This document shows, piece after piece, positions 1 to 39,171 of a DNA stretch of 39,171 nt. The notes under the pieces are model-generated. The model worked only from the letters and a program-made list of their open reading frames with translations, was not told the origin of the DNA and ran no database searches. Position 1 is the first letter of the stretch. Each line of letters begins with the position of its first letter. This DNA is from a virus (taxonomy: Duplodnaviria; Caudoviricetes), in the IMG/VR virus record IMGVR_UViG_3300048901_000218, positions 1-39,171 of that record; one strand, 5' to 3'. A program made the translations under genes and the position numbers.

Positions 1-127
1 TGAAAAGATAGGAAAGACGGAAATTGTTGCTATAACGACTCTGATTCAAAATCTCGATGAAGAAAGCAATAAGAGCTTTTTCGACTGGATCAAGAAAACG
101 TACAACGTCTCAGATGTCAAGGATATC
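1..127. repeat. Terminal direct repeat (copy 1), identical to 39045-39171; circularity overlap
   Basis: TGAAAAGATAGG...AAGGATATC is present at both ends and an ORF reads through the join. The 127-bp length is typical of an assembler k-mer overlap. Confidence 0.95.
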
Positions 128-223
128 CCTCGACACGGTTTCGAGAAGTGCATGGTTTCTATCAATAACAAAATTAAATACCTCAACGATAAAGTAAAAC
201 AACAGCAGCCGGCGGTGGCATAA
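1..223 (+). CDS. C-terminal part of ERF-family ssDNA annealing protein (continues from 38575 across the circular join)
   Basis: Frame from position 2 reads EKIGKTEIVAITT...QQPAVA* (TAA 221-223), in frame with ATG 38575; about 230 aa in total. Confidence 0.85.
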   Translation, partial: EKIGKTEIVAITTLIQNLDEESNKSFFDWIKKTYNVSDVKDIPRHGFEKCMVSINNKIKYLNDKVKQQQPAVA

Positions 224-378
224 TGAAAAATCTAGATCACGCACAAAAGATCATGTACCTGACCTATATTATTCGATCTATTTGTAAAGAAAATAAAATA
301 CCGAAAGAAGTGGTTATAGAAGATTTCATTTATTTGATGAATGAGGAGGAGTCTAATGATGAAATTCAAATTCATTGA
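223..378 (+). CDS. Small hypothetical protein (51 aa)
   Basis: TAATG stop/start coupling with the ERF gene; MKNLDHAQKIMYL...IQIH*. Confidence 0.55.
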   Translation: MKNLDHAQKIMYLTYIIRSICKENKIPKEVVIEDFIYLMNEEESNDEIQIH

Positions 379-1225
379 GCTAGAGCAAGGCACTCCCGAG
401 TGGCTAGCGTGGAGAAAGACCGTCATCACAGCTACCGACGCCTCTATTCTCATGGGAAACAATCCCTGGGATACTCCTTACAAAGTCTGGCAGCGCAAGC
501 TAGGCTTGGCTGAAGAAAAGGTATCAAATGATGCCATGGAAAGAGGCAAGAGGCTCGAGCCGGAAGCTCGGGCCCAGTTTAATGAGCGTTACGGCATCCT
601 CATGGAGCCGGCAATCGTCGAGAGCACGGAATACGAATTCCTAGGCGCCTCTCTCGATGGCATGTGCCCGATAAATAATAGCCTCCTAGAGATCAAATGC
701 GGAGGCGCTAAGCTTCATGCCATGGCAGCGCAAGGAGAGATACCGCAATACTATCGAGATCAGATGCAGCATCAATTAATCGTAACAGGAGCAGAGCGAT
801 GCTACTACTATAGCTACGATGGGGCCGATGGCATCCGCATCGAGGTTCTGCCTGATCCAGGATTTAAGGAATCCTTTATACCTAAGGCGCGTGAATTCTG
901 GCGTTGCGTAGCCATGGAAGAGGCTCCGCCTCTCGAGGATAAGGATTACAGGGACATGAGCGACGATGTATCCTGGAGTGCTATTGCTTGCGACTATAGG
1001 GCTATATGCGAACAGATAAAGGTTCTCGAGCAAAAGAAAGAAGGGTATAGACAAGGACTCTTGAAACTCTCAGGAGACGTTCCGTGCTTAGGAAAGGGAA
1101 TTCGTCTCATGAAGACAACCATGAAAGGCCGCGTTGATTACGATGCCATTCCAGAGATACAGGGCATCGATCTGGACAAGTATCGCAAAGCATCAACGAC
1201 GCTTTGGAAAGTCCTTGTCGCCTAA
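356..1225 (+). CDS. YqaJ-like (lambda exonuclease family) viral recombinase/exonuclease
   Basis: LEQGTPEWLAWRK, ITATD, ERGKRLEPEAR, FLGASLDG, LEIKC and YRDQMQHQL motifs. GAGGAGGAG RBS before ATG 356/359. Adjacent to ERF. Confidence 0.92.
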   Translation: MMKFKFIELEQGTPEWLAWRKTVITATDASILMGNNPWDTPYKVWQRKLGLAEEKVSNDAMERGKRLEPEARAQFNERYGILMEPAIVESTEYEFLGASLDGMCPINNSLLEIKCGGAKLHAMAAQGEIPQYYRDQMQHQLIVTGAERCYYYSYDGADGIRIEVLPDPGFKESFIPKAREFWRCVAMEEAPPLEDKDYRDMSDDVSWSAIACDYRAICEQIKVLEQKKEGYRQGLLKLSGDVPCLGKGIRLMKTTMKGRVDYDAIPEIQGIDLDKYRKASTTLWKVLVA

Positions 1226-1233
1226 AGCAAATC

Positions 1234-1267
1234 AAAAAGGCTGTTAATATAGTCAGCAGCCTTTTTT
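1234..1267. terminator. Bidirectional intrinsic terminator between the convergent early and late operons
   Basis: AAAAAGGCTGTT-loop-AGCAGCCTTTTTT. Confidence 0.75.
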
Positions 1268-1387
1268 CTTCATGGCTTTTTTATAGCCTTCGCGCTCGTG
1301 CTTCTTGTCATTCTTTTTGTCTAACTTCACGAGCTTGTCCATGCCCTTATCTATGGCCTTTTTCTCTTTCTTGATCTGCTTATCCAT
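1253..1387 (-). CDS. Lys-rich small protein (44 aa)
   Basis: MDKQIKKEKKAIDKGMDKLVKLDKKNDKKHEREGYKKAMKKKGC*, translated by hand; packed in tandem with neighbours. Confidence 0.65.
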   Translation of the reverse strand: MDKQIKKEKKAIDKGMDKLVKLDKKNDKKHEREGYKKAMKKKGC

Positions 1388-1395
1388 ACGGGCTC

Positions 1396-1530
1396 TTATT
1401 TTTTCTTCTTGTGGTGCTTTTTACCGTCTTTCTTAGCCTTGTGAGGCATCTTTTTCCCCATTTGGTGAGAATACTTGCCGCCTTCGGCTTCTTCTTCGTG
1501 GCTATAGTTGTAATGAGCTTTCTTTTTCAT
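1396..1530 (-). CDS. Lys/His-rich small protein (44 aa)
   Basis: MKKKAHYNYSHEEEAEGGKYSHQMGKKMPHKAKKDGKKHHKKKK*; GGGAG RBS upstream. Confidence 0.65.
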   Translation of the reverse strand: MKKKAHYNYSHEEEAEGGKYSHQMGKKMPHKAKKDGKKHHKKKK

Positions 1531-1531
1531 G

Positions 1532-1684
1532 TTACTTTCTCCCTTTCTTAGGAATGTTAGCGCCAGCTTTTCTAGCTACGTTTAGCGCAATCGCCACCGC
1601 CTGCTTGCGGGGCTTGCCAGCTTCTTCTTCCCGCTTAATATTTTTCCCTATCGCCTTTTTAGAAGCGCTTTTAATGAGAGGCAT
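1532..1684 (-). CDS. Small basic phage protein of the MPL...KQAVAIAL type (50 aa)
   Basis: MPLIKSASKKAIGKNIKREEEAGKPRKQAVAIALNVARKAGANIPKKGRK*; a motif I recognise from small phage proteins. Confidence 0.75.
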   Translation of the reverse strand: MPLIKSASKKAIGKNIKREEEAGKPRKQAVAIALNVARKAGANIPKKGRK

Positions 1685-1898
1685 CTGACCCTACCTTTTC
1701 CATGAGAGGAGTATCCTTGCTGCTCTGGAGGATTTCGCATATGGTATCGATCGCTGTATTCTTGCCTTCGCCATCGCGCATGTATTGGGCATTCACAATG
1801 TTATTGATATTCGCCAGTTGCTGCAGCAGTCCCGCAACATGTGTGTATCCGAGTCCTTCTTTGAACAAGTCTTTCAGTTTGTCTAGCATGGTTTGCAT
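1671..1898 (-). CDS. Hypothetical protein
   Basis: 75-aa ORF co-oriented with, and overlapping, the downstream gene. Confidence 0.65.
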   Translation of the reverse strand: MQTMLDKLKDLFKEGLGYTHVAGLLQQLANINNIVNAQYMRDGEGKNTAIDTICEILQSSKDTPLMEKVGSDASH

Positions 1899-1978
1899 CC
1901 TTTTTTTGCAGTTCCCAAATCGCTTCTTATATCGAAAAAGGTTTTTTCCTGAATAATTATTTCTTCCCGTATGCCTTT

Positions 1979-2110
1979 TTAAAATCGGATGTCTTCAAGG
2001 TAGCTCCTCATTTTTAACTCCTCATCGCCGAAGACATCTTCATCGACGTCATAGTCTTTATTTGATCTCTGGCATGCGACTAGAATGAGACACAAAAACA
2101 ACAAGCGCAT
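1979..2110 (-). CDS. Small putative lipoprotein (43 aa)
   Basis: MRLLFLCLILVAC|QRSNKDYDVDEDVFGDEELKMRSYLEDIRF*: hydrophobic leader, LVAC lipobox-like motif, acidic tail. Confidence 0.55.
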   Translation of the reverse strand: MRLLFLCLILVACQRSNKDYDVDEDVFGDEELKMRSYLEDIRF

Positions 2111-2118
2111 AGAGGCTG

Positions 2119-4503
2119 CTAGCTTAAAATAAATTCTGTTATGACAACGTAACCGCCTGCTCCGTTTCCACCATTTGTCGATCCGTTGTTTGCTTGAGCG
2201 CCCGATCCCCCTGAAGCGAATCCAACCCCAGGATTTCCTCCCATTTGGTTGACTACAGCATTTCCTCCGGAACCCACGAGAGAGCTTCCGCCGTAGCCAG
2301 AAATAAGCGTTGTCGTCGCTGTTGTTACTGTTGCAGCCGCGCTTCCTCCAGGCATACCAGGAGACTGGATATCCCCTGTACCAGCGGCACCATTGGCTCC
2401 GCCGGTAGCGTTGTTCCCGTTAGCGGCACCTCCACCCCCGTCTCCTCCTACGGCCACGCATATTGTTCCTACGCTTGTGCTTCCACCGTTTCCTCCGTTA
2501 CTGGGAGCTGTAGCGCCACTGCCGGCTGCTCCAATTGTAACTGTCTGAGAAGCACCTACAGTTGCTGCCGATGCTGTCTTTCTTGCATATCCCCCTGCCT
2601 GGCCACCACCACCGTTGGTGAAATTGTTGACTCCAGCCGTTACACTACCGCCCTGTCCACCGCCTCCCCAGCATTCAATCGTGCAATAGACCATGCCGCT
2701 AGTAGGTGTGTAGGTTCCACTAGCAGAAAAGGTTTGAACGTTGACTTTCCAAGTCTTGGCTGTAGGAGCCGCTGAAGTATTTCCTACGAGGAACTGCTGG
2801 TTAGTAAGGGTAACCGAAGTTAGGGCGCCTGTTGTTGTCGTTGATGCAATGACAGGGCCATTGATATTAAAAGAAGTAGAGCCAGTTCCCCCGTGAGCTA
2901 CGACAAGAGTTCCTCCCAAGGTCAGCTGATTCGTCGCTCCTGTGAATGTGAGCCCCGTGGCAGCAGGGGATGTGTTTCCGAATATGTCAATGACTCCAGC
3001 TGTGGGAGTTGCCGAGCCGCTATCGCCTGTCAGCGTTGTGACCGCTCCCGAAGCGGAAACAGTCTGGAATGAAGGATCGGCGGAAGCCCCATTGCTTGTT
3101 AGAACAAAGCCAGATGTTGAAGGAGGCACATTCGTTATCGTTGCTGTTCCGGCACCAACGAGCACGTTGTGATTCGTCAGGCCTGTGAGCTGAACCGTTT
3201 CGGTATTCGCCGAGCCTGCGACTGTTATTGATCCTGTGCCTAAAATATTAAAATTCCCTGCCAAGGGCACTTCGGGGCCCCCGCTATTCCCTGTAATCGT
3301 TGTAATCGCACCAGATGCCGAAACAGCCTGAAACGAAGGATCGACAGAAACTCCATTACTCGTGAGGACAAAGCCCGCTGTGGAAGGCGAAACACTGGTT
3401 ATAGCATTGGAAGCGCCCCCAACAAGGACATCGTGTTGTGTGATTGCTGAAGCTGTGAAAGGAGAGGTTCCGTTACCAGTTAAAACACCGGTAAGCGTTG
3501 TGGCGCCTGTTCCCCCATGGGAAACAACGAGAGTTCCTCCGAGGGAAAGCGTGGCGGCTGCTCCTGTAAAAGTAAGCCCTGTGGTTGCAGGCGCTGTATT
3601 TCCAAAGACGTTGATATTGTTTCCAGAAGCAGTTGCGGTTCCGCTATCTCCAGTGAGGGTATCTAGAGTTCCGGTTCCCGTGAGAGATACAAAGCCATTG
3701 CCATCGACTGTAAAGAAAGAACTGTTGAAGGCCGCAAGCCCTACTTTCGTCGCATCCGTTGCAGCGATCGCCTGTGATTTTTGAACCTGAACTGTCAATG
3801 TGCTAACGGCTCCCGATGTCTGAACAGGAGTACTGCCGGCTGCTGTCGATGTGCCGAATATATTCCAATTGCCCCCCGTGGGCGAAAGCGCGCCGCCTAC
3901 GTTCCCTGTGATCGTCTGGCCTAAGCCCGTGCCACTGACTGAAACGAAACCGTTACTATCGACTGTGAAGAATGTGCTATTGAAGTGCGAAACGCCGTTA
4001 TCCCCTACTGTAGAAACGCCGACAGCCTGCGAACGTTGCACCTGGATCGTGTAGGTATTGGCCGCGAGCGAGTTCGTTCTTATGACATTAGTCGTGGTTC
4101 CGGCCGCTACCTGACCTCCCGTGACTGTGATGTTACCCGATCCGTTTGGCGCTACAGGGTTCGTTCCTGGAGCTGTAGCTGCATCGACGGTAAAGGTTTC
4201 AACAGCAGCCGAACCGGAAAGGGTCACAAAGCCGTTCGCATCGACGGTAAATTGAGCAGAGTTGAAGGAAGCGAGACCGGCATTCGTTCCCACGGATGAG
4301 GCAGCAGCCGAAGCGTATTGCGTTTGGATCGTGACTGTATTGCCTGATCCAGTTGTGCGCAAAGGAATACTATGCGCGGCCACAATGGTGCCTAGGATTT
4401 CAAGGACGTTTGCTATTGGGACGGCTGTACCGCTGTCCGTTACAAAACTCGTCGGTATCTGCGGGTGACTGCCCTCGACGTCGATTATTCCTGCCTGACT
4501 CAT
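2119..4503 (-). CDS. Tail fibre-like protein with internal repeats and a glycine-rich C-terminal domain
   Basis: 794 aa, G/T/S/A-rich. Three FNS.FFTVD.NGFV repeats. C-terminus TFSASGTYTPT...IECWGGGGQGG...GAGGYVVITEF. Confidence 0.8.
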   Translation of the reverse strand: MSQAGIIDVEGSHPQIPTSFVTDSGTAVPIANVLEILGTIVAAHSIPLRTTGSGNTVTIQTQYASAAASSVGTNAGLASFNSAQFTVDANGFVTLSGSAAVETFTVDAATAPGTNPVAPNGSGNITVTGGQVAAGTTTNVIRTNSLAANTYTIQVQRSQAVGVSTVGDNGVSHFNSTFFTVDSNGFVSVSGTGLGQTITGNVGGALSPTGGNWNIFGTSTAAGSTPVQTSGAVSTLTVQVQKSQAIAATDATKVGLAAFNSSFFTVDGNGFVSLTGTGTLDTLTGDSGTATASGNNINVFGNTAPATTGLTFTGAAATLSLGGTLVVSHGGTGATTLTGVLTGNGTSPFTASAITQHDVLVGGASNAITSVSPSTAGFVLTSNGVSVDPSFQAVSASGAITTITGNSGGPEVPLAGNFNILGTGSITVAGSANTETVQLTGLTNHNVLVGAGTATITNVPPSTSGFVLTSNGASADPSFQTVSASGAVTTLTGDSGSATPTAGVIDIFGNTSPAATGLTFTGATNQLTLGGTLVVAHGGTGSTSFNINGPVIASTTTTGALTSVTLTNQQFLVGNTSAAPTAKTWKVNVQTFSASGTYTPTSGMVYCTIECWGGGGQGGSVTAGVNNFTNGGGGQAGGYARKTASAATVGASQTVTIGAAGSGATAPSNGGNGGSTSVGTICVAVGGDGGGGAANGNNATGGANGAAGTGDIQSPGMPGGSAAATVTTATTTLISGYGGSSLVGSGGNAVVNQMGGNPGVGFASGGSGAQANNGSTNGGNGAGGYVVITEFILS

Positions 4504-5171
4504 TGGGCGCTCCTTTTATTTATTCTTTCTATCAGTGTGTAAATGTTCTCAATCTTCTTCTCGATAATGAACATGGCTTTTTCATAGACACGCACTTCTT
4601 TTAAAACTCTGTCTCTTTCAAGACGCGCTTCATTGAAATTGCTCTCGCCCCGCTTCCAGACGGCATCGACTTTGTCAGCCGTTTCAATTTTCAATTTCTC
4701 AAAGTCTTCTTTGAGCGCCTGAATTATCGCTTTGGTATCTCTCTGAAATTCTTGAAAGGATCGCAAATGAATCGCCGTCGCTTCTCTTATCTGTGCCTCG
4801 AGCTCTTTTTGAGCCTTGTCCGCATCTACTTTCGTCGAATAGATGACATGCAAGCCCATGAGCTCTGAAGCCAGAGCCGCCATGGTCTTTTTTTGATCGT
4901 CTATCAGCGTCCGATCTGCGAGTATCCTTTCCTTCAGAAGGCCGAGATTGCATACGGTATACGTCTTGAAATCTTTCATATCTCTTTCGCTCTGTTCCGA
5001 AAGAGACTGAAATTTCTCCATGGCAAGACGGAGAGCATCCCTGAGTTCCTGCATTTCCTTGTTATGCGAGGAGATGAGATGCTGGTGCTCTCTCATCTCC
5101 TGCTTTACAAGGGCATCGAATCTCTTGTCTGCTCTAATAGCCGGTGACAGGGATTGATGTTGGTTGCGCAT
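4500..5171 (-). CDS. Coiled-coil hypothetical protein (start uncertain)
   Basis: Helical K/E/R-rich ORF whose stop overlaps the fibre start codon. Confidence 0.7.
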   Translation of the reverse strand: MRNQHQSLSPAIRADKRFDALVKQEMREHQHLISSHNKEMQELRDALRLAMEKFQSLSEQSERDMKDFKTYTVCNLGLLKERILADRTLIDDQKKTMAALASELMGLHVIYSTKVDADKAQKELEAQIREATAIHLRSFQEFQRDTKAIIQALKEDFEKLKIETADKVDAVWKRGESNFNEARLERDRVLKEVRVYEKAMFIIEKKIENIYTLIERINKRSAQ

Positions 5172-5499
5172 AAACGACTTCAAGGTAAATGGCTCCTGAT
5201 GAGGGAGCAGCGACGTACTTGACATACCACTGCGTCCCAATTGCAAAACAAAAATCATCCTGGTTCACAGGACGGTGATTGGTCGTTATGTCAAAAAGCT
5301 TGAAGCTTCCCGCCGGCACTATCAGTTGATCGTGCGAGCCATCCATGCTGAAGAGCACGTCTTGGTTGGTCGTGTTCGTGAAACATATGATCCTAGCCGG
5401 AAAGGCAAAGGCGCTTCCCACAGCTACATAGCTTCCCGTAATGCTTCCGAAGGCCGTCGTGCGGATCGTGTCGACCATGGCTTTACTTGTAAAAGACAT
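5134..5499 (-). CDS. Small beta-rich virion-associated protein
   Basis: AAGGAGG RBS before ATG 5499; located in the structural module. Confidence 0.7.
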   Translation of the reverse strand: MSFTSKAMVDTIRTTAFGSITGSYVAVGSAFAFPARIICFTNTTNQDVLFSMDGSHDQLIVPAGSFKLFDITTNHRPVNQDDFCFAIGTQWYVKYVAAPSSGAIYLEVVYAQPTSIPVTGY

Positions 5500-5510
5500 A
5501 TGCAACCTCC

Positions 5511-6575
5511 TTATGCGTTCAAGACCAAGAAGTCGATTTGGATATCCGCTGTTGTGGTTGTAGCTCCGGTACCGTTTGTTACAACAATGGCCAAAGAGCC
5601 AGCCGACGCGGTTTTGCTCTTGATGCTTAGAGCTGAGCCGGTAGTAGCTCCGCTCATGGAAAGCATTACTTCAGTCGTAGAAGCGGTGATCGAAGAGTTT
5701 GTCAATGTCAGAGTCAAGTCAGCTCCAGCTGCAATGGAAACTGACGTGAAGGTAGCTCTTCCCGATCTTCCGTTAACAACAACCGGAGAAGATGCCACGC
5801 CAGAAGCTTGGGAAGAATTCAAAAGAATCCCCGTGCCAACTGCTGTCGCAACAAAGTTACCGTTAGTTGCTGTGATATTGCCTAAGGTTGCAGTCATGCT
5901 AGTTCCAGCGTTGACCGCGCCAGCCGTCGCAGAAACGTTGCCAGTCGTTGCTGTTACCCCCGTTCCGCCCGTGACAGTCGTCCCTGCGGATACAGCCCCT
6001 GCTGTTGCGACAATGTTTCCGGTAGTCGAAGTGATGCCCGTTCCTGCGGTCACAGTGCCACTGGCCGAGAGGTTACCGGATGAGGCGGTGATGTTGCCTG
6101 TGGTTGCCGTGATACCAGTGCCAGCTGTAACGGTTGTGCCTGCTGAAACCGATCCAGCCGTGGCGGCGATATTCCCCAACGTGGCGGTAATGTTACCAGT
6201 AGAAACGACAGCGTTTCCGGTCGTCACGGTTAAGCCCGTTCCGGCGGTCAGGGTCGTAGTCGTCGTCAAGGAGCCAGGAGTTGTGATTGCTGAAGGCAAA
6301 GACACGGTTGCGACACCTGCGACAGTAGTCACAGTGATTTGGTTGGCCGTTCCAAGCACTTGAGCAATGTTTCCTCCGCTAGCTGATAAAACTTCCCAGT
6401 TACCACCGCCGGCATAGATGTAAAACGTTGTAGGATTTACAGGAGGGGTAAATACGACCTGTCCTATTTCATAATTCGTCTGATTGCTCGTAGGAGGATT
6501 CTGGAAAGGAATAGGGGGTGGCAGCACAGGGATTAGAGCCTGACCGATTCCGTAGACTTGAAACATTTTTGCCAT
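5511..6575 (-). CDS. Repeat-containing structural/fibre protein
   Basis: 354 aa with tandem ~26-aa GNI.AT.G.VSAGTTVTAGTGIT.TT repeats; GGAG RBS. Confidence 0.75.
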   Translation of the reverse strand: MAKMFQVYGIGQALIPVLPPPIPFQNPPTSNQTNYEIGQVVFTPPVNPTTFYIYAGGGNWEVLSASGGNIAQVLGTANQITVTTVAGVATVSLPSAITTPGSLTTTTTLTAGTGLTVTTGNAVVSTGNITATLGNIAATAGSVSAGTTVTAGTGITATTGNITASSGNLSASGTVTAGTGITSTTGNIVATAGAVSAGTTVTGGTGVTATTGNVSATAGAVNAGTSMTATLGNITATNGNFVATAVGTGILLNSSQASGVASSPVVVNGRSGRATFTSVSIAAGADLTLTLTNSSITASTTEVMLSMSGATTGSALSIKSKTASAGSLAIVVTNGTGATTTTADIQIDFLVLNA

Positions 6576-6669
6576 ACAAATACTCCGTTTAAGGTGGTTA
6601 CTGTTTATTTGAAAGCTGCTGTATAAAATTCACAGGGGTCAATGAAAAGATTCTTTGAGCAAAAAAAGT

Positions 6670-6698
6670 TAGACGTTTAATGCCTATCGTGATACACT
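6670..6698 (+). promoter_or_regulatory. Putative sigma70-type promoter for the plus-strand island
   Basis: TAGACG-17 bp-TACACT with TG extended -10, about 30 nt upstream of ATG 6730. Confidence 0.5.
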
Positions 6699-6729
6699 AT
6701 GAGCAAGTGTAAAATAAGGAATAGAGTCC

Positions 6730-6945
6730 ATGAGCATAAACTTTCTGACTCTTGAAGAATTTGCTAAACGGGTCAAAATGCATAAGAACAGCATTCGCAG
6801 AGCTATCCGCAACGGGAAGATATTTGCGACACGTCCAGCGGGAGGAAAAAGAGCCCCTTATCGGATTGCCGAGAGTGAACTAGAGCGCCTGTATCTTCAG
6901 GGCATGTGTGACCCAAAAAAGGAAAAAGATCATGGAATTGTTTAA
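6730..6945 (+). CDS. Excisionase-like (HTH_17-type) DNA-binding protein
   Basis: FLTLEEFAKRVKMHKNSIRRAIRNGKIFA...YRIAESELER; AAGGA RBS. Confidence 0.85.
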   Translation: MSINFLTLEEFAKRVKMHKNSIRRAIRNGKIFATRPAGGKRAPYRIAESELERLYLQGMCDPKKEKDHGIV

Positions 6946-7150
6946 AAAACACGTTGACACAGTCATTATTTTGACTGCCTTTGCTACTGCTATTCTCTGG
7001 ATGAATGGTCGCTTCAACGAAGTAGACAGGCAATTTGGTGCCGTCGATAAAAAATTCGCAGAAGTGCACCAAGAATTAGCCGTCATAAAAACGGTTCTGA
7101 TTATGAAGAACATCATGCCAGTCGAATTAGCAGTTAAACCCGAACAGTAA
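6932..7150 (+). CDS. Small membrane protein with coiled-coil tail
   Basis: One hydrophobic helix (VIILTAFATAILWM) followed by a heptad-like FNEVDRQFGAVDKKFAEV segment. Confidence 0.7.
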   Translation: MELFKKHVDTVIILTAFATAILWMNGRFNEVDRQFGAVDKKFAEVHQELAVIKTVLIMKNIMPVELAVKPEQ

Positions 7151-7274
7151 ATGATGCTGCTCTGGGGCAAAATCTATAACTTTCTCATGTGGATACAAAT
7201 GACGGGCACGTGGGATGTTCTGATTTTCGTAGCCCGTCTAGTGAAAAAATGCATCTGTGGTTTTTGAGGTGACT

Positions 7275-7475
7275 ATGAAGCTCTGGGAAGCGCTTAAAGC
7301 AGTTCAGAAAGGAAAGAAAGTCCGTATGTCTCATTGGGAAAATACCTACATAGACAAAGAAAATTGGTTCGAGGTTCTGTACACCATGGGGCCAAAGGAT
7401 TTTTCCTCTAAGGCCAACAAGAAATTCTTTGAGATGCTGGCAGAGGAAGAATGGGAAATTTACGAGGGTCTATGA
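7275..7475 (+). CDS. DUF2829/Tad2-like small protein
   Basis: MKLWEALKAVQKGKKVRMSHW...MLAEEEWEIYE matches the family end motifs as I recall them; GAGGTG RBS. Confidence 0.55.
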   Translation: MKLWEALKAVQKGKKVRMSHWENTYIDKENWFEVLYTMGPKDFSSKANKKFFEMLAEEEWEIYEGL

Positions 7476-7590
7476 ATGAGATAATGAACTTTTGCGACAG
7501 CCACGTCGGCCTCATGGTCTTTTTGCTTTTGATTCTCATGGTATTCAAACGATAAAAATACCGCTGAAGCGGCAAAAAAGAGGTGATCAA

Positions 7591-8043
7591 ATGAGTGTAT
7601 CTTACGAAAAAGACTTTTATGGCTGGTGCAACGAGCAAGCTGCCGATCTTCTTGCTGGCAGACTTGAGCATCTGGATTTAAGAAATTTGGCTGAGGAGAT
7701 TGAGTGTTTGGGAAAGCAATGGAAGCGCGAATTGAGAAGCCGTTTTAAAATTCTATTTTTACATCTTTTGAAGTGGGAATATAGTCCTTCGGATGTGAGA
7801 GAGTACTCAAAAAAAAGTTGGTTAAGTTCTATTCGATGTCAACAAAAAGAAATCCCAGAATTTTTGGATGAAAACCCAAGTCTGCAAAGTTGCCTTGAAG
7901 AATGTGTAAAAAAAGCTTATGAAATTGCTAGATTCGAAGCCTCTTTAGAGGGGAAATTGATTTTGGCCGATCTTCCTATAGATTGTCCTTATGATTTGCA
8001 AGATGCTTTAAAAAAAGACTGGCTTCCAAAGGATAGATGGTAA
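7591..8043 (+). CDS. DUF29 family protein
   Basis: YEKDFYGWCNEQA, LDLRNLAEEIE.LGK, LHLLKWEY, SWLSSI, NPSL and LPIDCPY motifs; GAGGTG RBS. Confidence 0.9.
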   Translation: MSVSYEKDFYGWCNEQAADLLAGRLEHLDLRNLAEEIECLGKQWKRELRSRFKILFLHLLKWEYSPSDVREYSKKSWLSSIRCQQKEIPEFLDENPSLQSCLEECVKKAYEIARFEASLEGKLILADLPIDCPYDLQDALKKDWLPKDRW

Positions 8044-8066
8044 TTAAGGAATAAAAAATGTTTATT

Positions 8067-9863
8067 TTAGAACCTATTATTTGCGTTGCTATTATTTTCT
8101 GGTTTTTCACTTAACTCTTGAGCTAATACAGCTACATGTTGAGGAGAATTATTTTTAGCAGCCGTGATGATCTTCTTTACGGTGTTTTGAGTTTTAGGAT
8201 CGATAAGCATTCTTGTGCCTAGTCTGCGGGCTACCTCGATTCCGCCAATTGCTGCTGCTTTTTTATAATCTCCGGTAAGGACGTAATAAAGAGCAGTCGC
8301 AGCTTCAACACCCCAAATGACTTTCTGATGAGCAGGGAATTGTTTCAATAGAGAACCGATCGCCTCGGCGCCCTTCGTGATAGTCTTGATGTTCTGGAGC
8401 TGATCTGGGCCTAGAACTTTGCGGGCTAGCTCATGATTCTCCGGCTTGTCTAGGATCGAGGCTAGCTTCTTGAAGTTCATGCCTTCGACATTTTGGGCCT
8501 TCTCGATCGTTTCCATGAGGTCGCGCGTGTTCAGCCAGTGTTTCCATGCCTCGTTTGTTTTATCGAAATATTGGCCAAATTTACGGGCTTCTGGGCCAGA
8601 CTCTGCGAATGTCTTCTTGATGCCCTCTTTGACGAGCCCTAGAAGGTGCTCTTTTTGCTTAGGATCGCCCCAGTTGCCAGCTTTTCCTAAGTTCCGATAA
8701 AAGCCCGTGAAGAAATCGGCAGTATCCGCTTTATCTAGCTTTTCTAAGCCGTCCTTGAGGAACCCTATAAACTTCTTCTGCTCATCAAGGAGAGGGAATT
8801 TCTCTAGATAGGCGATCGCATCATTGACCGCCTTCCGCACAGGTTCCTTATTCTTTACGGGTATCGAGGAGGCAAGCCCTTCCATAGTCTGATAAACGTT
8901 CGAAGCCTCCCTTTCCAGATAAGGTAAACCTCCTTCAGCATAGCCTGGGAGTCCCTGTTTGATTTGCTTTTTAAATAATTCTTCACTGTTTTTTACTCCT
9001 TGCTGAATTGCGTTTTCAGCCTTGGGCGTTAAAATAGCGAACTTTTTGAGGAGCTTTTTTTCTTCGAGAGCATTCTTGGCCAAGGTTATGTCCTGCTCTG
9101 AATATCCAGCCTTTCTCAAATCTTTAATGACGCTTTCAACCTCCTTGCTTTTGGATGTTATTGGAGTTGGAGTTTTTGACTTGGGTGCGGCCTTGAGCCC
9201 TGCGACAATCTCGAATGCGGCTTGCATCCAAGGGGGAAGGCCCAATTCCTCTGCTGTCTGACCTGCCGCGCCTGCCGCTATAGGAGCCATAATCCCTGTG
9301 CCTCCAAGCACGGCGCCGCCACCACCAATACGACCTATCCTTTTGGCATAACGACCAGCCGCTGTTTTAGGTTCTGAGACGAGGCCTGTTTGCTCTCCTA
9401 GTCGCTCTATATCCTTGGTTCCTGCAATCCTAGAGAAGCTCGGGGCTATATCATCTTCGGAAAGCTCCATGAGCTCTCCTACCGATGGTCTCTTGCCCTC
9501 ATCCATGCCCTGAAGGATATCGAATTCCCTGCCTATGCGGGCTTTCTCTCCTGGCAATATGTCCTTTGATTGTAGGCCGAAAAGATCGAGGATATCGCCA
9601 TAGGTTCCTAGAGCGCCTATGCCGAAGCCCTGAGCGCCCTGTTTCAAAATGTCTTCAACAGGTTCATTGAGCGCCCCTGGTTTCTCTTGAGCAGGCTTTG
9701 CATTGAAAAAGTTCAGGACTTCTTCGGGGGTATATCCAGCTTCTTTAGCGCGGGTCATTTTCTGCTCGAAAGAAGGGTCTTTCGTAGCCAAGAAATCCAT
9801 GATCTCCTGATCGGAATATCCTTGCTGGCGCGCCTTCTGATATTTTTCCTGATAGGTGCTCAT
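8067..9863 (-). CDS. Putative DNA ejection/internal virion protein
   Basis: 598 aa, helical with G/A-rich hydrophobic segments; last of three coupled genes after the nozzle gene (podovirus synteny). Confidence 0.6.
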   Translation of the reverse strand: MSTYQEKYQKARQQGYSDQEIMDFLATKDPSFEQKMTRAKEAGYTPEEVLNFFNAKPAQEKPGALNEPVEDILKQGAQGFGIGALGTYGDILDLFGLQSKDILPGEKARIGREFDILQGMDEGKRPSVGELMELSEDDIAPSFSRIAGTKDIERLGEQTGLVSEPKTAAGRYAKRIGRIGGGGAVLGGTGIMAPIAAGAAGQTAEELGLPPWMQAAFEIVAGLKAAPKSKTPTPITSKSKEVESVIKDLRKAGYSEQDITLAKNALEEKKLLKKFAILTPKAENAIQQGVKNSEELFKKQIKQGLPGYAEGGLPYLEREASNVYQTMEGLASSIPVKNKEPVRKAVNDAIAYLEKFPLLDEQKKFIGFLKDGLEKLDKADTADFFTGFYRNLGKAGNWGDPKQKEHLLGLVKEGIKKTFAESGPEARKFGQYFDKTNEAWKHWLNTRDLMETIEKAQNVEGMNFKKLASILDKPENHELARKVLGPDQLQNIKTITKGAEAIGSLLKQFPAHQKVIWGVEAATALYYVLTGDYKKAAAIGGIEVARRLGTRMLIDPKTQNTVKKIITAAKNNSPQHVAVLAQELSEKPENNSNANNRF

Positions 9864-11128
9864 TTAAAAATATCCTCTAAGCCTTCTCTAGTCGCCTTGG
9901 TTCCCTCTTGACTAACCTTCGCTCTAGCCCTTGCATTAACTTCCTTCAGCTGATTCTCGAGTTGATTCTTGAGACGTCGATAATTCTCCGTAGCGTACTT
10001 CTTCACCTGAACAGGATCAGCGCCAGAGCCATAGTGATCCATGGCGGCTTTGAACGTTTCATCCTTGAGGTAGGCAATGCGATTTCCTAACGCAAGCTGT
10101 TCGGCGATGATCTTTCGACCTTCTGCGCTATTTGCAAGCGTAGGGAAACCCTGTTTGAATTGATCCAAGTCGAAGTTCGTGACTCGACCTGGGAAGAAAT
10201 CCTTTGCCCTTCTAGCCATGCGCGCGATCGTCTTTGCATAGTCTTGGGCTTCGGGACTTGCAAGCCATTTGACGCGCAAGTCTCCGTTTTCCCAATCGAC
10301 GTTCCAGAGTTGAGCTCCGGAGGGAAGAGCCCCTGGAATCTCATTCAAGTCCTGCAAATGCTTTACCTCGCGGTATTCGTCATCGAGGGCATTGAGGCGA
10401 TCGACAGCATCATTATAGAGAGGAATGTTCGTCTTCTCGCGGTATTCATTCTGCTTTACGACATCGGAAGGTGTCATGCCTTCAGGTTCTGGTAATTCTG
10501 GGAAGTCTAGCTCTAATCCTCCCATGTTGGTTCCTGGGATTTCGATGCTGGGCTTCGCAACTTCTTTCGTCTCTCCAGGCTGTCCCATGCCTTTGCCAGC
10601 CTTCGAGCGCTTGATAAGGTCGTTGACGTTCTTAATGACATCTGACTGGCCGCCTACCGGAGCATTTTCCATTTGACCCTGCCAGAGCTTCGCCGTTTCT
10701 TCAGGATACCCAGCTTTTACGAGGCTTTCGTAGATACTCCGACCCAAACCTTGCCGTTTTTGCAATTCTAGTACCTTAATTTGGTTTTCTGGGCTGAGAC
10801 GGGCTAAGTCCTTGGCCGAGGGCTTTTCGCCCGCTACAACGCGTCCTAGAACGTCTTGCTGAATTTCGTTCATTTCCTGCTGCTCTATTGCCATGCGCTG
10901 TTGAAGGATTTCTTGCCCCTTCTCTCCATAGGGACTCAGAGCAGAGCGTAAAGCTTCCAGTTTCTTGGATTGAGGAGCGCCTTCGAGAGACTTATCCTTA
11001 AGAACGCTTTCGAGACTTCTGTTTGCAAAGTATGTGTTAAGACCATTGCCTATGCCTTCGCCTAAGCTCATGCCGAGCATTTCGGAAAGTTTTCCTTGAG
11101 GATTCGTGCCTTGTATTATCTGTACCAT
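9860..11128 (-). CDS. Putative DNA ejection/internal virion protein
   Basis: 422 aa, helical and Q/E/K-rich; translationally coupled; synteny. Confidence 0.6.
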   Translation of the reverse strand: MVQIIQGTNPQGKLSEMLGMSLGEGIGNGLNTYFANRSLESVLKDKSLEGAPQSKKLEALRSALSPYGEKGQEILQQRMAIEQQEMNEIQQDVLGRVVAGEKPSAKDLARLSPENQIKVLELQKRQGLGRSIYESLVKAGYPEETAKLWQGQMENAPVGGQSDVIKNVNDLIKRSKAGKGMGQPGETKEVAKPSIEIPGTNMGGLELDFPELPEPEGMTPSDVVKQNEYREKTNIPLYNDAVDRLNALDDEYREVKHLQDLNEIPGALPSGAQLWNVDWENGDLRVKWLASPEAQDYAKTIARMARRAKDFFPGRVTNFDLDQFKQGFPTLANSAEGRKIIAEQLALGNRIAYLKDETFKAAMDHYGSGADPVQVKKYATENYRRLKNQLENQLKEVNARARAKVSQEGTKATREGLEDIFK

Positions 11129-11787
11129 TAGCTTATTCCCCCTGTGTAAGGATTATAGTTGCCCGTGGTCGGATATAGACCGCCTGGCCCTTGGGCTAGC
11201 TGAGTTCCTTTTTGAGGCTTTTTGAATAGATTTGCTATCCCTGTACCTGCCATGCCTGCTAGTTGCCCTAGTAGGGGGGCTCCAAAGGCGCTACCAATTC
11301 CTGCAAGAGCGGGGCCGAGCATACCCTGCGATCCTGGAATATTTTGATAGGCAAAGGGCTGATAGTTGAGACCCGTTTGGCTCAGTTGGTTGAATTGATT
11401 GGTTTGCTGCCTAGCCGCATCCGATTGCAAAGAGGCGAAGAGCTGCGCAAGTTGTGCTTGAAGACCGGAGGCAGCTCCGCCTAGAGCCTGACCAAAGCCG
11501 CTTGAGGAAAGGGCTCCAGCCCCAGCAAACTGCTCGGCTATTCGAGGCAGAGTTTGCTCTTGGAATTGATTCATGAAAGGGGCAGCAAAGTTTTCATAGG
11601 CCTGATTACCAGGTTGAAACAGACTGTTATAATAATCCTGAGCATTTTGATATCCTCCTCCGCCCTGCGTCATGCCCATGGCTTGGGAAAGAATGTTGTT
11701 ATGCAGTGCCTTCTGCTGGGCCGTTCCCGTGTCTACCTTTTTCAATTTGTCTGGGCTTCCGAAAAGCCACTCGCTGAATCCTGCCAT
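11128..11787 (-). CDS. Putative DNA pilot/ejection protein
   Basis: G/A/Q-rich low-complexity protein typical of the first ejection gene. Confidence 0.6.
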   Translation of the reverse strand: MAGFSEWLFGSPDKLKKVDTGTAQQKALHNNILSQAMGMTQGGGGYQNAQDYYNSLFQPGNQAYENFAAPFMNQFQEQTLPRIAEQFAGAGALSSSGFGQALGGAASGLQAQLAQLFASLQSDAARQQTNQFNQLSQTGLNYQPFAYQNIPGSQGMLGPALAGIGSAFGAPLLGQLAGMAGTGIANLFKKPQKGTQLAQGPGGLYPTTGNYNPYTGGIS

Positions 11788-11796
11788 AATTCCTCT

Positions 11797-12300
11797 CTAG
11801 TTTTTTAAGTACTCGACAACAAAAACACACCACGTTAGGGCCACACCTATATTGTTTTGGATAAAGAATGTATTTGTCGAATTGTTGTACCTAACAAAAA
11901 TTCCCATTTCATTTAAAAAGTAAGAGTTTCCTGCTGTGTCAATTGCAGCTCCAAAGCCTTGTACGGGAAAAAGATAGCCCTTGATCGCTGGAGGCTGCGT
12001 TGAGCTCGTGAGCGTTATCGTTGTTGTTCCTACTGGGATGTTGCCGCCGTTGAGGAAGACAAAATCAAGCGTAGTCCGATAGGCCGTGCGGTTCTGCCCT
12101 GGGTTTCCGATCGTGTACCATTGCTCAAAGTTGGCGTTCTCCTGCAAAAGAAATAGGCCGCTCTCCTTCGTATTGACGGCATTGGCTGTGCGACGCAAAT
12201 AGGAAACGAGCGTTTCTCCAAAGCCCTTGTCATCGGGATTGACATCGAGCGAAACCGGCAATTGGTTTGTGTTGACTGGGTTGTTGCTCGATGCGGTCAT
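11797..12300 (-). CDS. Hypothetical structural protein
   Basis: 167-aa ORF between the nozzle and ejection genes. Confidence 0.7.
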   Translation of the reverse strand: MTASSNNPVNTNQLPVSLDVNPDDKGFGETLVSYLRRTANAVNTKESGLFLLQENANFEQWYTIGNPGQNRTAYRTTLDFVFLNGGNIPVGTTTITLTSSTQPPAIKGYLFPVQGFGAAIDTAGNSYFLNEMGIFVRYNNSTNTFFIQNNIGVALTWCVFVVEYLKN

Positions 12301-12327
12301 ATATGTTTCCTATATGTCTTCCATATG
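12300..12327. repeat. 11-bp-period YATATG array (3 copies), putative centromere-like site
   Basis: TATATG-tttcc-TATATG-tcttc-CATATG; same motif and period as the arrays flanking parA. Confidence 0.5.
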
Positions 12328-12330
12328 CTT

Positions 12331-12365
12331 TGCCTTTTGAGAAAAACTTTTTCCTAAAAGGCAAT
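12331..12365. terminator. Intergenic hairpin (terminator or processing signal)
   Basis: TTGCCTTTT...AAAAGGCAA inverted repeat just after the nozzle gene stop. Confidence 0.5.
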
Positions 12366-12374
12366 TGCCGATAA

Positions 12375-14912
12375 TCAGTTGATTAAGCGGCCCCCCTCTC
12401 TAAACCAGACGTTCATAGCGTTCAATTCCATGGGGCTTTGATGGGTAGCGAGTTGATTCATGAGGTTGTCGTCATAGGTCAGGCCGATGCGAAGATATTG
12501 GCCAAATTGCGTGCTATAGAAGCGGTACCAGGCATATTCCGAGCCAGGAATATACGTCTGCCCATTGACAGGAGTCGTATTCCAGATGCCGCCCGTCGTG
12601 TAGGTGCTGAAGCCCGTGGAGTCAATGCCGTTGAGGGTAAAGTGATTCGCATCGACGACCGTGATCGTGTAGATAGCGGCGTTGAGTTGCGTCATGCCCT
12701 TCACGTTTGCGATATAGATGAGAGTTCCGCTTATGAGGCTGTGATCTGGGCTCGTGATCTGACATGGGTTGGCCTTTGTGGCTCCCGTGATAAAACCGGA
12801 CGCTTGGGAGCTATTGAGGAGCTCCTGATTGGTTGCGATCAGATTCGCCTGCTCTCCGAGGTAGGAATTCACGAAAAGCTGAATCGTTGTGGCGGCTATC
12901 GCAGGGGAGAGCATGTTTGCATCCATTTGGAAATCGATGAAGGAGAGCTTGAATTGCTTGCCTGAGCCCTGGAACGGATTGAAATCCTTGCCCTGAATGT
13001 TCATCTTGGGGAAAAGCGTCACAATGCCGCCGCCTATGTAGGTAGCGCCTCCTGCCGACAAATTGACCGCATCGTAGCTCTGAGTAGTGAAATTCCAGGT
13101 CGAAAGCGTGACCGTATTGGCATCGACAATCGTTACGCTGAATATGACATTGTTAAATCCAGGATCGCCGCTACCGCCAGACCACAGCGTGTTCTGGATA
13201 TAGATGATTTCCCCATTCGCAAGATTATGACTTGTGATCGTGACCTGCGTAGGGTTAACGCCAAAGTTAAAAGCCGATATTGCCATGGTTTGGGCGTAGA
13301 GCGTTGGCGAGCCCTGAGGAGTCTCGGCATCGGGATTCTGATAAATGTTGATAAAGCCCTGCTGCGTTCCGAGCGTGACATAATCGACATACTGCTGGTC
13401 ATCGACGTTGTCCCATGTGACATTGCTCTCCCAAAAGGTCGTGAGGCTGTCCCATGTGATGCCGAACTGGAATTGCGATGTCCCGAAGCAAGTGATGGTA
13501 TCCCTGTTCTTTGCCCATGTGTTGTTGCGATAGTTGAATATGAGGACTTCATTGGGATAGCTCTGGGTGGTAGAGGCATTCGACGTATCGAGATAGTTCC
13601 AATAGACGAGTTCTTTTTCAAAATCCCTCACCCCGTGGACAAAGTTAGGCGCACTACTCTGTATCTCGAAGCTAAAGGCTTGCTCGGGGATTTGCTCATC
13701 GAGGCGCGTTGCGCTAGCCGCATTGGCTTGGATAATGCCCCTGTCGCTCACGGTCATGATGCCCTGGTCGAAAATAATGGAGCTGAATGTAGAAACGGAG
13801 CCGAAATCAGAGGAAATACGCTCCCAGATGAAGGGAAGGCCGTACTCGCCTATGTACCTCAACTGCCACGTGGAATACTCGAAGAAGACAATCAGCGTGT
13901 TCCTGAAAAAGGCGCAGCTGACGATCGCTTCGTTCGTAGGAGCATCGAGGAATCCTCCCCGACCGAATTCGTCGGAGCGCCATCCGTGAGTTTGATCCGT
14001 GGGATCGCCAATCTGACTGAAGCGGCAACGGGCAAAGTAGTTGACGGCTACCGACGCATCAAAGTTGCCTCCGTTTTTCGGCCCTTCCCAAGTGTTTAGA
14101 GCTAGCAGTCTTCCGTAATAAGGAATAACGATGAGAGCTTGATAAAGATAATTAGGGACGGCATCTAATTGAGGCTGTAGATCGATCCATGTGCTATTAT
14201 TATAATAGCGGATCGGATCGTAGGGCGTCGATGCTCCTAGCGTAATATTGTCGTTCGTGACGAAAAAGTATCTTAGATTGGGGGTCGCTCCCTGATAGTT
14301 TGCCGCCCAGAAAAAGTCCGTGTTCGTCCCTGACCAAGTAGTTCCAGGGGCAAGCTCTTGAAAGCCATTGACAAATTGATAGGCGAATTTCGTATCGAAG
14401 AAGACGGTCGCATCGATACCCAAGGTCGCTACGTCTCTCTTGAGGATTCCCATGACGGGAAGACCAGGGAATTCTTGTATTGTTCCGGTTATTGTTTCAG
14501 CCCCACCTCCGGTTATAGTAAGAACGCCTGTTGCATAGTTGATCGTTCCTCCGGTTCCCGTGCCTCCTGTGGCAACAAGTACACCGGCCATTCCTGGATC
14601 GGTATAAAGAGTGCCATCAACACTTCCCGTCACATGGATACTTCCAGGAACTATAGAGGCCGAAGAGCCTAAAGAAAGCGCAGTTTTAAGATTGACGCTG
14701 CCTGCGGTTAAGGCAACAGCTGTCACGGTCACAGAGCGTTGAAGACGACCTACGGGAACTTCACCATCGCGCTTCTTTGTTCTCTCGCGAAACACGTAGG
14801 CATTGTCTATGGTTGAAAAAGCTTCATTAGCTAAGAGCGCAGGTTTCCGATCCTGGGTAAGACCGCCCGAGGGGTATCCTCCGATAAGAACCTGATGAAA
14901 CCCTGAGCTCAT
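12375..14912 (-). CDS. Tail nozzle / packaged-DNA stabilization protein (P22 gp10-like role) with inserted FCCH-like domains
   Basis: 845 aa, beta-rich (IPYYGRLLAL, RCRFSQIGDP, WERISSDFGS); ITGATKANPCQITSPDH...VKGMTQLN domain; synteny. Confidence 0.7.
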   Translation of the reverse strand: MSSGFHQVLIGGYPSGGLTQDRKPALLANEAFSTIDNAYVFRERTKKRDGEVPVGRLQRSVTVTAVALTAGSVNLKTALSLGSSASIVPGSIHVTGSVDGTLYTDPGMAGVLVATGGTGTGGTINYATGVLTITGGGAETITGTIQEFPGLPVMGILKRDVATLGIDATVFFDTKFAYQFVNGFQELAPGTTWSGTNTDFFWAANYQGATPNLRYFFVTNDNITLGASTPYDPIRYYNNSTWIDLQPQLDAVPNYLYQALIVIPYYGRLLALNTWEGPKNGGNFDASVAVNYFARCRFSQIGDPTDQTHGWRSDEFGRGGFLDAPTNEAIVSCAFFRNTLIVFFEYSTWQLRYIGEYGLPFIWERISSDFGSVSTFSSIIFDQGIMTVSDRGIIQANAASATRLDEQIPEQAFSFEIQSSAPNFVHGVRDFEKELVYWNYLDTSNASTTQSYPNEVLIFNYRNNTWAKNRDTITCFGTSQFQFGITWDSLTTFWESNVTWDNVDDQQYVDYVTLGTQQGFINIYQNPDAETPQGSPTLYAQTMAISAFNFGVNPTQVTITSHNLANGEIIYIQNTLWSGGSGDPGFNNVIFSVTIVDANTVTLSTWNFTTQSYDAVNLSAGGATYIGGGIVTLFPKMNIQGKDFNPFQGSGKQFKLSFIDFQMDANMLSPAIAATTIQLFVNSYLGEQANLIATNQELLNSSQASGFITGATKANPCQITSPDHSLISGTLIYIANVKGMTQLNAAIYTITVVDANHFTLNGIDSTGFSTYTTGGIWNTTPVNGQTYIPGSEYAWYRFYSTQFGQYLRIGLTYDDNLMNQLATHQSPMELNAMNVWFREGGRLIN

Positions 14913-15560
14913 TTAATATCCTATTGCTAGCCAGAAGAAGCCTGGGAAATCCCCTCCTCCGCTGCCAGAGTATTGATATTGGAAACCAGTATTGGTAAAT
15001 GTCCCAGCTACGAGAGAGAGTGTGTTTTGAGAAGAAGAAGTTCCCCCAGCCTTGCATATGAGCGTTGCGTAAACAGCCAGAGCGAAATTCGGAAAGTTAA
15101 TATTGGCCGTAGCATAGTTGACCGTCGATCGCTGTGTCGCTGAATTGGTCAGGTTTTGAGTACCCCATTGCAAGAGGACTTGTCCTAGCCACATATAACC
15201 GTTCCCAGTACGACTTCCTCCCGTCAATTGAGAAAGAATGCCGCTACCGCTCAGGGAATAAAGCTGTGTATCTCCTCCAGGAGGAACGGCAGGAGTTGTG
15301 ACAGCATTTACTTGCAAAACCCCAGGGACTCCAGAAAAGATTTGATTCACTCCTGAGACTGTCGAGACGCTCGTCTGTGTGACCTCGTGTACGACCGTGT
15401 GGTAGCCAGCAGGATTTGACCCAGGCTGCCCGTTGTTGTTCACGTGATCGACATTCAGTGTCTCAAAGGTTCCGTCGAGGTTGTTCCTGATCGTGGCCTT
15501 AGTCTGGCCTAGAGAGGAGCCATCTGGCGGGTATCCTGGTGTGTAGGTAGGTATTGGCAT
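14913..15560 (-). CDS. Short tail fibre-like protein (gp53-like C-terminal domain)
   Basis: GNGYMWLGQVLLQWG...FPN...FFWLAIGY C-terminal motif; AAGGAG RBS. Confidence 0.75.
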   Translation of the reverse strand: MPIPTYTPGYPPDGSSLGQTKATIRNNLDGTFETLNVDHVNNNGQPGSNPAGYHTVVHEVTQTSVSTVSGVNQIFSGVPGVLQVNAVTTPAVPPGGDTQLYSLSGSGILSQLTGGSRTGNGYMWLGQVLLQWGTQNLTNSATQRSTVNYATANINFPNFALAVYATLICKAGGTSSSQNTLSLVAGTFTNTGFQYQYSGSGGGDFPGFFWLAIGY

Positions 15561-15569
15561 AATCTCTCC

Positions 15570-15707
15570 TTAACTCACGGCTACCGTGGAAATAGGCTGT
15601 TCTGGCCTAGGATTTCTCAACTCTTTTTTTGCCTTCTTACTCAGCTTGGCTTTCGCAGCTGAGAGAGGTTTTTTCAGTACTTTTTCTTTTCCTTTGATCA
15701 CGGCCAT
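15570..15707 (-). CDS. Lys-rich small protein (45 aa)
   Basis: MAVIKGKEKVLKKPLSAAKAKLSKKAKKELRNPRPEQPISTVAVS*; fills the gap in the operon; AGGA RBS. Confidence 0.6.
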   Translation of the reverse strand: MAVIKGKEKVLKKPLSAAKAKLSKKAKKELRNPRPEQPISTVAVS

Positions 15708-15712
15708 GTAAG

Positions 15713-15853
15713 TCATCCTGTTGTATGCCTCCCAACAAACGGGCCCACTCCTAGGGGTATCGGCTTGTTCGGTAGCGGTTTCAATTTCTTTTTGTTGTCC
15801 TTTCGCAGGCGTTCATCGAATTCCGTTCTCTTCACTTTCTTGTCATGCTTCAT
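15713..15853 (-). CDS. Lys/Arg-rich small protein (46 aa)
   Basis: MKHDKKVKRTEFDERLRKDNKKKLKPLPNKPIPLGVGPFVGRHTTG*; ATGA overlap with the upstream stop. Confidence 0.6.
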   Translation of the reverse strand: MKHDKKVKRTEFDERLRKDNKKKLKPLPNKPIPLGVGPFVGRHTTG

Positions 15854-17214
15854 ATCGATCCAAAGGGTGCTAAACCACCGGAACCCCACTGATACTTGAG
15901 CTGGTCGCTGTAGATTGTGTTGATGCTTTCTTGCCCTATCTGGGCATACGTTCTCGTCTCGATGATGTCGTAGCGCTCCTTCAGCATCTTATCGATGAAT
16001 ATGACTCCATCGCTGTCTAGGCGCTCCTCGAAGATTTTCTTAGCGGCCCCTACGGCGAGGATTTCCCACCACTCGGAGAGTTCGGGATTGCCGGCCTGAT
16101 CTGCGGCTATCAGCGCTTGGATCGGCTGCCGATAGCACGTCATTTCGACCGTGTAGCCCTTATCGGGGACGGGGGCTAGCGTGAATTGGTTCTGGAAGAA
16201 GAGGATCGCTAGAGGAATGGAAAACTGCTTCGGATTATATTGAATCTGGATCGGCGTTCCATCGGGTATGGCCTCGGCAAAGGTCAAGCCTAGGATTTCC
16301 CCTGTCTGGTAGTTGATCGTGGCATTTCCAGGCTGCGTAGGCGTCGCTGAGGCATATTGGCGATAGTAAGTCCAGGCGTACTCCTGGTTGCCGCTATTGC
16401 TCGTCTGGAAGATTTGAATGAGATTCCCTTGGCCATCGTCCGTGACGTTTTGCGTTTGCCCTACGCCATTTGCCCCTATGACATTGGCCGTGATGAGTAT
16501 GTTTTGAACTCGTCCCTGAGGGAAGAAGAGGTTCCTGTTGTTCTGCGGCCCTGGGTCGTTGTTTACGCTCGCGACGAAAGGAGCTGCCGTTGTGAAGCCG
16601 TTATAGGGAGATGTATACCAATCGCCGCCGCTCGTATAGGCCGTAAAGCCGGTTGAATTGACATTGAGCTCAAAAGTATTGACCGTGAGAACCGTGATCG
16701 TAAAGGAAAGGCCATTGACCTGGATCATGCCGCTGACATTGTTGAGAATGACCGTTTCGCCCGAGACGAGCCCGTGGTTGGCCGATGTGACAACAGCATT
16801 CGTCGCTTGCGTGATATTTGTGATGACGCCCGTAGTAGAGCCTGTGGTTCCATTGCCAAAAGCGAAGTTCGTAAAGCTCTGCCAGTTGTAATTATTGGCA
16901 TAAAAGGATGAGGGATCGTTGAACCAGCGGAGTTCCCGTTTAGCACACCAACACGGTTCCTTGACCGTAATATAGAGCTCGCTATTGAAGGGATAGGTAT
17001 CCTGACCTACGTTCGTATTGAAAGAATAGACGTCCTGAAGCTTCAGAGACCGAAATTTTGCGGGTAGATCATAGGCATAGAAGCTGTGCATCTGCTGCAC
17101 GATGTAGCTATCTGTCGTCTGAAAGGCATTGCTAGAGCCCGTGAGCTTCCTCGTCTTTGTGATCGCATTAGCGAGGGTCGGGAAGAGAGGATATGTAGGA
17201 ACGAATGTGCTCAT
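15850..17214 (-). CDS. Head-to-tail adaptor protein with FCCH-like insertion
   Basis: Helical termini; TNVGQDTYPF, TLAPVPDKGYTVEM and EWWEILAVGAAKKI adaptor-type motifs. Confidence 0.7.
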   Translation of the reverse strand: MSTFVPTYPLFPTLANAITKTRKLTGSSNAFQTTDSYIVQQMHSFYAYDLPAKFRSLKLQDVYSFNTNVGQDTYPFNSELYITVKEPCWCAKRELRWFNDPSSFYANNYNWQSFTNFAFGNGTTGSTTGVITNITQATNAVVTSANHGLVSGETVILNNVSGMIQVNGLSFTITVLTVNTFELNVNSTGFTAYTSGGDWYTSPYNGFTTAAPFVASVNNDPGPQNNRNLFFPQGRVQNILITANVIGANGVGQTQNVTDDGQGNLIQIFQTSNSGNQEYAWTYYRQYASATPTQPGNATINYQTGEILGLTFAEAIPDGTPIQIQYNPKQFSIPLAILFFQNQFTLAPVPDKGYTVEMTCYRQPIQALIAADQAGNPELSEWWEILAVGAAKKIFEERLDSDGVIFIDKMLKERYDIIETRTYAQIGQESINTIYSDQLKYQWGSGGLAPFGSI

Positions 17215-17618
17215 GTTGTCGGCTCGTTGTCAAAGGCATCTTCTAATGTCACCGTCGTCGTCCCTTGCACGATTCCTGAGCCAGCTGGCACAGCCACACA
17301 GGGGACTTGAGGGTCTTGTACTGATATAAACGGATAAAAATTGCTCGTGTCTACGGCAATTGTTGCGGTATTTGGCGTTAATGAAATTATCTGAGCTTTT
17401 TGGTTATTTAATTGAATCATGCCGTTAGGCGGAGGAACCCTAAAAGAAATCCACTCCGCCACGGTAAAATTCGTATCGTCCAAGAACGTGACGACCGCAG
17501 GGTTTGCCCGCGTGATGTTCGTTATGTACTGCAAATTCGGGATGAAATTCGCTCCAAAGGGAGGCCCATAGTTGCTTGCCCCTCCTGGAACTACATGCGG
17601 ACTCGAATTAGAAGACAT
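17211..17618 (-). CDS. Single FCCH-like domain structural protein
   Basis: ITNITRANPAVVT...GMIQLN; C-terminus (CVAVPAGSG...DAFDN) paralogous to 18996-20084. Confidence 0.7.
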   Translation of the reverse strand: MSSNSSPHVVPGGASNYGPPFGANFIPNLQYITNITRANPAVVTFLDDTNFTVAEWISFRVPPPNGMIQLNNQKAQIISLTPNTATIAVDTSNFYPFISVQDPQVPCVAVPAGSGIVQGTTTVTLEDAFDNEPTT

Positions 17619-17980
17619 TACAAAACATCCATGGGGGTAAAGCGCACTCTAGACACGGTTTCATAGCTGCGCGGCACTCTGCCTCCAGTTGCTGGAATTT
17701 CTAGCGAATAGCGCCGGATTTTCCGCTTCGTGTTGTTCAAATGTTTAATCAGGCCCATGGTCAAATCGCATATCTCTCCATGAACGAGCTTAATCATCTG
17801 GATCGCTTCTCCTGGATACTTCCTATAGGCAAACTCGAGCCATCCGCCTTGCGCGTCGAGAAACTCGAACATGCCCTTGCGGACTTTGTCGTCTTCTCTT
17901 CGCATTTTCTTAACCAATTCGTCCCGCTCTTGAGGAGGGAGGGTGTTGGGTAGTTTCTTATGTAATTCTCTGACTTCCAT
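17618..17980 (-). CDS. Hypothetical protein (head module)
   Basis: 120-aa ORF, AAAGGA RBS, coupled to the next gene. Confidence 0.75.
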   Translation of the reverse strand: MEVRELHKKLPNTLPPQERDELVKKMRREDDKVRKGMFEFLDAQGGWLEFAYRKYPGEAIQMIKLVHGEICDLTMGLIKHLNNTKRKIRRYSLEIPATGGRVPRSYETVSRVRFTPMDVL

Positions 17981-18040
17981 ATGGTTTAAATCCTTTGTTG
18001 AAAATGGTAAGCCTTTTTATGTCATGCTCAGGACTTTTAT

Positions 18041-18946
18041 TTAGCTAATCTTAATCGCACTAAATGATGCGCAAGTAGCAGGAACAACTAATTCTGTATG
18101 AGCTGCTTTTAAGAAAATTGGGAACTTACTGATATTCTTCAGTTGAAGCGTATCGCCGACATTGATCTTGAATCCCTGAACAGAGGTCAGGCAATTCGCA
18201 TCATCGTCTGGGCTTTGGCTAAATCCCCCAACGGAGGAACCTGGCAAAAAGACTCCGTTTAGATAGAAACCCAAGCCCCAACTTGGCACTGGAGCAGGGA
18301 AGGGAGGAGAAAGCCCCCCGTTGGCATCCCATGCGATTGAATAAACGCCGGCCACCAAGAATTTGATGATCCCGAGAGTTGCCGCTTGGGTTAAATCAAA
18401 GTCTGCGGGCAAAGACACAGGACCTATGCTTTCAAATGTCGCATAGTCCTTCACGCCGCCATTAGGAGTTAGAGACTGATCTTTTTCGCTGAAGAGCGAG
18501 CAGAAGATTTTTTGGCAGCAATCTTGATCGCAATCAAGTCCAGGAGGTCCCTGAAGTCCTTGAATTCCTTGAGGACCAGGAACGCCTTGAGCTCCCTGTG
18601 GTCCGATAGCGCCTTGAGGACCTTGCGATCCTGCTGGGCCTTTAGGACCCATGGCTCCATCAGCACCCTTAGGACCTTGAGGACCCATGACGCCTGTCGC
18701 ACCAATAGGACCAGCCGCACCGGTATTACCAATTGGACCCTGTGGACCGACTGAACCCGTTGCGCCTATTGGACCTTGTGGACCTGTCTGTCCCTGAGGC
18801 CCGATATCCCCTTGCGGCCCTACCGCTCCATCAGCACCTTTAGGACCTTGCAATCCTTGTGCCCCTTGCATACCTTGAATTCCCTGTGGCCCTTGTGGAC
18901 CAGGGCAAGAGCAACATCCTTTTTTGTGATCAGGTGGTACTGTCAT
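18041..18946 (-). CDS. Collagen triple-helix protein with Cys clusters and a BclA/C1q-like C-terminal domain
   Basis: About 41 uninterrupted G-X-Y triplets flanked by CCSC and CDQDCC; beta-rich C-terminus; AAGGAG RBS. Confidence 0.85.
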   Translation of the reverse strand: MTVPPDHKKGCCSCPGPQGPQGIQGMQGAQGLQGPKGADGAVGPQGDIGPQGQTGPQGPIGATGSVGPQGPIGNTGAAGPIGATGVMGPQGPKGADGAMGPKGPAGSQGPQGAIGPQGAQGVPGPQGIQGLQGPPGLDCDQDCCQKIFCSLFSEKDQSLTPNGGVKDYATFESIGPVSLPADFDLTQAATLGIIKFLVAGVYSIAWDANGGLSPPFPAPVPSWGLGFYLNGVFLPGSSVGGFSQSPDDDANCLTSVQGFKINVGDTLQLKNISKFPIFLKAAHTELVVPATCASFSAIKIS

Positions 18947-18963
18947 AAATTTTCTCCTTAATT

Positions 18964-18990
18964 AAATGGGGACTAAACGTCCCCACCATT
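18964..18990 (-). terminator. Hairpin terminator downstream of the capsid/decoration genes
   Basis: Minus strand TGGGGAC-GTTTA-GTCCCCA followed by TTTAATT. Confidence 0.6.
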
Positions 18991-18995
18991 TTTGT

Positions 18996-20084
18996 TTACG
19001 CGTTCGTGATTCCGTTGACGAAATCTGCTTTGAACGCCATGACGACCATGTTTGCGTTCGCTACACCGGCCGCGCTGGTACCAATGTTCATGACGAACTG
19101 CGACTTGTTGTCGAAGGCGTCCGCCAAATTGGTTCCAGGAGGCGATGCAGGGATCGTTGCGCTTCCGTTGAGAGGCACAACACCTGATCCAGCAGGGATA
19201 CAGACCGCAGGAGACGCTCCGCCGGCAAAGTTCGCCGACGTTGGGTACTGAAATGCAGTGAATCCGGTCGTGTCTACGTCGATCGTGATCGAAGAGACAG
19301 TCGAGGAGTTCGTTACACTCAAGACCCGAGCTGCACCCGCTGGGTTGCTCGTAAATGGGCCGCTTCCCGATTTGCCAGTCAAATTGCTCAACTGGGTCAT
19401 GCCGTAAGGCGTCGGGATTTGGAAATCGACGAGTTCCCCTGGTGTGTATGGGTTTTGTCTGAAGAAATACACGACCGCCTGCGTTGCTTGCGTGATGAAA
19501 GCAACTGGCAGCGTGTTCGGCAGGAACTGAGTAGGAAATACCTTTTGGTAAAATCCAGTCGTTCCGTTGGCTATCACGAGCCCTGCAGTCACAGCTGAAG
19601 CGGCATAGCCGAGCGTGATGCTCGTGTTTGCCGAGATAGCCGTGATTTGATACAGGTTCGAACCACTGATTTCCTGTGCGCCGGTGATATTGATTAAGCG
19701 AACCAAATCGCCGACAGCGAGTCCCGCAGTGTTACCTGTGGAGACAACAAACGTGGTTCCGTTGACCGCGGTCACAGCCACCTTCGTGAAGGTAGGCGGA
19801 TTCGTTTGGTCAATGAAGGTAAAGCCCCCGCTTGTGCCTTGAGAGGCATAAGTGGTGACACCCGTGGTTGTGGAGCTTGGTTGCCCAAGAGCCAAGAAAG
19901 AGCCAGCAGCCATGGAGCTAAACCATTCGGCGTAGATCGGGTTGGCAGCTGTGCTTTGTGCGCCCCAGTTGGTAGTATCCTTGACGAAAACCCAGTCGGG
20001 TTTATCGGTCATGGGGATATTCACTGCGACGACGGTTGCAGGGTTTGTGTAAGTCCACATCCCAATAAATGAAAATGGCAACAT
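18996..20084 (-). CDS. Putative capsid decoration protein with FCCH-like domains
   Basis: AAGGAGG RBS before ATG 20084; directly follows the capsid gene; T/G/A-rich beta protein. Confidence 0.7.
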   Translation of the reverse strand: MLPFSFIGMWTYTNPATVVAVNIPMTDKPDWVFVKDTTNWGAQSTAANPIYAEWFSSMAAGSFLALGQPSSTTTGVTTYASQGTSGGFTFIDQTNPPTFTKVAVTAVNGTTFVVSTGNTAGLAVGDLVRLINITGAQEISGSNLYQITAISANTSITLGYAASAVTAGLVIANGTTGFYQKVFPTQFLPNTLPVAFITQATQAVVYFFRQNPYTPGELVDFQIPTPYGMTQLSNLTGKSGSGPFTSNPAGAARVLSVTNSSTVSSITIDVDTTGFTAFQYPTSANFAGGASPAVCIPAGSGVVPLNGSATIPASPPGTNLADAFDNKSQFVMNIGTSAAGVANANMVVMAFKADFVNGITNA

Positions 20085-20095
20085 AAAATACCTCC

Positions 20096-20737
20096 TTAAA
20101 TCCCTGTTGAGCGTAGGTTTTGAATCCAGAGGTCGTTTGTGATGCATTGCCCTTGATAGAACGAGCAACCCGCTGTATGCCGCAGCATGCAAGGGTCGTT
20201 GTTATATCCAGGAGGCAGATAGATAAAGCGAGCTTTACCCCCTGCTTGCCACACAACTTTGTATGCCTCTTTTGCGCTCACGAAGCAGTTAGCTATGTCG
20301 TTTCCAAGCAAAGATGCATTGGGGCTGACAGAACCTTGTTCAGAGGCAAAGAAGCGCACGTTGTTCGCTCCGCCTATCTCAACGCTCAAAGTCTGAGATA
20401 TGTTTGGGTACTGGAACTTCTTGATGAATCCGCTCATGTTGTAGAGAACCGGAATCATGCGAGTCGTCAGCATGCACCCGTAGGCATCGCCTATTGGTGA
20501 TGTGCCAAAACGCAACTCGGCTTCCACGATGTTCGTGATGTACTCGCCTGAGTTGTTTTGGAGGACGGTAAAGACATCATCCACATCCGTGATTGTCATC
20601 TCGGTTGGGATGTCGCCGTTCGTTCCGCCTACGCAGTTGATGTTTGACGCAGAAGACTCTAAGTTGTCTCTTTGCAGAGCGTCTTGAGTCTCACGGAGAG
20701 ACTGGCCAAGACGAGCCGCTGCGCTATTCAAAACTGG
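20096..20737 (-). CDS. Major capsid protein, exon 3 (N4-gp56-like family)
   Basis: PVLNSAAARLGQSLRETQD...QYP...EIGGANNVRF...NNDPCMLRHTAG. There is no RBS; the segment begins right after the intron terminal G. Confidence 0.88.
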   Translation of the reverse strand, partial: PVLNSAAARLGQSLRETQDALQRDNLESSASNINCVGGTNGDIPTEMTITDVDDVFTVLQNNSGEYITNIVEAELRFGTSPIGDAYGCMLTTRMIPVLYNMSGFIKKFQYPNISQTLSVEIGGANNVRFFASEQGSVSPNASLLGNDIANCFVSAKEAYKVVWQAGGKARFIYLPPGYNNDPCMLRHTAGCSFYQGQCITNDLWIQNLRSTGI

Positions 20738-21442
20738 CAATCTGTTACTTTTATGACCTATTTCTAGGCGGGAAAAGCTCTTCGGCCTTTCCTCACTGCC
20801 TTCATTTATTCGCAGTGTTCAGACTATCGCATCACCTTTCGGTGTCTACTCACTTAGTCGTTCACGGTAGATTTATATTATACACTCATGCATACTATAG
20901 AAAAGGAGTTGACGTGTTTGAAGAATTGAGTTTCGCATATCTTGCTGGCTACATTGACGGAGACGGGTGCTTTTACATTGATACGGTAAAATCCCCTAGT
21001 AAAAATAAAATCCATCACCGAACCGTTCTTAAATTCGCTTCTGTTGATGTCGAAATAATGGAATGGCTCTCTGCTTTTCTGGGCATCACATTTTGGAAAA
21101 AGGTTGTTTCTAAAAAAAGAAAACACCTTAATCGAAGAGATGTCTATGAGGCCAATCTCACAGGAATAGCTCTGGACAAACTTCTTCCAAAGATTCTCCC
21201 TTATCTTCGAATCAAAAAGAAACACTGCGAAATCATGATAAAGATGAGAAAAACGTACATAAAGCCGAGCAAAGGAGTTGTTTATCCTAAGCCCACTCAA
21301 GAAATTCTCGATCTTCGTCATCAACTTCATTTTCAACTTCGTTCTCTAAATATTCATAAATCTATAAATCCTTCCGCCTTGTCACCCTCTGAAGGGCTTC
21401 CAAGTCAATCAGAGTAGATTTACCGAGGACTCAATTTTGTTA
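20738..21442 (-). ncRNA. Group I self-splicing intron (705 nt) in the major capsid gene
   Basis: 5' splice site after U with P1 CGAGGAU/GUCCUCG. P10 CAAAAUUG/CAGUUUUG; P3 UCUACUC/GAGUAGA; P4-P5; P6 GCGG/CCGU; P6a GGAUUUAUA/UAUAAAUCU; P7 GACUA/UAGUC; P8 CACC-GAAA-GGUG; three P9 hairpins; terminal G. Removal restores the reading frame. Confidence 0.93.
20914..21417 (+). CDS. Single-motif LAGLIDADG homing endonuclease, antisense within the intron
   Basis: AYLAGYIDGDGCF motif and LPKILPYLRIKKKHCEI motif; AAGGAG RBS before GTG 20914; 167 aa. Confidence 0.92.
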   Translation: MFEELSFAYLAGYIDGDGCFYIDTVKSPSKNKIHHRTVLKFASVDVEIMEWLSAFLGITFWKKVVSKKRKHLNRRDVYEANLTGIALDKLLPKILPYLRIKKKHCEIMIKMRKTYIKPSKGVVYPKPTQEILDLRHQLHFQLRSLNIHKSINPSALSPSEGLPSQSE

Positions 21443-21508
21443 ATCCTCGTTGGTTATCGTCACTTGTCTCGTTAAAACGATATAAGTGGCGTATACGCGA
21501 ACTCGGCA
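21443..21508 (-). CDS. Major capsid protein, exon 2 (66 nt, CRVRVYATYIVLTRQVTITNED)
   Basis: 22 open codons in phase 0 with both exon 1 and exon 3; not reported in this frame by the ORF track. Confidence 0.85.
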
Positions 21509-21550
21509 CAATTACGCCGCGTATAACTCCCATGTGGACTGCCGAAGTCT
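21509..21550 (-). other. 42-nt core-less group I-like mini-intron in the major capsid gene
   Basis: Contains an in-frame TAA, follows a U and ends in G. P1 AUGUGGAU/GUCCACAU has a U-G pair at the splice site. P10 is CGGCA/UGCCG. No P3-P8 core. Confidence 0.75.
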
Positions 21551-21790
21551 ATCCACATCAACGCGATTAAGCTGCTGAGGTGGTGGGTTGTTTTGGCCAT
21601 CGTCGAGAGGCACTTCAAACAGGTCGAGCCTGTCATAGCGTGACTGCCGATCAATGAAGCCTTGATTATCTGGCAACTCCACAGGGGTAGCAAACAACTG
21701 GTGAATCAGGTTGTGCTCGGGAGTCGACAGTAACTTTGCGTTGTACCGCTGTTGAATTTGCGGTGGCAACGTTGCAATTGATACCGACAT
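21551..21790 (-). CDS. Major capsid protein, exon 1 (80 codons)
   Basis: MSVSIATLPPQIQQRYNAKLLSTP...RYDRL...QQLNRVDVD; AAGGGA RBS; follows the scaffold gene; spliced product 315 aa. Confidence 0.88.
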
Positions 21791-21808
21791 AGTGTTCCCT
21801 TTGACCTA

Positions 21809-22594
21809 CTAGGTCATTTCGGGAACCGATCCGGCTAAAGCTGCATATCCATGCATTTCACGGTATAAGTCCTTCTTCATGGCGTCGGTCAGCTTGAAAG
21901 CCTGGGCAATAGGCCGCTTGTCGTAAGCCATAGGAGACGTCACCGCCTTCTCTTGCTTCTCGATAGCCTTGTCTACTTCCTTCTCTCTTCGCACTTCCTT
22001 AGCCGTTTGGGAAAGCCCCATGGCCTTGATGTATTTGTAGCTTTGTACTCCGATTTTGTACGGGTCTTTTAAGTCCGCAATCGTAGCCGCCAGTTCCGGT
22101 TCCTTTTCTTCCAAAATTGATAAAGTTTCAGGATTGACGACCTCGGAGAAATCTGAGTATTGACGCTGCAAACGATCCATGAATTGAGTGTCTTGCTGCT
22201 TCTTGAACTGTCTTTCGACTTCTTGACGCACCAAGTCTTCGGCGTTTTTGAGTACTTTCTGAGAACTTTTCTCAGCTAGCTTTTTCACCTTACCTAAAGG
22301 AATGAACTCTTCATCGCCGATACGATCCAACTCATCGAGCTCTTGCCGCACGGGCGCCTGATTCTGCTGGGCTAACTGAGCCTGCATCATAGACATCTGT
22401 GCTTCGCGCACTTGTTTCAGCTCTCTTTCGAGTTCGGCATTCTTTAGACGCATGGCCTTCAAGTGCTGGTTCGTCACCGGCTCCTGAGCTGGCTGTTGCG
22501 CCTCTTTCACTTCATTGATCTGGTTCGCATCAACCTGAGGTGCTACCTCTTTAACTTCGCTGTTTGGGCTGTCTTGCATTGCAGTCGCAGTCAT
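21809..22594 (-). CDS. Putative capsid scaffolding protein
   Basis: Q/E/K-rich coiled-coil protein directly upstream of the capsid gene; GAGG RBS before ATG 22594. Confidence 0.75.
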   Translation of the reverse strand: MTATAMQDSPNSEVKEVAPQVDANQINEVKEAQQPAQEPVTNQHLKAMRLKNAELERELKQVREAQMSMMQAQLAQQNQAPVRQELDELDRIGDEEFIPLGKVKKLAEKSSQKVLKNAEDLVRQEVERQFKKQQDTQFMDRLQRQYSDFSEVVNPETLSILEEKEPELAATIADLKDPYKIGVQSYKYIKAMGLSQTAKEVRREKEVDKAIEKQEKAVTSPMAYDKRPIAQAFKLTDAMKKDLYREMHGYAALAGSVPEMT

Positions 22595-22639
22595 GAATTT
22601 CCTCTTTGTTCGGTGGTTGGCTAGTCCCACATACGCCAT

Positions 22640-22665
22640 GTCGGAAGGCTACTCCGACTTTTTTT
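22640..22665 (+). terminator. Hairpin plus T7 run (plus-strand terminator, or structured leader of the scaffold mRNA)
   Basis: GTCGGA-AGGCTAC-TCCGAC-TTTTTTT. Confidence 0.5.
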
Positions 22666-22724
22666 GCGCCTTACATTGACTTTGTTTAATAAAAATAATA
22701 TATGTCTAATAAAACCCGAGCAGT

Positions 22725-23105
22725 ATGCATTGCGATAATTGCAAAACGGAAAGAAAAGAAACTGATTTTATAAATAATCAGAAATTCTGCTTTCGGTGTA
22801 TGTATCGGATAAAGCTAGAAAATGAACCGAAAAAGCGAACGCCAAAAAAACATCTATGCCGCACCTGTGGAAAGGAAGTAGTCCATAGGTCGGAGCAGAA
22901 AAAACGCCAAAGAACCGTCTATTGCTCGCTCTCATGCGCCTCTAGGGGCCACAGGGAGCAGCTAGATAATCACTGGACTAGAACTATCGGGGAAAAAAAG
23001 ACATGGAACACCAATCAAGACTCGATCCCTCAAGAGAAACCGTCGGGAAGATATACCGCGATGCGCAGATTAATGCCGAAGAAGGCGTTGTCATCGGGGA
23101 TGTGA
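22725..23105 (+). CDS. Zinc-finger-like protein
   Basis: CDNC, CFRC, CRTC and YCSLSC motifs. Confidence 0.7.
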   Translation: MHCDNCKTERKETDFINNQKFCFRCMYRIKLENEPKKRTPKKHLCRTCGKEVVHRSEQKKRQRTVYCSLSCASRGHREQLDNHWTRTIGEKKTWNTNQDSIPQEKPSGRYTAMRRLMPKKALSSGM

Positions 23106-23560
23106 ATCACGAGATCAAGAAAGACTTGGTGAAGGACATAAACGAAGCAATCGAAATGGGGCTGGCCTCAAGCGAATTCAAAGGAAAGCCTTTCTATCTC
23201 GCTCTCTATGAAAAGTACGACCTTATGCTAAAGCGCGGCCTCGTGAGGATACGGAAAATCACGAAATACCGACCTTATCCCGAGCAGGACATGATGCTTT
23301 TTCACGTCTACCCCGAAGGTGAGGTTTACTTCTGTTGGGAGTTGCCGCATAGAACCCAGATGATGAATATTCTGGCGAATGAAAATCTCTATCCTCCAGA
23401 GCAGGTGCTTTTGATTAAGCGCTGGGAAAATATTCAGCTCGAATACTTCGGCTTCAAGAAAGACGGCGAAGGCAACTGGGTTGAAAACGAGCTCTACCGA
23501 GGCGACTACCTCATGGGAGCGCCTCAACAAGAGAAGAAAGCGAAGATACTACTCGTTTAG
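23003..23560 (+). CDS. Hypothetical protein
   Basis: 185-aa ORF with normal protein composition. Confidence 0.8.
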   Translation: MEHQSRLDPSRETVGKIYRDAQINAEEGVVIGDVNHEIKKDLVKDINEAIEMGLASSEFKGKPFYLALYEKYDLMLKRGLVRIRKITKYRPYPEQDMMLFHVYPEGEVYFCWELPHRTQMMNILANENLYPPEQVLLIKRWENIQLEYFGFKKDGEGNWVENELYRGDYLMGAPQQEKKAKILLV

Positions 23561-23830
23561 CCAAGAGCCCCAGCGTTTCAGATAGACCATGATTTCGTAG
23601 GTCTGGTCAAGGCCAAGCTCCTTACACCAGGCCGCATCGCTGATAATCGCTTCGTGCTCTATCCGGCCCCGAACATTGACGTATCTTGTTTCTGGTCTTC
23701 CCTTTGGCGGCTCTTGTCCTTCAATCATGGGTTTCCTCACAACATTCAAATGGGTAAAGTGATCCTGCTGACGGCAAGGGCAACCTGCGCCACAAATACT
23801 CTCTAGAGTGTATTCCCCTTCGCTGGACAC
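23549..23830 (-). CDS. Hypothetical protein
   Basis: GAGGAG RBS before GTG; downstream of the partition genes. Confidence 0.65.
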   Translation of the reverse strand: MSSEGEYTLESICGAGCPCRQQDHFTHLNVVRKPMIEGQEPPKGRPETRYVNVRGRIEHEAIISDAAWCKELGLDQTYEIMVYLKRWGSWLNE

Positions 23831-23839
23831 AAAAACTCC

Positions 23840-24055
23840 TCAAAATGACCTCAGCCTTTGATAAATGGCCTCTAGAATCCACTCGGTACGCTTTCCCCAA
23901 GACTTTTTTGCTACCGCAGCATCCAATTCATCGAGCATCTCCATGGGAATATTAAGAAGCACTTGATGGGATTTCTTTACTTTACTTGCCTTCACATCGG
24001 CACCTTTGTCAATGAAATCCTGCACGGACGGCTCCTTTTTCTTCTTTACTGCCAT
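23840..24055 (-). CDS. ParG-like ribbon-helix-helix centromere-binding protein
   Basis: 71 aa; flexible N-tail, then VLLNIPMEMLDELDAAV...RTEWILEAI; directly after parA; AGGAG RBS. Confidence 0.75.
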   Translation of the reverse strand: MAVKKKKEPSVQDFIDKGADVKASKVKKSHQVLLNIPMEMLDELDAAVAKKSWGKRTEWILEAIYQRLRSF

Positions 24056-24091
24056 ATGTCTCCTATATATCCTATGTATATTAAGTGTATA
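24053..24091. repeat. 11-bp-period YRTATR array (4 copies) between parA and the RHH gene
   Basis: CATATG-tctcc-TATATA-tccta-TGTATA-ttaag-TGTATA. Confidence 0.6.
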
Positions 24092-24716
24092 GAGCATCGT
24101 ACAAATGTTGCATCTCTTCGCAAGCCTTCTTGTCTCTGGGGCGCATCTCTCCGACCCCGAGTCCTTCAGCAGCCGCATTACGGAAAGCCTTCCTATTTCC
24201 TATGACGCAAGGAAGCGTTTCTATCTCAGCGAACTCCTTGAGGATACCCTTAGCTTCGTCATTGTCCGTCCCTTGAGGATCAGCCTGGCAAATGACGGCA
24301 TATGTCTTGAGATAGACGTTTACGCATTCTGAAAGGATCACGCGGATAGGCGACATAGTCCAAATGTCGATCGATGAAGGCTTGAAAGGGAGAAGTAGCT
24401 TATCCGCTACACATAGGGCTGACCTTTGGCTCGTGGTATCCCTGCCACCGGTATCCACGATGATGTCATCGTAGTCGTGTTTTAGTTTGGCTAGATTGAC
24501 ATGAATTGACTTCCCCGACATGCAGACAGTTGCAAACGAGGCTTCTAATCTGTCGCCCACAAGGCAATCGCGTTGCTGCGACCAATCCCAGGCGCTTTTC
24601 TGCTCATCGGCATCGACAAGCAGGACTTTTTGGTTGAGCGACCTCATGACGGCCAGATTCGTGGCGATCGTCGTCTTGCCACTGCCGCCTTTAATTCCTC
24701 CGACTACAAGAATCAT
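24081..24716 (-). CDS. parA: ParA-family (type Ib, ParF-like) partition ATPase
   Basis: Deviant Walker A KGGSGKTT, LLVDADEQ, IIVDTGG; 211 aa with no N-terminal HTH. Confidence 0.92.
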   Translation of the reverse strand: MILVVGGIKGGSGKTTIATNLAVMRSLNQKVLLVDADEQKSAWDWSQQRDCLVGDRLEASFATVCMSGKSIHVNLAKLKHDYDDIIVDTGGRDTTSQRSALCVADKLLLPFKPSSIDIWTMSPIRVILSECVNVYLKTYAVICQADPQGTDNDEAKGILKEFAEIETLPCVIGNRKAFRNAAAEGLGVGEMRPRDKKACEEMQHLYDALYT

Positions 24717-24763
24717 ATGCCTCCTCTATGTTTTGCATATATGGGGCATATATCATGCATATA
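24714..24763. repeat. 11-bp-period CATATR array (5 copies) over the parA start/promoter
   Basis: CATATG-cctcc-TCTATG-ttttg-CATATA-tgggg-CATATA-tcatg-CATATA. Confidence 0.7.
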
Positions 24764-24808
24764 AAATATTAAGCGTCAAATACACGAAAGCTATAGAAAC
24801 TATAGGAT

Positions 24809-24889
24809 TGGTGGCCCGAGTAAGACTTGCGCTTACGCCTCGGCTAGGTCATAACTCCAGCCGTATTCTACTTCCTGAACTATCAGGCC
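24809..24889 (-). ncRNA. tRNA-like RNA (81 nt) with encoded CCA and an aberrant anticodon arm
   Basis: Acceptor GGCCUGA/UCGGGCC+ACCA, U8A9, D arm GUUC/GAAU, T arm GUAAG-CGCAAGU-CUUAC. The anticodon arm is 23 nt instead of 17. Confidence 0.75.
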
Positions 24890-24895
24890 GAATGA

Positions 24896-25078
24896 TTACT
24901 GCTTGGGAATATGAAGAGTGAGGCGCATCTTGTCTTGGCGCATGGCGTTATTTTCCAAGTCGCGCATAGTGCTTTCAGGTTCCCTCCGATAGTTGAGCGA
25001 GTACTGCTCCTCCATGGATATAGGGCCTTTTTGCACTTCTACGGGCTCTTTAGGACTTGATCTTTCTTTCTTAGTCAT
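24896..25078 (-). CDS. Small hypothetical protein
   Basis: 60 aa, follows in the portal operon. Confidence 0.6.
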   Translation of the reverse strand: MTKKERSSPKEPVEVQKGPISMEEQYSLNYRREPESTMRDLENNAMRQDKMRLTLHIPKQ

Positions 25079-25090
25079 AAGAGCCCCCGA

Positions 25091-25288
25091 TTAGGAATAA
25101 CGGCCTTGATAAGACTGCTTATTCACGTCTTTTGCCATGCCGGCTTGCCTTTTGTCTTGGCGCTCGACATACTCGGTGGTTTTATTGAAACCGCGCTGAG
25201 AAAAGTCTTTTTCAGGTTTTTGATAGCTCTCGACAGTAGGTTTCATGTCCCCTTGTTCGTAGCCTCTTTTTGCCATGCCTTCTTTCAT
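25091..25288 (-). CDS. Small hydrophilic protein
   Basis: 65 aa, GAGGTG RBS, downstream of portal. Confidence 0.7.
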   Translation of the reverse strand: MKEGMAKRGYEQGDMKPTVESYQKPEKDFSQRGFNKTTEYVERQDKRQAGMAKDVNKQSYQGRYS

Positions 25289-25318
25289 AAATCACCTCTC
25301 CTGGGTTTAAACTTAAAA

Positions 25319-27334
25319 TCATGCAACACTTTGTTTATTTGCAACTGTTTCCTTTTCAGGATTAGCCGCGGGGCTTAAAGCATTCAAGATTTCAACCTGC
25401 TGCATCAAATGATCCAAGTCCATGCCTTTCAATTCTTTAAGCGCTTTTACGACATTGAGCAGGGACGCCGTATCTTCTTGATGAGCTCGGCGCAGCTTAT
25501 CTTGCGCTACGGCCGAATCCGTCTGTATCTTAGCGACGCGTTCCGAAGCAAGTCCCTCTTGGCTATGGGCATAAGCGACTTTCGTCATGTTGTCGACTTG
25601 CATTTGCTGCATTTGCAACTGCTCCATTTTCTGCTGTTGCTCAGAAGCGGCCTTTTGCTTAGCCATGACCTTCTCGATGATCCGATCCTTGTTCTGGATC
25701 GTCATGCACTCGAGGACTTCATCGGGAGGCATCAAATCAGGGTAGAGCTGCTGGAAGTGCAATATCTGGGCTAGCTCGAGCTGCTGCTGGCTTTCCGTGA
25801 GGGCGGCCTGAACGACCTTGCATCCGTACTTAAAGAAGATTTTACTATCAAATTCGGCCGTAGGTTCCTCGCCTATGACCTGGCGCACCTTGCCGTAAGT
25901 CCAATTTTTCTGAATGAACTCAACCTCGATATCGCTACAGAGGCGCTGCGCCGTATCGAGCTGATCGAAGAGGCGCTGCAGGTTCCTAGCCGTTGCCGCC
26001 TGGCGCATCATAGAGATAATGCCGGCCTTGTCGTCTATGTCCATGCCCATGGCGCTAGGATCGATGCCAGCGACGTTGTAGAATATGCCCTTGAGCATCT
26101 CTTCCATTTGGAGCATGACGGGCGAGGGAGGAACGATAGGCATGGCCTGAACGTCGTCCATGTTGGCATCCGTATCGAGCATAAGCACACGCCCATGGCC
26201 TTGATTGAGGGAATCGTCTGGAGTCACAAGAGCGCCTTTTTTGACCTTGAGCCCCTGCTGCTGAGCATCCAAAATCTCAAGATTTGAAACTTTTAGCCTA
26301 TTGAGGAGGTACTGGCAGTCCCGAAGCATGGTCATGGGGCTGTTGAATTTGTAGGCGTAGTAGGGCGAATCCATGTTGCAGAGGCTCATGATCGGCACAA
26401 CGGGATAGCGATCCATACCGTAGGGATTGGGCTCATCGACGATGACGCGATCGTTCAAAATGATGCTGCGTCGCACAGTAGGAACAGATTTTTTAACCAC
26501 GGCCAGCTTTCCTTTGAAGGCTTGCATGATTTCTTTGAGCTGCTCTTCGGTGCCTTGAAACTCTTGGCACTCCTCAGTTTTCTTATCCACAAGGAACTTA
26601 GCTTCTCGATTCGTGAGATACCAGTATTCATCGAAGGCAATGAGGTTGGGGAACTGGATTTGATAGACTTCAGGCATATAATAAAATTTATCATCGCGGT
26701 ACGTTCCTTTAGGAAGAGAGAGGATTTCATCCCCGAACTGGGGATATATGATCGCCGCTTCCTGGGCATCAAAAAAAGTTCTTACCCACCAGAAGCGTGC
26801 GTCGCTCATGTCGCCCTTGCGGAAATAGGGATCGAAGAGCGTCGCTTTCATGTCTATGTAGCGCCAGCGAGGATCGGGGCTTACAGGGTCTTTCGTGCTA
26901 TCTCCATAGAGATACATGAACCCGAGTCCCTGGATGATGCCACCCTGTTGAAAGGCATCGCTAAATGTCTCGTGAAACCCGCACTTGTGGTTGTGATAAA
27001 GGCATTTCGTCAGCTGATCGGCCGTCTTTTGCATGCCGTTATGAATCGGAATGACGGCGGAACTCTTTCGAGTCTGCCTCTGCTGCCCGCTGATCGCCTC
27101 GCTGATCGGGTTCATAATGTTGAAGTTCCAGATTTTGCGCCTATAGGTCGCAACGCCTGGGAATATGAGTCCCCAGACTTCCTGGTCGTTCATGGTGAAG
27201 CGTTGATTTAAATCGGCCTGATACCACTGCGTCTGGAGGATATTGATGCTGTCGGAATAATTCTTCTCCATGGCCTGGCGAAGAGAAACATTAAGGCTAT
27301 CTTCCGGCCAAAAAATCGGATCGTTATTACGCAT
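25319..27334 (-). CDS. Portal protein (P22-like)
   Basis: 671 aa; FNIMNPISEAISGQQRQ, RYPVVP, Q-rich C-terminal barrel; located between terminase and scaffold. Confidence 0.85.
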   Translation of the reverse strand: MRNNDPIFWPEDSLNVSLRQAMEKNYSDSINILQTQWYQADLNQRFTMNDQEVWGLIFPGVATYRRKIWNFNIMNPISEAISGQQRQTRKSSAVIPIHNGMQKTADQLTKCLYHNHKCGFHETFSDAFQQGGIIQGLGFMYLYGDSTKDPVSPDPRWRYIDMKATLFDPYFRKGDMSDARFWWVRTFFDAQEAAIIYPQFGDEILSLPKGTYRDDKFYYMPEVYQIQFPNLIAFDEYWYLTNREAKFLVDKKTEECQEFQGTEEQLKEIMQAFKGKLAVVKKSVPTVRRSIILNDRVIVDEPNPYGMDRYPVVPIMSLCNMDSPYYAYKFNSPMTMLRDCQYLLNRLKVSNLEILDAQQQGLKVKKGALVTPDDSLNQGHGRVLMLDTDANMDDVQAMPIVPPSPVMLQMEEMLKGIFYNVAGIDPSAMGMDIDDKAGIISMMRQAATARNLQRLFDQLDTAQRLCSDIEVEFIQKNWTYGKVRQVIGEEPTAEFDSKIFFKYGCKVVQAALTESQQQLELAQILHFQQLYPDLMPPDEVLECMTIQNKDRIIEKVMAKQKAASEQQQKMEQLQMQQMQVDNMTKVAYAHSQEGLASERVAKIQTDSAVAQDKLRRAHQEDTASLLNVVKALKELKGMDLDHLMQQVEILNALSPAANPEKETVANKQSVA

Positions 27335-27405
27335 CGCAGCCTATAGAACTTTATTAATCTCATGCTGTAGGATAAAAATTATTATAGGCAAGGAACTAAA
27401 GACCC

Positions 27406-27660
27406 ATGGAAAGAGTCCCCGTTTCAAATGACGATCTCATGGATGTCATAGAACTGACCGATAAGCTGGAACTCGCCATAGGAGAAATCCTAAACGGACA
27501 TCAAACCACACTGGCCATTTCTGCTATTATTAGTTCTAGTATTAATTGCGCACTATCTCAATGCAATACAATGCAAGAAATAATGATATATAGAGACATG
27601 TTTGTTCGGGTTATCGACGAAACAATTAAGAATGTTCACATTAAGAAAAAAGATTCTTAA
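27406..27660 (+). CDS. Hypothetical protein
   Basis: 84 aa, AAGGA RBS. Confidence 0.65.
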   Translation: MERVPVSNDDLMDVIELTDKLELAIGEILNGHQTTLAISAIISSSINCALSQCNTMQEIMIYRDMFVRVIDETIKNVHIKKKDS

Positions 27661-27789
27661 TCTATTTAATCCAGTAGAATAAAAAAAAACCCAACATCGC
27701 CCCTAGGATTACGGTTGTCAGGAGTCCGAAAAAAACGACTTTCATTATTTCACCGACAACTTTGGCGATGAGCGTCTTGGGTTCCATCA

Positions 27790-28011
27790 TTATTCACCTC
27801 TGAGCTTGGCGAGTTTTATGCGAAGCCTATCCAAGGTATCTTGAACAGTTTTGTCAACTGACCACAAATTTCCGCCATCGACATGTGTAGTCGTAAATCC
27901 CGCATCTTTAAACAAACTGTAAATTTTTTCTTTGGCTTCTTTCGAGAATTGCAGGATATCTTTGTATTTCTTTATTTCTTCCTGAACCTTCTCGATCTCA
28001 TCCTGCGACAT
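27790..28011 (-). CDS. Hypothetical protein
   Basis: AGGTG RBS; overlaps the upstream gene end. Confidence 0.6.
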   Translation of the reverse strand: MSQDEIEKVQEEIKKYKDILQFSKEAKEKIYSLFKDAGFTTTHVDGGNLWSVDKTVQDTLDRLRIKLAKLRGE

Positions 28012-28288
28012 TGATCTCACCTGACCACATGTTCAAGAGGGCTTGGTATATGTTTTTGGCGATATCCTCGCTGTCCATGTCAATCGGTTGGGTTTTGTTG
28101 TAGAAGTCGAAGAAAATGGTTTTTCCTTCCCTTCGCATGCTTGTAACGTGTTCGAAATTGATGGCGGCAGGTCTTTCACCCGCAAAATGTACGATATCCC
28201 TTTTGGTCTTCGTTTTAATCTGAGTCGGAGGTATTTGATCTTTTTTTTCGACATTTGGCGCTGTCTCTTGGATATTTTCATCTGACAT
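27998..28288 (-). CDS. Hypothetical protein
   Basis: 96 aa, GGAG RBS. Confidence 0.7.
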   Translation of the reverse strand: MSDENIQETAPNVEKKDQIPPTQIKTKTKRDIVHFAGERPAAINFEHVTSMRREGKTIFFDFYNKTQPIDMDSEDIAKNIYQALLNMWSGEINVAG

Positions 28289-28371
28289 ATTCTAGTCTCC
28301 AGCATGTTTGGCGTTTGCTTCTTTTCTGTTTGCCACAAGCATTTTTACTTGTACAGAAAAAGTTTTAATAT

Positions 28372-28572
28372 TTACTCAGAAGCCTTTACCCACTTTTGCC
28401 CGTTCTTGTCTACGAAGAAATCTTCCTGTGTTTTATCGACAGTGAAAGTGAAGAGAGGCTTTCCTAACCCTTCGCAGTAGGTAAAGGTAAAAGGATACGA
28501 AGGCTGATCGAGCCCTTCAATCAAGTCTCTGATCTGGCTGTATAGTTTGCTTTTTTGTTTGATTGGTTCCAT
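28372..28572 (-). CDS. Hypothetical protein
   Basis: 66 aa, AAGGA RBS. Confidence 0.6.
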   Translation of the reverse strand: MEPIKQKSKLYSQIRDLIEGLDQPSYPFTFTYCEGLGKPLFTFTVDKTQEDFFVDKNGQKWVKASE

Positions 28573-28868
28573 GTTGTGTTCCTTCTTGGTTTTACGAAAA
28601 GGCGCTTGATACGTCTATAGAGTTTGCGCAGTCCGCGCTTCGAGTAGGCGATAGGCCGTCTGAGGCGATATAAGGTACGACTCCATCGAGTTCCCCCTAC
28701 CAGCCAAAGGTCATCAAGAATAACGCTTCTGTTAGAAAATTTGTAAGAAATAGAGGAAAGTTGATCAAGATGTGTCTCTCCTGGCTCGGGAGGCTTATAA
28801 ACGAAATGCACTGCTCTCGTATCGTCTTCTCCTAGGAGGAACCGAACTTCTTGCGTTTCATCTTTCAT
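28521..28868 (-). CDS. Hypothetical protein
   Basis: 115 aa, AAGGA RBS. Confidence 0.55.
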   Translation of the reverse strand: MKDETQEVRFLLGEDDTRAVHFVYKPPEPGETHLDQLSSISYKFSNRSVILDDLWLVGGTRWSRTLYRLRRPIAYSKRGLRKLYRRIKRLFVKPRRNTTWNQSNKKANYTARSET

Positions 28869-28920
28869 ATAAATTCCTTTTTATGTAGCATAGCGGCCCT
28901 TTAAACCCTAGGAGGAATTC

Positions 28921-29163
28921 ATGAGCGCTTTGTCGCCAGTATCTGCAGCCACTTATTGCCCAGCAGTGGGAAGCTTTGCAAGCAGCAAGCCACTTGCCTT
29001 AACAGCCCTGGCTCTTTTGGCCTTGTCTAACATACCGAAAGCAGACGCAGGCCCTATTACGTATGCCTCCTGCATGGCGGGATGCGCTTTGATGCCCCCT
29101 CCCTTCATTCCTGCTTGTACCGTGGCATGTCTTACCGTTCTTGCAAACCCAGCCTTACCCTGA
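28921..29163 (+). CDS. Secreted Cys-rich peptide precursor, paralog 1
   Basis: AGGAGG RBS; KPLALTALALLALSNIPKADA|GPITYASCMAGC...CTVAC. Confidence 0.8.
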   Translation: MSALSPVSAATYCPAVGSFASSKPLALTALALLALSNIPKADAGPITYASCMAGCALMPPPFIPACTVACLTVLANPALP

Positions 29164-29172
29164 GAGGAAACC

Positions 29173-29523
29173 ATGGATAAAAAACGACAAAAAGCCATCC
29201 GCGATTTTATCCGAAGTGTCTATTTGATGCCTGAATGCATACATTCCTATGACCAAATGCTCGAAATTCGGGCATTGGCAGAAGGCAGGAAAATCAAGTC
29301 AGGAGCATTTAGAGATGCCGCGGAAAAAGAAATGCAAGACGATGATTTCATTGACCGGCTAAATGCAAAACTTACTTCTTTGACTACTGAAGATTTAGAG
29401 TCTTTATCTGATTTTTATAAATCAAAGGTAATGCAAAAGCTTCGCAAGGAAAAAGACGTCATTTTTTTCGGTGTAAACTTACAGGACGCTATTTATAAAA
29501 AACTTGTCGATGTCTCAATATAA
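29173..29523 (+). CDS. Hypothetical protein, DUF2059-like motif
   Basis: LTTEDLESLSDFYKSKVMQKL; GAGG RBS. Confidence 0.6.
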   Translation: MDKKRQKAIRDFIRSVYLMPECIHSYDQMLEIRALAEGRKIKSGAFRDAAEKEMQDDDFIDRLNAKLTSLTTEDLESLSDFYKSKVMQKLRKEKDVIFFGVNLQDAIYKKLVDVSI

Positions 29524-29536
29524 AAAAGGATAAATT

Positions 29537-29812
29537 ATGTCATCAATATCTGCAGTCTCACTGGGCAGCTCCCCTCTTATGGGTGGCATACCCTCAGCAA
29601 AGCCCGTTGCTTTAACCGCTCTAGCCCTCTTGGCTTTATCACAGCTGCCAAAGGCTGATGCTGGGCCTATCGCATTCACCATGTGCCAAAGTGCTTGCAT
29701 GGCCGGCCTTTCCGTGGCATTGCCAACAGGAGTAACAATCATGTTTGCGGCACCTACATACCATGCATGCAACGTAGGCTGCGCTCCGTTTCTAGCTCCA
29801 ACGTTTCCTTAG
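29537..29812 (+). CDS. Secreted Cys-rich peptide precursor, paralog 2
   Basis: KPVALTALALLALSQLPKADA|GPIAFTMCQSAC...CNVGCAPFLAPTFP. Confidence 0.8.
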   Translation: MSSISAVSLGSSPLMGGIPSAKPVALTALALLALSQLPKADAGPIAFTMCQSACMAGLSVALPTGVTIMFAAPTYHACNVGCAPFLAPTFP

Positions 29813-29828
29813 GGAAGGTTCTGCGCAG

Positions 29829-30047
29829 TCATTTTTCATCTTTCGCCAGAACCTTTAGAACGAGACTCAAAAGATTCTCGATCCTTTGATGCGAGTTGAT
29901 TAAATCCTGAAGCTGAAGCTCAAGATGGTCTAGACGCGCGATAAGGTCAAGCTTTCCTTCTTCGGTTCCATCATCGCCCTGAAGTAGGTCGCATATTTTT
30001 CCAACTTTGTATTCTAGAAGACTCAAAATTGATTGTGGTGTACTCAT
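29829..30047 (-). CDS. Small coiled-coil protein
   Basis: Leucine-heptad pattern. Confidence 0.55.
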   Translation of the reverse strand: MSTPQSILSLLEYKVGKICDLLQGDDGTEEGKLDLIARLDHLELQLQDLINSHQRIENLLSLVLKVLAKDEK

Positions 30048-30158
30048 GCTGATTTCTTTTCTTTTGGTGGTTAATGACAAGACAACACTCGTTTTCCATC
30101 TGTAATGAGAGTGGCATGCTCTTTTTTAGGCTGCAATCGCTCTTTAACGCTAATCCAT

Positions 30159-30494
30159 TCAGCCATGAGGAGCCTCCGGCAATGCCATCCAATGGGTCAC
30201 GCCTTCGCCGCTGATAAAAGACTCCGGCCATGGTTCCCAAGAGCAATACGAGGGCTCTTCCTCGGGCTGCGTGGATTCATTCCAGCCGACGATCACTTCG
30301 CCATGAACGCATAGAAGAACCGTATCCATGGCTGGAGGCGCTCCGTCTTCTACGCTGATCCATTGACCATAGAACATCGTTGCCGTAGCTCTAGAACGGC
30401 CGCAATCGGCGCATTTCCATTCGAGGTTTCGGCAGCCTCTGATTTGGCATTCGTTCATGAGTCCATCTCTTCCATAATCAAACACATCAAGCAC
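30159..30494 (-). CDS. DUF551-domain protein
   Basis: WISVEDGAP...VTHWMALPEAP signature. Confidence 0.85.
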   Translation of the reverse strand: MLDVFDYGRDGLMNECQIRGCRNLEWKCADCGRSRATATMFYGQWISVEDGAPPAMDTVLLCVHGEVIVGWNESTQPEEEPSYCSWEPWPESFISGEGVTHWMALPEAPHG

Positions 30495-30603
30495 ACGTTC
30501 CTATTTTCATCCACTCCCACAACGCAAGGATTTTTGCATTTGATGCACTCAACAAATTTATTACCTTCTGGAGGGTAAATTTCTATGATAGGGCAAGTTT
30601 CAC

Positions 30604-30807
30604 TCATGCACCGTTCCTACATATACTGATCAATAAGTCTAGAACTTCTTCTTCTGTAGAATAAGTCCTTGAAACAATCACCTCTTCCGCATTTTGAATC
30701 ATTTCACCCATGAGAAAATATCCGTTAATGCCCTGTTCAACCCAAATATGGCACAAATTATCTATATTAATAGCGCCGTTAATTTCATTTCTGACCCATC
30801 TGCTCAT
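30604..30807 (-). CDS. Hypothetical protein
   Basis: 67 aa, abuts the terminase stop. Confidence 0.65.
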   Translation of the reverse strand: MSRWVRNEINGAINIDNLCHIWVEQGINGYFLMGEMIQNAEEVIVSRTYSTEEEVLDLLISICRNGA

Positions 30808-32322
30808 TCAAACTCCATAGTATTTATTCACCGCTTTTAGATCGCTTTCTGCGCTGCTTGTATCTTTGCGCTCGAGCCCCTTAAGGCCGACGGCCAGGTA
30901 GCGGAAAGCATCTGCGGCATGGCTATGCTCGTCATGTAGCGGTGAATTTTTATAACAGCCGAGTCGGTCATCCCATATTTTTTTGTAAGCTTCGAGATGT
31001 TTAAATCCCTTGCTCGTCTTTTCCTCATCGAAGACACATCGACCCAGCATCGAGCGCACGGTTTGAATACCTTCAAGCTTGTCACACTCCTTGATATCCA
31101 GTACCGCGAACTTACCTTCGAGGAGCGGAGTAACGTGGTCAAGATATTGCGTCTTAGCTCCAAGGTCTCTCTTTCTTGCATCATGAGGGAAGATATGACG
31201 CCCAAAACGGTACTTTTGACGATTAAGCCAGTCACAGTAATGAGATGCTCCTTCGTCCCAGTTTTCATAGTAGTTGATAATTGATACACTGCCGCCTCTC
31301 CCTACTTGAAAAACCCATATAGCCGTAAAATCATCCAAGCCAATATCCCAAGCGCTATGGGCAGGAAGAGCGTCATCATAAGGAACGCGAGTAACACTTC
31401 CGCTAGCGCGTAGTTTAGCGAGCTGGTGCCCAAAATAAAGTCCTTCATTAGCACTTTCAAAAGCCTCCCTTGGCGTCGATGGGTACTCCTGCTTCATGCT
31501 GTCGCCCAGCATGCGCTGTTTCATCTCGTACCAGCGGCGCTGCTCCTCATCTAGCTTACGCTGCCTTTCAATCTCAATTTTATCAAGATATTCTTGCGTT
31601 TCTTTGCTCACAACTATAGACTCACCGGATTCTCTATATCCTGGCTCGTCATACCAGGGAAAGAAAAAGAACCGCATCTGCATCGGGGATAGTCGCATGT
31701 CATCCGGAATAAGCAATTCAGCATTCCGTGAGAAGTCGTAGAAATAGCCTTCTCTTCCTTCGGCCGTTGATTCAATAGCGATAATTTGATCTGTGGATAC
31801 TGTGTTGAGACTTCCTGTGACAATCTCCTTAGCAACGTCAGGAGATTTAGCGCAGATTTTACCGAACTCTGAAACGAGCAGTCGTTGATATGTTCCAGAG
31901 CGAAATCCAGTAGAGACGCGGTAAGAGCTTCCGTTTGCGAAAGCCAATTCTCCAGATCGATCGTTTGTCGCGCTGTTAAATGTTCGAGACCATTGGGGCA
32001 TTCGGTCATAGGCATATTTCACCTTCTTTTTAAAAATATCTTCAGCATCTTCTTTTCTATGAGCAATAATCCCTGCATGAGTATTAGCATGCCAGAAACA
32101 ATCGTCAAGAAAGTTAATTGAAAAATAAGTCGTAACGCCGAGCTGCCGAGCCTTGAGGACGAGCATTTGGTGCCACTCGCGTTCATAGAGTTCCTTTTGA
32201 GCCCAGTTCAGATCGAAGAGGATTTCTTCGCCTGCCTTGTTCGTGATGCAGTAAAGATTGGTCAGGCGCCAGAGCTTGTTGCAAAGCTGCTCTCTTGTTG
32301 GGATGTATTCGCTCGGTCTCAT
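30808..32322 (-). CDS. terL: Terminase large subunit
   Basis: Walker A LKARQLGVTT, Walker B LLVSE, coupling motif ESTAEG, nuclease motifs WDIG and HAADAFRY. Confidence 0.95.
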   Translation of the reverse strand: MRPSEYIPTREQLCNKLWRLTNLYCITNKAGEEILFDLNWAQKELYEREWHQMLVLKARQLGVTTYFSINFLDDCFWHANTHAGIIAHRKEDAEDIFKKKVKYAYDRMPQWSRTFNSATNDRSGELAFANGSSYRVSTGFRSGTYQRLLVSEFGKICAKSPDVAKEIVTGSLNTVSTDQIIAIESTAEGREGYFYDFSRNAELLIPDDMRLSPMQMRFFFFPWYDEPGYRESGESIVVSKETQEYLDKIEIERQRKLDEEQRRWYEMKQRMLGDSMKQEYPSTPREAFESANEGLYFGHQLAKLRASGSVTRVPYDDALPAHSAWDIGLDDFTAIWVFQVGRGGSVSIINYYENWDEGASHYCDWLNRQKYRFGRHIFPHDARKRDLGAKTQYLDHVTPLLEGKFAVLDIKECDKLEGIQTVRSMLGRCVFDEEKTSKGFKHLEAYKKIWDDRLGCYKNSPLHDEHSHAADAFRYLAVGLKGLERKDTSSAESDLKAVNKYYGV

Positions 32323-32462
32323 TGCAATAAATTGACAAAATTGTTACGCTCGGTGATTTGCATCACAAATCATCCCCGCATCAGCGGGGACTTGAGCCGA
32401 AACCCAAATTCAGTGCATCTTCTTCAACGTCTTAGCCAAGCCTTGTATCCACTTTTTAGCCA

Positions 32463-32816
32463 TTATGCCGCCTTTAGTTTCCGTAGTTCAAAAAAACCAT
32501 TGAATTCAGGATTGTTTAATATGCAAAGCCGAGCGTAATAAGGAAAATGATTGTTGCAAATCTTATAAGCTCGGTTCTTCTTTTCGATAGGGCTTTCCCA
32601 GCGCATACGCTGTATCAAGAGATGGGCTCCGATCGTTTTAAAGCCTTTATTTTTTGCCGCATAGGCGAGTCGTACGAATGTCTCGTACACCTTGGGATTA
32701 TCCCTATGGAACCGCATGAACTCGCGCCATTTCTCGGTATCCCTAGGACATATGTCCGGTATAGGGAACTCTTCTTCCGGCATTGGAAAAAGTGTTAGCT
32801 GCGTTACGCTTTTCAC
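32463..32816 (-). CDS. Conserved phage hypothetical protein
   Basis: FHRDNPKVY...RMRWE...NNHFPYYARL...FFELR. Confidence 0.75.
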   Translation of the reverse strand: MKSVTQLTLFPMPEEEFPIPDICPRDTEKWREFMRFHRDNPKVYETFVRLAYAAKNKGFKTIGAHLLIQRMRWESPIEKKNRAYKICNNHFPYYARLCILNNPEFNGFFELRKLKAA

Positions 32817-33250
32817 TTCGGCTTCCTCTTGTGCCTGTCGACTTCATTGAGGATTTCGAGGGCGAGCGCGGTAACGGTTCCATCTTGCCCTTTAATGGCG
32901 GCAGCTTTCCGAAACTGAGCCTCTTGATCGTCTTTGTCTTCTGCATCTCTTAACTCCGGATCATACATGCGTAAATAGCGGTGAGCTATGCTTTGGTTTA
33001 CGGTTCCATCGATATATCGAAGCCCTAAAAGTGCCCTAGCTCGCTCGTGATACCACTGAAATTCAGGCTTCTCCGTCATGTGTTCCCACTGCTTGCGAAC
33101 GAAGCCTTCTTCGGTATACCAATCAGAAAAACGCACTCTAAGCGGTTCGCCTTCTTTTTGCTTAGCCGAAGCCCAGCGAACGAGAGCTTTCCCTAGCTCG
33201 ATCAGTTCGGCTTTCTCTGGGATAGCTGTGCGTGGTCTTCCTGCTGGCAT
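32813..33250 (-). CDS. Putative terminase small subunit
   Basis: N-terminal PAGRPR motif, about 145 aa, upstream of terL. Confidence 0.6.
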   Translation of the reverse strand: MPAGRPRTAIPEKAELIELGKALVRWASAKQKEGEPLRVRFSDWYTEEGFVRKQWEHMTEKPEFQWYHERARALLGLRYIDGTVNQSIAHRYLRMYDPELRDAEDKDDQEAQFRKAAAIKGQDGTVTALALEILNEVDRHKRKPK

Positions 33251-33251
33251 A

Positions 33252-33437
33252 CTATTCAATCTGCAAGTGAATTTTGATCGCTATCGATTGAGGACGCCCT
33301 TGAAAGTTCTTCAAGGCGTCCTCTTTGCACTTAACGATAATCGGATCGTCCTCGGATACCGTGTACTTCTCATAAATCAAAAAGTCCTGCTTATAACTTC
33401 TAGACTCATCCTTTAGTATCACAGTAATTTCACTCAC
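33252..33437 (-). CDS. Hypothetical protein
   Basis: GGAGG RBS before GTG; 61 aa. Confidence 0.65.
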   Translation of the reverse strand: MSEITVILKDESRSYKQDFLIYEKYTVSEDDPIIVKCKEDALKNFQGRPQSIAIKIHLQIE

Positions 33438-33487
33438 AGGAGCCTCCGATCTATGAGGCTCACAGTTGTTAATAAAAATCTATTTTG

Positions 33488-34261
33488 TCAAGCACTTAAC
33501 CTGTTTTCTCTTTTTGTTTTTGATACACGATGCGTCCAGCGTTTAGATAATTCTTCGAGATTGTTATAAGCTACTCTTTCGGAATTATACTGGATGATCT
33601 TTTGGGCCATGTCTGCATGTGCTTCAATCGCGTGCAAAAGTCTTTTATGATTATATTTCTCTGAGTGTAGGAATGCCCAAAGACCTTTTTGAAACTTAGG
33701 CTTAATTGTAATCTCTTCTGTATCTGAGATAGTACATAGTGGAGTTAGCTTGGAAAGAACTTGATCCAGTTCTTCAAATTTTTTAGCCAAATCCTCCTTG
33801 TTCCCCTGCACTTGGAATTCGCCGCTCTTAAACCGTTCGGAGGCTTTATTGCTCCCATCGCAACACCCAATGACGAAAAAGAGAGAGAACCCATGTTTTT
33901 CAACGATATCAGCGACGAATTCATATTCAGGGTTTTGTTTGACCAAATGATGACATTGATGATCGCCTAAACGCCATTGAGTTCCATTTTGCAAGAGCGC
34001 AATGTGTTCTCTAGTCGTAACGAGAGCGATTTTGTAATAAATAGGAATCTGAAGCTTCTTTGCAACGGCTAGCCGATGCTGGCCGTCGAGAACCTCGCCA
34101 TGTGGAGTCACTAGAATAGGATTATCCAGGAGAAGATTATGCTTCATGATCGAATTCTCAACGATGCTTCCCCTTACTGGTCTATTCTCGGCAAGCAGGA
34201 TAAATTGCTCATAGTTAGTAGTTTCATAAATCTTTATTTCAATGAATTTATCTTTCATCAT
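33488..34261 (-). CDS. ParB/Srx-like N-terminal domain protein
   Basis: NRPV...NPILV...VLDGQHRL.VAKKL.IPI. Confidence 0.75.
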   Translation of the reverse strand: MMKDKFIEIKIYETTNYEQFILLAENRPVRGSIVENSIMKHNLLLDNPILVTPHGEVLDGQHRLAVAKKLQIPIYYKIALVTTREHIALLQNGTQWRLGDHQCHHLVKQNPEYEFVADIVEKHGFSLFFVIGCCDGSNKASERFKSGEFQVQGNKEDLAKKFEELDQVLSKLTPLCTISDTEEITIKPKFQKGLWAFLHSEKYNHKRLLHAIEAHADMAQKIIQYNSERVAYNNLEELSKRWTHRVSKTKRENRLSA

Positions 34262-34502
34262 TTGTTACCTTTGCTAATATTGTGTTTTCATCAATAACGA
34301 GGAATTTTTCTCCCTCATGGACGATTTCCGCACCGTAATGCTTCTCGAGATATACGACGTCCCCAATCTTTACCTTCGTCGCTTCGTCACCTATAGCGAG
34401 GACTGTGAATTGCGTGGGCTTCTGGCCTGTGAGGAGCAGCGATCCTTTCTTAGTCTCCTCGATCGGTCTGATTATGATTCTTTTTCCTACTGGCGTTAGC
34501 AT
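34248..34502 (-). CDS. groES: GroES-like co-chaperonin
   Basis: LTPVGKRIIIRP, VLAIG, VKIGDVV, YGAEI...FLVIDENTILAKV; AGGAG RBS. Confidence 0.85.
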   Translation of the reverse strand: MLTPVGKRIIIRPIEETKKGSLLLTGQKPTQFTVLAIGDEATKVKIGDVVYLEKHYGAEIVHEGEKFLVIDENTILAKVTNDER

Positions 34503-34602
34503 GCTTTTCTCCTGTTTGCTGTCTTGTTTTTCCGAATATTTACTTTCCCTTTACAAAATGTCCTAGGGAGCGTATATTTTTCACTTTATGAGGTTCTCCC
34601 CT

Positions 34603-34797
34603 ATGGTAAGCGCTCAGCTTGAGTTTTTTCCTCCCGATCCTATCGACTGCTTGCGCAAAGAGGTCAAGGAAAGCGGCGATAAAATCCGCAAAAGCCTTTT
34701 TGCTCGGCACGGCGAATTAGCTCGTAAATATACGGAGCTCCATGACCGCTTGGTTCACCTGGAACGACATATATGCCGAGGAAACGCTACCATGTGA
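34603..34797 (+). CDS. Small coiled-coil protein
   Basis: GAGG RBS; convergent with the RusA-like gene. Confidence 0.6.
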   Translation: MVSAQLEFFPPDPIDCLRKEVKESGDKIRKSLFARHGELARKYTELHDRLVHLERHICRGNATM

Positions 34798-35257
34798 TTT
34801 CGATTCTTATTCCATAGGCATCACTTTTCTTTTGATCGCAAGCGATAGATATTCTCTTGTCGCTATCTGCGTGGCCCGCACGGTAATCTCCTGTGATTAT
34901 CGCGCAAACGGCATCGACTATGTATTTGAAACTCATAGGCAAATTGTCAAAGGCGTCTAGCTCGTCCGGCGCGAAACGCGTCAGCATGAGCCGGCACGGG
35001 AGTCGCATATTCGGCCTCAGAGGATTCAGCGCGAGGGCCACGAGACGCTGCTGCTCCTTGTGCCGGGCATGCTTGAGGCGCCATGGCTCGAAGGAGTTAG
35101 CCTCTGAGACCGTCCGAATGGGCAAGACCACCCTCACGGTTCGCTCTGAAATCTCGCTAGAGGCCTCTAATTTGGCGTAGGATCGTTTTTTATGCCTACC
35201 CGCTACCTTGGTATTACCCGACCTCTTTTGACGCAACCTAGGGCTTTTAAATGGCAT
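34787..35257 (-). CDS. RusA-like Holliday junction resolvase/endonuclease (start uncertain)
   Basis: ELDAFDNL..SFKYIVDAV...DSD...Q...IRIEI catalytic pattern. Confidence 0.65.
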   Translation of the reverse strand: MPFKSPRLRQKRSGNTKVAGRHKKRSYAKLEASSEISERTVRVVLPIRTVSEANSFEPWRLKHARHKEQQRLVALALNPLRPNMRLPCRLMLTRFAPDELDAFDNLPMSFKYIVDAVCAIITGDYRAGHADSDKRISIACDQKKSDAYGIRIEITW

Positions 35258-35288
35258 TCTGGGGCATTCCTTGTTTCCGATTTCAAAC

Positions 35289-35612
35289 TCAAAACGGAAC
35301 ATCGTCGTTTTCAATTTTTGGCGTTGGTGCGACCGACCCTCCCGATCGTCCTTTTTCCCATGAGCGGCTCTCGAGAAAAGCTTTGATATCCTCGTTGAGG
35401 AAATTGCTATCCTGCGAGAATCCCTTGAGATATTTTTTCTCCCCATGCTGCTTCACGGCTGCGCTTATGACATCCCAGAACATGCCGCCATTTTGCATTT
35501 TTTTCCGCAGGTAAGTGACGCGGTATTTTCCCTCGAGGCATAGAGTACAGCTCTCGGCTACGTACTGATCCTCGGGGTAACTCTCGTGATTTACAAACTC
35601 GAATGCGCTCAT
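35289..35612 (-). CDS. Putative single-stranded DNA-binding protein
   Basis: Beta-rich core with acidic C-terminal DDVPF tail; AGGAG RBS; follows the initiator gene. Confidence 0.65.
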   Translation of the reverse strand: MSAFEFVNHESYPEDQYVAESCTLCLEGKYRVTYLRKKMQNGGMFWDVISAAVKQHGEKKYLKGFSQDSNFLNEDIKAFLESRSWEKGRSGGSVAPTPKIENDDVPF

Positions 35613-35662
35613 GATAAACTCCTATGTTTTTGGTTTTAAGCGATAAAGATTTGTGACTGCAA

Positions 35663-36586
35663 TCATTTTTTTCCTGCTATTTTTTCTCCGACAGCTTGCC
35701 GGCATTTTTTTTCAAATTCCCCATCGACCAGCGCGATGAAAATCGCTTGCTGATGAGGATTAGAACACTCGAAGAGAATTCCCTTCTGATCTTTTTGTCG
35801 ATCCGTGTATAGGCGGCATTGCCAGCCGTTTCCTTGAGAAAAATCATGAAACTGACTGCATAATCTCTCGGCCAAGGCAATATTTTTCTCTATGGAAACT
35901 TTTGCCTTGTCTTCGATTTTCCATCGAGCTATTGCATTGGGCCAGTCCGTGATTTCGGTTTTCCTTCTTGGGCTGTTCATGATGAAAGCCACGGCTTGCT
36001 TGACTCGCTCTACGTCTCCTCGGATTTTCACACAGGCCTCCAATTGCTCTCGGCTCATGAAGACACCCGATCCCATGTCAATTTTTTCCGAAGAAAAATC
36101 ATCAGTCATCAGCCCGTCCCCGTTTGAAGGGACTGAGGGATGATCTTCTTTTAATCTTCTCTTCTTATCTTCTAGATTGTGGCCCTTTGTTGGCCCTCTG
36201 TTGGCCCTTTGTTGGCCCATCTGTTGGCCCTTTTCATATCGATCTTGTTTCGTAAACTTCTCAACCAACCATACATAGCACGAAAACTTGTTGGCCCTTG
36301 AGTTGGCCGTTTTTTTGAGTACTGCGTGTTTGGTGAATGAGTGTAATAGACAACGCCACTGTTTTTCGGTGAGAAAACATTCCTTGTGAGCAGTGCGCCT
36401 TCCTGCGATAAATTCAAAAGGTTCTAGAGTAATTTCCTTGCCTAGCATCATCACTTTGCGCGGTTCTGGGCTGCACTTAGAAAAAGCCCAGACAATGAAC
36501 TTGAAAGCGTTTTCTTTTTCAAAAAAACCGTTTTCTCGAAAGTAGGTTGGAATGGGAGTCTCAAAGTAATAGGGAATTTTAGCCAT
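35663..36586 (-). CDS. Replication initiator-like protein (lambda O-type architecture)
   Basis: N-terminal wHTH-like region; central linker encoded by iterons (GQQMGQQRANRGPTKGH). Confidence 0.7.
   Translation of the reverse strand: MAKIPYYFETPIPTYFRENGFFEKENAFKFIVWAFSKCSPEPRKVMMLGKEITLEPFEFIAGRRTAHKECFLTEKQWRCLLHSFTKHAVLKKTANSRANKFSCYVWLVEKFTKQDRYEKGQQMGQQRANRGPTKGHNLEDKKRRLKEDHPSVPSNGDGLMTDDFSSEKIDMGSGVFMSREQLEACVKIRGDVERVKQAVAFIMNSPRRKTEITDWPNAIARWKIEDKAKVSIEKNIALAERLCSQFHDFSQGNGWQCRLYTDRQKDQKGILFECSNPHQQAIFIALVDGEFEKKCRQAVGEKIAGKK
36177..36310. repeat. Iterons / putative replication origin
   Basis: Five tandem (T)GTTGGCCC-like repeats at 11-12 bp spacing (36177-36232) plus two at 36288-36310, next to a TCTTCT-rich tract. 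Confidence 0.75.
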
Positions 36587-36935
36587 GATCTCTCACTGGA
36601 TTGATGTCCCAAACATTGGTGGTGATAATTTCCAGAAGAGTGTCAATGGTGGTGGTGCCATCAGTTGATTTTTTTCTTGTCCTATTGGTTTCGATTATTT
36701 TTATGTGCTTTCTTAGAAGTAAAATCTTCTTAGCGTTTCGATATTCCCCTTGCGTCATCTTTAATTTTTTTAGATTCCCAACATGACATTGACCAATTCG
36801 AAGGCCGTCGGGATGACCATTAAAGCGCCTGGCATTCATGGCTATATAAGAAAGAAGGATGAAAGCGTTTTTCTTATTCTTCATGAGCCAGAGAGCTTCT
36901 GGCGATGGGATAAACTTAATAAATTTTTCAGACAT
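36579..36935 (-). CDS. Putative wHTH replication-associated protein
   Basis: AFILLSYIA..ARR...LRIGQC...MTQGEYRNAKKIL; overlaps the initiator start. Confidence 0.6.
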   Translation of the reverse strand: MSEKFIKFIPSPEALWLMKNKKNAFILLSYIAMNARRFNGHPDGLRIGQCHVGNLKKLKMTQGEYRNAKKILLLRKHIKIIETNRTRKKSTDGTTTIDTLLEIITTNVWDINPVRDHG

Positions 36936-37024
36936 GATACCCCACAAAGATATTGCATCGTTTTTTGCGGGGCGCTATGATAGAGGCATAACTATAGACT
37001 CTATACGCAAGTCCCCACGACTCG

Positions 37025-37058
37025 CAAAAAGCGCCCCGCCTAGTAAACGGGGCGTTTT
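37025..37058 (-). terminator. Intrinsic terminator-like hairpin
   Basis: Minus strand CGCCCCG-loop-CGGGGCG-CTTTTT. Confidence 0.6.
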
Positions 37059-37108
37059 CGTTTCCAAAAGTATCATATCTGCATCGAGCAATGCAATAAA
37101 TGTTTTTA

Positions 37109-37384
37109 CTAGTCATTGGCTTGCGGCCCTAAGACGTCTATCTGAAAAAGCCCATCACTTTCGACGAAGTGAATCAGGTTCAGAAACATCAGGGGCGCGA
37201 GCAAGTTACGAAACATGGTCGGGCTGATAAGAAAATCCTTGCGCACGTTCTTTCTCTCGGTTTCGACGTGCATTTGCTTTCCTCGTTTATCCCAGAGTTG
37301 GACATAAAGGAGAGCGCTCCGAGGGCAGCTCTTCATGACTCTGGTAAGATACTTTAAGGGGGGGAATTCACTGTAATCTGTCAT
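37109..37384 (-). CDS. Hypothetical protein (possible wHTH)
   Basis: GAGGA RBS before ATG 37384; 91 aa. Confidence 0.7.
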   Translation of the reverse strand: MTDYSEFPPLKYLTRVMKSCPRSALLYVQLWDKRGKQMHVETERKNVRKDFLISPTMFRNLLAPLMFLNLIHFVESDGLFQIDVLGPQAND

Positions 37385-37533
37385 AGTCCTCGTAAAAATT
37401 CTTGTTTTATTTATCGAGGAGAGCATATGTTTGAACACGTCAAATATCCGCTTTCCTCGAAGTGGTGTTGTTTTTTTAGAGAGAGAGAGCACCTCCTTCC
37501 TTCTTAGCGGCCTTTTGATGGTATTCTAGTCTC

Positions 37534-37563
37534 GGTGCAGTCCGATTGGCGTTGGGCTGCACC
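37534..37563. terminator. Strong intergenic hairpin
   Basis: GGTGCAGTCCGA-TTGGCG-TTGGGCTGCACC followed by AATTTTTT on the plus strand. Confidence 0.55.
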
Positions 37564-37724
37564 AATTTTTCATAATATTTTCAAATAATAATTGCAACCC
37601 CTTTCATTTATTCATTACCTTTTGATCGAGGAAAAGGTACACCTATGAATGAAGACGAGTGGGAAGCTTGGAAGGCTACCTGGAAGGAACTTTGGCATGG
37701 CTTAAAGTCCATGCCATTATTGCG

Positions 37725-37982
37725 CTATGTGTTGATCTGCTTGGCTATTGCTGTAGCGGCAGGCTTGGCTGGATTTTTCTCGCGCTGAGCTTGCTCATCT
37801 ACCCAGTCGTAAACGGTTACGGCGCCCTTTGTGTACTTCTCTATCTCATAGGCCAGACGCAAGTTTGGCATCTGACCTTGCCTCAGTATCTCATGGAGGG
37901 TAGACGTGCTTATGCCCAATTTCTGTGCTACGCCGCGCTGTTTCTTGTCGTTACTCTGCATCCATGTGGCGAACTTATTCAC
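37725..37982 (-). CDS. Cro/XRE-family HTH transcriptional regulator
   Basis: QRGVAQKLGISTSTLHEILRQGQMPNLRLAYEIEKYTKGAV; GAGGA RBS before GTG. Confidence 0.88.
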   Translation of the reverse strand: MNKFATWMQSNDKKQRGVAQKLGISTSTLHEILRQGQMPNLRLAYEIEKYTKGAVTVYDWVDEQAQREKNPAKPAATAIAKQINT

Positions 37983-38099
37983 AATATCCTCTTTTTTTCT
38001 TTCTATTTCTGGACGAAAATCCGGTATTCCGATACAATCGCCAGTATAGCTACAGGAAGGTTTCCGGACAAGGGCCTTTTGAAGGCCAAAGAAACCGTG

Positions 38100-38128
38100 T
38101 TGACATATATTGCCAAGTATGCAACAAT
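38100..38128 (+). promoter_or_regulatory. Putative early promoter with an overlapping imperfect palindrome
   Basis: TTGACA-17 bp-AACAAT with TG extension; TATATTG...CAATATA inverted repeat; divergent from the HTH gene. Confidence 0.6.
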
Positions 38129-38156
38129 ATAGCTTTCTATAACCAAAAGGAGCCCC

Positions 38157-38303
38157 ATGGCTAAGAAATCGTTAAAAACAGAAAAAGCAAAAGAATATTT
38201 CAATTCCCTGCGAGATGCATTAGAAGGGATTAAGGATGCCATTTTGGGCATGGAAGAAGTACTTGATGAAGTCATCGAAGAGTTAGAGGAATCCGAAAAA
38301 TAA
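38157..38303 (+). CDS. Small acidic-tailed protein (48 aa)
   Basis: AAGGAG RBS; MAKKSLKTEKAKEYFNSLRDALEG...EELEESEK*. Confidence 0.7.
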   Translation: MAKKSLKTEKAKEYFNSLRDALEGIKDAILGMEEVLDEVIEELEESEK

Positions 38304-38313
38304 AGGAGAGACT

Positions 38314-38538
38314 ATGAATACCAAAAACATTGAGGAGCTTTGCGCCAACATTGCTTCCTCCTCAGAAAAACTCATGAAGCACGCCAGAGAGGTCATATCC
38401 ATAATACAATCCATGGATGACTATCAATATGACGATCGTGATGACGATAACGATGATAGTATCTTTGTGAAGGAATCATGCCAAGAGTGCCCAGGCTGCA
38501 TGGACTGCCTCGGCCTATCTTATAGAGATTTTTTATAG
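38314..38538 (+). CDS. Small acidic protein with a Cys motif
   Basis: AAGGAG RBS; CQECPGCMDCLGLS. Confidence 0.7.
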   Translation: MNTKNIEELCANIASSSEKLMKHAREVISIIQSMDDYQYDDRDDDNDDSIFVKESCQECPGCMDCLGLSYRDFL

Positions 38539-38574
38539 ACTAACGCCAAGAAAACCATCAAAAGGAAATATTTT

Positions 38575-39171
38575 ATGGAACAATCACAAGAAATCAACGA
38601 ATTAGCCGGAGCTTTATCAAAGGCTCAGGGAGAAATGCAGGCAGCCATCAAAGATAAGGTCAACCCCTTCTTCAAGAGCTCCTATGCCGACTTAGGAAGC
38701 GTTTGGGATGCGGCTAGGCCAGTGTTGAGCAAATATGGCCTGTGCGTCATGCAGACAACCCACATGGCTCCTGACGGAACTAAAATCCTCATGGTGACTA
38801 CTCTGGCCCATACATCGGGTCAATGGGTGAAGTCTTTCCTACCTCTGAACCCTTCAAAAAATGACAGCCAGGGGATAGGGGCGGCTCTGACTTACCTCAG
38901 GAGATACTCTCTCTCTGCGATCGTAGGCGTTGTTTGCGACGATGACGACGATGGAGAAACGGCTGTAGGTAGAGGGAAAGGCACTCCGCATCAACATTCT
39001 AAGCAAAGCGAGCAAAGTGAGGACGAAAAACCTCCTGTGCCGGCTGAAAAGATAGGAAAGACGGAAATTGTTGCTATAACGACTCTGATTCAAAATCTCG
39101 ATGAAGAAAGCAATAAGAGCTTTTTCGACTGGATCAAGAAAACGTACAACGTCTCAGATGTCAAGGATATC
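38575..39171 (+). CDS. ERF-family ssDNA annealing protein (N-terminal part; continues to 223)
   Basis: ELAGALSKAQGEM...KDKVNPFFKSSYADL...LSKYGL...TLAHTSGQW...QGIGAALTYLRRYSLSAIVGV..DDDDDG; absent from the ORF track because it has no stop before the window end. Confidence 0.92.
   Translation, partial: MEQSQEINELAGALSKAQGEMQAAIKDKVNPFFKSSYADLGSVWDAARPVLSKYGLCVMQTTHMAPDGTKILMVTTLAHTSGQWVKSFLPLNPSKNDSQGIGAALTYLRRYSLSAIVGVVCDDDDDGETAVGRGKGTPHQHSKQSEQSEDEKPPVPAEKIGKTEIVAITTLIQNLDEESNKSFFDWIKKTYNVSDVKDI
39045..39171. repeat. Terminal direct repeat (copy 2), identical to 1-127
   Basis: Direct sequence identity. Confidence 0.95.

Follow-up and report, generated by a model that had tools for sequence, protein, structure and literature searches.

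A 42-nt insert in the major capsid gene of this phage is quite probably a non-autonomous, core-less group I intron, spliced in cis by the catalytic core of the next full group I intron on the same pre-mRNA. The window (the whole 39,171-nt stretch of DNA analysed) is a complete circular phage genome with a 127-nt terminal overlap, and its portal, terminase and capsid genes all lie on the minus strand, as do all features below unless marked otherwise. The capsid gene, recognized through its homologue P0002, which matches the PHROG major head protein, consists of three exons of 240, 66 and 642 nt (codons 1-80 at 21551..21790, codons 81-102 at 21443..21508 and codons 103-315 at 20096..20737). They are split by the insert (21509..21550, phase 0, after codon 80; hereafter a mini) and by a 705-nt group I intron (20738..21442), the proposed helper. 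With both removed, the frame runs for 315 codons to one terminal stop, and the insert/exon boundaries are fixed because the letters differ on either side. The coordinates and sequence that the initial annotation had given for the insert, its in-frame TAA (21514-21512), the 66-nt exon and the 315-aa frame were all correct. Elsewhere in the window, three probable virion proteins (12375-14912, 15850-17214 and 17211-17618, minus strand) match Pfam E1_FCCH (ubiquitin-activating enzyme FCCH domain), two of them above the cut-off.

The insert is real and not coding. Our capsid homologue search found 727 proteins, and 95 of the 120 listed are 315 aa long; among these listed matches, V77-V85 is invariant and contiguous across the insert site in 95/95, as had been anticipated, and none of the 95 encodes the extra residues, with a sense codon at the TAA, that would have spoken against an intron. 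The 42 nt thus contribute no residues. Exon 2 is nearly invariant in the same 95 proteins. One listed homologue is labelled Rhabdochlamydiaceae. Reads of a possible source run span the 42 nt without differences, giving the insert the read support that the initial annotation had called for; a contig from another study is identical to 21523-21809, a segment that takes in 28 of the 42 nt, and a third study holds a variant sequence spanning insert and exon 2. Together with 24 distinct versions in relatives, these records show that the insert is not an assembly slip. Two runs labelled RNA, but probably DNA, gave no junction across the mini.

Within the insert lie the signals of a group I substrate. 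An 8-nt P1 guide (21532..21539) pairs with the last 8 nt of exon 1 (21558-21551), the G at 21539 opposing the last exon U to form the U-G pair (predicted pair probabilities 0.85-0.98); a 6-nt P10 guide (21540..21545), which covaries across the family, is complementary to exon-2 nt 1-6; and the insert ends in G (21509). The complementarity of this guide to the ligated junction, already noted in the initial annotation, proved one base longer than claimed: 14 nt, 13 of them complementary plus the wobble G, for which simple arithmetic gives a chance of about 1e-7 in a 42-mer. The AUUG ending said to be common to the mini and the large intron fared less well, since relatives also end in TTG, ATG, GTG and AGG, but the final G is invariant. 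A guide that is nearly the reverse complement of the junction might also be the leftover of an inverted junction duplication in a dead gene or an assembly artefact. We regard this as extremely improbable, for the two sites together present 96 distinct versions, compensatory changes among them, the exons are intact in complete circular genomes, and the contigs are independent.

What the insert lacks is a core. P1 with its U-G at the 5' splice site, P10 (6 bp) and the terminal G are all present, but P3-P8 with the P7 G-binding site, for which the initial annotation had already reasoned that 42 nt leave no room, are not: the core profile matches the neighbour only, and a simple motif search for P7 found none in 96 minis of both families. 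On these features the insert does not qualify as an autonomous group I intron and has the look of a group I substrate. The guide for this junction resides in the insert itself, and the helper's guide matches the helper's own exon end. That the mini is removed independently of the neighbour's core, either unaided except for the exons or through host or phage proteins, seems very unlikely to us. A precedent of a kind exists in a fungal class of small introns (63-75 nt), one of which is reported to self-splice in vitro in the portion of PMC3160393 consulted; however, those introns keep P7, the shortest phage minis are 28 nt and almost all guide, and core-independent removal would leave unexplained why a further guide, described below, is retargeted to four helper positions.

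The 705-nt neighbour has what a group I intron needs. Its P1 is formed with the last 7 nt of exon 2 (guide at 21430-21424), P3 lies at 21418/20851 and P7, with its G site, at 20859/20826, and P4, P5, P6, P8 and P9 were also located. P7 covaries in four main types among the 49 of 70 related introns that could be parsed, with a bulge and closing-pair pattern that follows the known G-site rule. Rfam group I models matched neither the window, nor the intron region, nor a 227-nt relative; in a profile built from 16 short relatives, the helper core was the only match in the window genome. The adjacent intron, which the initial annotation had named as the lender of the core, is therefore the single candidate of this family in a complete circular genome. 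Antisense within the intron is a LAGLIDADG homing endonuclease gene (20914..21417, plus strand; Pfam LAGLIDADG_1, E 5.7e-8, above cut-off) of about 167 aa, counted from a putative GTG start behind AAGGAG; the gene is intact and its end overlaps the P4-P5 region of the intron. Many introns at the same site (after codon 102) have a similar antisense insert.

Related introns occupy 16 site/phase classes of the capsid gene, with up to six inserts per gene (e.g. L143, L160 and L213); the spliced aligner favours a U before the intron and a G at its end, so that neither feature is independent evidence for the large introns. The capsid gene of L314 has two full introns with an exon of about 19 nt between them. 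Group I cores of this family were not found outside the capsid gene in 20 stretches of 11 related genomes (part or whole), nor were minis in genes other than capsid in the same stretches or in the window. Two terminase genes carry inserts of other kinds. In L209 (about 7440-7484, minus strand; G014 terminase gene), a 45-nt insert after Arg58 contains an in-frame TGA and a 13-bp perfect hairpin and has matching CGG codons at both ends; these features suggest ribosome bypass or the insertion of a palindrome rather than a P1/P10 mini. In L201 (about 4549-5074; G005 terminase gene), a 525-nt insert without a core of this intron family splits the terminase and holds an HNH-like reading frame, the motif being recognized by eye.

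Pattern scans at codon 80, fixing flanking amino acids only and covering insert lengths of 25-86 nt, yielded 17 viral contigs, 17 metagenome records, a further 2 viral contigs and, from genomes, 2 contigs, with some DNA represented more than once. Adding the window to the first three of these sets gave 27 contexts, whose 24 distinct inserts measure 38-48 nt (family 1). The two genome-scan matches sit in Chitinophaga and Acidobacteria bins, possibly mis-binned. No full-length intron that might be an ancestor turned up at codon 80: a pattern that needs TAT at Tyr89 gave no inserts of 56-86 nt there, and a search for the 3' end of a full intron ahead of codon 81 recovered a single mini and nothing else. 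Both the U-G pair and the final G occur in 27/27 contexts, and neither was demanded by the scan pattern; nor is U at the exon end a given, since 19 of 52 intron-less genes have GAC there. The covarying P1 and P10 that had been predicted for relatives' inserts were found: P1 has 6-10 bp, with compensatory changes at position -4 (G-C 20, C-G 7) and at -7 (U-A 19, C-G 7, mismatch 1), and P10 covaries at +3 and +4 (at the latter C-G 18, A-U 8, mismatch 1), with a U-U mismatch at +1 in four contexts. On the family-1 alignment the named structure has 95.1% paired cells, against 25-52% for slid controls, and 32 compensatory cells, against 8.0±2.2 when shuffled; because relatedness alone can lift sequences above their shuffles, more weight falls on the slid control and on the second family. 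Each mini's own exon beat a swapped exon for P1, P10 and the third guide described below (0/5000 shuffles each).

A full intron follows codon 102 in 26/27 family-1 contexts and in both genome-scan matches. With 28 of the 29 contexts thus having a full group I intron at a distance of 66 nt downstream, the obligate co-occurrence that the initial annotation had proposed proved near-obligate. Among 84 distinct loci found by protein alone, 5 had mini and intron, 0 the mini only, 2 the intron only and 77 neither; these co-occurrence counts are not phylogenetically independent, and the association taken alone could be explained by homing co-conversion. The exception is L175 (98% identical to the window in exon 1), where the mini is present and the site-102 intron absent. 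This contig stops at the exact position where L062 and L063 carry an intron, and a helper at the contig end is possible. The L361 contig likewise stops exactly at a known intron insertion site, which suggests intron-plus and intron-minus alleles within one sample for both.

The ends of the family-1 minis raise the question of whether the insert stays in the mRNA and is handled by the ribosome: 23 of the 24 distinct minis close with an ATG, GTG or TTG that is in frame with exon 2, so that translation might bypass the insert or re-initiate at its last triplet to give a split capsid protein. In translational bypass of the T4 gene 60 type, take-off and landing codons match; the codon at the mini's end matches the take-off codon in 0/24 minis of family 1 and 0/72 of the second family. 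A start-like end triplet occurs in only 31/72 minis of that second family, and the full introns of this group, too, mostly end in TTG or ATG (53/70). A helper that skips exon 2 altogether would be another way to leave the insert unspliced, exon skipping being known for tandem group I introns according to the sections of PMC10136302 consulted; but exon 2 is nearly invariant in the 95 listed homologues, and under all these versions the U-G pair at the exact junction and the P10 covariation would lack an explanation. We give this group of explanations scant probability.

What ties the minis to a helper is a third guide, here called the tether, which is complementary to the exon stretch abutting the helper's P1. 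In 24/27 family-1 contexts it comprises 6-10 bases, pairing with exon-2 positions up to 59 where the helper's P1 begins at 60; it starts 9 nt after the guide G (10 nt in one context) and follows synonymous changes in Ile and Thr codons. The three exceptions include the window, whose remnant (21523..21527) makes 5 bp with exon-2 nt 52-56 (21457-21453) in the family register with one compensatory change; the others, L171 and L175, retain 2 bp each. Predicted probabilities for the tether are 0.18 in the window and 0 in L171 and in L175. In all three, the mini's 3' part pairs instead over 8-9 bp with exon-2 positions 9-17 (in the window 9 bp, 21517..21525 with 21500-21492), forming a helix that in the window loops out the 3' splice site and overlaps and competes with the tether remnant. 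We found no shared substitute tether target in the capsid pre-mRNAs of the three.

A blind screen for the same layout brought out a second family. We scanned viral contigs in 24 of the 64 parts of one collection for one conserved core-start pattern, which gave 123 loci, 104 distinct intron 5' ends and 96 ends with a P1 call, and screened these for a hairpin with U-G, a short linker and a guide to the exon abutting P1. The 14 loci that passed fell in two families only: 2 were family 1, and 12 were minis inserted after codon 87 in a capsid clade further removed, where relatives lacking the insert are contiguous (family 2). A helper-blind scan then returned 94 contigs with 73 contexts and 72 distinct minis of 28-41 nt (L338-L431, e.g. 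L339, L343, L347 and L358). The exon-side U was fixed by the scan pattern; the terminal G occurs in 73/73 contexts, and the third P10 pair is Watson-Crick in 73/73, in four types. Every in-frame mini contains a stop (9/9 and 18/18 in the two families).

Family-2 helpers, identified by P1 and a following TAAA rather than by a full core in each case, were found in 72/73 contexts, after exons of 26 (49 contexts), 48 (1), 50 (17) or 86 nt (5); the remaining contig ends exactly at the 50-nt junction. Two helpers missed by the core profile, those of L375 and L425, have the usual P1 after a 26-nt exon and a different core start, which we take to resemble that of another group I subgroup; the helper core may therefore be exchangeable. 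A helper without a mini exists in L223, and no family-2 mini without a helper was seen among those with enough downstream sequence. The tether reaches at least 7 bp (one mismatch allowed) in 64/72, with a mean of 9.8, in a fixed register 9 nt after the guide G, compared with 1.8% of 13,320 other positions, and the 8 that fall short pair once a single bulge or shift is allowed. Tethers also follow the helper's position: where the helper sits at 50, the pairing score is 10.5 there versus 0.9 at the empty site 26, and where it sits at 86, 10.4 there versus 1.6 and 0.4 at the empty sites. For the family, the tether helix, which the initial annotation had not noticed, favours the first of the two options it had named, splicing in cis before the helper leaves.

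Comparison of relatives thus establishes P1 with its U-G, P10, the terminal G, the tether and the co-occurrence, and from these we infer a splicing chemistry of the known group I kind (described in the consulted portions of PMC3984707 and PMC6155759). The tether would set the mini's P1 beside the helper's P1 at one junction, so that either could dock in the single active site. GTP would attack the mini's 5' site; P10 would then form with exon 2, the mini's terminal G would enter the helper's G site, and exons 1 and 2 would be joined, after which the helper would splice itself out. Since the tether binds exon and not intron, it would hold the core only until the helper's exon ligation, and a mini-first order is to be expected. 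A P9.0 pairing of the mini's 3' end with the helper, plausible for TTG ends, was considered and set aside; 21 of the 73 family-2 contexts end in AAG.

The same chemistry might instead run in trans and in no fixed order, the mini's P1 docking in the excised helper, in an intron elsewhere or in one on another molecule. The degenerate tether of the window's subgroup, L175 with its missing site-102 intron, and the Azoarcus ribozyme, which works with its guide supplied in trans (PMC2709566, sections consulted), all lean this way. Against it, the tether adjoins the helper's P1 and follows the helper's position in 24/27 and at least 64/72 cases, an arrangement useful only while the helper is attached, and engineered trans reactions are inefficient in cells (PMC6155759, in the part available). 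We judge trans action unlikely overall; for the window's own copy it is a live rival. There, the core-less nature and the single available helper appear as firm as for the family, and recruitment is less clear: with the tether reduced, splicing in cis by the helper would have to make do with closeness (66 nt) and the 3' helix.

The mini's mobility is likely borrowed as well, through co-conversion during helper homing. Mapping helper class onto a tree of family-2 exon 1 takes 20 changes, where 3 would be the minimum and shuffling gives a mean of 22.1; the bootstrap is unsettled and three branches are long, so that this scatter is only suggestive of mini and helper moving together by homing co-conversion. 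The two families may have evolved twice or been placed twice. Taken together, we think it likely that these minis form a natural class of tethered core-less satellite introns at two or more capsid-gene sites, which borrow both catalysis and homing and need only a changed 10-nt tether to be aimed at a new helper.

The usual view of group I introns is that each acts a single time and on itself. Ribozymes that splice another intron have been engineered, and our search of open-access papers and bioRxiv full text found neither a natural case of this nor a natural helper-dependent core-less group I intron, in agreement with the initial annotation, which knew of no described phage case. If the proposal is true, a single ribozyme performs two splicing events in a set order, a natural counterpart, made of RNA alone, of the spliceosome's division between machine and minimal intron, and an intron can shed its entire catalytic core yet persist in an essential gene. 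Transcripts of a few hundred bases would then be enough to test directly the long-argued 'introns in pieces' route from self-splicing to trans-dependent introns. With its geometry unchanged over four helper positions, the tether amounts to a mutational scan done by nature and points to an easy means of directing a ribozyme to a segment of choice, which, if true, would be a design rule for programmable excision. Inserts of 28-48 nt pass for frameshifts or broken genes in annotation pipelines, and their helpers escape Rfam; thus, more mini families have probably been overlooked.

Other non-autonomous elements rely on their relatives' machinery, among them Euglena group III introns and MITEs, by way of proteins or unknown factors. 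The closest parallels to the phage minis each share some of their features; for the papers cited here, the comparison is with the sections consulted. ORF-less introns that home in trans via free endonucleases are also non-autonomous users of a relative's machinery, but they borrow a protein, whereas the minis would borrow RNA catalysis from a covalently linked neighbour (PMC3984707). Where tandem introns skip an exon (phage Twort orf142, Coxiella 23S rRNA), a short exon likewise lies between two introns, and one core can reach the distal 5' splice site; there, however, both introns are complete and the exon is lost, whereas in the phage capsid gene one is core-less and the exon must stay (PMC10136302). 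A phage-intron paper (PMC11878797) has nothing comparable in its consulted sections. Nearest in mechanism, group I ribozymes have been engineered to cut a segment out of the interior of another RNA (PMC6155759), and trans-excision-splicing ribozymes and spliceozymes resemble our proposal in that a core removes a foreign internal stretch by means of P1, P10 and a terminal G (PMC6155759, PMC4094466, PMC2532722). They differ in being artificial and in carrying the guide on the ribozyme, so that the insert is not a substrate of their type: the phage mini brings its own guide and would be held by an exon tether (PMC6155759). The guide-less Azoarcus ribozyme does place core and guide on separate elements, but it is an in vitro construct with no natural gene (PMC2709566). 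The nearest natural case is that of the PaSSU introns (56-81 nt), small and degenerate group I introns found in Phialophora and in lichen fungi; one of them, a 67-nt Phialophora intron, is reported to splice itself with exon help (PMC3160393). They share with the phage minis their shortness, a retained P1 and P10, a pairing with the 3' exon and the loss of most of the core; unlike the minis, they are reported to keep P7 and to self-splice, reside in eukaryotic rRNA and have no neighbouring helper (PMC3160393), whereas the phage minis, at 28-48 nt and with no P7 seen, point at a neighbouring full intron.
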